From positions 11,966,001 through 12,030,000 of the forward strand of contig OZ281501.1 of the NCBI GenBank assembly GCA_965637545.1: DNA of 64,000 bases. Direction: 5' to 3'. The DNA is from Phallusia mammillata (lineage: Eukaryota). Positions within the stretch are counted from its first letter, which is position 1. Every line of letters begins with the position of its first letter. The position numbers and the translations under genes were made by a program. The notes under the pieces are model-generated. The model saw only the letters and a program-made list of their open reading frames with translations. It searched no databases and was not told the DNA's origin. This document shows, piece after piece, positions 1 through 64,000 of this stretch.

Positions 1-1581
1 ATTGTGCGTTGATTTAATTTGTTTAATATATTTATCGTGATGTAACGACCAAAATTTGATTTACAATGAATTTTTGAACTCCTGGTCACGATCACGATGA
101 TAGCAGTTAATGTGCCAAACTCGTTCCCCCTTAAATTATTTAAATTTTGCTTTAGATTTAAATTGTTATGCGCTAGAACCCTCCAAAAGTTATCTCAACT
201 ACTCCATTTTTTACTGCCGTATGCTATTTTTGTTATTTTACTGCAAACGTTTCAAAAATTGTTGTTATTATCGATCGTTCAAAACTAGGAAACCATAACC
301 ATGCAGACAATAAACTGAGATGCTGGTAGTGACGTCAGACAAATGTGAACGGAAATGGAGATAACACAAAGCTTACAGTGTGGGTATCCACGTCACTTTT
401 GGGAGCGTTTAAACTGTCTTCCCATCAAATCCTCACACACTGATTTCTGCTACATTTTTACTACATCAGAAATGTTTTGACGTAAAAGTATTATTACTAT
501 AGTTATTTTTATACATTGTATCCCAAGAATATACCAATAGCCCAAAACCTGTGAGCAGTAGACGTTTAGGCGTCGATATTGCATGAAACAGTAAAACTTA
601 CATGGTCATAATAATCAATGAAATTCGCTCACCTTTGTGGTCCTTGTTTGATTGTTCTTTCTATGCTTTCTTATTGGCATTAACGTCAGACGGTTGTGTT
701 AAATTGTGTACACTTTTTTCTGCGCCACAGTTGGTGTTGCGTTTGTAAAAGTGAAAAACAGCGTTTTTCAGGATCGCAAAAACGACAAGTCAAACAAGAC
801 AATATTTTGTGGTCATATAAAAGGGCCTCGCCACAGGTATGTTTAAAACTTGCCAACTTACCGACCTTGATAAAGAGTTTAAAGCATGAAACGGGAGCCT
901 AAAAACTAATGTTGTACAATTAAATTAGGCTTGGAAACTGACATTGAATTGTTAATTTAAGCTTTTGAAACACATGGAACAACAAATGTTTAGGAGATTT
1001 GCATTAACTTAGCAGCAATTTACTAATTGTAGTGCATATAACTTACTGAGTTTAAGTTTACGGTTAAAAGAAAACAACCTGTAGCTGACGTCACGCAACA
1101 ATGGCAAAATACAAACCTGATGCTTTGTTGTGCTGGTTCCGCTTTTTACCTTTATTGGTGTACAATTATCTCAGCGCACACAGTTCAACCAGCAGGATAT
1201 GGGTGTCAATATTTTTTAATGTTTTGCATTGTTGCAACATATGTGGTACATTTTAGGCCTGATGAGTTAAATCATTTGTATGTTGCTTCATGATTATAGT
1301 ATGTTGAGCTTTTTACTGCTTTAAAATGGCACAAAAATGTTGTGAAGTTAATAATCTGCAGAAAGTAAAAATTGTGCACATTTACATCCCTAGCCAATTA
1401 TCTTGGTTCTTTTGCTGTCCATCTTACTACTGTCGATTCTGCAACCAAAACAATGTATAATTCCGTAGTAGCATGCAGTAACTTTTGGGAATATATATAC
1501 ATTTATATTTATTTTTACAGCGTTTACATCCACAGTTACAATAACATTTAGTGAAGATTTGTGGCTATCCTGAAACGAAAA

Positions 1582-4500
1582 ATGAAAAGAAGTGCGAAGA
1601 TTTTATCAGCTGTAGACTGGGGCAGTGGTACAGAAAAAACATCTAAAACTTCTGCGCAAGTAAAATCGGATGAAGAATGCGTTGAAACGAAAGTTGGGAC
1701 ACAAACTGGTAAGTTACGTCTTAGCCATTAAACAGTTGTAAATGCAGTTCATGGAGAAAGAAAGATACTTTGTTTTATCATCCTGAAGTTTCGCAACAAT
1801 GCTTTAAAATACCATCGTTTGTCAAGGAACCAAAAAATAACACTTTGAATGCAATCTTTCATTGCTTTATTTTACATTCAAAACCAGCCAAGCGTATCAA
1901 AACAAATAACCATTAAACGTGGCAGTGTTCAGTATAGAATGTGTTGCAGCGATCGTTAACTGTTGAATGTTGCCGGATTACAGGACTTTTGGAAATCAGC
2001 AACAAAACCAAGTTGACATGCAGACAGGGTAAGTATACACTATTGTATTTGTCCGTATGGTCAGTAAGAGATTTGTTCTACTGAACCAAACAAAATATTT
2101 AGGTCAACCAACAAACTCTACTACGTTTGTCATCACCGACAGCACTATCACAAATTCTTTGCTTGGCTCCGATTCTGTACATATTGAGCATCACGGTAAG
2201 CATTTATTGTTGAAGCGCTATCAAATTAAAAACTAGGCTTTTAGTTCACTGGTGGATTCTCGTTGCTACAGCTTTGGTAAATATTTGTACCAAGTGTTTG
2301 GACTTTACCGCAAAAAACAAAAACTAATACAGATGGCGTAAAGCAACCAAACGCAATAATCACTAACGACTGTCAGTCTGTAAGAAATCTTGAAAAGCGA
2401 GTTAGTGTACTTTTTTTCAATATAGTCTTGGTTGATGGAAAAAAGCACGTGCATGTTAACATGCTTGATTAGTGTTGCTAATTTTTAGGCGTACTTTCTC
2501 AAAGTATCAGAAATAAACAAAGGTGTTTTGATTTTTCAGACTATATGTTCCTATACACTCAAATTTGTAATGCACTAACCAAAAAATGAATAATAATCAA
2601 CGATAGATAAATAATCATTGTTAGTGTAAAAACTGTTTGTAATCCTAGAAAACACGCAACAGCAGGCAACAAAACTTGAAATGCCGACGACAGTGGACAA
2701 TGTAAAACAACCAACAGCCAACTTCATACAAACCGAGGACTACGTTAGAGCCGAGGGCAAAGTTAAGAATGCAACAGTAGCCATATTGCACGTTCATGGA
2801 TTTCCCGGCACAGGAAAATCTGAAATAGTTCGTCGTTTGGCTTCCAAATTTCCTTTTACGGGGGCCTCAATAAGTGTGAAGTGGCACATTGAGTGTCAAG
2901 ATGGAAGCCAGAATGTCGACCAGGAGCTTACCGCTATTGTAAAACATCTCAAACAAAATCAGTTTGCCATTCATGGAGGTCAGGGAGTGGGCGATGAGCT
3001 TTCTAAGGGCAGAGCAAAACCTTTTGTCACCTTACTGCGATCTTTACATGTCCCTGTGCTTATTGTTATCGAGGACCCCAAACCGAGCGATTTTGCAGTT
3101 TTGCGAGACTTGCTCACGACTGTCGACGATAAACGTACACAATCTGATAACGACCATTTTCACATTTACATCACCTCTCGTAAAAACGCTGTGGCTTTGC
3201 CTAACAGTGACCTTCAAGCTGGATTACAGTGCTACAAAGGTCACAAGGTTGATGGATTCTCGGAGAGCGAAGGATTGCAGCTTCTGCTTCCGTCAGACCC
3301 CAACGTTTCTGAAGTTGACCGTAAAGCAGCTCTGCGGATAATCGCTTTAAATAGTGGATCTCCTCTTGGTCTGATTGCAGTTAAGGCAAACTGCCGAAGG
3401 TCGCGCATATCTTATGAAGAATATTTGGAGATGGCAGAGGACGATAAAATGGAGACAGAGGTTCAGGAGCTCGAATCAAGCCAACTGCAGGAGGAATATG
3501 GCGACAACTTCAGGCATCTTTTCCGGTCTGTTGTTTTGTTGTTAAAACCTAAAGAAAATGCGGAGGATCGAATTTACCACGATATTTGGCAAGTAATGAC
3601 AAGTTTGTGCTTCTTGCATCACGGAGACGTTCCGAGGCAGTTAGTCGGTAAAATAGCGCAGAGCCTGAATAACACGGAAAACGACGATATCAAGCACACG
3701 TCGCAACGAAATACCGTGGTCTCCGGAAACGTGATTTCACATTTGGAAGATTATGGCATCTGCAAAGTGGACGGGAGCGGCTACGCAGAGACAACTGTCT
3801 CCTTTCATGAAGTTATATTTCGTGCCGTTAGGGTTATGTTAAAGTTGGACCGTGGTCATGAAATTTACATCAAGAAGCTACAACGTGCACTTCTTGCCCT
3901 CAGTGCGATAGTACACAAGGATTTGCGCAAGTCCGTTGACAACGTCTTCATGAACAAAGTGGCGCCGCAAATTCAAATTGGACTAGCACACGCTCGGGAG
4001 CAGTTTAAACTTGAAGATGCAGTTACACCAGACAACTTTCTTTTAAGAATGTGCGTTTGTCACCTTAGCGAGGTGATTGGTATTGTTAAAAGTCTTGGCG
4101 TCTTGTCGACAAAGCAGTACTCCGAAAATTGCCTTGAGTTTGCAGCAGAAATAATACTGAAAACGGTTGCTGGTCTTACTGGGGCAAACTTCGATTCCAC
4201 TATCTTGCAGCCAAATGAGAATCTCTCGACAGATGAAGTAGGAGAGAATATTGCGAAGAACTGCGTCACGGCTGGAAATGTGTTGTGTAAATCACTGCCA
4301 ATCGACTTGCTGGATCGTTACTTCACAGTCGTTTTACAAATGCAAATATCCGAATTGGACTTCCTGCAAAACAACGCGCCTGGCAATAAAGTGGTTCAAT
4401 CTGCAAAATTAGCAACCAAGAAAAAGGTGGGTTTGAATTCTCAGATTATGCGTGGGCTGCGTGAATCCAAGGAGATATTTCTCAACACAGAGGCGCACTG

Positions 4501-5302
4501 CTCGGTTTTCTTCGCAGAACGCCTTGCCTCAATCCTTCACACATGGGGCCGCGTATTGCTGTATTACCACATACCGATAACAGCAGACATGCGGTTGAGA
4601 TATATGTGGTTTTCCAAACTGTCCAACAGCATTTCACGGCACTGTCAACGACTCACTGATGTCCACATTCTCTTTGAACATTTGACTGGTATCAGTTTGG
4701 TCCCAATCATGCTTAAGGGTTTGAGTCAATGCTCAATTGAAGAGAAGAAAAACACACTGATGGAAGCTCATGAGTCGTTAACCAAGATGTTGGACAACAA
4801 CGAAAATGCTGTAACATTCTATGAACACGGCCATATAAAGGAAATAGAGGGATCAGTTTAAACGCAAATGCATCTTCATCGGTTTCTGATTCGTGTCAAT
4901 ACCAAACTGCTAGCGCTTCCCAACTTTCAACAGTCAAAAGACTTCGTCTCAAACTCTGATCAAGTCTATGACGAACTGTACAAACTTGCCACCAAGCACA
5001 TAACGTGGATCATGGCTCCTAAGTGCATTGTCTACTGTGGAAAGTACCAAGCGTGTATAGGGAACTACAACGTGGCGGTAAAATGCTTTGATGAGGCAAT
5101 CCAGGCTGGAATTAAACAGTCCAACAATCTATTTGCCTGGGCCTGTTACAACTTTGCAAGGGCAGTGGTATGTGGCAACGTGATTGGCTACAAAGAATCA
5201 GCAATAGCGAAATGCAAAGAGGCTCTAAAGAATGATGATGACACGGACAGGGATTTGGTCGAAAAGCTGAAAGATCACATGACAAAGTTGTCCGAAATGT
5301 AA
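1582..5302 (+). CDS. NLR-like STAND NTPase (NB-ARC/AP-ATPase) with helical TPR-like C-terminus; one in-frame TAA at 4859-4861 (disrupted allele, pseudogene or base error)
   Basis: ORF 2681-4861 has Walker A GFPGTGKS, Walker B VLIVIED, sensor-I HIYITSR, GxP motif SGSPLGL and MHD-like SFHEV in NB-ARC order. ORF 4868-5302 continues in the same frame with TPR-like helices (GNYNVAVKCFDEAI; FAWACYNFARA). Phase-consistent upstream exons by hand: 1582-1708, 1984-2028, 2103-2195, 2333-2379, 2666-5302. The upstream exon model is less certain than the NTPase call. Confidence 0.8.
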
Positions 5303-5742
5303 ACTTGAGCGTTTTGATTTTTTAAGGAAATGTACATTCGCATAGCAGCTCGATTAACTTTTAAACCGGCAAACTTTTTCTTCTCTGTCGGATGTTGTAA
5401 AAAAATGGATTTGTGAACTAACAATGGCAGTTGTATTTTTGGTTTTTTAAGCACGTGCGCGCGTGTGGGGTGTATGAAAAAAACACCATACGGTACTGTT
5501 CATTGAATCCATTTCACATTTTTGTATTACACTCTTTGCTAGATCGTTTAAAACCATTGTACAGTTTCCTTTTACTTTAAAAGGGACATGATTTTTTTGA
5601 GGTAGTGTGTGATATACGATATATACATAAACTTAACGTCGATCCTGATGTAAAATTATTGCACGATAAAATTATTAAAAAAGAAAATGAAAAAGCATCA
5701 AACATTCGGTGCGAGTGACGAAGAGTTGATTATCACAAGTTG

Positions 5743-8733
5743 TCACAGTTTCATGATCAACGCTGCAATGAACGCCAAAATAATGATGATGCAAAACAAA
5801 ACAAAAAACAAGTTAAAAAAAGATTTTTGCTTTCGATGTTTCTTGACAATCCTCGTATGCAAAGGAAACAGCATTCGTGACTTCTGCGTTAAAATGGTAT
5901 TTCTGGCTGGTTTCCACTGACCTGGGCCGACCAGTCGGTATTGATACGAAGAACATACTTCGCACAACAACTGCCAGTAATAAAGTCACAACAGGATGGT
6001 TAACACAAAACGTTATATTATAACCATACTGTACAAAAAGACTCTAGAAGATAGGCACAACCAATTTTCTCAAATGGACTTTTTGTCAAGCCTTGCAAAG
6101 TTTACATAAATAACGTAATGGCATTCAAATTCGTACAAAGCTTTGGGAAAATAATGCATTGCCTTCGTCACCCAGCAGACAATTTAATCATAATTACCTT
6201 TTTGGCAAGTTTGTAGTCAGTGAAAAACAGTTTCACCAGATTAGGTTTTACTCCGATTTGTTCGGCAATTTGATCCATGTAGTCCACGTGATCAACCTTA
6301 CGAACGAAGAAATATAGTTTATCTGTTGTTCCAAAACAGAAAAGCCTCTGTGCCAACGTACTTCGATTGAATGTCTCTGACTGGCGTAAAATCGTTTCTT
6401 CATCTTTAATCGTTTGTCTTGGATATCTTTCCACATGACGTATTCAGTGGGAAGTCTAGCAAGGCCTGCAAAAACACACAAATATTATGGTGAAAAACCT
6501 CGTTTGGACAGCAGAAACTATTTAGGTATCAGGGCAATGTTTACATGCCAATGCAAGCAGTAAACCTAATACATTAACACACATTTCTTAATTTGCTCCA
6601 AACAATTTTAATTTATGTTTTTCGTCAAACACTGGTTTTTATTACAAAGTTTGCTAGCAAAATTTCGTGTGGAAAGTTGCCGAACCCATGTACTCATGGA
6701 AAAAGGCTTTTACAACTGTACATAATATCCCACCTTTGAATACACGCGTCGCCCATCGGCATTGTATCTCGGAAATCGGGTTGACAGCTCCAAACGCCTG
6801 GACATGGCCAATAACTGCCAGGGTATGATTAGTCAAGGACATAGGCCACATATATTTGTACAAGTCGCCTGCGTTGTCTTCTACCTTCGTTAAAAACCAA
6901 AAAAATAATCAATTTTCTTTTAGAATATATTACATGTGTTGTACGTCTATCAGAGTAATTTGAACAACCTACGTTTAAAATCGAATTCGACAAAAATGGA
7001 AACGAGTATTTATATCCTGTTGCAAACACAATACAATCCACCTCCTCTTCTGTGTCATCATTAAATAGAACGCCAGATTCCCTCAAACACTTCACGTTAC
7101 ATTTGATTTTAATGGAACCTGTGATGATCCTTGAAGGTAAATCGTCGTTCATAGTCAAGTGCTGAATATGAAAAAGTAAACAACGGCGACGTATTAGAAT
7201 GTTTATTATAGTGGATTAATTGTAACATACTGATTTTGCTACAGTACTCACAAGGCTTAGTTTATTCACTATAGGACTTTATGACATGTTGTACATTTGT
7301 TGATTTTTTTGCACAGTTCAGCTAATGCCACAAAAAGATACAGTTTGAAACCTGATTAAATGGGCCATGTTCGGGCATTAATCCATAATGAGCATGATCA
7401 AATTTTTTCATCAACATGTCTTCAATGAAGCTTCTTGTCAACTTCTCTGGTAAGAAGTCCTGCATCAACTTTTGATATCTGCAACATTGACTATTTTCAG
7501 GTTGTTTTGTTTTTAAAAGTTGAAAGTTACTCATTAGTTAATTGTGAGTTGTGTATACATGTTTATAAATAGACTGGCTTGTTAAACTACACAAGTAATT
7601 CAATGTTGTAAATCAAAAATTGACATATTCATAAAGGAAAAAAATGTAGATACCTACCTAGTTACACCAAAAAAATCAACTGGCATTCCATAAGGTCCAA
7701 CACGACTGAAGACCCAGGCACCTCTTCTGGTGCTCAGGTATACCTGTCAAAGAATGCTTACTTTTTTAGAAAATAAACAAAATGTAAAACAGTTTGAACT
7801 GTACCTGCTTAGCATGGGAACTCAGCTCAACAGCAATGTCAGATCCTGAATTTCCTACACCTATCACCAAAACTTTCATATTTTCAAAACCCTTGAAATT
7901 TCTGTAATCTTGACTGTGGATAATTTTTCCCTTGAAAAGGTTTGTGCCTAGAAGTAAATGACAATGAGGACATTTTTTTAATTTTGGAAGTTTTATCTAC
8001 CTGGAAAGTCCTGTTTCGGAAAATAAGGATCAGCATGATGTCCCACAGCCACCAAAACACCATCAACTACATGTTCATCAATTGTTTCGTCATCTTTCTT
8101 TTTTGTCTTTAAAGTCCTTTTGTTTGTTTTTTAAAAGTGGTTGATTTAATAAATGGTTTACTCATAAAACGTTGTTATTTTACCATTTTCCATTCTTGCC
8201 AAAGTCCAGGTGACGTACACATGACAGAACTTCAGTCCCAAACTGGATGTGCTCATGTAACAAAAATCTGAAAAACAATGAATATATGCTTATTGTATTT
8301 ACATGTTCATGTGTGTAAAATTCATATGGTTTTGATTCCTTAAACCCTAAACTAATGCAATCAGGTACCTATTTGCATATCTCCTATAATATTCCTGTAC
8401 TTTGGAATGATGCAAGAAATTTGGCCAGTCTTGGGGCATTGGAAAATCTGAATAGGACATTAACTCCTTACTAGTGTTGATGACAGTAGACTCATAAACA
8501 GTTGCTCCATTCTTTTTGCCTTCTTTATACCTCCATAGACCTAGGTTACATAAAAAATGTTGGTATTTTGCATGCTGCAAATCTGTTTGATAAGTTTTGA
8601 GGATTGAAACAGTACCTCCAAGGTCATCTTGTTTTTCAAAACAGATAGGCACCAATCCTTCATCCAGACAGCATTTTATTGCTGCCAATCCACTTGCACC
8701 AGCACCAATAACAGCAATACACTTTGGACCCAT
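5743..8733 (-). CDS. Flavin-containing monooxygenase (FMO, dimethylaniline monooxygenase family), copy 1, 12 exons
   Basis: N-terminus [16 protein letters not shown] (FAD-binding GxGxxG), [26 protein letters not shown] (NADPH-binding), [26 protein letters not shown], hydrophobic C-terminal anchor. All 12 exons join in frame by GT-AG. Confidence 0.95.
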
Positions 8734-9049
8734 GTCAGCAGAATGTTGTCATCAAACTCAAGTTCGCTTACTTAGCAAATATTCAGATAACATTGGGTTT
8801 AATGATTGACTAATGTAAAAGCAAATATTATACAGCTGTATTGGAAAATACATCAAATTATCACAAGACATTTGTTGTTAGAGCACAAGCCAGTTTTAAA
8901 CAGCATATTTAACATGGCACAGTGAATTGAGCAAGGATAGAAATAATAATCACAGAGTGACAAAAACAAACAACACAAAATATTTCCACAGCAAAATTAA
9001 ACTAAGTAAAACCAAAAAAACAAAACAAATGATTTCATTTTGAAAACAA

Positions 9050-10483
9050 ACTAGAAGGGTGGCTTAGCACATATTGCCCTTGCACATACACTATGATCTA
9101 TTTTAAAACATAAATATATTTCCTATGCTTATTTTGTATTGGGTCCCATATTAGCCATCGTCTTTTATAACCTTGGTTGTTTCTGCAGGCAAAAACTCAT
9201 GGGTCCCCACACATGCAAAGTTGAAAATAATGCAATTCAATAGATAACAATGAGTAAGTTTGGTATTGTGAAGACAAACACAGTGATTGGTACTGTGCAT
9301 ATCTAAATATGCTATATCGAGTAAAAACTATTTAAATTAAAAAACTCATTTTAGGGGGCTAGTAGGATAACTAATTGAGGTTCAACACACACAAACTTAA
9401 AAGTAGGAAACCACAATGACTCAATCAATAGTACTGCAAAATTTCAGTCCAATCTGCCAACGTTTAAAATTTCAACCACTAGAGGTGTTTTGAGCAACAA
9501 CCGTTAATGTTTCTGACGTCAAAGGGCTGTTAACAACCCCCGAACTGCAATGGCGCAATAACGATAATTGGCATACTTTACAAGCTATCCAAATTTTAGC
9601 CAATTCTGACATTGTTTACAAACTCACCCCTTTTAGGGGGCTAGCGGGGTAAATACTAGGGTTATCCGGACAAACAAAGTGGGATGCACATCTACATAAC
9701 TTTATCTACCATCTGTATAAGTTTCAGCCACATCCATCAAGCATTTGATAGAAACACGAGTCGGACAAACTTCGGGGGAAAATACCCATTTTAGGGGGCT
9801 AGCGGGGTAAATACTGGGGTTATCAACAAAAACAAAGTGGGATGCACATCTACATAACTACATCTACCATCTGTATAAGTTTCAGCCCCATCCATCAAGC
9901 ATTTGATGGCAAAACGAGTCAGACAAACTTCGGGGGGGAAAAACATTTTAGGAGGCTAGCGGGGTAAATACTGGGGTTATCAACAAAAACAAAGTGGGAT
10001 GCACATCTACCATCTGTGTAAATTTCAGCCGAATCCATCAAACATTTGATAGAAAAACGAGTCGGACAAACTTCCGGGGAAAACACCTATTTTAGGGGGC
10101 TAGCGAGATAAATACTGGGGTTATCAACAAAAACAAAGTGGGATACACATCTGCATAACTACATCTACCATCTGTGTAAATTTCATCCAAATTCATCCAA
10201 CATTTGATGGAAAAACGAGTCGGACAAACTTCGGGAAAAAATACCCATTTTAGGGGGCTAGCGGGGTAAATACTGGGGTTATCAACAAAAACAAAGTGGG
10301 ATGCACATCTACATAACTACATCTACCAACTGTGTAAATTTCATCCAAATCCATCAAGGATTTGATGGAAAAACGAGTCGGACAAACTTTGGGTAGAAGA
10401 AAAAAAAAGAAAAAAAAAAGAAAACAAACAAACATTTTGAGTAAAATCAATATGTGTCCCCTTCAGGGAAGGGGACCCATAAT
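9050..10483 (+). mobile_element. Non-autonomous Helentron/Helitron2-like (HINE-type) element, copy A, with internal tandem array
   Basis: Starts aCTAGAAGGGTGGCTT and ends in the stem-loop GTCCCCTT..AAGGGGAC followed by CCATAAT. A closely similar copy with the same ends lies at 49374-51232. No TSD or long TIR. The superfamily assignment is inferred from this architecture. Confidence 0.75.
9630..10400 (+). repeat. Minisatellite, ~5 units of ~158 bp, inside element A
   Basis: The anchor CTAGC of ttagggggCTAGCggggtaaatactggggttatc recurs at 9641, 9799, 9956, 10100 and 10258 (periods 158, 157, 144, 158). The 144-bp unit lacks an internal ataactacatctac duplication. Confidence 0.95.
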
Positions 10484-10507
10484 TACCAATCTCTATTTAA
10501 AATCACT

Positions 10508-13500
10508 TTAAAATAGGTTGTACAAAATGAGACAAATTATAAGAACATAGAAAGCTTGCTTCATCCAAGCAAACTGTGAAGGTTTAGCTCTTGTCACACT
10601 TGGTCTGCTTTGCAAGGGAAATCGAATGCGATCCATTTGAGTCATGATCATTTCTCTGGCTTTTGGCCATTTTCCAGGTCCTGTCAGGCGGTACTGATAC
10701 GGAGATGCGATTTCAAATACAACCTGAAAAATTTTGTTACTGTAGTAGTCAGGACATTCATTGTATTTATTCTAGCAGGGGCCTCCAACCCCTGGAACAA
10801 AAGGTAATTCTTCATGGCATGCTTTTAATTTCTGAGTTCACATTCAAGCACTTTTGATAGAATTTAAACCTATTACATTTTTATCAGGTTTTTTTAAGGT
10901 TTGGTTTGGGTGACCGCTAAGTAGTTTTAAGAGACCGCAAGTGTTTCATTTAAATACCAAAAAATAGCAAATACCAAATTTTGGGAAACCGCTGGAGAAA
11001 TTTGGGGGACCATTTCGGTCCCCCAAAACACCTTAAAAAAACACTGTCTCTGATTACTGGCTAACTCATATGGTACTTTTAGTCATTTACTGTTTTGACC
11101 AGTGATTTTCAAACGCGGCTCGCAGGGCCGCATGCAGCTCCCAACTACTTATTTTGCGGCTCCCACCAGACCTCAGAAAACCACCAAAGATTGCTATTTT
11201 AGCTTTTAAAGTAATAACGTTTAGTGATTTCTCAAGGTTTTGTTTTTAGGGGCTCCCTACTCACTTAAAAAACTACCATTTGGCACCGACAATAAAAAGT
11301 TTGACAACCACTGGTTTTAAAGGTAAATTGTCATACAAAGGATTGATGTCCCCTGTTTTGGGATACAGAAATGGTGGTATTGTTCTATAGTCGAATCATT
11401 TACCTTGTGAGCCAGGGCTGGGTCAGTAAAGAACATCTTTATTATGTTTGGTTTCACTCCAATTTTTTCAGCAATTTCATCCATGTACTCTACATAATCC
11501 ACCTGAGATTTCAAATACAACATTGTGAAATAGTACATATGTGCTCACTTCAGTGTCACGAAGTAAAAAAAAATCCCAGCAAAACAGAACAATCATGATA
11601 AGTTGTAATAAAAATATGACATCAGAAAAAATTATATCAATGACAACTTACCTAAAACACACAAATGTACTCTAAGAATGTACATTCGTTAACAGAATCC
11701 TATTAAATTTTAACACACATTTTTTACCTGAACTGTGTGGCGAGGTGAATCATAATATCGCTTCCGAATTTCAAACAAATTTTTGTCAATGTCTGAATGC
11801 ATTTCTTCTTTTGGTGGAAGTTTTGTCAAACCTATGAGAAACAGACCAAGTCTAAGTAATTTATGATTACACATTTTTATTATCTACCTTTAAAGACCCG
11901 GGTAATCCAACGGCATTGCAACTCTGAAATGGGATTAATTGCCCCCCAAGGTTGAATGCCACCAATAATAGCTAGAGTTGGCTTTTTTATATTAGGTGGC
12001 CACATAAATTTGTACAGCCTTGTACTATTTTTTTCAACCTACAATAACAAACAATTAATTTTTTTTAAATGGTTTGTTTAAAGGGGCTGTCTGCTGTTAC
12101 CTTGACAATTGAGTCATCCAAGAAAGGATAGGAAAAACTGTAGCCAGTTGCAAATATTACAACATCAACATCTTGATACTCTCCATCTTCAAAAATTACA
12201 CCGTTTTCTGTGAAGCTTTGAATGTTACCTTTTACTTTCAAGGTGCCACTAAGCACTCTGTTTGGCAAATCATCATTAACATTCGGATGCTTAAACAGAA
12301 ACAAGGAAAATTTTTAGGAAACAGTAATATTTTACTTTTGGTTAAAACCTTCTGAAAGTTATTCACTATTGCATACCTGGCTTAAAACTCGGTGCTTGGG
12401 TCGTAAGGCATAGAGCTCATGATTAAACCTGTTACTTATTTCTTTCTCAACTATGGAGTTAATAAAACTTTCTGGAAAAACAAGTCTTTGGTATTTTACC
12501 AATCTGTAATGCAAAAAATATAAAAAATCAAAGATAAGGGTCTATCTCATTTTTCAATATTTACACAATACTAGAGTGAAAAAATATGTGTAAATAATTT
12601 TTTTTTTCAAATTTATTATCACCTTTTGGTTTTATTGACATCAACAGGCATTCCACCCTCATCCACTCTAAAAAATACCCATGAGCCACTTCTTGTACTT
12701 AAAAATGCCTGCAAAAAGCTTGTAACATAACACCCTCATTCCAGGTTATTATTAAAAAGGTACCAAACCTGATCAGCCACTCTGCTAAGTTCAACAGAAA
12801 TGTCTCCACCAGAATTTCCAATTCCCACAACAACTACTTTCTTTCCCTCAAATCCATGACTTGTGCGATATGAATGACTGTGCATGTATTTGCCCTTAAA
12901 TTTGTCAATACCTAGAAGGACAAAAAAAATTAATACCATGTAGCTATATGTTTTCAAAAATCAAAGCAAAGACCTGGAAATGACTCAAGTGGCAGATTAG
13001 GAACAGCATGGTGACCAACAGCAACTATTATTCCATCAAATACTTCACTGGTTTCAACTTCAGTTTTGATGTTTTTGGTTGTGACACACCTTACAAGATA
13101 ATGTTATTGGTGTTGAGCCTTACCTGATTGTATCTTCGAAAGCATTACTTACCATTTTCCAGTTTGTTCATGATCATCTGTTTGCTTGCAAGATAAAACT
13201 TTTGTGTGAAACTCAATATGTTTCTCCAACCCAAATCTAACAACAACAAAATAAATGTAGACAGGGCGCAATAAGAAAAAAACACTAAAACAAAAACCAT
13301 ACTCTTTGCTGAACATTCGAAAGTATTCGACAATTCTGGCATTGTGCATAAAGTTTGGAAAGTGCTTGGGAATGGGAAAAGTTGAAAAACACATTAATTC
13401 CTTGCTTGTATTAATAATAGTTGACTTGTAGACACAAGCTTCGTCTTTTTCTCTCTCTTCATATCTCCACAACCCTTTAAACAACGAAAATACATTTAAA

Positions 13501-13662
13501 CATGCTGCATACATTTTTTATATCATTTTTATGTGTTAAACTTTCACCTCCAATATCATTGCTCAACTCATAACAAACTGGTTCCAAACCATCCTCAAGA
13601 CAAATCTTGATTGCAGCTAGTCCACTTGCCCCTGCACCTATTATGCAAACCCTTTTTGCCAT
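10508..13662 (-). CDS. Flavin-containing monooxygenase (FMO), copy 2
   Basis: [72 protein letters not shown]. The last exon ends ...[19 protein letters not shown] (TAA 10508-10510). Intron positions match copies 1 and 3 where checked. Confidence 0.93.
10885..11046. mobile_element. Small MITE in an FMO copy 2 intron
   Basis: Imperfect TIRs caggtttttttaaggtttgg / cccaaaacaccttaaaaaaacactg; no clear TSD. Confidence 0.5.
11100..11313. mobile_element. hAT-type MITE in an FMO copy 2 intron
   Basis: Ends CAGTGATTTTCAAAC / GTTTGACAACCACTG; degenerate 8-bp TSD gttttgac/gttttaaa. Confidence 0.65.
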
Positions 13663-14283
13663 TAATATGGAACAGGCTTTCTTACAGAAAACTTTTTAGA
13701 GGTGACACTGAACCAAGTGTTTGTCCCACACACTTTGAGGCGACTAGTGCACGAAGTTATGTTGACATACATAATGTGCTGAGCATAAAAGCTTTGGTTG
13801 ATAGTTAAACATTTCCTTTTTTTCTTTGGTCAACATTGAGAAGGTTTTCTGAATGCTAGGCAAAACAAACAACAAAAAAGTAAAACCAAAATGTTGCATG
13901 CTTCATATCTAAAATAAAAATCTTATTGTCCACTATACAAAACAGGTAGTTTTTTGTTATTATACTTAAACTTTTTCTAATAATTTAATGTTTTGCATTG
14001 TGATTTGACTTTATAAACACCATATTGATAACAGGTATGTAAAAATCAACAAAGCAAACACAGTTGTTTTAATTTTTCTATCTTTAGTTGGATCTTTTTA
14101 ATCACTCAACAACAAAAATGTTTACAGTGAATTAGTGGAGATAAAATATGAGGAGATAGGTGCAGCATTGTTAAATGGTAGTGCAAAATACATAGAGAAA
14201 CATGATAATGGCACAAATAACATTCACTCATTATTGGCAACAATTAACAGATTCAACATTAAGTAGACCTTCACATCAATACA

Positions 14284-17200
14284 TTAAAAGAGTTTGTAAA
14301 AGATTACACCAAGAATGAGAATAAAGACAACTTGTTTAATCCAAGCAAACTGGGAAGGTTCAGCTCTTGTCACACTTGGCCTGCTCTGTAAAGGAAATTT
14401 AATACGTTCCATTTGGGTCATGATCATTTCTCTAGCTTTTGGCCATTTTCCAGGTCCTGAAAGACGATATTGATATGGAGATGCAACTTCAAACAGCACC
14501 TGTCCAAGCATATAGTTCTAAAAACAGTAGGTACAATAATCACATGCCAATACAAACCTTGCTTGCCAAAGCTGGATCTGTTAAAAATAGTTTTAGTATG
14601 TTTGGTTTGACTCCTATCTGTTCTGCAACTTCATCCATATAATCAACATGATCCACCTGAAAAGTATAAAAGCTTGCTAAATAGAGTATGCCAAACTCCG
14701 AAACAGCCCAGGTATTGTTTTGTCTTTTGTACCACAAATTAAATTGCTGCTTTTTTACTGTATTTAATGAACTGAATAATTAACTTCAAAATGTAATAAT
14801 GCAAAAAATATATCAAATATAATAATTCAACAAATTATCTCCTAAACATCAACTAGGCATATTCGTTGATAAATACATTTTCTATTAAACTTTTCCCAAG
14901 TATGTTTCTAAGTAAAGAAATGTATGTCTAAAAAAGTGGTTCTCTACCTTTTGTGGACCGTAGCCCCTTAAAAGTAACTTTTGGACCTCAAGTAACCCTG
15001 GAGGACCTGCAGCCCCCTTAAAAAATGTAAATTGCAATCTCATGTTGGAATTCGGTACTAATTTTGACTTTAAACAGGTCAAATAGAATAAACAAGAATC
15101 TGTAATCATAAAAACTCAATATAGACAAATAGTATGTGAAATAGTTGATTAAATTAGGGAATAAAGTTAAAAAGGAAATGGATTTTAGTGGGTGTTTCTA
15201 GTGAATCTACACCCTGGGCCCCCGGAACACAGCTCATGGCCTGTCTGGGTGGCCATGGGCCCTGGTTGAAAACCACTGGTCTAAAAACCTAAGGCAATAT
15301 TGTGTTTTAACAAAGCAAGCTCCTTACATAATCAATCATATATTAGAAACTATTTTTAAATGTATTTTTACCTGGACAGTATGACGGGGTGAATCATAAT
15401 ACCGTCTTTTCATTTCAGATAACTTTTTGTCAATGTCAGCGTTCATTTCTACTTGTGAAGGAAGTTTTACCAGACCTTACAAAAAAAATATAAAAAAATA
15501 TTTTGGTATTAATAATAAATACACAGATATGATTTTGGCAATTTTGTCCAATTGTTGTTTAGTTTTACCTTTAAACACTTGTGTTGCCCAGCGACACTGC
15601 AATTCGGAAAGAGGGATAGTGGCACCTAAGGGTTGAACTGCACCAATAATGGCTAATGAAGACTTTTTAACATTGGGTGGCCACATGTATTTGTAAAGTT
15701 TTGTTCTATTTTGGTTCACCTGCAAACAAATGTTAACCAGTTACAGAAAGGTAAACTAACTTAATAATTTAGTGAAACTCTGTGCTATTATCACCCATGG
15801 ATACAGACATTTTTTTATCTAAAACACAAACAATCCACACCATCTAAAACAAAAACAAAAATTTTTTTTTACAAAATGTGTGTCCTCTAAATAAACAAAC
15901 CTCGTTGCTTATATGCAAGCACATGAGGACAAAGGAATGCAACAAGTAAATATAAGTTTTAGGTGATAAACTGGCAATGCTGGGTGGTTTGAAACGTTCA
16001 CTTTTTAGATTGTGGCATACAAAATGCCACAAACATTTCACTACAAAATAAAAAAGAGGGCAAAAAGAATTGTTTGTACAGAAATAAGTTCATTAATTTA
16101 TTTATAGTACCTTAACAACTGATTCATTCAGAAATGGATAAGCAAAATTAAAACCAGTCGCAAATATGACAATGTCAACATCTTCATATTCTCCATCTTC
16201 AAAATACACTCCTTTTTCAGTAAAGCTTGTAACATTTCCTTTGATTTTTAGAGTACCACTTAATACTCTGTTGGGCAAATCATCATTTACCATCGGATGC
16301 TAGTTAAAAAAAGCAATGTATAATCATGCTGACAAGTTTTTTTTATGTTTGCATTTTATCTATACCTGGCTAAACACCCTGTGTTTAGGTCTTAATCCAT
16401 ACAGTTCATGGTCAAATTTTGCATTTGCTATTGCTTCACCAAGTGTATTAACCAAACTGCTGGGCAATAATCCGTCAATAATTTTTCCCAATCTACCAAC
16501 AACAAAATACTCATCACTTTCCCAACCTGAATTTGTTTCGAATCGCCATATACCTTGTAGTTATATTGACATCCACAGGCATTCCACCCTTATCTACTCT
16601 GTAGAAAACCCAAGCTCCACTTCTTGTACTTAAATATGTCTGTAAACAGGAATGTATACTTATTTAGAGTCCTAGTTGCTGTGTTGAGCATTATCACTCC
16701 CATTGCTTTGCGGAACTGATTGTTCAGTGTAAAAAATATATTTTACAGTAGATTACAGTTTTGGTACAAGAAATATTAGTTTCATTGAAGAGGTAGACAA
16801 CTTTGGCAAGTCTTGCGCACCTGGTCAGCTATCCTGCTTAGATCAACTGCAATGTCTCCACCAGAATTTCCAATTCCAACAACAACAACCTTTTTGCCCT
16901 CAAAACCATCATGGTTTCGATATAAATGACTGTGCATATACTTGCCTTTAAACTTTTCAATTCCTAAGCAGAAAAAAAATCTTGCATCAGACAGTTTGGA
17001 CATTTTAAAACATGAAAAACCTGGAAATGAGTCCAGCGGCAGGTTAGGGATTGCATGGTGACCTACTGCAACCATTATACCATCAAATACTTCACTTTTC
17101 TCAACTCCTGTTTTGGTGTTTTGTGTCTTTACACACCTTTAAAACAGCCAAATGCTAATAGAAAGTAAGCTTGTTATAATTCCTACTGATAACAGACCGG

Positions 17201-18280
17201 TGCATTTGGTTTGTAAACTTTACAAATTATGTATGGTCAAAAAAGGTGACAACCCAAATTTATATGCAGGAACAGTTTTTGCTAAGAGTAAGAAGTATTC
17301 AAACCTGTTTGGTATGTTGTTCGGTCAATAAAGCATAAATTAAAATGTACCAATGGGCAAATTAACCTGAAGTTTCCTTGTGCTATTTAATGTTACACAA
17401 TGATTGTACACAAATAGTTGGGCAACACATAGTTTGCTCTACTCAAGACAGAGAAATGGCAGTCTATTTGCAATTCTTACTTACCATCTGCCAGTGTCTT
17501 TATGATCATCTGTCTCCGTACAAGATAAAACTTTTGTGTGAAACTTGATGTGTTTTTCCAAATCAAATCTGCAAATTTACAAACAACAGTGCAAAACAAA
17601 CAAACAATATACAGTATTGGTTTGAGATAAAAAAATGTACTTACACCAAACATTAAGCAACGCTCACTATATTTTTAATAGTCTGCATACATGACTGATT
17701 CACTTTTTGAAAATAAATAGGGAGCATAAATTTTAATAAACAAGGCCTAATAGTTTCACAACTGGTCAGGTCACAAAAAAAAATTAAACAATAATTTTAT
17801 TGTAAAAGACAAAAAATGCACAACACAGTGTATAATTATATACAAAACTAGATTCAATTAAATCAAACTAATGCTTAAATACACTATTTTCCTATTTTTT
17901 CACATGTTTTGTAGGACATAAACAAATACCCAACTCATTACAAAACATCCGGTAGTATTCCATGACTTTAGTGTGGTGCATGTAATTTGGAAATTCTTTG
18001 GGAATTGGAAATGTTGAAAAGCACATAATCTCTTTGCTTGTGTTTATAATCGTTGATTTGTAAACACACGCTCCTGTCCGTTCACCTTCTTCATATCTCC
18101 ATAACCCTTTAATGTTATTTGAAAATAAATATCATGCATATTGATTTGCAAATCAAAAAACCTACCGCCAATATCATTGTTCATTTCAAAGCAAAACGGT
18201 TCCAAACCATCCTCAAGACAAACTTTAATTGCAGCCAGTCCACTTGCCCCTGCACCAATTATGCAAACCCTTTTAGCCAT
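14284..18280 (-). CDS. Flavin-containing monooxygenase (FMO), copy 3 (close paralogue of copy 2)
   Basis: [52 protein letters not shown]. The last exon [24 protein letters not shown]...[21 protein letters not shown] is nearly identical to copy 2. Confidence 0.95.
14934..15278. mobile_element. hAT-type MITE in an FMO copy 3 intron
   Basis: Ends (a)AGTGGTTCTC / GTTGAAAACCACTG flanked by a perfect 8-bp TSD GTCTAAAA (14926-14933, 15279-15286). Confidence 0.8.
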
Positions 18281-19674
18281 TGTTGTGTTATATTTGTGCC
18301 TTATAACTTCAATATGCCTTTACGTCCTATACACAAACCACTAAAATATAGAAAGAGATAAGATAAACAACGGCTCTGACCATGCACTCTCGGAGAAACT
18401 TTTCCATGTGGCAAAGGACAGGCAGTTTACAAACAGGGGATTTTTTTTACTTTGTGCGAAGTTTGTAAACAAGTCGATGATTACGTCACATTTTTTCGAA
18501 TAATTTCTTCCAGTGCAAAAATCAAGCCACGTCGCCTGGTGGATTTACTTAAGAGTATGACATTTGGATTACATTCTTTAGCGTATGGCAAAACGACATT
18601 AAAATACTTTTTCATAGGTTTTGTTCGAAGTATCGCGAAAAATGTTTTTAATTGTGATGGGTCGGTACTAAAGCTACATACCGCTTTATAATACGCTGTA
18701 GCTGCAGCAAGTTTAATATATTGTTTTGCGATCCATATTTCCGACGTTTCAACGTTGCGCAGTTATTTCCGACTTTGTGAATTGTGTCGCTATGTGTTCT
18801 TTCACTAAGCAAAATAAACTATTTTGTTTTCCGACTGCGGCCATTTGATTATTTGGTTGACCAAACACTGCGCAAACATGATGAAATGCGGTCCCTATCA
18901 CGATACTCAGACCAACACGCTACAAGAAGCACTATTGCACCGAGGTTTAGCCTACTGCCTCGTCAAACCTGTTATAAGCCTACTCTTGTTTTGTCAGTTC
19001 GTTGTCAACATTATTAGGTGATGTTTAACTTGTAGCCATCGACACCAGAAAATGATGGATAGGATGATGGAGTCCCTGATGGACTAATACCCCAAACCGA
19101 AACGCCTTGAAAACAGCTCATGAATTTCAACTAATCTGTGTCATGATGACTGCATAAACAGTTTGGTTAACTTGCATGTGCAGGACATTGGTTGGTTTAT
19201 TAAAGCCGAAATAATGCCTGGCTAAAATCATCGCGAAAAAGCTTGCCGGCGTTTGTAATTGTAACTGTGACCAGTTTAGACAAGATATAGTCAAAATGCA
19301 ACTACGTACACAAAAATGGTGTATTCGTGGCGCATAAAATAACAAAAGCATATCATAACAAAACTAAAGAACATGAGCAATTTATTGGTAAAATTAACCT
19401 AAACGCGTTATACTTTTAAGTCAATCCGAAAAGTGATAGGCACTTGATTGTGCGTGCAGACTGCAGAGCATTGTAAAATATAAAACAAATAATGAAAAGA
19501 GAACTTCTGCTAAATATCCAGATAAGCATTTTCAAAACTAGCCCACTTCACATTTAATGTCAGGTTGATCTATAACAAAAACACAGGCTGTATGCTCATC
19601 ATATGAGTTGCTGCTTTCGGTTTGGCCAAGTGCACACAATACAAAACAGTGGTCAAGCATTAGGCAAATAAGGT

Positions 19675-22600
19675 TCAGCGCATCATCGTCATTTGCCTGG
19701 CATTGGTCGCCGAACCCGTGGCGTACAAACTGAAACGTTCATCAAACTTTTTTGCCCGGTATCATTCCGCCAAAGTTGAATTTTCCTTCAGGAAATTGGA
19801 ATATTAGCGCTGGGAAACCAGGAGCACCTGAAATGCACAGCGGATATAACAATAAGCAATGCTGATCGCGGTTTCAACACAATTATACGCCTATAAGCCA
19901 ACGTGATTAGTAAAAGCACTTATTTTAAAATTATGCTCACAGTTGTCTAAACCTGCATCCTAACTTTTGACAGATTAAGGTTTAGGACAGGGGTTCCGAA
20001 GTTTATTTATTTTTTTATCATAAACTTTAGACTGTTCCGCGCTCTCCATGTGGTGTATATGGGGGTAACCAAACGCATTTTTTTACTATGTCTTTCTACT
20101 CGTCTACAGTTATGTCTCGTACACGAAGCTTACAATGTTTTGTACACCTATTCCATGACTATCCTCATGACCTCTTTGTGACTCCATAAATTGATTGCTT
20201 ACCTTTTCCTACAACATGTAAAACGCTATCATGCCGTTTAATTCCTCGAGCCAAGCGATCGGTTAAAACCGTTTGCGTCCACGACGAAAGTGAAGAACCA
20301 AGGAACAGCGTGGATTCTGCGATTCAAGGTACATGATTCAGTTAAATAAGTATACAATACATCGGGGTTATGCAGTAGCGCATCTTTTCTGCCTTCTTGT
20401 TTTCATCACTTACTAAAACACACTTCCTGCTCTATAAACGATCCTTTGTAGTTGTTGGTCAGAAATCCTTCGCCCTCTGTCTTTTTTGCGTATTGTATAA
20501 TGTCGTCGCTATAGTAGAAGTTTCCAGGAAAGCTCTCGTTCATGAGTCTAATCAGATCTATATTCTAACAATAAAGCATGTGTTTAAATTCAACGCACTT
20601 TGACACAGCAGTGTCGATAAAGCTCACATTTGGGGGACTTGCGAGGAAAAGTTGTTTTAGACTGTAGTCGGCCATCTTGTCCTTTATTGCTTGGATAAAG
20701 TTGTTTCTTATTTCATCATCATAAGTTAGACCCATTGTAAGACGGCAAATTTCTTTGTTACGTTCTCGGGCTCCTTTCGGCCTCGAAGGTTTACACCTTT
20801 AACGACATTTTTTTGTTAAATTTTCACAAACGATTACCAGGTCCAGGACTATAACATTATACAAGCACATTTTGTTAGTAGTGTTGTTTCGATTAAGATT
20901 GATTAACTCACATATCAAGCCAGTCGGACTCGTATCTCCAATGAACAGCCATATAGGGTTGTCCACCCATCACGTTTTCAATAAAGTTTGCAGCAAATTT
21001 TCGACATGGTAAGGGTCTGTAACATCACGTAAGATTACAAAATGCAGATTATTAAAATGTGATCAATATTTACTTTCTACAGTTTTACCAATATCATTTC
21101 ATATATGTTAAGCACCTCATGAAAGACTTTGCTATCCTAGAAAACGTTGCAAGCCATCTATCCTGACTTGGTAGACATTTCTTTCCATAAATAATGCCCA
21201 TACATTTATATTCGTCCGGCCCAACCACTCCTGGACTTAAATCGTTGGGAACAAGTTCTTCATATGTAGCGATACTAATCTCCTTATCAACCTTAAATCA
21301 AAAAGGTTTGCTGGTTAAACGGAAATAATTGTTCAGTAATTTTTGCACTGATTTTTGTTAAGTTTGTAATTTTTTTTAACTCTACATTCCTTAATAACTT
21401 AATTGAATGCAATTCTGTAAATCAGCGCGATTAATGTTTACTGCTATATAAAGCTTCCTGAGAGCGTGGTATCTCATGAGAAAATCGCTTAGTGCACAAT
21501 AAACAAACCTGTACGCCATATATTAAGCAGCATAGGCTACGCTGTGTACAAAAGTATTAGTGTAAATAGTTTGTGACTGATGTCTGATATCATGTTTGTA
21601 TCAATGTCAAATAAACTATACCTTTAAATCAGCAGCTCTTTGAAAATGTTGAATTCCATCAAGGCGTTTTGGATCCAACTGCCCGCATTTTACTAATAGA
21701 TTTAAGTGTCCTTTACAGTCTTTGCGAAAGTCTTTCATTGAGCTTACTCCCATAACCTTGACAATCGTTAAATTAAGACACCATATCCATTATCGTTTGA
21801 ATCTTAACCCACCTTTTTCAACGTTCCTGGGTCTATTGTGTCTGTTGGCGGCCACACGAGGTCCACTGTGTAGTTTTGATCAAAAATTGGAAGTACAAAT
21901 GGATTTGATGCTGCATCACCCATGCGAGGATGTCTTGTAAATTTATTAATATGTTTGCTTAGGAAGGTGTACATAAAACATTTTAGTTGTATTGCTGTAG
22001 TGCTTATTTCTTTTTTTTTCACTTTTTGAAGAACATTATGTTGAAACACAGGGTAAATTTAATCTATAAACTTTAATTGTCTTACCTGTGAAAAACTGGA
22101 ACAACAGCAGTTCTGCCCATCTCATAGGCAGTTACCGCTCCTTGCCTGAACAGTCGGAAGAGATTGTTTGGTCCCATGTCAAAGTAGAGCATAGGTAGAA
22201 CGTATCCTGACGATTTTAACTGTGGTTCAGGCTGTGTAAAGGAGAATATACAGTTGATTCACAAAAAAACTGGAGCTTGAAACAGTTACATTTAGAATTT
22301 CTTTCCCAAAACTAACCAAATATAACCAGCTAAATGCAACTTACAATGTTCAATTCATCAAAGTTTGTGTTCACTCCTAGATCAGGGGATGATTTTCCCG
22401 ACAACGGCCGCAATCCAGCGTTGTTTGCTACTGCTACTTTGCGCTTTGGTTTTTCTAAAAAAATAACAAAATAATTTTCGTAATATTATTAATCTTCGGA
22501 TTCTGGACAGAGATTCAATAGACTTCCACCTGTTTCGACAATAGCCTGTTAAAAGCGTAGGCAAACGGAAAAATTGTTTGTTTGTTTTGCAAACCTTTGT

Positions 22601-24154
22601 GGGATTACCATAAGGAATGACATATAGCGCGGTTTTAACAAAAGTATCATTCAAAAACATAAAACGCAGACTTTTATTCTGCAAAAAAAAATATATAATA
22701 AAAAATAATTTGGCATTTAAAGTTAGAAATTTTTTTTGCAAACCGAAAATGTTGTGTTGTAAGCAAAACGAAATATGTAAAATAAAAGTTGTTAAATGTC
22801 CGCAAAGGAAACTTTTCAACTTGCGTGATGCCTTGCCGCGTGCCCAAGGCCTAAAATACGGTCGATGCAATTTGCTCCGTCTGATATTTCTGTATCGTTT
22901 CGCTAAAAAGGGATAAGTTAAAGACCAAAGAAATTTTGTTTGGAGTTATTATTTTCTAGAGAATACCAACTTGCAAACGGTGCATGTGAATCATCTTACC
23001 TGCTTTCACTTCCGGTTTAGGTACTTTTCTTTCAGTTGGTTTTGCCCGAGTAACCGGTGATTGCTTCGGTTGTTCGACAACTTTTCTTTCTGTGACTTGT
23101 GGCTCTTCAACCTGATTAAAAGTTTTGTATGAAATTGTTTGTTGCCTTTCCATGCCTAATTCTAAAATCTGTTGAACAAGGAAAACATTTTTACTAGAGC
23201 AGTGGTTTTTAACCTTTTTATGACTGTTGCCCTGACTGAGTTTATCTGCTTCCTTTTCAAAAACTTTCTTTATTGTGACGTCACAGAAAGATGACGCCAC
23301 AAACCAAAAAATGATAGTCTAATAACCTTCAGAAAAGCGTCAAATTGCCTCATTGTGGGTAATTACCTACAGGTTCAGTACCACTGTATTAGAGCAAGTC
23401 TTTTTTACACTACCGGACGATTTAATTTAAAGTTTTTAAATACTCTAAAAAAGTATATTCCGATACTATAAAAAAGTGACAACATTTTGGTCTGTTGACA
23501 AATTGGGCGAGTTGTACCATTTAGGTAAATGTTTGCTAAAGACGTTACTTACTTGAGCTGCGGCTTGTGGTTGGACTTTATTTGCAAAGTTATCTGGCCT
23601 TTGCATGACTTGAGCTTGTACTTGTGCTTGTTCTCGTTTTGCCAGTAAAAGCTGAAAAACGGCAAGTGATCATTGCAAACATGCATTGCAAAACGAGTTG
23701 GGTTCAAAATAGTGCCAACAGCAAAAGTCGAAAAATTTGAATAAAATTCTTGTTTCAAAATTTAAAAAAATATTTCGCTGCTTATTTTTGGTATTTTAGT
23801 ACACATCTTTAAATGGTTGTTTTCTAACCTGTTGTTGAAGATCTTGAAGCTCGTTAGCTGGGACTGCAATTTCTTCTATTTCTCCGTTAGCTTGCGGAAG
23901 GCGAACTTGAACATTCTGCAAAAACAATCCTGAATTATATGCATATTTTAATAATTTCTACATCCTTATGTGATCAGTCATCAGCAAGTGACCCTATCTT
24001 TTGACCTCGGCACATCACTGGTACTTACACGAGTGACGTCATTCTTGTCCATCGTGTGTGATTCCAATACTTCAAGCATCAGATACACGACAGCCACTGC
24101 TCCAATGAGCTCTAAAGAACGCTTAACAAACTTCTTGTTAAGACGCATCCGCAT
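19675..24154 (-). CDS. O-fucosyltransferase-family (GT-B, POFUT-like) type II membrane glycosyltransferase, multi-exon
   Basis: Basic N-tail plus TM (MRMRLNKKFVKRSLELIGAVAVVYLMLEV), Q/E/K/P-rich stem exons, then MGPNNLFRLFRQGAVTAYEMGRTAVVPVFHRH (resembles the GxNN...RTLVLP motif), PYMAVHWRYESDW (HxR motif), LFLAS, and STLFLGSSLSSWT (GDP-binding SxFS-like). The last exon ends ...NARQMTMMR* (TGA 19675-19677). Confidence 0.8.
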
Positions 24155-27100
24155 CTTGATTGGAAAAAAACCCAGACCCAACTAACACCTAAACTAAAAT
24201 CCGCTGTTAAAATACATAGTAGATCAGTAAAGTTCAAGTAAGAGGTGTTGGTCGCCTTACGGCACAGTACAGACCAATACAAGACATAATAACTAATTGA
24301 GAAACGCCTGAATTTACTTCCCATTGTTAAGTACACGAAACATACGTGCGCGATTACACAACAAAACCAGTCGATCTGGTTGCTTTACGTCACTACTGCA
24401 AACTAAAACAGCGCAATATTTCCGATGATTGTTAAAATTTAACGCAGCGTGGGAAGATATGTGTAGTGTTTTTCATATTTGCGATCAAGCTTCACCTGTT
24501 TTTTGGGGACACTTGTTCTAATATAATTCTCAAAAAATCTAAACTTACATCAAAGGATTTCTTAAACTGTTTTAAGCTTTACAGCTGAAACATCCTTTTT
24601 CTGAGTAGTTTCGGAAAACCTAAATATTTCTTGTATTCCAAGCAGCTAAATACAACAAAACTTATTTTCCGACTATGTGAACTACAGCTGTTTATTTATT
24701 CTAAATACGATTTCTTGATTTCTTATTTTCTTGATTATGTTTCGAGACTTTGCGATCACGAAGCGGTATGTCAACTTTTTAACTTGATTCCAATCAACTT
24801 TTCAACGCAAGTTGTGATTGTGCTTCGACTATTGTACTGGAAATGTCTTGTTTTGCCGCGGGGCATTGAAGAAAGTAGCAGCGCATAGCAGTAGAACAAG
24901 GTTGCCACGCAGCGATGCGAAGCTGTCACCAGCGCCTATTGTGCAAAATGACCAGGGGGTGAAATGTTAATTATCGCAGCCGATAACTTTGCATTTGTGC
25001 CCTGCAGGTACAAAGACGCAAAGCAATAAACAAATTAAAGTCAGAGATGCATCAGACGCAACAACTTTACTTCTTAACGCGGCACATTCCTCGCGTCTAA
25101 CACTAGTTATATAACAATTTATCAAAAAACACGTGCTTGGTTGCATAAAAAAGGACAATGAAAGTTGCTGAAACATCTGATGTAAATATTTTTCCGCATG
25201 TGGTCAGTATAGAGCACATATTTTGATGTAAATGACTGCAATCGACACATCATTAGATTCTAAATTAGCCAATTGACCTACAACCAATTGCCTTCCCTTA
25301 AACATCACCGTTGCCAATTTATGTAAATTGTCTTCGTTTATGACTGAGTCAATTGCCGCAAATCGTCCCTAGTATATAGTATATAGTTAATGCGCGGAGT
25401 GTTTTTGCTTTGGTAATTTTGTGGATGTTTTGAGAAGAGAGTGAAATTCAATACGTTGTTTTGCTTGACCAGGGATCACGTTTCGCGTTAAGGTTTAAGC
25501 GTACAGATATTTTGTGGCCCCTAATCATTAAAGTCAAAAATCGGATACAAACTTGCATGTCATTATAGTATCAACAACTTGCTACGTGTAAACAACTTGC
25601 TGCCAAAAAAACAACAACAAAATATTACTTGCCAAAGAAAACCACCCTAAAATGGCAAGGAAAACAATATTTTGTTTACTCAAATATTTACTATATTAAG
25701 GCTGAAAATGATAATAATTTGCTAGTGTTTAATTGACACAACGTCTTTGAAACGTTTGTCATGTTTCAAGTGGGGCTTAATAAACAACGTATGTACGCCC
25801 ATTAAACTGGCTGGGAAAGATTCAACATTTAAAGTAATACATATAAACTGGAACATTATCTCAGGCCCTTTTGAATGATCTTTAGAAATACGTTCAAACT
25901 GGAGAAGGCGGAACGCGCGCCATCGACGGTCCGGTTGTCACGGGGAACATGATACCGCTGCTCTATGGTTTATAACGCCCCTGTTCGCGTCGTTTGACAG
26001 ACGAAAACGACGGAACGAGAAGGCGGTACTGGTTCCATGTTCGACAAGTCGTACGACGACAAACAAAGGCGAACACAACAGGTGAAAGTGTCGTCGCTAG
26101 TCTCGAGGACAAAGCCGCCCGATTAGATCAGGAAATCAGCATGAAAGGCGCGTGTGAAATTAGACTTGACACAATATGTTTGACAGCCATACACGACATG
26201 TTATGGGCTATCAGGGTTCGCGACTCTTTGCGGAACGGATACAATTTGTTTTTAAACGAAACAAGTTGACTCGCTAGTCAGTGTTTGAGAAGACCTGGCA
26301 TAGATGTAGGACAGGAAAGTTGAACTAACAGTTTTTTTTATCTAAACCACAGTCAACTTCTTGTAAATGTATGAACATTTTGTCCATGTGCAGTTTAACG
26401 CAAAATACGATAAATATGCATTGATGTGCAAAATACGTTGTAGTTTGTTAAATAGTTGGCTTTAATTGATTCAAATCGTCAAGTATTTTCTGTTTAAGGC
26501 ATCAGTTGCTTCTCCCAAGCTACTTTATTTAAAACCACAGTAAGCGTTAATGATGTGTCTACTCATAATAACGAAAAGTAAAACACAGTGGATTTATTCA
26601 TCGAAGCCGGTTTTCATAATCTTATTAACCAGGCGTGTGTAGTTGAATTGCAATATACGCCTATTGTATAACCGCATTCCGTGGATAAAATTGTTTGATA
26701 TTTAAAGCTAATTCTTGATTCATCTGGTTTGTCGATTTTAAGGAAACATAGTTTATGACTTAGTATAGATGAGTTCGAAGATATATGTAGGTAGATGTGT
26801 GCTTTTACGGCGTAATAGATGCGAGTCTCTCAAGAAAAAAAGCTATAATGTTTCGATAGTACAATCTTAGGTCCTTATTTTAACAATAGTCACCCTTTAT
26901 ATTGAAAGGGGAATTAATTCAAGTTTATTTCGTTATATCATATTTAAACGGTAGGCACAGCCGATGCTTAGTTTATAGTTTTGTGGTAACCAATCCCGTT
27001 TTGGCCTTAAAAACAAGCGCGTATAGAATCTGGACTACCAAATGATAGTAAAAAAGGACACGAACAAGTAGAAGCAAACATTGCTTAGTAGACTAGTAAC

Positions 27101-27279
27101 CAGTGGTAGGATTCACCCGGTTCGAACCGGTTCTATAGAACTATCTCACGAAATTTTATGAGACCAGCGAACCGGTTAGCATTGCTGGTTACTGTCAATG
27201 GACTTTTTGTAACAGAACCGGCTGAAAAATATAACTTTTGTGATAGAACTGGCCGACAAAAATTTGAATCCCACCACTG
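27101..27279. mobile_element. hAT-type MITE
   Basis: TIR CAGTGGTAGGATTCA / TGAATCCCACCACTG, perfect 8-bp TSD CTAGTAAC, internal GAACCGG repeats. Confidence 0.9.
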
Positions 27280-29265
27280 CTAGTAACTATTTTCAATTTC
27301 TTTGAAAGGTTGTGATTTATAAAGATTACGGAATGTCATATATTAAGAATGTCATATGACATTAAAAGTGTATTTATATACAAGGCGCCAACATTACATC
27401 TATAAGGCTTCGTAGCCTATAATGTGAAAAATCACATAAAAAGGTATGGAACGCATTGACAAAACATAACATATCTAAAATTAAATTGAAATAATCACGT
27501 AAACTGTTCCGAATATAAAGTTTGATTGAAAGCTCGGCAGGTGTATGATTAAAGTTTATGCCGGATTTAAAAAACATGTGGTCAGAAAATTGCAAATTAA
27601 GTTTTGACAGATTCTTTTCAATTGCTTGCAAGTCGTGATCTCGCTGGTTTCCTTTGAAGTTACAAACACGCCTTAAAAAATTGGTCTTTGGCAACTCAAG
27701 CGTACATCTAATCATCGGATTATACTCCGAGAGTACATAAATTTGACTTTTATAGATTTGTTCGTACTTTCTTTATTTTTAAGGCTGCGTGCAACGTAAA
27801 CACTAGCATTAATGAAAGGTATTGCTTTCCACTTTAGGTCTTCGAGTTTTTTTTTTTTTCTGGTCACAAAACAATGTTGCCGGCCTGACAAAACAAATTT
27901 GTGTGGCATCCTTAATTATATCATACGTTTAATTTAAAACACATTAAAGACGGAGTTTTGTGAGTTTCACTTGTAGGTTGCAGCAGTACATAAAAACCCG
28001 AATGCTTGAACAGTTCTGTGCCGCGAAATATTTGTTTTTGCTGAATGCAACCATCATCGCATGTTTACAAGCTTAAATACCAAATTAATGCGGATGTACG
28101 TGGCACCTGCTACCAAAAACACTAGCATCACAAGAAGTGATAGTTGCAATACAGTTTATTGGGATATTTTGTTTTGTGCCGAGGGCAAAAATTTAGCTTT
28201 TGGTGTGCTGCAAGTGCAAAGTGGTGAGGAAACGCTGATTGACAAGTTTACAAGCGTTTGCTCGACAAAACGGTGATTTGTCAATTCGTTCCAATGCCCT
28301 TGTCACTCCTTGTAGACCACTTCCTACTTCAGCCAATCCGGGGTCAAGCCGCTGCCTTGCACTTGACAAAAAGGGGTTCCACAAAACTCGGTGTATGTGC
28401 GCTGTGCCAAGACTTTGCGATTTAAGTTGTTAACATGAAAGGCGAAGACAAATGGTTCATATCGGTAAAGTTGAGTATCATTCTCCCGCAGTTGAATATT
28501 GGTAGCAGAGCATGAACCATAACGCAGCTGTGCTCTCGTGTCTTGGACCACATAAAGTACTCGTGGCCGACCTCTTGGCTTGAAGGGTTCTCACAAGGCG
28601 ACTGTAAAGTGGCATCGGTCAACAGGCCTCCAAGAACGGCACACACTCCTGGCCTGGAGACGTAATTTACCCCCGTGACTTGTTTGTACACGGGATTAAC
28701 TTTTTGCCGTCACCGGGAATGTTTGGGCTAAAGACTGGCCGAGCTGCTGATTTGACTTTCCTTTGTTCAGTTACAATAGTTTGACTTGTGGACTGAAAGT
28801 TACAGCGTCTAGAAATGTATGCAAAAACTTAACTTTTTCTGTTTCAGTAGGACCAATGCATAAGAAGCGACAGTAAACATTGATTAGTAATTTAAATGCG
28901 TTACTGGGAAGATTGAAGAAGATCTTGGCTTTGGCCATCTGATGTCTGATGGTGTTGTCTTCGCCCAGGATTCGACAATTGTATGAAGGTACTTAAATAT
29001 TAGTATTCAGTGTCGATTTTTGTCTCAACGTCATTATTGCGTTTCTCCTGGCGGAAAAGAGTAATTCCTTGTGCTGGGGCTCGTGCCACAAACACAGCCC
29101 TTTATTCTCACAGCAAATTTCATGTCACGCTGCGAAACTGTGATTTTGCAAGGTGTTTGTTTCTAATTTTTCTGAAATGTTTCTTGAAATAATACAATGT
29201 CAAAAAAAGACAAGTTATATTTTGTTTTCGGTAAACTTTGTTGAAATTTTCCTGCCTATTGAATA

Positions 29266-29580
29266 CAGAGTTGTAGGCTATATCGGGCCGGGTTCGGGCT
29301 TTGGTTTTTGTAACAAACCGCGTTAATTCGGGCCTGACTTCAGGATCTGTGTCCGTATTTTTTTAATACACATTACCTAGCTAAGTAGTAAGTTGGTGGA
29401 TAGAGCCTAATGCCCAACAGCCTTAACACGACTTGTTTAAGCCATTGTCTACTGTTTATCCAATGTGTATGTCTTCTTTATTATAAACCTATCAATCAAA
29501 CTTTCTGGCCTAAACGGGCTTCTCCAAAACAATTCGGGTTCGGGCCGGATTCAGGCTCAAATTTTGAGCTTACAACTCTG
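29266..29580. mobile_element. hAT-type MITE with CGGGCC/TTCGGG subterminal repeats
   Basis: TIR CAGAGTTGTAG / TTACAACTCTG; perfect 8-bp TSD ATTGAATA. Confidence 0.9.
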
Positions 29581-31676
29581 ATTGAATAATGCTAAACCTG
29601 TAACAAACAAACTCGAAAAGGAAGTGAGTGTGTGGCACTGTTTCCCAAAATTGTATCTTGTATTAAAAGCGTAAGGCTACTTTCAAGGCACTTTGGATGA
29701 ATTCGAACTTTTATAGAAGTGATCAATGTTATGGAATCAGTTTCATACGCTGTAACTGTCTAACTGTCTACTTCTACACGGTCCCCGAGTACTAACCAGC
29801 GCCTTTTTGCGGCTACAAACGCCCCCGGTTGGCGCTGGTGCCACCTTATGAACCAGCGGTTTCGTTACTACTTTTTCTTGCCAAGGACAAAATTTTGGCC
29901 ATGCGCACAATGTTTGAATCTGATGTTTAATTAGGAAATGTGATTTTTGTCAACTTTGAACTCTCTTCGCTATGTATTTTGATTTGACACTTGCATTTTA
30001 ATAAGGAATCACGTGCGTGTTAGCAACACATTTTCAGTTTGCAGAGATAAGTGGTTACAACCTTGCCTCGAAAACGAACTTGACTGCGTTGTGCTTGACC
30101 AGTTTGCGGGTATTTGCCTGAACTTTCCTGACCGCAGCGGAAATTAAATCTTCTCAATTTTAACTCAGGCGAAAATATTTGGGTCCTTACAATTTCTTTA
30201 CTGTAGGGTTTTTTACTTCCGTTTCAGTTTTGTGACTTTTTCAAGTGTATACTTTTGGATTTTTCAGTTGTGTCGAAGTCTTAATGTTTAAATGTGTAAG
30301 ACGTAAACGCTAAATATTGCCACAAACTGACCGTATTGCTGCAATCTTTGAAAAATTCACTGTAATCAGACTTGGCGTAAACGTGCTAGCTATATGGGAT
30401 TTGTTACTGATAGCAATACGTGGGAAGCAGGCCTCCGGAAAATTATAGCCTTTTCACTGAGGCCAACCCTCTATTTGACATGGCAAAAATGCTATCAAAA
30501 CAAGCACTTCGGCCGTCGCGAAAGTTAGGGGGAATAGAAACAAGGCAAAAATTCGAGCCTCACTTATTCGATCGCCCATCGACGCACGAAGTTTCTGTAA
30601 ACAGTTGCGTAACTTAGGCAGAAAGAAGGGGCGTTTAGGTTTGCTGTCGTGCGTAACGTTTGTCCGTTAGTCGGAGCTTTTTGTCGTAATTTCGAGGTAG
30701 GTTTAAGATCGAAACACATACAATAATACAGACCAGTACGGTAAAGAACACTCACTTATTTTAAGTACCCTGAAGAGTTTAAAGCCAGAAATGTATTAGA
30801 GTCAGTTTAGGTAAGATTTTTATTAAGAGTTTGAGTTATTGTGTCAATGTGACCATAGAGCATTAACTATCAGATGTGTTTAAAAAAATGGTAAATAAGT
30901 TGTACATGTTGAACAAACGTGCTCTTTTGATTAGATGAAAAATAATCTTTCACAGCAGTTTGCTTAAAAACATGTAATGTACGACCGGAAACAGCATGCA
31001 GTATTTATATGATACTTTGATCCAATTATTTGTGCAACGCATATACCCCTAATCTAAGCAAGCCCAGACAAACAAATTCTGCAAATCCAATAACTACTGA
31101 AACTTAACCAATGTGATATGTCATGTTGCGGAAAACAACAAGGGAAGTAACAGTGGTCCGTCAATTTCGCTGATGGTTACAATAACAAGAAGCACTAAAA
31201 ACGATCACTATGAGAAAATGCAATGCATCGGTCGTGGCGATGTCAAAAAGGCCAGAGCTAGCTAGTAACACGGTACAAGATAAAAACAAGTTGAATTTAC
31301 CCTACGTAACTTGCTGCTGTTTACTTCGCTTTGTAAACTCTGAAATAAAACAATTTATATCCGTCAACGACCGCGTGAAGCCGTGAACTACGTTGACGTT
31401 ATCCAAATATTCGGCAATATTTTAATAAATAGCACAGCTTACCCAAATCGCCATTCTAAGCTGTTTCCTTAAGAAAGGTCTTGGACCAGGGTAAGCATTT
31501 GCCTTACGAGCTTTTTGGGCAAAAATTTCTCGTAAAAATTTGTCATGTTTGCGAAGAATAGTTTCTCCAATTAATAGCTTTTGGCCTCTAAAGACTTTAG
31601 GTAATTGTAGCCAGTCTAGTCTTATTTAATATTTGAGTGAAATGTCAGCACATAGAATAAATGTATTTCTGGCACC

Positions 31677-34600
31677 ATGAGAATTGAGGAGTTATACGAT
31701 AGGCCCACCAAGCAATACCCCCCAGTTCGTTTGAAGACCTCGCGACATTCTAGTATGGCAACAACGCGAAAGCGTTCGGACTTAAAGGAGCAACCGCGTC
31801 CAATCGCTTTAACAGGTGACTGACGCTTCCCCATGTTTGTTAAAGGCATTACTGGGTTTTGAAATGGTGAACGCCAGAAGCCACCCAAATTCAAATGGCC
31901 TTTTAGAATAACTATGTTGAAAAAGGGGATAGTAAGCAATAAAGTGAAAGCTTTTATCGAACTACCAACATCAGTAGTGTCGTTGGCGGCCATATTGTTA
32001 AATGTTTGTGTGTAAATTACGGGTATGTTTTTTCCACTTTCGTCGACTCTGAAGTTTTTCATTGTTTACAAGGACAAACTGTTGTGGGGCGAAAAGCGTA
32101 GTTTTGTTGTCACGTTTGCATAGCTCATATTGAACAAAGTCATGTTGCACAATTCCGGTTTTTGAAGATCATTAAAAAGCGAAAGAAACAGTATCGGATC
32201 TTGAACGACATTTTCAAGTCGGGTCACTTGGCGTTAAAGCAACAACCTGAACCGCTTCCAACTGTTCGCCGTTTTCCGTCGTCGGCATCTTGTTTATCTT
32301 TCTCCGTTCGCGACCCGGAGCTCATGCGCACTGTATTTGTTATTTGATGGATTACCGTGATTCGATTGTGCGTTGGGTCCCAGGCTTATTGTCCCAAAAA
32401 ACCCTTTCACTTGATATTCTTCTAAACTTGTTTGCTTTTCGTGCCTATGATGTTAACAGCGTCATTGCGGTAAGCCCGGCGCTGTAGCTGATGGACTTGT
32501 GCTAACCGCCCACATCTAATGCCCTTTCACTGTTATACGTATGTGTGCTTTTACTGTCATGTAAAGAAAAAAATCTTGAACTTGACATTCAGATAATAAC
32601 ACTTTGAACTTCAAAAAAAGTAAAAGTAAGATTTTCGAAACTTTTTTGTTTCTTTTTTATTGTCCAACTTACGTATAATAATCACAAGGGGAATTGCCAC
32701 ATATGCTTTTTGTCCTATCTTTTCGTTCTTGATTTTTGTACCGCGAGGTTGCGTGACGTAACGCTTTGTGACGTCAATTTATAGTACTGCAACCGATCAA
32801 CAAATTATTTTGCAAAAGTGATACAAATAATCTTCAGTGTAAATTATTTTTGAAGAACACCGTTGTGAGTCATTTAACTTAACAAAGCTTTGTTTTTGTT
32901 TTGTAACAGAGAAAAAGAAGATTCGTCGTCGAAGCACGATGAGGATCGAACAAGTTGCAAGGCATGAGGAAACATCTTACTTGCTGGACTCGGAGGTGAT
33001 CACTTTTTGCCAAACCACAACAAAAATTTGATAGATTGACCTCACAAGAGTAAAAGAAAAAATCCATTAAAATAATAAATCCATCCTTTTTGATATTTTA
33101 CTTTACATATTTTACTTGAACTAAGCAATTATTTATTTTTTTCAACCTTAAACAGGAGAAATGTACTGAATGTTAAAAGAATTTTAAGATTTAGGATGCA
33201 GCTTTCTCTTTACCTCTGTGGGTTTGGTCTTAAAACTATTTGGTATTGAATTAGATTATGTTGATCCAATATTTCCGGGGTGTTTAATTCGCTTGGTTGC
33301 ACCAGTTTGACATTTCAAACCACTATTGCCCCCCGCCCAGTATTGTATGGTAGTCATGCTGCCATGTTTATCATATGAATAGCGTGGGCGTGAAAGATCA
33401 TGTGTACTTTAGTCTGTTTAAATTCTGTAACATAGTTATTTAAACTTGTGAAAAACACGATTTATACGTACTGTTGTTTTTTCCAGACGAACCAGGCTAT
33501 CCTTAAAAACGTGGTAGCAAAGGACGAAATTTGCCAGTTTCTCACGCCGCTGAAGTTTATTGAAATCGACACTTGGCGAAAGTAAGTGGAAAATAAATAT
33601 GGATTCGATTCACCAGAAAGCAGATTACGTTGTCCAAGATGACAAATCCAACACGACCATCAAGGATTCAGGCGGCCGCACACACACAAACATGAAACTG
33701 CAACAGCCGTTCGTTGCAGTCGATTTGACGTCGTTAGAAGACATACGATATCGTTAATGTCCAATTTTGCTGTCACCCGGATGCCTAGAGGCCCATACAT
33801 GCAATTACCCTTGCCTTCAAGCACAGTACCGAATCGATTTAGCGACTATCTTCTCTATGTGCTTTATACTGTTCGTTGTTATACTACGGCTCTTAAATGA
33901 GCAACGATATGCAGCAATGGTTTGTAGTCGACCATAATTTGTTCATTATAGGCAGTTTCGAAGATTTCCTGATTTAGCCAAGTTAGGCAAAAATACAATA
34001 TTTTTCAACAAAAATACATTTTTTTTTCAAGTATGGTGTAACAAGAATTTTAGGTTCCTGTACTAACAACTCGAGCACCTATTTAAACAGTACAAAACAA
34101 AGTGTGTATTGACAGTGATACCGTTACTTACGGAACGTTCTTTCACAAACCGAAACTCTTAGGATCCCTACTTATTAGCATCCATTAATTTGTTAATGTT
34201 GTCATTGGGTAAACAAACTTTTTAAATGGTCAGTCTTATTGCAGAGAAGTTCCTTACGGACTGACAAAGGAGACAGGAGTGGAGAAAAGGAAGTGGAGGA
34301 CACCGCTTGAGATCTTGGAGGCCGTAAGTCGTCAGGACAACCCCGGCGAACACGACGACAAGGGAAATGCTCTACGAGGTGGCTCAGCGAGCAAACTGTT
34401 GCGGAGACAGGTAAATCATGTTTGAAATATCAATTTAAATCAAACGACGTCTTTCCACTGTAAAGTAATATTTAAACCAGGCGCATTCCCATAACTTCAA
34501 GTTCAAATACACAGTTGCAACGATCGTCTACTTTACTGACCACTTCAGATCCTGCAATTTCTGATGATAAACAACATGATACCCTTCAGTGTCAAAATAT

Positions 34601-37600
34601 GTTTATGTGAATATGTTTCAGATCTGTTTAAAGCGATTTGGTAACGTGGCCACTAATTCATACCAAACCTATTGGCCACAAATTGTCGGTCGAAATTGAT
34701 CTAATTTGTGCATTTTGAAAATCGCTCACAATTTCATTTCACCCAAGATCGATCGCGGTTTATTGACATTCACATTCATTCAAAGGCTTTTGATGTGTGA
34801 AGGTAGTGATTATATTTAAACCTGTGCGAATGTTAATATTTAATCTTGCATTCAACACTGCTCCAATGTGTGGAATGTGGACGGCCAATCGATGTACACA
34901 ATAGAACCTGTATTTGCACTTTCAAAAATAACTGTACCTTTGCACTCCGATGGATGAAACCAATAAATTAATATAGTCTAAAACAGTGGTTCTCAACCTT
35001 TTAAGTTTGCGGACCGGTCAACTTATAAAACAAATTTTGCGGACCGGTGGACTTTCAACATCAACCCAAAATAAGTATGAAAAATTCAACTTAATGAGAA
35101 GTTTGCTGCTGTCTGTTTGATATTATATGTGTTAAACGCGGTTCTAATGAAGTTTCTGCAAGGCGAAGTAGAGCGTTCACTTTCACACGATTTCTCTGCC
35201 TTCAACATCTTGCTTTTTGCAATTGAGATATAAAATTGCAATATATTTGGCGGACCGGCAGGAAAGTTGACGCGGACCGGGACCGGTCCGCGGACCGGCG
35301 GTTGAGAACCACTGGTCTAAAAGAATGTTAAAGGTTCGTTTAAAAGAGTTTGGGGTCTTTTATACACTAATTATTTTACTTATTTTGATGTCATGAAATG
35401 TGTTGTAAGGTTTAGTAATAAACTGTATATTTAGGGCCTTTTCTCAGCTCCCGTACGAAGTGCCGCGACACAAAGACGTTTGACAACAGCCAGTCGGTCC
35501 CAGGAGAAGGAAGGTTCGAGGTAATACTCAAAATATACAAAAGAAATCTTTGGGTTCAATCTATACAATGCCCATTGGTATAAATAGTATTGACCATTTT
35601 AAGACCAAAATATATCCACTCGTTATTGGCTATTATACGTAAATTTTGTCATCCTAAAGTATATCTATTAAAGCCCTCAGCTGAACATTTTTTGACTATT
35701 TTTCGCCATACAAAAAATAGTAAACTCAACCAGTCAAAATGGTAATGCATATGTCTTTGAATATTCTGTTACAGCAATGGAATTGAGAAAACAAGAAATA
35801 GTGGATCATTGGGCAAAGGCGATGCGCAGCTTAAGTCCTCCGACAACCAACGTCCACCTCCACCTAGCGGTCGACCATCGACGTCTCCTGCACGACAACC
35901 ATTACTAAGCAAGATCAACAGTGAACGGTTGCTTTTGCTGTCAAAGCAGCAGGGTTTTACCACCAGCATTGAAAAGTAAACTAAAAAGACTGTTACTACA
36001 AAAAAACTACAAAACATAGCAAAAATATAATAAGGTTTATAAATCCAGCCAGAGCATTTTAAATCAGGCGGTTTCCGTAATTGATTACTTGGTTTGTATG
36101 ATTGCACACCCAAATATACTAACACATTTGTGTTTTCTCGCAAATTTGTTTCGATTTGGGTTGTTTATCCTGATTTTACAAGCTAAGTTGTAATGTTTTG
36201 GGTTTCCAGAGGAAACACAATTACGGACGTTGTGCCTGGCCGTCTTCTTTACACCAACCGCATTCCTGTAACTTCAAGTACACCGTTGCGACGATCCCTT
36301 AATACTCCTACTTCACTGACCAGTTCAAATCCCGCTAATGCTAATGGTAAAAAACAACTCGATTGATGTTGATCATGTTTAAATAGTTACATTGTGATAT
36401 AGCAAGCCAGTGGTGAAATATTAAGATAAGCGAAAAAAATGCTTGTTAGACGGTTTCGAATTGACTTGACACAAAAGCGGTTGTTTTGCGTATTACAGTT
36501 ACAAGAAGCAGTGAAGAAAGTGGCCCTCGAACCACGCTACCTGATGGCAACTTTGAACGTGCAAGTTCCAACACAAGAGGGCAGTACGGAGAAACTGTAG
36601 TTGCCCTGAGAAACTCGACGGGAAAATACGAAAATGTGCTGCTACGACCCCCCACCCGTCCCCGTCCACCAGATAAGACAGGAAAACTTCAAGGGACTTA
36701 CTCTGACCCTAACATTGCTTATGGACCCCAGTTGACAAAAAAATCTGCACAACGCACAAAAAAAGACGGGATTAACTACAAAGTGCGGAATTACTACGCA
36801 GCAGCCCAGTCGTCAAATGACGTCACAGACTCGGATAAGACGAAGCAAATCTGGACAATTAAACGAGAAACCGGGTAAGAATACACCCTGTAACGTACTT
36901 GTGTTATAATACGAGCAAAAGGCCAGTATACACACACTATTCACTTTATTCGCCTAAATATCAGTTGAAGAGATAGCTCTCAAAGTGTGTCAGTACAAAA
37001 AAAAAATCATTCAAAAGTTTACAACGACACCAAACCATTTCGTTTCGTAGTAACTCTAGTCAAGAAAACCCAGTGAAGAAAGAGTTTTTTACACCGGGGG
37101 TTTTATTTTGGTTACACAAGACAGGCAAATTCCCCTGTTGCGATTTTCAGAAAATGCTTTCAATCATGAAAAAATGTAAACAAAAGCTTTAAACGAAATG
37201 TGCCAATTACTAATCACGTGTGTGCTATGCATGTGCGCACAACATCATGCATGTTTCATTATCTATCACATCATGGACAAAAACGTCAGATACAAATGCT
37301 ACGAGTTAATAAATTCGATGAAAAAGACCAATCTTGGCGAAACCCGTAAATATATAATATATCTCATAATACGAGGTCGTTATCATAAATTCCCTGCGTA
37401 AATCCCTCGGCACTAATGACTTTTATGCATTACAGAACTCCTCTCAAGCCTTCAAACGTCACTACGCGCATCGTATACCACGTACCCGAGAGATCTCCGG
37501 GTCATCCAACTCGTACAGTCACATCACGTGTCCATTGCTCTCCCTGGGTGACGCAAGCACTTCCCGATCCGTCGCTGACGGTCAATGACAAACTGACGAA

Positions 37601-38246
37601 GGTCGCTGAGAGGGATGGCTACTATGTGAGGTCAGTCACGTTTGGGTTATTTGATGGAAAAGATGATTGTGCAAAATCAGTGTTTCGTTAAATAAAGCCG
37701 GGTACTTTTTGCTATGTAACATTTTAACAGTAATCTTATGAAAAAAGTCAAACAGTATCAAGTTGAATGTGCCTAAGCTTTTGTTGCGCCTTTGAGCACA
37801 TTTTTATGCTTACACAAAAAGATCACTCCAAGTGTTTAAAATGTTGAGAGAAAAACTACCGACTCAATGTCATTGAGAAATGAATTTCCGTTTTAAGTCA
37901 AGTCTTTGTACCACAATTCGTCATAACTTCTATAACTTTTTTTCAAAACAGCCGAAACAGCAAATCTGTGACATTCAGTCTTGGAGACAAAGGTGCCGAA
38001 AGTTCAATTCTTTTGCACAACCCCAACCCATCCACCCTGCACAACTCAACGAAGAAGCATTACATAACTGACAAATTGTCCATGGTGGTTGTCGATGTCG
38101 ACAAACCTGACAACCCTAAGTTACCGCGCGATGGCTCACTTACAGCCAGAATAACGTCACCGGCCCACACACCAAAGGGTTTGTCGCCCAGGACAGGATT
38201 TTCAGACGTTTTGCGCCAAAGTCATTCGATACCTGTTCGACCCTAA
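31677..38246 (+). CDS. Multi-exon gene for an unknown Ser/Thr/Pro/Arg-rich, probably disordered protein; 3' exons well supported, 5' part uncertain or disrupted
   Basis: Exons 35448-35520, 35775-35975, 36210-36346, 36499-36874, 37436-37630 and 37961-38246 have GT-AG ends, matching phases and one continuous open frame. Candidate upstream exons (from ATG 31677, ~32120, ~32910, ~33488, 34245-34410) do not join without a stop or frameshift. The start coordinate is tentative. Confidence 0.6.
34984..35314. mobile_element. hAT-type (Buster/Charlie-like) MITE, intronic
   Basis: TIR CAGTGGTTCTCAACC / GGTTGAGAACCACTG, perfect 8-bp TSD GTCTAAAA, multiple GCGGACCGG subterminal repeats. Confidence 0.92.
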
Positions 38247-39656
38247 GGAGTCCGCTTAGTCTATATGTTATGTTACAGTTCCATAATATGCAACACATGT
38301 TTGCGAATGAGAGCGGTTAAAAAAATTGCTGCATTTTGTCAATTGTTTGCACTTTTGTTTTTGTATGTAAAGCTTCCACCAACGAACCATGCTTTTAGAC
38401 GCTTGAGTAGTTGTTGTACTATGTTGCTAAACAAATATATCACCTATAGGTGCTCGTAAATACTCGTAAATGGCGACCGTAGTTAGTCAATTTTTTTTTT
38501 GTAAAACCAAAACGTTTGTCGAAAAAAAAACAAGCTCTTTTAAGGATTAAGGAAAAAAACTGTCTTTTATGTGCTAATACTTTAACAGAAATTTAAAGAA
38601 TAGTTGTCAGACAATTTTATTTCCATTGTATTATTTATAACTCTTTGTTTAACGTTTCTATATTTTTGTTTTGTTGTGTCTACTTTAATTGGTTTTGTTT
38701 CAGTCACACGACATATATCTTCTATTTACACTGTGGTTGGCGTTGGTGCTGGCGCATGGCCATTTAAGTCATTTTGTAAAACACTAATTACACTAAAGTT
38801 TAACGCACAGTAGCTAGAATTTGGCCACATTTACTTAAAATTTAGTCGAGACAAAATGTGACTGTATCTTATTGCAGTCGTTTTTCTGTAACCGTGGCAT
38901 GACATGAAGAGCTTTAATGGAAAATACGCGCGAGTTTTTAATCTTCAAACCAGCTCAGACAAACATTCATGTCACGATGTGCTTGGTCTGTGCATAAACA
39001 TAGGATTGTTTCGATCATTCGAGACATGACTGTTCGGTGTCGTGACTATCATGTGTCAAGGCTTGCAAGTTTAAAGAATCGTTTCCGCGAACAATACTTG
39101 TAAAATTTCAGTTCGTGACATTAACCAAATTAGAGAATTCCAAATAGCTGCACATGTGTTTTAATGCTTGTTGAGTAAAAATGTTGTGCTTCGCATTTGG
39201 CTGATGTTATAGAGTTGTTCCGAAATCTTTTGTCGTATATTTGCACTATTTTTGTCGTCGTTGTTTTTTCGACAACTTCCCTTAAAATACATATAATATA
39301 TAGCACTCGAAGTCTCCAACTGTTTGTCTGACACACACACTTGCACTTAAAATGCATTTATTGTTTACATGACCAACATGATACACACGGTATAGTGAAA
39401 AATACATCGCACATATTAATTACTATCAATCATTCATCTTCATTTCACCACAACAGTGCAAAAAGCGAAAACATAAAACGTTTGCTTGCCCAAGGTTGTG
39501 CAACAACATCTTGACGCAGAGGGAAACCGTATTTTTTACAGTAGTAAACTGTTTAGTTTAATCCACATCGTTGGCCCTTTACAACGATTTCTCTTGGTTC
39601 TGTGCAACATTTTGGAGCACACCAAAGTCAAAGTCTGTGAAGATGTTTTTTCTTTT

Positions 39657-40212
39657 TTATGTTTTTCTTGGAAGGATGTCCTCATCTTTAGTCACGTGAA
39701 CAATTGTGGAATCAAGATCCCCTTCCCGATGCTTCACAACCTGCGGGATAATGATGTCCTCCTTTACGCAGTCTGGAGACAAAGGAACCGGTTGAAGTGA
39801 AGTCTGTCGGTAGAGTTTCAGTTTCTTCAGAGTAATTTCGAATTCTCGCGACATCTGCAAATGCATTTAGTTTGTTAGAATTTAGCCAAAAACACACACA
39901 AAAAAGTATCAATAATTTTATCGGCAAATACTTTAAAAATATAGCAAAAGTGCAACCTACCCTTTTCTTTTCTGCTTCCTTAATGGATTCCCTGAACAGC
40001 CTCACGTCCATTTTCTCAATGTTTTCGTTTTGCGAGACCACTTGTTTTTCTTTGGGTTGAAGGTCACTTGAAGCTGAAAACGTTGGTGTTTGAGCGATGG
40101 ATTGCTTTGAACCACTGCGTTTGATTGCTTTTTTGATTTTCGGAAAGTACTTTGCAAGAGGCCTCCTCCGGGAATGCAAACTTCGCTGTTTTATGGATAC
40201 TTGTCTTCTCAT
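39657..40212 (-). CDS. Small basic orphan protein (~150 aa), two coding exons
   Basis: MRRQVSIKQRSLHSRRRPLAKYFPKIKKAIKRSGS...KEAEKKR joins through a phase-0 intron of ~100 nt (aagg|gtaggt ... tttgcag|ATG) to MSREFEITLKKLKLYRQ...DILPRKT*. No family recognised; an additional upstream exon is possible. Confidence 0.45.
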
Positions 40213-40986
40213 TGTTAGTTTTTCTTTAATTAAACACATGTATATATTTCTGCAACAAAAATGCGTAACAATTAGCTTTAGGAAATTTGGAATCACAATA
40301 CAAAAATGCTAGAGCTTTGCCTTTAACATGTGTAGATTTATTAATCTTCGATCACTGTTTTCAACGAAGCTTGTTTGCATCTGATGGCGATCCAAGTCCA
40401 CAGCCCCGTTATATAGCACCGCATGCACCACGTGCTTCTGCTGTCACTTATCACGTGATGTATCACAATAATCGTGCAGAACACTTCCTGTAAAAAGTAT
40501 CAACGTTGTCTGCGTAATGACTGCACATCAGCTTGTGACTGTCCAAAAATTTTTGCGACTGCTAAGAATCATAGATTTTTTTCTTCTGTCCACAACTGTT
40601 GGTTGGTGTATTAAATAGGACTCTACTTTTCAAAAGACCTTTACGTGGCCTCGCCAATATAAACCAACCATGATTAAACATATTAACGTTCGTGGTTACA
40701 CTTTTGCCATGCAAATTGCGCAATCAAGTCATCACACCGAAATTACCAGGTCGGGGTGTCTGGTAAAAATACAAACGATACCGCGTGACTGATGAAGACA
40801 CGCGACCGATTTTCACAACAACGTGACAATTTATCATTGGATGGTCATAAAAAATACTTACTCGGAAAGCACGGTATTATAGTGTATGACTGGACAAGAA
40901 GGTTCGAGATATTTAAGTTTTACTCCTGTAAAGTTTTTTGATTCAGTGTGATAAAAAGACCTTAAGTTTTACATTTTGATCTAAGC

Positions 40987-41398
40987 CAGCGGTTCCCAAA
41001 CTGGGGTCCGCGGTCCTTTAGGGGTCCGTGAGGCAATTTTGGGGGGACCGCGAAGTGGTTGAAGTAATTCTATAATTCTCAGTTTGTGCCACTAAATAAG
41101 TTTAAATCAAAGTAGAATTAAAAATCGACTGTCTCCATTGCTAAACAATAGCCTTTATTGTATGACAGCTATCAAAAATGCAATTGTTCGCGCACAATCG
41201 TAATGCTTTTTGTTTTGTCTGTGATGTCACAAGCTGTCTTTAGATGATTTTTTAGCGCAATTTTGCATAACCAGCTAAAATCCTGGAATCAACTTTCGTT
41301 TTTATGAAATACAGATTTAGGCTTAAGGACCGCGAGCACTCGAAATAATAGCAAAGGGACCGTTTTGAAAAATATATGAAAAAGTTTGGGAACCACTG
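40987..41398. mobile_element. hAT-type MITE
   Basis: TIR CAGCGGTTCCCAAACT / AGTTTGGGAACCACTG; perfect 8-bp TSD ATCTAAGC. Confidence 0.92.
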
Positions 41399-42383
41399 AT
41401 CTAAGCAGACATGAAAACAAAATACAAAATAAACATGGTTTTGTAGTTAGGTGCATTCGAAACATCGAATTTTTGAAATCAAGGCAATTTGTCGGAAGTG
41501 AAACTTGAGGGATTGGTCGTTTATAAGTTGGATTTCGGCGCAAACTGTTTTAAATTCGACCGAAACCGAACTAAACATCGCCAAAATGACATATTCGGTT
41601 GAAATGTCGGTACGACCGAAACTTTGGAGCATGGATAGTTTTACTTGAATATACTTGATTTGTTAACACATACAAACAAAAATTTTGTCGTGATTATTTA
41701 CAGAGCTAACAATTACACATGCTTCGTTACGTAACCAATCGTTAATCCACAAGATCTCGTTAAGCAACTGTTTCTGGAAAGTACTTGTGCAATTTCTTTC
41801 CAACTCAAAACTGAAAGGCGTATCAAACTGTTGTTAAAAGTTACTGTATGATTGCGCAAAAAGCTTGCGTGAATCAATTACAGTCGCAATTTCGCTAATA
41901 CTGAGGTCAGAAAATCCCATAGTCTATAATAAAGTGCAGTGAAATCTAGCTATAAACCAAATTTTGGAAAAAGGTAAAAAATAGTCCCGATTGTTGAAAC
42001 GTCTGCGTGATGTATTCTATATACATCTGCGTGATGTATTCTTACTTAAGTAACATTAGAATTTCTCAACTTTTAGGATTACGAATCGGATGTCACGATT
42101 TGCTATAATGTATCTGTTAAGTTATTGCATTGACCAACAGCAATTTCCTTATAACTCTTGTTATGTTTGTTCAATATTTGTGAATTCCTCTTTAAACCCT
42201 GGGCTAATATCTGGACCGTAGCGTATTTAATTTCAACTTCTTGTGGTACTTAACGAGAAAAAGTTTAAATATCACTGCCACAGTACACTACACATGAAAT
42301 GTCCAGTCCTAGTCTTAATACAGAGAAAAAAGTTTCCTAAAAAGACCGTTTCTTAAAAACTTTATTCAAACAATAATAAGTAA

Positions 42384-43784
42384 TCAAGATCTATGTAAAG
42401 TTTTCCTTCTTCTTTTCCTGTGATTACCAAGTTTAAGCACAGGCGACAATTGAGGTTTATCAGGTGGTGCATCAACAACTTTACTGCATTGTACATCATC
42501 ACAAGGACCTGTGTCTGTATCTTCATTTGCCAGTGAAAAAGGTGGTTTGGGCAAGTCATCATCTAAATCAGATTCTTCTGAGTCATTTGGTTTACGTTTC
42601 TTGCAGGTTTGTTTTATTTTTATAGAAGTGCTGTCATCATCAAAACTGACACATTGAGTTAATGGAAACTTCATTACACTTTCTGCTGAACTTTTATCTG
42701 CCATGGTCATTGAATTAATATATCCTTGTACCTGCATTTCAGGTGACACTTTTGCATTTTGTGTGTTAGTTTTTAATTGATTTGCTTTGAACTCTTTTAA
42801 ATTACTGTCAGTACATGGGCTTTCAGTGTAGTCAAAACATTTTGAATCATCTTGGCAGAAAATGTCTAGCAATCTTTGCGACAGCTCAATGAATTCTTCA
42901 TTGATTTCCTGCTTTGTAATTGCCCTTGTTTTCAAAGACATATCTAGAGAAGCCTTTGGTGATGAGCTCTGTTTGGGTTGTTTCTGTTTACTTGGAATGT
43001 CTCTGAATCCCTCTTTCACAATCATATACTTTACTGCATCCCTTGATTTACTCGGTGACTTGTAGAGCAGAGCAAACCTCTCATTTTCCTGTTTTATTAA
43101 CATGATTTTGGTAGCTGCAACATGACTCCAAGTCGCGCCAAGTGCAGGTATCATTACCCCACTTGATCCAATTGCAGAGAAACTGGTTGTTACTTGGTTG
43201 ATCAGAACAACTGCCAAGTTATCATTAATGGCTAAGGATCGAAGTTTTTGAGCAAGATCATTAAGAACTTTGTTTCTGGTCTTCATGTCCTCTTCAGCTC
43301 GGACACAGTTAGCAATACTGTCCACAACTAATAATCTTACATTAGGGTGGGTTTGGATAAAGCTCTGTAGTTGATGGATAGTTGCTATAAGGTCGACAAT
43401 TGTTAAACATTTAAACAGGTAGATTTTCGACATACACATGTCAATAGTAAAATTACTGCCACCATTCTGGCAAAGGTTTGTACAGTGTTGTACCACAGAT
43501 TCTGATATATCAACAAGTCTGTTGGTGGAGAATGTGTTTTCTGTGTCAATATAAATTGCCTGACCTTCAGCACCTCCAAGGGCAGAGGGAATTTGTACAT
43601 TGACAGATAACTGAAATGCAAGTTGTGTTTTTCCACACCCACTCTCACCAGCAATCTCTGTGACACTGCCTATGGAAATGCCACCACCTAAAGCTTCATC
43701 CAAAGACCGACAAAATGTGACAATACTTGATTGTTGTTTGGTAGATAACTCTTTTTGTAGAATTGAAGCTGCAGTCTGAAACAT
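42384..43784 (-). CDS. RAD51C: DNA repair protein RAD51 homolog 3 (RAD51C), intronless CDS, long C-terminal extension
   Basis: SIVTFCRSLDEALGGG, Walker A GESGCGKT, QLSVNVQIPSALGGAEGQAIYIDTE, Walker B LLVVDSIA, PALGATWSH, GFRD match the RAD51C pattern as I recall it. The first ATG is at 43784 (the ORF track starts at an upstream TTG). Confidence 0.88.
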   Translation of the reverse strand: MFQTAASILQKELSTKQQSSIVTFCRSLDEALGGGISIGSVTEIAGESGCGKTQLAFQLSVNVQIPSALGGAEGQAIYIDTENTFSTNRLVDISESVVQHCTNLCQNGGSNFTIDMCMSKIYLFKCLTIVDLIATIHQLQSFIQTHPNVRLLVVDSIANCVRAEEDMKTRNKVLNDLAQKLRSLAINDNLAVVLINQVTTSFSAIGSSGVMIPALGATWSHVAATKIMLIKQENERFALLYKSPSKSRDAVKYMIVKEGFRDIPSKQKQPKQSSSPKASLDMSLKTRAITKQEINEEFIELSQRLLDIFCQDDSKCFDYTESPCTDSNLKEFKANQLKTNTQNAKVSPEMQVQGYINSMTMADKSSAESVMKFPLTQCVSFDDDSTSIKIKQTCKKRKPNDSEESDLDDDLPKPPFSLANEDTDTGPCDDVQCSKVVDAPPDKPQLSPVLKLGNHRKRRRKTLHRS

Positions 43785-44449
43785 GTCATTGATAAACCTG
43801 TGTACTAGCAAAAATTAAGGCTTTGCTTTTAGCTTAGGACACTTTCGGTCGAATGTCAATTTTGCATCGCACAAAAGCACGCCTTTCAATAAAGATTCCA
43901 ATGTACCAATGACAATTAGGTTATTGTTGACTTGTTTTGGTAAATAATTAAATATATTGATTTCGCGCACTTTCGTCAAAAATTTTCTTCGCTCATCCAA
44001 AGTATGATGATAAAATTTTATTTCAAATACCACAAAAAATAAAAATATTTTAAATATAAACCCATAAATTTGATTTTTAAAAACTTCAAACTATAATTTT
44101 TCATTTAATTTAGAAAAAAACGTTGTTGGATTAGGAAATAATGACTAAAGCATCTTTAAGTAACTTTAGTGCTAAATTCATAGATTGACAGTTAAATACC
44201 CCCATTTGGTGAATCCCCCAATCAGCAACTGTGCGTTGTTTGTTTTCTAAGTTTTGTAGCCATGAAAATACTTGACACTTACCTCGAAAATCGCTTCATG
44301 GGCCGAAAAAGTACCGCGGACCAGTTTGGGAACCGGTGATTTAGCCCAGTTCCGAGGTATATCAAAAATACTCAAGCAGTCACTTCCCATTAGCACACAG
44401 TCGCAGCTCTTGCCCGCCACCCAACGGTTAAAGTTTATCTTAACCATTA

Positions 44450-44723
44450 GGTAGAGCTACTAACACCATAACTCACTTGACACCCAAAGTCGATTAGGGG
44501 GCGTAAAGAGCTGAATTTTTTATTTAGCGGCTATAAATGGGTTGGGTTGGGAAATAAGTTTTTAATTTTTTTACATTAGTAACTCATTTTTTGGGTTAGT
44601 TTTATTGAATTTTAAGTGCTAATACCTTACCCCGACCCTAATAGCCCTAACCGTAAGCATTTTTGGAGATATAACCAAATCGACTTTGGGTGTCAAGTGA
44701 GTTATGGTGTTAGTAGCTCTACC
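44450..44723. mobile_element. MITE with ~45-bp perfect TIRs, MULE-like
   Basis: GGTAGAGCTACTAACACCATAACTCACTTGACACCCAAAGTCGATT is exactly inverted at the right end; 9-bp direct repeat TAACCATTA on both flanks. Confidence 0.85.
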
Positions 44724-45148
44724 TAACCATTAAACCGGTGTTTAAAGAGGACTTAATTGAAGAACGAAATCAGGGTGATCATTGTTGTGTATTTTAAAGA
44801 TTTGCTAAAACTCAACACGATATAAATACAAATAAAGTGTTGCTACCCGTTACTGCATTATAGGCCGACAATGCACCAAATCTTCGAACAGCGTGAAAAT
44901 AACCACTAGTCCCGCAATGGACTAAAACTTACACGACTCAGTAAATACAAGAAACTGATTTTATGTTTGTTAGACCTTTTGTTGGCTCGCATGATTAGTA
45001 ACATTGACTACAAGTGTTTAACGGGTTGCACATATTATTACGCAACATATGTACATATCAATGCTGAACCAGCAAGCGTTCTCATACAAAGTCATTCGCT
45101 TGCTCTCATCTTGACCTCTATTTTACCAAATAGCAAGATAGTTCGATC

Positions 45149-46867
45149 TTACACCACTGTATCAACTTCCTCCACGACTTCGTTGTTTTCTGGAGGTGGT
45201 ACAGGCTCGTTCGCTTTCTTCGGTGCGCTCAAGGCACCACCTTCGTCAAATTTCTTTCCCGCCTTTGACGCAAATAAAGCATAAAGGGCGTGACCGATCA
45301 CAACCGCCAGAGAAGAAATGATAACCAAGACGCCGAATTGGCTAGGAAGGGGCATAAACAGCACAAGAATGAATCCGATCATATCCATTGACATGCTGAG
45401 CGACATTTGTACGCCATTCACAATGCCTCGCTCTTTTTCAGCCACGTTCTCCTGAATAAGCTGCGTCACTGTTAGATCAAAACTCCAAAGTCCAGCTCTT
45501 GCTATAATGATGCCGCTAAGCAGCAACCAAAGTGACAGAAAAGATGGAGGTGGCACCACTTCGTCCAGACACTTGTAGAAGATTCTTGGCGATAAACCGT
45601 GCTTGTCATCTTCCACTGGGTGAGTAACGTTATCGTATACAGGAGTCATTGCTGCCACGGTTACGTTCGTGGTGTTCATTGCAGGTGTAGGAACCATGGC
45701 TAGTTTTGTGGTTAAAGCTTCGTACATGGTTGGGCCTTCAACGCCATAATGTCCTGTATAGGCAAAGAAAGGACTGCCAGGCACAAAAAGTGAAATCAGG
45801 CACGGAATAAGAGTCAGATTTTGGAAAATTCCCGAGTACACACCAGTTTTGACCAAACCAAGGTACTTTCTCATCAGGGGAAACGCATACGTGCCAGCGA
45901 TTCCAGCTACCGCCGAAGCTCCCAGGAGGATTCCCACCAAGAACTCGCTAAAGCATTGGTTGTACGCATACGAGGTGGAGACATATCCGAAATTCAAGAC
46001 AGTTAGGAAAAGACACGCCAAGCCGACACCTGCTTTTGTTATGGTTTGTGCCATATACAGCTTCCAGCCATCTATGATAATAATAATAAACCCAAACATC
46101 CTGCGCCATACTGGCTCATCTTTTTTATCCTTTTTCTTGTCTTTTTTTTCAGAACCACTTGCCTCCCCATTGTGACCATCTTCCTCACCGTCTTTGCCAT
46201 TTTGAAGAGTCTCCAATTCTTCTGTGTCCCCGCCCTTGGTATGAAGCGCAGGGGTGCGGTTATACACAATGCGGAGCAACATATATTCCGTAACCATCGA
46301 GCACAAATTCCAACCCACGATGAAGTAGGCACCGCCAGTAAGTGAGGTTAACGCCATGATCTGACCGCACGCAAGAGGCGAAAGGATTTTAGTTACTAAA
46401 TCTATTCGCCGGACCATTGCATTTAAATCAGCGAGAAACGAGGTCTTTCCGGAAGCCACAACAACAATCCAGTCCTTTTGTATGATAATGCCCGTACCTG
46501 TGCTGGCCAGTAAACCGATGGCGCCCAAAACAATAGCGCCTACTTGTACAGCCGGAGCGTAACTTGCCTCGCGATCACCAAACTCGCGGTTTACGATAAG
46601 GATTGCCGCGCTTAGCGCCACGGCAAGGTTTTGAATGAACAAGCACACTGTAACTGCATACAAACGCGGCCTCCTGTCTATCCAATCGCCGACAAGAGGC
46701 GCAAAGAGCAGGACACTGCAGGAGAGAGTAAGTCCGTACGCTGCTGTGAGAAACAGCGAAAAGGGATCGAGATCCAAAAGGAAGAGAGGAATCGCAAAGT
46801 ACCACATACGATCGCCCCATGACGACAAAAAGTGGCCGATGTAGATGATAAGGGATGTTGACACCAT
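45149..46867 (-). CDS. SLC40A1: Ferroportin (solute carrier family 40 member 1) paralogue A, intronless CDS
   Basis: GHFLSSWGDRMW, LVGDWID, QKDWIVVV, LNAMVRRIDLVTKILSP, ARAGLWSFDLTVTQLIQENV, ERGIVNGVQ are ferroportin signature segments; complete 572-aa ORF. A splice acceptor lies in the 5' UTR near 46926. Confidence 0.96.
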   Translation of the reverse strand: MVSTSLIIYIGHFLSSWGDRMWYFAIPLFLLDLDPFSLFLTAAYGLTLSCSVLLFAPLVGDWIDRRPRLYAVTVCLFIQNLAVALSAAILIVNREFGDREASYAPAVQVGAIVLGAIGLLASTGTGIIIQKDWIVVVASGKTSFLADLNAMVRRIDLVTKILSPLACGQIMALTSLTGGAYFIVGWNLCSMVTEYMLLRIVYNRTPALHTKGGDTEELETLQNGKDGEEDGHNGEASGSEKKDKKKDKKDEPVWRRMFGFIIIIIDGWKLYMAQTITKAGVGLACLFLTVLNFGYVSTSYAYNQCFSEFLVGILLGASAVAGIAGTYAFPLMRKYLGLVKTGVYSGIFQNLTLIPCLISLFVPGSPFFAYTGHYGVEGPTMYEALTTKLAMVPTPAMNTTNVTVAAMTPVYDNVTHPVEDDKHGLSPRIFYKCLDEVVPPPSFLSLWLLLSGIIIARAGLWSFDLTVTQLIQENVAEKERGIVNGVQMSLSMSMDMIGFILVLFMPLPSQFGVLVIISSLAVVIGHALYALFASKAGKKFDEGGALSAPKKANEPVPPPENNEVVEEVDTVV

Positions 46868-48524
46868 TTCGTTAGTAGCTGACCAATGCCCTACTCACTT
46901 AAGACCAACACTCCAGTGTTGTAAGCTGTACATAAAAAAACGGTTAGTATTAATTGGCAACAACATGGTTTGCACACGGACTTTGAGTTTGTTTCACTGC
47001 GGAAATTGACTACTTCTGCAAATCAATCAACGACAAGTTCATTGCACATCAAATGCTCTTTGTATTTCAGTGAAACGCAACCTTTGGTCAGATTTACACA
47101 TTACGTACACAACTATAAGTTATTTACATATACTAGCAGATTATTTCTAAAAGAAAACATATCTTTTGCTTCTAATCTAAACCGTCATTGCATCTAAAAC
47201 TGCGATTTGTATGCAGCCAAAATAATACTATTCATTCAGACATTTTGCGATCTGCTGGAGACATTAAGACAGTTAGCATAAAATTACAAAACTAAATAAA
47301 TTCAGAAACAACCAAACTTTAAACAACCTCTCATCGCAATTCAGTTTTCGACCAAAACATATGAAGGTCAACCAAATATTATACAAAAAAATGAGTTATA
47401 TAACTTTGCAAGATGTTACCTTAAATCTATCTGTGATTTAATGTAAACAAAATTATTTACCCCCAAAACAGATACATATCATTGCACGCAGTTGCATGCG
47501 CCCAAAGCATTTTTAAACACGCCCTAGCAGTCACACAGATACAGCAACCTCCAAACTGCGAGTAGAGTATCAAATTTGCTGAGTCGCGTTTTCTACGCAC
47601 CGTGACTGTGCGGTATGCGAAGATAGTTGTGCTGCAACAAACGCTGATGGCAGAAAACCGACCAACTGTGTCAGTTGTAAAATAGTTCACCATGTAGGCG
47701 CTCTAGAGTAAAACCATGTTTTGCCGTGAGAGCAAATTTTGTTTACACATTGCTTGTTTTAAACAGCGCATGTTAAATTGAAACATTATCGTTAATATAT
47801 GCGAGTACCATGACGTACAAGTTCTGTCTCATATTCTCACACGTAGGAAGGTTTCGACTGAATGATTGACCTCTTCACCTAATTGTGCAACCAAACGAAA
47901 CTCAGATAAGTGTAGCACAAGCTCAATTTCTTTTTACTTAAGCATGCCAGAAAACCGCTAGTGCAACGGGAAAAAACATGTCAATTAGCTGTAACTGAAT
48001 GTTTGTGCTTGATATTAAATACAATCAAGTGTAACCTTGTTCTACTACCTTTCGAGCTTTTCAATGAGCTTTGGGGAACAGAGGAACCTGCTCATGGACA
48101 GATTTAACTTGTATGTATTCTGACAGCACAATGGAAGTATAAACTCACTGCTAACAATAGATTGCACAATAAATCAGCAAGCGAAAAATACGAGTAATAA
48201 CTTATAAGACAAAAAGTTGGAGCAAATAGCGAACAACCCAAGTACAAGAAATATAAGGGTAGCGTATGCTTGAACGAAATGCACTTGTTCCGAACAGTGC
48301 ATTAGATGACAATTAATAAGGTATTCAAACTTACAGCTTAGCATTCTCCGAATCCACGATTTGCATTTGGGATAATCACAAAAATATTCTTATGGTTTTA
48401 GACCAAACTAACATGGATAGGACCTCAGACACGAAGATCAAATAGTCGGACAAGGCTTGTCAATACCCATAAGGTGATAAATTCTGAAGTTGGACAAGCA
48501 TGAAAATCTGAAATCTGAAAGTAG

Positions 48525-51500
48525 TTACTGGGAGTAAGCGATATCAGAGAAATACTGCAGCACGTTTTCAATGGTAAACTCCAAGCTGATATGGGATTCT
48601 GGGTAACACTTTGATATCAGATCTTCGAACCGTTTGTACTGTCGGATAAACTCTTCTTGCATGTGTTGCCACACAACCTTGGTAAAAAATGTAATATATT
48701 TCAAAACAGTGACAGAAATATAGAGTTCAGTGAATATGTTGTTTTTAAACGAATCGTTTACTGGAGTCCTGAAGCTTGGTGTTGCAAAAACGTCAAGCAC
48801 GAAAGAGGCTGAAATTGCGGAAGTTTTTAAGTATGGACAACATAATGTACGAAATGTGTCATTTGCGACAACAATTCTGTATTACTAAAATAGCTATGGC
48901 TTCCTTTACAGTTTAGATGAATCCTTAATAACAATGTTACAACTAAGACAAAAAAGGCTAAATCAGACAACCCAGATAAAAACTTTACAAATCGTAAGCA
49001 TTCATATTTTCGAAAAGCCATATCTTTTAACTAACCCGCTGTAAACGATTTTCATTCTCAGCTGTGTGTTTGACGATCTTGTGATGAAGTGATTCGAGTC
49101 CTTTCTTTACATCCTTTCCACTGTATTCCTTGATACATTTCCTTAACTCCTGTTTGCTGAACTTAAGCTGAAAACCAACTTCTTCCGGTCGAACCCCAGT
49201 TTCTATCACCTGTTCCACTCCCTCGAAGAAGTTCTATTCAGTTTGGAAATAAAATTAACAAAAACACTAGAAAGGCGACTTTCCGGGAAGGGGACCTATA
49301 ATTTGAAACACGCAAAAAGAAGGTAAAACACCGCCTTTAAATGAAACAAATCTGGTCAGATTACGCAAATTAAACTAGAAGGGTGGCTTAGCACATATTG
49401 CCCTTGCATATACACTATAACCTATTTTAAAACATTGATATATTTCCTATGCTTATTTTATATTGGGTCCCATACCATCTACTGTCTTTTATTACCTTAG
49501 TTGTTTCTGCAAGCAGAAACTCATGGGTCCCCACACATGCAAAGTTGTAGATAATGCATTTCAAGAGATAACCACGTTTAGTGTTGTAAGGTAAAACACA
49601 GTGATCGGCACTGGGCTTAAATAATAATACTATGTAGAGTACAAACTATATAAATTTAGATTCACCCGAGGTATTGTTTGAAGTATGTCCTATTTAACGT
49701 TCTTTTTCAAAGAAACGATGAGTAAGTAGTGGCATAATGAAAAATATATAACAAATTCGAAAAAATAGCAAATTCTACAAGCTGTCCGGTTTTCATTCAA
49801 TTCGAACATTGTGAAAAGGGTCACCCATTTTAGGAATTAGTTGGTTAAGTTGTGGTGCTACAGGGCAAAACATAACATTTGAGGACTTAGTATGTTTAAT
49901 AAACTTTGCAAAATTTCCTATAATTAGGACGTTTTTTAAAAGTTCATTTATTTTAGGGGGCTAGTTGAGTAAATGTTGGGGCTACAAGGTAAAACACATC
50001 AGTTGAAACCTACAAATAGCATAGTCCATATCCTACCCAAATTTTATCCAATCCCGACACTGTTTAAAAAACTGACCCATTTTAGGGGGCTAGTAGGGTA
50101 ACTAATGGGGTCCGACACACAAACTAAAAAAATAGGAAACCTCAATGACTCAATCAATAGTACTGCAAAATTTCAGCCAAATCCGCCAATGTCTAAAATG
50201 TCGACCACTAGAGGTGTTTTGAGCAACAACCGTTAATGTTTCTGAAGTCATAGGGCAACAACCCCCTAACTGCCATGGCACAAAAACGTTCACCAAGCAA
50301 TCCACAAAGTCACAAACGAGTAACATAGAACTGCTTGCCCTTGTAACACTATTGAGCAACAGAAATCTTCCGTTTGTGGTGTCCAGTAACATATAAATAC
50401 GTTTTATACTTTGGGGGCTTGTGGGGTAAGGGTTGAACACAACAATCGACAACTATAAATGACATACTCTACAAGCTATCCAAATTTCAGCCAATTCTGA
50501 CACTGTTTACAAACTCACCCCTTTTAGGGGGCTAGCGGGGTAAATACTAGGGATATTTGGACAAACAAAGTGGGATGCACATCTACATAACTTTATCTAC
50601 CATCTGTATAAGTTTCAGCCACATCCATCAAACATTTGATAGAAAAACGAGTCGGACAAACTTTGGGAAGAAAAATACCCATTTTAGGGGGCTAGCGGGG
50701 TAAATACTGGGGTTATCAACAAAAACAAAGTGGGATGCACATCTACATAACTATATCTACCATCTGTGTAAATTTCAGCCAAATCCATCAAACATTTGAT
50801 GGAAAAACTAGTCGGAAAACTTTGGGAAGAAAATAACCCATTTTAGGGGGCTAGCGGGGTAAATACTGGGGTTATCAACAAAAACAAAGTGGGATGCACA
50901 TCTACTTAACTATATCTACCATCTGTGTAAATTTCATCCAAATCCATCAAACATTTGATGGAAAAACGATTCGGACAATATTGGGAAGAAAATAACCCAT
51001 TTTAGGGGGCTAGCGGGATAAATACTGGGGTTATCAACAAAAACAAAGTGGGATGCACATCTACATAACTATATCTACCATCTGTGTAAATTTCAGCCAA
51101 ATCCATCAAACATTTGATGGAAAAACGAGTCGGACAAACTTTGGGAAGAAAAAAAACAAACAATTTGAGTAAAATCAATGTGTCCCCATAAGTAAAATCA
51201 ATATGTGTCCCCCAGGGAAGGGGACCCATAATAACTCCAACACTTGTTTTAAACAGTCTGAAATGGATTTTTTTGAAGAAATAAAGTTTTATTATAACTT
51301 TTTCATCTCAGTTTTATAAAATGTTGTTTTCACTTCCAAAACACTTACACATTACAGGCAAGCGTAAGAACCACATTTCCCGTAGTATTGATCAAATTAA
51401 GACAATTAAAAATTTTTCCACATTAAAACTAGATATAAGATTTCTTACACTGAGTTTTTCCAGTGGTCTTCCAAGCATGCTTGTGACGTAGCTGTCGAGA

Positions 51501-54500
51501 TAATTATTGTATCTCAACTTCACATCCCGTTTCTCCTGATCAAGTGAAGCGATTTTGAGACTGGACAGACAATTGAGCAGGTGGTGATAATTCTCGAACA
51601 TAACCACTTCCGGTGGCGTTTTGTGACTTTCACCAGCCACACGTTCAACTGTAAATAAGATAATAAGTTCAACACATAGGGCTGCCTTTGGTTGGCGCCA
51701 AATTATGTATTGGTTAGGGGGAAGTTATTTCGCTCGGTGGAAGAAAACATTGCAACACAATATCACTAAAACAATCAACAAGCCAGATATAGCAGCACAA
51801 CGTTGACAAAGTGGTAAACACAGTTGATGGATGAGGGTTAAATGCGTTTTGAGCCAACACTATACAAAAGCCTTTGACGCAGTTTTCACCATTTTTTTAC
51901 ATTTCCTTCTCTGCTTGCGTGATTGACAGATATAATCTTTAACAATTGAAAAAAATCGAAATCATTCATTGTCCGCAGAAGTTGTGACGATTTTATTCAA
52001 ACCACGGATTTTCCACTTCCATTTGTAGACATTAATCTCTCACTGACATAGATCATTTATTCACTCTTTTCATGCAAAGTATTTGCATTACGTTACTTTG
52101 TAGAGTTTCACAACTTACTAGCTTGAAAAACAGATTTGATAAGGCTCTTGTAAGCTTTGTCGATATCAGTTCTGCGTTCACTATCACGAAAAATACTTTC
52201 TGCCAGTTCAACAAAATCCTCAAAGTCCTGAACAAATGGCAGAATTCCACATTTCTTGTTTTTGCCCAAATGCGCATCTTCAACCGCATCCACCTTGTTT
52301 CGCTGATAAAACACAAACAAGTTCTCACCACCGATTTGTTTTTAAGTTATGGGGTGGAATACTTACAACAAAGTTATCAAAGTTTCGTTTCACTTCAATC
52401 AAACAGTTTCCTAACATCTTGGCTAGAAAAGAACCGTCGTTGTCCTGCGAACAACACATTTTAGGTGTTAGCAATTCACACACAGTCGACACATACTCAA
52501 GGAAATTCAGAGTCGTCGAAATGATTTGAAGTACGCAAGTTTGTAATACGACAAACACAAACTAAAAAGTTCCTGCAAAAGCCAAAATGTAAGCTGCCCG
52601 AATCGTTTTTGGGAAGCCCGTTTAGGCCCGAAAGTTTGATTGACAGGCGTATACATTAAAGCGGTGGTTCCCAACCTTTTTTGTTACATTCCTCCCTTTA
52701 TCCACTTTCCAACTATTCATTCCTCCCCATAAGACGAAAAACAAATATAACATAAAAAAATATTGCAATTTGAAATAGACCTTATAATTAGGGATGTCCA
52801 TTTCAGAATCCTTCACAACCGGTTTCAAATGTGAACCGGGTCCAAATTATAATGGACATAATAATGTACATACAAAAATATTATGTAACATTTCCAATGT
52901 AAATGTTTTTTTACAGTTTTTATGAAATTCCTCCCCTGAACTCATAAAATACCTCCCCGGTTGGGAACCACAGCATTGAAGCCTTAGAAAAGTCCAAGAC
53001 AACCAACACAATAGACAATTGGTCTTAAACAAAGCGTTTTAGGACTGTTTGACATTAGGTCAGGACCAGCAACTGGCTACTTAGCTCTCTAAATTTATTT
53101 AAAAAAATTCTGACACAAAGTGTAAAGTCAGGCCGGAATCGAGTCCGCTTTTTTTAAGCCAAGTTCGAACCCGGCCCGACTTACAACTCTGGTGCAAACT
53201 ATGTTTCGACCTGTAAGGTTTTTCAGCCTGTTACTCCCAACAAACTGGAATGCCGTTATATAGCTACACTCGCCAATAAGGCCGAACAGTGTGTACTGCT
53301 TACTTTCCTTTCCTGTTCAACTTGGGTGTACCAACAGTAACTGGACTACATAGGGTTTCAACAAAAAGTTGTGTAGGTATAATTTGTGTATCATAACGTA
53401 TGTACCACCACTTTAAAAGTTCAGGGGTGCATGAGAGAAACAATAGATGACCAGCTCTGGTTTATACTTTATGCTTCGAGTAGCACGGTACATTTGCAAA
53501 TCGGTTCAAAGACATGGTGGCTTAATTACCAGGTAAAACGCACACATAGTTATGAAAAAGAGAGTATTTTATAAGAAATAAACATGTTACCTGCTGTGCC
53601 TGTGTGACTCGCTGTCCGATTACCACCAGCATGTTGAGCGAGTTAAGCGGATCCAACTCTTCACCGAATGCGACGAGTTGCGATAACTCAGGCTCAACGA
53701 TGGAAAATATCTCGGTCATCATACGCCTGGTTGCCATAAAGCAAAAAATCAAGGCAAAGAAATGCGACAGTTGCATATCATGCACAGCTTAATTGCAAAC
53801 TAAATTTAGGTATGTTTTGTTTAATTTCACAATCGAAGTATTAGCGTTTGATTTTTTTCTGGTTGGCCAAGCACTACAAGAAGTCAAATTAATATGTGTT
53901 TAAAAAAAGTAATATTATTTATGAAACGTTGCAAGAGATTTTGGACTTGCTTTAAGTTTATAACATTGTAATTTTACGAAATTGTTGACTAAAACGCATT
54001 TGTATGATTAGTTCTGCGCAAACTGCAAAAAATAGTAATCTGTCAAAAATTAAATGCACACGCGATAAAAAGTCCTGTTGGAAGAAAAATTGAAATCCAG
54101 TTAAAGCCATGCAGCACTCGAAAATAGGAGAAATTAAATCAGATTCAACAGTAGGCAAATTAAAATGACAGGAATCAAAAATAGCCAAAAGAACAGGCTC
54201 GGAAGACTTTTTTCGTGCTTGATTGCATGGAAGGGTTCAATGTACTTACCATGCGCCTCGCTTTTGCCTTTAAATCATAAACAGATCAAAACAGGTTTGT
54301 CAAAAACTGAAACCAGGGCAAACACAAATAACAACGTTGTAGCAGTCGTCATATGAAACGTATGATCGACGCTCAACGGTTTTGAGGAACTCGTTTAAAG
54401 GCAATGGAAGATAAACTGAGGTAAGATATGAACTGAAACTGCACCCTGGTCACGAGCAGACTTGAATTACTCACGACTTTCGCCTGCGCGGTCCCGACTG

Positions 54501-57500
54501 TTTTACGGGTTGAAGAAAAGCGGTATTTACCACCGAGGCAAGAAATGAACGTCTACAGGGTAAAGATTTTGTCTCCCAACTCAATGAGTTTAGTATTGGA
54601 AGTTGGTGAAAAAATACGTTTTATAGCGAAACAAAGATACCAGTATAACGCCGGGATGTTGAAACTTCGGATTAAACAACTAAATTAGGATGCACAGTAA
54701 TTCAAATTCATCTATTTTTTTCAGTATCACATACTATATGTTATGCTATGTTTAAGGCTAGAAAAAACAATCGATCGGTACATATTTACTATAGACGGTA
54801 GATTTACTGAACTTTTTTAAGAAATCAACCATTTTACCAGTCCTAAACATAACTGGTTACAGTAATATTAGTTTTACTGTTTTCACAGCTGTACACTACA
54901 CAACAAACCTCTTACATAGCAAATTGCACTTTTTTTCAAACACAACACCAAACAAACATATGTTTCATCGACACCAACACAACAGACGTACCTGATATCC
55001 TTGGTCACTTGCGCTCTGTGAAAAGAATCGTATTAAATTTAACCTGTGTTTCACGAAATTTTGAATGTATAAAAGTATATTTTGCAAAATGTGTATTTTC
55101 TTACTCCTGATATTTTTTCCGACTCGCCACTCCCTGCTCTGTGTCGTCTTCCTCGTCATCAGAACCTCCCTGTGACAATGAGTGATAATATTAATCAAAA
55201 CTTAATTTTTAACTATGCAGATGCATCTGGTTAATAGCACAGCCAATTTGCCAAGCTATTTTATGTAATTACACAGACAGTTTTTTCAACAAATGGCTAC
55301 GTTTCGAATGTACGACCCTACGCAATTAAACGGATAATGCGATTAACCGGATTCGTTTGTACAACAAAAACGTGTGCAAAGAGTCAAATTTTGTTCTCTC
55401 CTATTTCATTTTGTTTGGAAACAAACATTTTTTCAAAACAAAATACTTTTCTGGTAAAGGTTTGCACCCCAAATTTTATTAGCACCAAACAAGCCTACTA
55501 CTTTCATAAAACAAAATACAAGCGTTTCGTTAGCTTTACAATCTTACCGGCATCATTGTGTCAGCGCTCTCCACATTAAGATGAAAGAACTTGGTAAGAA
55601 ATCGCTCCTCATCCTGACAAGTTGGTTCAAGCTCACTTAGCACTTCTCGAAAAGTCTGAAAACCACAATTCATTAACATGTGGACAATACAGTAAAAGAA
55701 TATTCCTCACTCACTGAGCTAAATTTTTCCCGATCTGACAATTCAAAGTCCGAAGCAGCAAGAGATTCCCGGCTAGCAGCAAGACCACGTTTCTTGTGAC
55801 CAATGCGAAGTTTTTTACTCTTGGCTGAAACAACATACCTTTTGAACTATGGACTAACAGACCAGTATGAAAGTAACATAGTTTGTTCTATTTCACAAAA
55901 TTTTGTTTACAACCGTCAAATTAAAAAAATTTATTTGGTTTATTCATATGTTTTACTGCAATAACTACTACAAGTTCTAGAGCAGCAGTTCCCAACCTGT
56001 GGGTTGCGACCCCATTTGGGGTCGCTTTGCCTGGGGTCGCCTAAGGCTCCCAACTCATTTTAGGCCATGGACTAATTTAACAATTAAAAAATGAAAGAAC
56101 AGTGCTCAACTTTCCTTCCCACTATTGTTTGTTAACTCGTATGTAAACTAGCAGCTACAGCAGGGTTTTTGAAGACTTAATTGTTTTCACAAAATTCTTA
56201 TTATTGCCCTGTATTACGTAATAATACTGCATTTACATAATCACCAAGTCAGCACCTGCCAACTTGTGTTGCATTCACGCAATAATATCACGATCCTCTA
56301 ATTATAACTTAATAGTCAACAAAACTAAAATTTAGTTTGTAAAATTTCAGTGTTAGGTAAAGAAAGTATAGTGGGAAATAAATTTTCGGATATTTATGAG
56401 TCAATGTCAATATATAGAACTGTTTTTAAAGGGTCAGGTTGGGAACCGCTGTTCTGGAGCTTTAGTGATGGTGAAACAAAATACAACTTACGTTTCACCA
56501 AACTTTGTGTTGATCCAAACAACTTCTTTTTTTCTTTTACAGCCAAATTTTGCTGTGAGCCGGACAAATTCTTGATACTTGAACTGAGTTCTGGTAAATA
56601 ACACAAAAACACTGTGATATATCAGTTACAAGCTATAAGACAAAACACAATACAAACACTATACAATGACATGCAGGTTGTCACACATGCTCGAACAACT
56701 CTAATTTCAAGTTTACTACATTTGGCATGTTTGAAAAGCCAACCCATGCACATGAAGTTGTATGTAAAAGATGCAAGAAGTATCTTTCTTAAAGAAAAAA
56801 TGGGTTCTTGTACTGTTGTGTTTGAGTTAGACTAGTAACCATATTCCGTAACAAGCAGAGATATGAAGTAGACAACAAAATACAGTGAAAAATATAAATT
56901 AAATCTGTTTTTGCTACATGTGCAGAATGAATTGTTTCAATACCAAAACACATGCACAACACCTCAAAAGTTCCTAAATTCTAAGTTTTTGCTAATTTGT
57001 GTATAATTACAATAATGAGCTCCACCAATCTAACATCAACACTGCAGAATTCACATCTTCAGTGAATTATAGACAATCGCGGAACCCACAAAGAGTAAGG
57101 TTTTAATGTAGCTAAGCATGGTTATTGACATCTCTACACCAAGCACCACTACAGTGATATACTTTTGCTTAATGTCAAACGACGGGATTGTGAATCGAAT
57201 GCCGCTGTATTGAGAGCGAGGGTGGACCGCGATGTAGCTCTCAAGGCTGCACTGCCTATGTCTTCATCAATGTTAGCTGGTTATTTTAAAACATTTGGTA
57301 ATGTTGCATTCCGTCAATTGCAAGTAATATAGATTAATACAAACATAATGCAATTATTAAGGTCAGTGTTAGGGGAATCTGGAAAGAAAGTTTGATCATA
57401 AATTAATCTTGCTAACATATACCAAAATATTGCTCAAACTTTTTGCATTCAGAAAAATAATAAAAATAGATTTTAAGAAATTTAGGCCTATAAAACACAA

Positions 57501-60500
57501 AAAAACAAAAAAGAATAAGAATAAAAAAATAAACCAATAATAGCAAATGCACCTTATTTAAACAATTTTCATTATCAATTCAATTCTCTATTTGCCACGT
57601 ACTTGAAAGGAAATAAATTGCAACAATAATTTGGAAAACTGATAATTTCATGACAGGGTCAGTGAACATCTCAATAAAAAGGGCAGTATCATAATATATT
57701 TCCACAATACCTTGTTGAATAAATCTCTGTTTTGCAGTTGTCAGAAAGTCCTTGATTTCTTGTGAATACAGTTTGTTGAGGTTTTGTGTGTAAACCTTAA
57801 AAAAGTAAAGTAATTAAATTTCACACTCCAAACTTATGCAAAATTGTTGCATTACCGTGCAAAGTTGTGTGTACTTTGTCTTGTCAGCCACTTTAAGCCA
57901 GAGAATCAGTTGTTTGTATGGTAGCAAATCTCTGTGGTATGGAAAGTGCTTAGGAAGTTTCAGTTCATTTGTTTGCTTTGTTAATGAACTTCCAGGATGT
58001 TCACTACCCTGCAAATTTATGAAAATAGGTTGTACAGTATGCAGTATAAATAGCAAGAAATAACACATGAATTTATATTCAGGAAACTTGGTTATCAAAC
58101 CTGCTTTGCAAAAACTGTAATAAGATGCTCGTATAGCCGTTTTGCGAACATCTGGCGAAGAGTATCAAAAAGTTTTTGTTGATCAGAGACAGCTTGTAAC
58201 TTGGAAAGCCCTACAAGCAATGTTGGAATTAGCATTTGTTTTGTAGATATGAAATAGTTCTTAGCAATGCTTTTGGCAACAAAACAGGGGCAAGGTTTCC
58301 TACCCTTTGGCAATTCCACTTCCATTGCTTGTTGCAACGCTTCAGCTGCACTTGTACAAGCTTCAATTCCACTGTCATGCTTTAGGTTTGCTTCACGCAA
58401 TGCCTTTACATGACCTTTTGAGAGATCTAGTTGCATCTTAAAAAGCAATGGAATATAGTTCCACTTTAAATTTAAAAGACAAATCTAAACTAGAAAGGTG
58501 GCTTTCTGATATATTTCCATAATATATATTTTATATCCTATTTACCAATTTACTATACACATCATTTGATCTGCACATACGTTTGCTTTTGCAAGCAAAA
58601 ACAAATTGGTCCCCACATGCGTGTTTGTGCGGACTTTCGGTAAACAAATGTTGCGGTTATGTTCTTCTTTTTGTTTCAGTCTGTGCTTTTTGCTATTTTT
58701 TGCCATTGCAAATAAACACAAGCAAACTTGTGTAGAAAATGTGTAAATCGCCAACACCGTATCACGTTGTAAGTTATAAACAGCAAATTCTTTTTTCGCG
58801 TCAGAATAAAAACATAGCGTGAAAAAAAGGTAGTCCGCAATTTTACGGTTTCATTTCTGCCAGCGCAATCACTATCTCCATTGTAAACATGGCATAAAAC
58901 AAAAACGAGGTTATCCACAATTCCACGGTTTTATTTCCTTCAGTGTGTTGCATTGTGTTAATGTATGTTTACAAACTGAAGCTATCACGATCAACAGATT
59001 GAACTAAAAAATGTATTTAACGTGCAAGATTAAACTAATTCTGACCAACAAAAAAGTGTACAATTGTCTACTGTAAAACAAGCTAGTTTATTACATGCTA
59101 GGGATGGAGCTGTAAATCAGTGAATCACTCCCCTGGGACCAGAGTGATATAGCGTTAAACTCCATCAGAAGATTTAGTAAACGTTTTAACACATATTTGG
59201 GGCTGTACGGATAACCACTTTATATATTTGGCTGAAATTTTGAATAACAAACAAGTAACCCACTGTTCAAAACTTCAGTACATTAGGACATGTATTTCTA
59301 ACCGAAAACTAAAACTGATTATTTTGAGGTTTAAGGGCTGTTCCAATAAAAAGTTAGAAAATTCTTTACATTGCACCAACCAACAAAGCATGTCTCCTAG
59401 ATTATGTACTTTAGTCAATAAAGCCGATTTAAAAAAATTACGTTTTGGGGGTCTGTGGGTGAACGGCTGGGTCATTTGGGGTCAAACTTCAGGAGTATCA
59501 CATCCGGATTAATAACTAACATCTATTTAAATTTGAAGCACTATTTCTTTACCACATGAGCGTTACAAACCAGCGTTAAAAAATTTACGTTTCGGGAGCC
59601 TGTGGGTGAACCGCTGGGTCATTCGGTGTCAAACTTCTGATCAAGTTTTAGGATCAAGTTCAGATTAATAACTAACATATGTCCAAATTTGAAGCACTCT
59701 TTCTTGACCAAACAAGCGTTAGACAGAAAAAAGAAAAAAAATATGGACAAAAACAATATCTGTCCCCTTTAGAGAAGGGGACCCATAATTACAGTAAAGT
59801 AGTGTGTTATTTATGTTCTGGTAGAAAATGCCAAATAAATTTCACATACCACAAGCTTGTCCAATTCCTCCAGCAATCTTGAATGATTTTTGTTTGTAAT
59901 TTGAATAAAGGATTCTTGGTTTTTCATTTGTCCCATTTGTGATGCAATGGCACCCACCATAAGGTCATAATCATCTAAGCGAGCTTCAATCTCTGATACT
60001 TCGTTTAAGGCATTGTCAAGCAATAACATGAGAGAATTTACCTTGAATACATAAACAGGTTGTGCACGGAGTAAAATGACTTGGTAATGCCAGATTGTAT
60101 GTAAGAGTGTTGTAATAAAAATTTTTGATGGGAACCTACTTGTACTTCTGATCCCATTATAGAGTGGATGTTCTGACCATCCAATACAGACAAATCTCTG
60201 GACAATGAATTAGAAAATGCCTCAGCATCACTTATTGCAAATTCACATTCAGTTATCATCCTCTCCAAGTCAGTCTCCTCTTGATCAGTTAGAGCCTGAA
60301 AACATCATAACTTACTTAATCAAGTATGAGACAAAATTGGAACAAGTCAAGTTCTGTTTAGTCTATTTTTTGAAATAATATTTCCCTTATTTCGTAAGTT
60401 ATCACTCGAGTTTAGGAACAATGGGTGCATGAAACATTACATATGTCTGCAAGTATGAGACTTTTTTTTACAAATTTGAGCAGACATTTTTTTTTTCTGT

Positions 60501-61483
60501 TACAATTACACTGATTCTACATGCTATGTTCATGTACCAGACTGCAATGTGATGTGATAAGTTTTGTCAGTTTGGTTGTCTAATAGCAATTACAGACTAT
60601 TTATGAAAACAGCAAAATTATTTTAACCTGGTAGTCCTCAAGAGCATCTTCATCAGGGCCAGGCAGATTGCTAGTTCCTCTGGAAGTTTCAGTACCAGAT
60701 ACTGATACTGAAAAAAAAACAGTCTTCAGCTTACCTTCCCTTAAAAACAAACAAAGAAAACTTTAGCTTACCTTCTAGTAGGCTTTGTGGAATGTTAGCA
60801 AAAGTTGGTTTCGATTGTCTTGGAAGATATCGATGACAAAGCTTAACAATAAGCATTGAAAATTAGTAAATACAATTGATCAAAATCGTACATACACATC
60901 AACTTTTTAATGAAAAATCAAGGTACACATACTTTCCACAAACATGCCAAGAAAGTATGTTTTTCTGCAACACTGCTAGCAGACCACTTGAAATTCTTGT
61001 CAAATTGTAAGTCAAAGTCTGTAGTTTGCTGAAAAAAAGCATAAAACATTTGTTAGACGTCAATAAATCCAGAACAACCCGCAAATTTATGTAGTCAAAA
61101 CATTTTGCAAAGCTGTATGAAAACTCAAAAAAGTCAGAAAATGGACACACCTTATCACTTTCCTTTCCATTAACAATTTTAAGTTCCTTCAACTGCCAGG
61201 TCTTTTGCTTTTTGTAAGTCTCACCCTTTTCTTGTCTCTTGATCCTAGAAATATAGACCTCCACTGGCCTCTCAGTTGTGACTGTGAAAAATGAAAATGT
61301 GTGAACAATTTTATCTTCATCAAAGCACACCTTTGTCACTATACACAGAAAAATACCTGATGCGCAAAGAAATGACGATTTTTTCTTCTTGCCTCCAGTT
61401 TTGCCCACATGGACTACACCAAGCAACCTTTCTTGATTAGGTGTGAACACATCTCGCTGCAGTGCATGTTTTATGGCTGCCAT
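48525..61483 (-). CDS. EXOC1: Exocyst complex component 1 (Sec3), ~20 exons
   Basis: N-terminus [26 protein letters not shown]...[18 protein letters not shown], internal [20 protein letters not shown] and VMFENYHH, and C-terminus [26 protein letters not shown]...[19 protein letters not shown] all match EXOC1. Confidence 0.96.
49266..49302 (+). mobile_element. 37-bp minimal derivative of the Helentron-like family (5' end fused directly to 3' end)
   Basis: aCTAGAAAGGCGACTTTCC-GGGAAGGGGACCTATAAT: the 5' hairpin matches the start of element C (CTAGAAAGGTGGCTTTCT) and the 3' part matches the ends of A and B (GGGAAGGGGACCCATAAT). Confidence 0.7.
49374..51232 (+). mobile_element. Helentron-like non-autonomous element, copy B, in an EXOC1 intron
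   Basis: Same 5' block (CTAGAAGGGTGGCTTAGCACATATTGCCCTTGCA...) and same 3' stem-loop plus CCATAAT as copy A; it has extra internal sequence and a short duplication just before the 3' stem-loop. Confidence 0.8.
50520..51150 (+). repeat. Minisatellite, ~4 units of 159-160 bp, inside element B
   Basis: Anchor CTAGC at 50532, 50692, 50851 and 51010; same unit as 9630-10400. Confidence 0.95.
52581..53191. mobile_element. Older hAT-type MITE (same end as 29266-29580) interrupted by a nested MITE
   Basis: Right end CTTACAACTCTG with CCGGCCCG repeats; degraded left end ...ATGTAAGCTGCCCG; flanks ctgcaaaa/gtgcaaac (6/8 match). Confidence 0.55.
52662..52973. mobile_element. hAT-type MITE (nested), in an EXOC1 intron
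   Basis: Ends CGGTGGTTCCCAACC / GGTTGGGAACCACAG; TSD cattaaag/cattgaag. Confidence 0.85.
55983..56451. mobile_element. hAT-type MITE in an EXOC1 intron
   Basis: TIR CAGCAGTTCCCAACCTG / CAGGTTGGGAACCGCTG; TSD ttctagag/ttctggag. Confidence 0.88.
58490..59789 (+). mobile_element. Helentron-like non-autonomous element C (related subfamily) in an EXOC1 intron
   Basis: 5' CTAGAAAGGTGGCTTTCT hairpin; 3' GTCCCCTTTAGAGAAGGGGACCCATAAT; two diverged ~145-bp units near 59430-59720. Confidence 0.7.
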
Positions 61484-62452
61484 CAAGACACAAGTTTGTT
61501 TGCATTTAAATTACGGCAATTTGGCAAACTAGGAGAATAATCAAAATATTAAGTTAAATTAATGAAAATGCACTAATATTATACAGTTCATGTTTTGTTT
61601 ATTATATAGTTATTTATCTAACCGAATTAAAACTAGACAAATATAAAGGAATAGGAACTTATACACTACACACATATTTATCTCACAAAAACAAAAAAAC
61701 AACATTATAACTCTGGAACAAAATGGTTAGCTAAGTTTAAAACTTCAAGATTTAGCATACCAAATAATATGTAAGGTATCATTAGTAAGGTATCATAATT
61801 TTTTTGTTTACAATCTAGTTTTGAATCCCGGTAAAGTCAAGTAAAGTCAACTTTACCTCAACTCACTTCTCACAGAAACTCGACACGCATTACTGCATAA
61901 CAAAACAAAAATTGTCACGCATCACTAAAAACCGCAATGCATGGACAAATCTGGGCCTTGGCAAACGCTCTTTAACAAAAAATTATGCTGGTAAATGTTG
62001 TCAAATAAATTTAAAGAAATTGTATGCTTTGGTTACAGAAAATGCGAAATCGGCGACATTTAACGTAAAAACAGCATGACTAGCCGAAAAAAATGTACAC
62101 CTAAATATCGCGCATCACTAGTTACGTTTAATGCGCGCTCTTGACTCTTGCTGCAGTGCAAAGCAGTGCCATGCCAGTGACCAAAACTGAGAAAATGTCG
62201 CGTTTGGAGATCACATAATGGGGCTTAATAACATTTGCACCTTTTAATCGGTACATTTCACTAAGGGCGCTGTAGGACTGAAATTGGCTCATTGCTACTT
62301 TGCCTTCAGGACTCAGGAGGTTTTGTTTTTAATAGATTTGTTTGTGTATAAATTAATATTTCTGTTTGTATTGGGTTTGTTCTGAAATCTATTTTATGTC
62401 TTTATGTAGCAAACTAACAAAACAGCACAAAGCAAGTAGTTTTTAATAAAAT

Positions 62453-64000
62453 ATGGTATCAACAGGAGTGCTAATATATGCTGGACATTTTTTCTCATCA
62501 TGGGGAGACAGAATGTGGCACTTTGCAATTCCTTTGTTTTTGTTTGAACTGGATCCAACATCATTAATTTTATCAGCAGCCTATGGTCTAACTTTAACAT
62601 GTTGTGTTTTGCTATTTGGGCCATTGGTTGGTGATTGGATTGACCAAACTCCACGCTTACATGCTGCAAGGGTGTCATTAGTGATTCAAAATCTAGCAGT
62701 GATACTCTGTGCAATACTGTTGTTGGTAAACTTCCAGTTTGGAGATAAGAATGCATCATACATTATTGGTGTCGAAATTGGTGCTATTGTACTTGGCGCA
62801 ATCAGTCAACTTGCTAGTGTTGCTACAGGAATCATCATACAAAAAGATTGGATTGTTGTGGTGGCTCAAGGTAAAAAGGACATGTTGGCTGAGTTAAACT
62901 CTATGGTGAGAAGAATTGATTTGTCAACTAAGATACTGGCCCCGATGGCTTGTGGACAAATTATGGCTGTTGCTGACCTTTTTGGTGGGGCCATCTTCAT
63001 CACTTGTTGGAATGCATGTTCAATGTGTATTGAATACTTGCTTCTAAAAAAGGTTTACGATCGAACTCCAGCCTTGTCCCAGAAAGCATCACAAGATGGT
63101 GAGCAGGCTGATGATCATGAGATGGTTGAACTTCATGCCACAGATGGTGATGAAAACACTGAAAATGATGCAAAAGAAACAAAACCAGACAAACCCAAAG
63201 AAAAGAAACCAAAACAGTCAGTGATTATGAAAATGTTTGGTTTCATTTTCACTGTAAAAGATGGCTGGAAGTCTTACATAGCTCAACCAATAGCACTGCC
63301 TTGTCTTGGTTTTTCATTTTTATATTTGACTGTATTAGGTTTTGGCTACATTACCACCACCTATGCATACAGTCAGTGTTTCAGTGAGTTTATGGTTGGT
63401 ATTCTTCTTGCAGCAGCAGCTGTTACTGGTATCATAGCTACATTTATATTTCCTATAATGAGGCAAAAGTTGGGTCTTGTTAGAACCGGACTTTTTAATG
63501 CCGTGTTTCAAACCCTTACATTGGGAATGTGCATTGCATCTGTATTTGTAGCTGGAAGTCCCTTTTATTTACTACCTGCAAATCAACCACACCAAGATTC
63601 CATACCAAATACTACTCTTTCAATTCCTGTTGTGACCACTTTGCCAACTTCAATGAATGTCAGTGTTTTGAATACCACAATGGTACTAACAACCAAGAGC
63701 ATTCTAAGTAATTCAACTGTACAACCCCAACAGAAGATCGGTTCAGACCTGTTCCTAAAATGTCAGGAAGGTACCAGTCCACCATCATCTTATCTTTCAG
63801 TTTCATTGCTCATGGCGGGAATAATTTTGGCTCGTGTTGGCTTGTGGGGTTTCGACCTTACCATTACTCAACTTATACAGGAAAATGTTGCTGAATCTGA
63901 GCGGGGCATTGTAAATGGTGTCCAAATGTCTCTTAACAATCTTATGGACATGATACAGTATATCCTTGTCCTTGCATTGCCATACCCGAAACAGTTTGGT
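62453..64000 (+). CDS. SLC40A1: Ferroportin paralogue B, intronless over the visible CDS, 3'-truncated by the window end
   Basis: Hand translation from ATG 62453 (MVSTGVLIYAGHFFSSWGDRMWHFAIPLFL...) is open to base 64000, with QKDWIVVV, VRRIDLSTKILAP, ARVGLWGFDLTITQLIQENV and ERGIVNGVQ. It is absent from the ORF track, presumably because there is no stop codon in the window. Confidence 0.96.
   Translation, partial: MVSTGVLIYAGHFFSSWGDRMWHFAIPLFLFELDPTSLILSAAYGLTLTCCVLLFGPLVGDWIDQTPRLHAARVSLVIQNLAVILCAILLLVNFQFGDKNASYIIGVEIGAIVLGAISQLASVATGIIIQKDWIVVVAQGKKDMLAELNSMVRRIDLSTKILAPMACGQIMAVADLFGGAIFITCWNACSMCIEYLLLKKVYDRTPALSQKASQDGEQADDHEMVELHATDGDENTENDAKETKPDKPKEKKPKQSVIMKMFGFIFTVKDGWKSYIAQPIALPCLGFSFLYLTVLGFGYITTTYAYSQCFSEFMVGILLAAAAVTGIIATFIFPIMRQKLGLVRTGLFNAVFQTLTLGMCIASVFVAGSPFYLLPANQPHQDSIPNTTLSIPVVTTLPTSMNVSVLNTTMVLTTKSILSNSTVQPQQKIGSDLFLKCQEGTSPPSSYLSVSLLMAGIILARVGLWGFDLTITQLIQENVAESERGIVNGVQMSLNNLMDMIQYILVLALPYPKQFG

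Follow-up and report, generated by a model that had tools for sequence, protein, structure and literature searches.

An NLR-like STAND gene of the ascidian Phallusia mammillata encodes NB-ARC and TPR modules and carries a polymorphic premature stop

In the present study, we found that positions 1582/2057-5302 (+) of the window, the whole 64,000-nucleotide stretch of DNA that was analyzed, represent a transcribed and spliced gene of Phallusia mammillata, the product of which is a STAND NTPase of 930-972 aa, depending on the start codon that is chosen. The protein is NLR-like and consists of a short N-terminal module, an NB-ARC module, and TPR units, and the family to which it belongs most likely functions as an intracellular danger or non-self sensor, a role that is favored because its relatives hold TIR, Death, CARD, or DED domains at the N terminus. 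The reference haplotype bears a recent nonsense allele without the last three TPR units, while other individuals encode the full protein. The initial annotation of this locus correctly recognized the STAND NTPase, its motifs, and the TPR units, but erred regarding an uninterrupted exon, four tiny exons, and CpG richness.

Evidence for expression was provided by spliced contigs from two studies, and the RNA-like runs X1, X5, and X10 were examined for coverage of the following parts of the gene.

1582..1708 (+): putative coding exon 1, with an ATG at 1582, an open frame, and a GTAAGT donor at 1709; the frame is kept
1984..2028 (+): putative coding exon 2, with an AG acceptor at 1982-1983 and a GTAAGT donor at 2029
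2057..2059 (+): alternative in-frame start ATG inside 'intron 2', stop-free through exon 3
2103..2195 (+): small exon with a short N-terminal motif (..TTFVITDSTITNSLLGSDSVHIEHH); its 3' junction is seen in spliced X1 and X10 contigs
2196..2648 (+): intron of 453 nt, GT..AG; the 2195/2649 joint is present in contigs from two studies
2649..5302 (+): large last coding exon for NB-ARC and TPR, with a terminal TAA at 5300-5302; covered by contigs of X1, X5, and X10

Among the small 5' exons, only that ending at 2195 was confirmed by contigs; exons 1 (1582-1708) and 2 (1984-2028), for which no contig was present in X1, X5, or X10, and the start codon are putative. An unspliced X1 contig begins at 2057, and a start at this ATG would result in the 930-aa product. 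The fourth of the tiny exons previously proposed falls within the intron 2196..2648 and is bypassed by the contigs of both studies, which join 2195 directly to 2649. The CpG observed/expected ratio of the large exon (0.91) lies within the range of its flanks (0.83-0.95; whole window, 0.79) and reflects nothing beyond the G+C content, and, thus, the description of a CpG-rich exon was not borne out. The frame of this exon, described earlier as a single exon of ~2.6 kb, is open for 726 aa at 2681-4858 and extends, in register, as far as 5302, but in the assembly an in-frame TAA at 4859-4861 interrupts it.

The first half of the large exon encodes the nucleotide-binding switch, with the following elements.

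2681..3991 (+): NB-ARC module with NBD, HD1, WHD, and HD2, aa 1-437 of the big ORF (AF2 model, Foldseek)
2798..2821 (+): Walker A (P-loop), GFPGTGKS; G40, G43, G45, and K46 are invariant across the family
3056..3079 (+): Walker B, VLIVIEDP; E131 and D132 are almost invariant in the family
3161..3184 (+): RNBS-B (sensor-1), HIYITSRK; H161 and Y163 are invariant in the family
3353..3379 (+): GLPL motif, SGSPLGLIA; S225, G226, P228, L229, G230, and L231 are invariant
3800..3820 (+): MHD-like motif, SFHEVIF, at the winged-helix end; F375 and H376 are almost invariant, following the WHD hairpin E361-375 of the model

These motifs occur in the order initially described and are conserved in the family; the MHD position of the window protein reads F-H-E, not M-H-D, and its sensor-1 Arg is substituted in most of the Phallusia paralogues. 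Based on the AF2 model of the module (pLDDT 86, pTM 0.84), the window protein is predicted to have the NBD-HD1-WHD-HD2 fold of CED-4, Apaf-1, and plant NLRs. CED-4 matched the model at Z 15.6 (rmsd 4.3, 364-372 residues aligned, model 3..437, from NBD to HD2), followed by Apaf-1 (Z 14.8) and ZAR1/NRC (14.5-14.7), with the matches to Apaf-1, ZAR1, NRC, Sr35, and RPP1 ranging between Z 13.5 and 14.8; the best Foldseek match was Apaf-1 (E 8e-9), and ORC/Cdc6 scored below CED-4/Apaf-1 with alignments of mostly ~220-235 residues. The structure prediction suggested in the initial annotation thus returned a STAND match. A fold search was needed because a PDB sequence-profile search retrieved no STAND chain, its sole match being a consensus TPR (E 0.006).

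The profile search that had also been suggested gave a divided result: the window protein scored 14.8 bits (E 0.017) against Pfam NB-ARC PF00931, below the cut-off of 23.5 bits, but 12 of the 18 family members matched at E<=0.01 (best E 4.3e-10). The NB-ARC assignment of the window protein rests, therefore, on its relatives, including paralogues in the Phallusia genome at 30-44.7 bits, above the cut-off, and on its fold. Across the 18 members, NB-ARC was the commonest and best-scoring Pfam family, with NACHT matched in one of them (E 0.0033) and weak matches also to NPHP3_N, AAA_16, and AAA_22. In Pfam scans, no CARD or WD40 was found in the big ORF, exons 1 and 3, or the family members, and no Death, CARD, TIR, LRR, or WD40 in the window protein, as had been noted by eye.

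The second half of the large exon encodes the putative sensor.

3992..5299 (+): TPR-like superhelical sensor arm, modelled on the orthologue part P0001:410-883 (pLDDT 90.7)
4862..5299 (+): terminal three-TPR module, open in the same frame and absent from the product of the TAA allele

The TPR superhelix is predicted to comprise the C-terminal ~470 aa and to span the entire helical half; the earlier view of a helical part ending in TPR units was, therefore, right about its nature, but confined to the end what extends over the whole. The best fold match of the arm was the LGN TPR (Z 20.8, 301 residues aligned, rmsd 3.4), and others were Pins (Z 19.5), Rap/NprR (15.3-17), and MalT domain III (13.2), with the last 150 aa matching Hop/PP5-type 3-TPR domains (Z 12-13). 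Fold matches among TPR proteins are generic. The TPR signal at the sequence level was weak (TPR_2, E 0.0018; consensus TPR in the PDB profile, E 0.006). The architecture originally proposed, a short N-terminal module followed by NB-ARC and TPR, is supported by the Pfam matches of the 12 members and by the CED-4 and TPR fold scores.

Regarding the family, an exhaustive search for relatives yielded 447 matches at E<=1e-3 and 74 at E<=1e-30, and a word-based protein search with the family alignment provided no members beyond those of the single-sequence search. The named ascidian members derive from four genera, Phallusia, Ciona, Clavelina, and Styela, and all ascidian rows fall in one clade of a tree, which contained no Apaf-1 sequence, apart from non-tunicates. 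The window gene forms a clade with P0001 and Ciona P0002 (support 95/94) and is, as judged from sequence comparisons, the one-to-one orthologue of Ciona LOC100185875; the closest orthologue found was the Logan contig DRR090687. A count of paralogues, also proposed in the initial annotation, revealed 17 matching places, corresponding to at least 16 copies, in the Phallusia genome, with three sets in tandem clusters; one paralogue (L003) is 100% identical to the P. mammillata protein P0008. The idea of a lineage-specific family holds at the ascidian level, in which there is one clade, whereas the window gene is a conserved single-copy orthologue that lies outside this Phallusia-specific tandem expansion. 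The strongest PF00931 matches in the Phallusia genome belong to the NB-ARC-TPR family, with nothing of Apaf-1 strength being seen, and no homology search returned a one-to-one orthologue of a known housekeeping ATPase, the result that had been named in advance as contrary to a sensor.

Relatives of the window protein carry recognizable effector domains: an N-terminal TIR (E 1.6e-19) or Death (E 9e-12 and 5.6e-18) in Clavelina, two CARDs in amphioxus, and DED in molluscs, and the family includes a TIR-NB-ARC member, P0038. The amphioxus CARD-NB-ARC proteins P0096 and P0085 are among the nearest non-tunicate relatives, and distant matches include a Fusarium PNP-NB-ARC-TPR protein and a Jidaibacter STAND-TPR protein. 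The contrast previously drawn between this architecture and those of animals is overdrawn because NB-ARC with TPR instead of WD40, combined with varied N-terminal death-fold/TIR domains, has been described in amphioxus, sea urchin, and Nematostella (Zmasek et al., 2007, PMC2246300), while an NB-ARC domain could not be detected in Ciona (PMC2246300). The window protein, from an invertebrate deuterostome, shares NB-ARC and TPR with these Apaf-1-like proteins, but has no death-fold or TIR domain, and the tree places the ascidian members in a clade of their own.

Among other known systems, the animal AP-ATPases CED-4, Apaf-1, and Dark appear to have the NBD-HD1-WHD-HD2 fold in common with the window protein, with Walker A, Walker B, GLPL, and an MHD-like His in matching order, and a ring-forming switch may also be expected in the latter. 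However, the window protein has neither the N-terminal CARD nor the C-terminal WD40 by which an Apaf-1 orthologue is recognized, its C terminus being all-helical TPR; it has a TPR sensor and a short N-terminal motif, belongs to a multi-copy family, and its sequence similarity to AP-ATPases reaches the weak Pfam level only. Plant CC/TIR-NB-ARC-LRR proteins (ZAR1, NRC, and RPP1) share the NB-ARC fold (Z 13.1-14.7) and the logic of GLPL and MHD, and the TIR-NB-ARC arrangement of plant R proteins is also found in P0038, but the window protein has a TPR sensor in place of LRR and no CC, and its lineage arose independently. The STAND logic is also common to vertebrate NLRs (NACHT-LRR), and the Phallusia NACHT-LRR protein P0212 has the same kind of N-terminal motif, whereas the NTPase of the window protein is NB-ARC, not NACHT, without LRR, PYD, or CARD.

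The N-terminal tail of the window protein is short, has no known domain, and holds a beta-prone motif of ~25 aa. Exon 2103-2195 codes for a diverged copy of this motif, which was found at at least 39 places (best E 5.7e-13) and has the Gly/Asn/Gln/Val-rich consensus Q-x-I-D-M-x-x-A-S-V-x-G-S-x-I-V-G-V-Q-G-N-V. A profile built on 28 other Phallusia loci scored the window exon at 5.6 bits, equalled in 4 of 1000 shuffles and, thus, a weak copy, and the conserved equivalent in the orthologue (L014:572-661) at 19.1 bits (0 of 1000 shuffles). The motif is also present at the N terminus of NACHT-LRR genes of this genome, as in P0212, and at the C terminus of an LRR-ZU5-UPA gene (E 1.8e-5). No partner gene bearing the motif adjoins the window gene, and a search of the genome for further copies of the exon-3 peptide recovered only the exon itself. 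Nothing convincing was obtained by tblastn of N-terminal peptides against paralogue flanks, and the profile gave no score above the antisense control on the 1.5-kb upstream flanks of paralogues; an upstream look-alike at the paralogue L009, NITGSVGNVAIV, reached 1.2 bits only.

RHIMs are seemingly absent from tunicates (PMC4262963), and Pfam, including RHIM and fungal prion models, matched none of the N-terminal and motif peptides (no RHIM at E<=10). At the level of these Pfam models, RHIM membership was rejected for the window protein, which reads S-V-H-I-E and not the I/V-Q-I/V-G core, and the by-eye likeness of VTIG/NVTIG in Ciona and Clavelina to RHIM is unsupported because motif scores on their N termini were not above shuffles. 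A complex prediction with three copies of P0212:30-110 scored 0.01, which is uninformative either way. A short motif at the effector position, followed by a NOD and TPR, is the layout of fungal and bacterial NB-ARC-TPR NLRs with amyloid motifs (NWD2/HET-s; BASS), and that of amphioxus RHIM-NACHT-repeat proteins is comparable (Kajava et al., 2014, PMC4262963). Similar to these NLRs, related Phallusia motifs are also carried by other immune-type proteins of the same genome, but the window protein, reading VHIE, has no Pfam amyloid/RHIM match, and amyloid formation is putative. We tentatively raise the possibility that death-fold domains in ascidians were replaced by the ~25-aa beta motif as a common homotypic, possibly amyloid-like, signaling currency. 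If so, its three sites would be the N terminus of NACHT-LRR, the N terminus of NB-ARC-TPR (diverged), and the C terminus of LRR-ZU5-UPA (FIIND-like), and motif-motif assemblies would be seeded by oligomerized sensors, in the manner of fungal NWD2/HET-S and of RHIM in the necrosome.

The premature stop concerns the following codon.

4859..4861 (no strand assigned): polymorphic premature stop, with TAA in the reference; other samples have TAC (Tyr), position 4861 being C in X1 and X10

Since these two other samples read TAC, in spliced transcripts, the nonsense allele is segregating. A small intron over the TAA was considered and rejected: the sole nearby GT..AG pair (4856-4913) spans 58 nt, the removal of which would disrupt the frame, and contigs are uninterrupted there. 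Because the stop is in the last exon, the mRNA should escape nonsense-mediated decay and give a protein in which NB-ARC is followed by a shorter TPR arm, and, as the assembled allele is truncated, the product of the reference copy may be inactive or misregulated. Whether the window copy is instead a young pseudogene or null allele, the relic of a sensor gene, needs to be weighed because the orthologues P0001 and P0002 encode Tyr at this codon and X8 carries the same A at 4861 in a haplotype with 12 further differences from the window. We regard this as quite improbable. Besides the TAA, no stop or frameshift is present across 2.9 kb, and the segment after it (4862..5299) is 71% identical to the orthologue with a pN of 0.18, as low as in the remainder of the gene; as dS between the window and orthologue is saturated, constraint was expressed as pN (0.18-0.24) versus pS (0.72-0.80, saturated), the post-stop part included. 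The TAC transcripts, the single stop, the constraint beyond it, and its last-exon position argue for a locus that is functional but polymorphic for a truncation, and against a dead gene. A natural truncation allele in Phallusia also represents an experimental handle.

Two other functions have been weighed against that of a danger or non-self sensor. The family may have replaced, or descended from, Apaf-1 in tunicates as an apoptosome-type adaptor for developmental or stress-induced caspase activation, not pathogen sensing, which would be consistent with the reported lack of Apaf-1 and caspase-9 in tunicates/urochordates (PMC10959488), with the best PF00931 matches of the genome being in the NB-ARC-TPR family and none as strong as Apaf-1, and with the one-to-one orthology kept between Phallusia and Ciona. 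CED-4 and Apaf-1 are the top structural matches, but the Z scores of plant NLRs differ from that of CED-4 by no more than 1 unit and, thus, the fold is not diagnostic of the apoptosome; relatives have Death, CARD, or DED domains, but the window protein has neither CARD nor WD40. This function seems unlikely to us, given also that at least 16 clustered copies with a TIR-bearing member are more reminiscent of an immune repertoire and that a common nonsense allele is hard to reconcile with an essential death adaptor. It is very improbable that the protein serves a housekeeping function as a scaffold or regulatory NTPase outside immunity, akin to NPHP3 or TPR adaptors: the weak Pfam matches to NPHP3_N, AAA_16, and AAA_22 are set against NB-ARC as the most frequent and best-scoring family in members and a CED-4/Apaf-1-like fold that extends through WHD and HD2, and the top TPR matches to the cell-polarity scaffolds LGN/Pins are of a generic fold. 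A single copy is kept between two ascidian genera, as a scaffold may be, but relatives have TIR, Death, CARD, or DED fusions, and no known housekeeping ATPase orthologue was found in any search.

The immune or non-self role that we infer for the family is strengthened by the effector fusions in relatives, the tandem clusters, and the segregating nonsense allele. According to the mechanics of this family, the TPR arm would keep the ADP-bound module closed until a ligand in the TPR groove frees it for nucleotide exchange; NB-ARC modules would then form an apoptosome- or resistosome-like ring, in which the clustered N-terminal tails may recruit downstream signaling or cell-death partners. The window gene is a conserved single copy and not fast-expanding, which suits a conserved cellular role and a pathogen-driven role equally.

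Among living animals, tunicates are the nearest relatives of vertebrates. A divergent NB-ARC-TPR family in four ascidian genera, with TIR, Death, or short-motif N termini, in a lineage from which RHIMs, Apaf-1, and the NB-ARC domain have been reported to be missing, alters the view of NLR/apoptosome toolkit evolution at the base of the vertebrate lineage. Phallusia and Ciona embryos are transparent and injectable models, and, together with a motif common to NACHT-LRR and ZU5-UPA proteins, they make NLR signaling without death folds practical to study.

The gene on the forward strand of the window that begins at 1582 or 2057 and runs to 5302 is a real, expressed Phallusia mammillata gene for an NB-ARC-TPR STAND protein. 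Its main open frame (2681-4858, forward strand, 726 aa) is closed by a TAA at 4859-4861, behind which the same frame is open to a TAA at 5300-5302. When Logan contigs from four sequencing runs of four studies were placed on window positions 1400-5500, contigs of two RNA-like runs (X1 and X10) spanned the splice joint 2195|2649 (453 nt with GT..AG ends removed), which demonstrates transcription and splicing of the gene. Of the upstream exons, only the one ending at 2195 is confirmed by contigs; the three RNA-like runs leave the first two uncovered, although such gaps prove nothing. Translation may thus start at either of two candidates: ATG 1582, which stays in frame and gives a product of 972 aa, or ATG 2057, which is in frame through exon 3 and gives 930 aa. 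The fourth tiny exon proposed by the initial annotation, at about 2333-2379, lies within the 453-nt intron and is unused in the spliced contigs. The features of the gene are as follows.

1582-1708, forward strand: putative exon 1, canonical splice sites
1984-2028, forward strand: putative exon 2, canonical splice sites
2103-2195, forward strand: exon 3, canonical splice sites, 3' junction confirmed by spliced contigs
2798-2821, forward strand: Walker A, GFPGTGKS, in the main open frame
3056-3079, forward strand: Walker B, VLIVIEDP, in the main open frame
3161-3184, forward strand: RNBS-B or sensor-1, HIYITSRK, in the main open frame
3353-3379, forward strand: GLPL, SGSPLGLIA, in the main open frame
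3800-3820, forward strand: MHD-like, SFHEVIF, in the main open frame

The large exon had been described as CpG-rich; its G+C content is higher (44.5%) and it is free of CpG depletion, but it is no CpG island relative to its surroundings (CpG o/e 0.91, compared with 0.83-0.95 in the flanks and 0.79 in the whole window). Elsewhere in the window, positions 8-16 kb are strongly depleted of CpG (o/e 0.25-0.43), unlike the NB-ARC gene. The neighbor at 6100-8800 on the reverse strand has several small exons and resembles a flavin-containing monooxygenase, and long open frames of 475 and 572 aa lie on the reverse strand at 42384-43811 and 45149-46867, the latter annotated initially as a putative ferroportin paralogue.

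Regarding the large exon, which had been taken as uninterrupted over about 2.6 kb, the reference allele is broken by the TAA at 4859-4861. Tyr occupies this position in Ciona P0002 and in the closest orthologue, P0001, which is 66% identical (..GAVYTQM.. versus ..GSV*TQM.. in the window). An assembly slip is ruled out as the source of this stop because A at 4861 was also found in the run X8, in a contig over 4118-5495 (depth 90) whose 12 other differences from the window identify it as a separate haplotype with the same TAA. An old pseudogene is likewise ruled out since position 4861 is C in X1 and X10, giving TAC (Tyr), and the frame stays open over the 146 codons that follow the stop, which have 71% identity to the orthologue and a pN of 0.18 versus 0.19-0.24 in the remainder of the gene (pS is saturated, at 0.72-0.80); in the fourth run, X5, no contig covers 4861. 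The TAA is a recent, segregating allele, as indicated by TAC in other samples, A on a second haplotype, and the low pN after the stop. It is located in the last exon, and the predicted product of the allele is 783 or 825 aa long, without the last three TPR units. Polymorphism, proposed earlier as a check, was found at 4861 (C versus A among samples) and in the approximately 1% of sites across the gene at which samples differ from the window, a value typical of highly polymorphic ascidians. X8 has two half-depth contigs at 3919-4048 and is heterozygous there.

The NB-ARC motifs are in canonical order and in one frame, as originally read. In Pfam scans, the window protein alone reached only 14.8 bits for NB-ARC (E 0.017), under the cut-off of 23.5, with further sub-threshold matches to nSTAND6, AAA_22, and AAA_16. 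Across the family, NB-ARC was matched in 12 of 18 members at E<=0.01 (best E 4.3e-10), nSTAND6 tied for most members, and NACHT gave a weak match in one of the 18. The strongest PF00931 matches in the genome, searched exon by exon, are paralogues of this family (<=44.7 bits), and nothing of Apaf-1 strength was found. A profile search of PDB sequences did not find a STAND chain, and the NB-ARC assignment therefore rests on the family-wide Pfam matches and the predicted structure. The structural check upheld the STAND reading: for an AlphaFold2 model of residues 1-726 with the family alignment as input (pLDDT 86.4, pTM 0.84), Foldseek ranked the human apoptosome (Apaf-1, E 8e-9) first and then Avs3, CED-4, SAMD9, NRC4, and ZAR1. 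VIA-align gave CED-4 a Z of 15.6 over 364-372 residues (model 3..437 versus CED-4 117..543), Apaf-1 14.8, and ZAR1, NRC3, and NRC4 14.5-14.7. The predicted fold is NBD-HD1-WHD-HD2, of the AP-ATPase kind, given these Z values and the length of the CED-4 alignment; ORC and Cdc6 scored lower (Z 12-13.5) and mostly aligned over approximately 220-235 residues.

The last 144 aa of the window protein's frame matched TPR_2 in Pfam below threshold (E 0.0018). Since the window copy contains the stop, the sensor half was modelled on P0001:410-883 with the family alignment (pLDDT 90.7, pTM 0.89) and searched against 48,161 chains. The matches were the TPR domains of LGN (Z 20.8, 301 aligned, rmsd 3.4) and Pins (Z 19.5), the peptide receptors Rap and NprR (Z 15.3-17), TPR subunits of APC/C (Z 15), MalT domain III (Z 13.2), and the TPR sensor of an archaeal STAND (6mfv, Z 12). 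Considering these matches, with Z of up to 20.8, the helical half is predicted to be a TPR superhelix along its entire length; the earlier description of a helical region ending in TPR-like units was right about TPR and too narrow in confining it to the end. The last 150 residues resemble the three-TPR peptide-binding domains of Hop, PP5, and Sgt2 (Z 12-13, rmsd about 2.5), and this is the portion missing from the product of the TAA allele.

An initial protein search returned seven relatives, two of which are the 'uncharacterized' Ciona intestinalis LOC100185875 (41% identity) and LOC100178506 (31%). The 240-Mb genome has 17 matching places, corresponding to at least 16 copies, mostly single open frames of 850-930 aa, which answers the earlier call for a paralogue count; tandem clusters occur on C6 at 19.29-19.42 Mb, on C2 at 29.51-29.54 Mb, and on C8 at 14.16 Mb, and C3 carries a pair. 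The three members at G000:C8:14156077-14167838 are more distant (24-26% identity, frames of 851-913 aa) and share the window's chromosome piece, at a distance of 2.1 Mb. The Phallusia mammillata protein P0008 (CAB3262187.1) matches the paralogue at locus L003 with 100% identity across 845 aa, which identifies the genome as that of P. mammillata. When a profile of the NB-ARC region was searched exhaustively, 447 proteins matched at E<=1e-3, 74 of them at E<=1e-30; the named family members belong to Phallusia, Ciona, Clavelina lepadiformis, and Styela clava, and weaker relatives to amphioxus, bivalves, Lingula, the bacterium Jidaibacter, and the fungus Fusarium. In a midpoint-rooted maximum-likelihood tree of 35 NB-ARC regions, from which Apaf-1 was absent, the ascidian rows formed a single clade (support 100/98). 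Because the window protein grouped with P0001 and Ciona LOC100185875 (95/94), apart from a species-specific expansion of nine Phallusia paralogues (100/100), this gene is a conserved orthologue in a family that also grows by tandem duplication.

Death, CARD, TIR, LRR, and WD40 domains were not found by Pfam in the window protein, in agreement with the initial annotation. Ahead of the same NTPase, the Clavelina proteins carry either TIR_2 (E 1.6e-19 in P0038) or a Death domain (E 9e-12 in P0067 and 5.6e-18 in P0081); two CARDs are present in amphioxus P0096 and a DED in proteins of Mytilus and Tegillarca, and the Fusarium relative is a typical fungal PNP-NB-ARC-TPR NLR. The TIR member is nested in the tree among members with a short N-terminus, and N-terminal modules have therefore been exchanged within the family.

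In the window, exon 2103-2195 encodes ..TTFVITDSTITNSLLGSDSVHIEHH, and the corresponding exon of the orthologue, flanked in its genomic contig by an acceptor and a GTAAGT donor, reads HFGQLIDIKSSTITGSVVGAKSVHIENRYY. When the NB-ARC family's N-terminal peptides were used as a profile, weak matches (E 0.3) appeared at two C6 exons that have strong splice sites and precede NACHT exons (NACHT E 4.7e-17) by 1.5 kb. A profile from four such NACHT-upstream exons matched at 39 sites genome-wide (best E 5.7e-13), and many of these sites precede NACHT exons by 0.65-1.5 kb. The Phallusia NACHT-LRR protein P0212 (UniRef and nr) begins with two copies, KQEIDMKDAKVDNAVVGVQGDVHQ and NVNMGSASVAGPSNIGNQ, and in its database gene model the motif exon is predicted to be spliced to the NACHT exon. 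Against a second profile of 28 Phallusia instances, with the NB-ARC family excluded, the orthologue's exon scored 19.1 bits (reached by 0 of 1000 shuffles) and exon 3 of the window 5.6 bits (4 of 1000), while the Ciona and Clavelina N-termini were not above shuffles. On these two scores, the N-terminal module is probably a diverged copy of the motif, the signal in the window sequence alone being modest.

The NACHT repertoire is itself very large (C1 31-35.4 Mb, C2 9.1-9.9 Mb, C6 24.4-24.7 Mb, and C4 26-30 Mb); one NACHT exon used as query retrieved 266 candidates, of which 93 were scored, all at E<=1e-17. Most candidates are single open frames of approximately 450 aa in tandem clusters, and several contain stops.

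The NACHT-upstream profile also matched the tail of a putative LRR-ZU5-UPA gene, which would link the NLR and ZU5-UPA protein sets. This motif exon (C3:2530383-2530451, reverse strand; locus L044, G000:C3:2529800-2539799; E 1.8e-5) encodes QEQNVHMEGAIVDGGSIVGSQGNVD followed by a stop. Upstream are exons for RI-type LRRs, ZU5 (C3:2531466-2531735, a weak Pfam match of E 0.0073 with one internal stop), and UPA-like sequence; from strand, order, and spacing, the motif may be the last coding exon. Near-copies of the tail are at C3:17085423 and C3:12533285. NLRP1, CARD8, and PIDD have a CARD or death domain at the corresponding position, which the motif would take if the L044 exons form one gene. 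Eight further matches lie within 120 kb at G000:C5:21878567-21996049 on the forward strand (L038 and L039), several with two to four tandem motif-like copies, such as NITMPHANIGGSVVSHGDTNIG then NIQMRDTQVSGGSLVGVQGSVNI, that end at a stop in the manner of a C-terminus; no NACHT exon was found within 8 kb downstream. The motif peptides matched no Pfam model, RHIM included, and the window motif is without the RHIM core. Among the leads, the motif common to these proteins is the most novel, and it may self-associate or form amyloid.

Expanded CED-4/Apaf-1 homologues with TPR replacing WD40 and DD, DED, CARD, or TIR at the N-terminus were described in amphioxus, sea urchin, and Nematostella, whereas an NB-ARC domain was undetected in Ciona intestinalis (Zmasek et al., 2007, PMC2246300), and Apaf-1 was found in none of the ascidian genomes (Krasovec et al., 2023, PMC10959488). 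Our literature search found no published account of an ascidian NB-ARC-TPR family, the members of which are entered in databases as uncharacterised; among the automatic labels, that of one Clavelina entry is 'NB-ARC domain-containing protein'. The architecture read from the sequence, a short N-terminal module followed by NB-ARC and TPR, is borne out by the motifs, family-wide Pfam matches, and both models. The gene falls among the animal Apaf-1-like NB-ARC-TPR proteins, an already known kind, from which it differs in having a short motif, not a death-fold or TIR domain, at the N-terminus. A role as an NLR-like sensor is the best-supported reading, and a function in innate immunity or non-self recognition is suggested chiefly by the TIR, Death, CARD, and DED N-termini of its relatives. 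An NB-ARC domain is present in a lineage in which it was thought to be missing.
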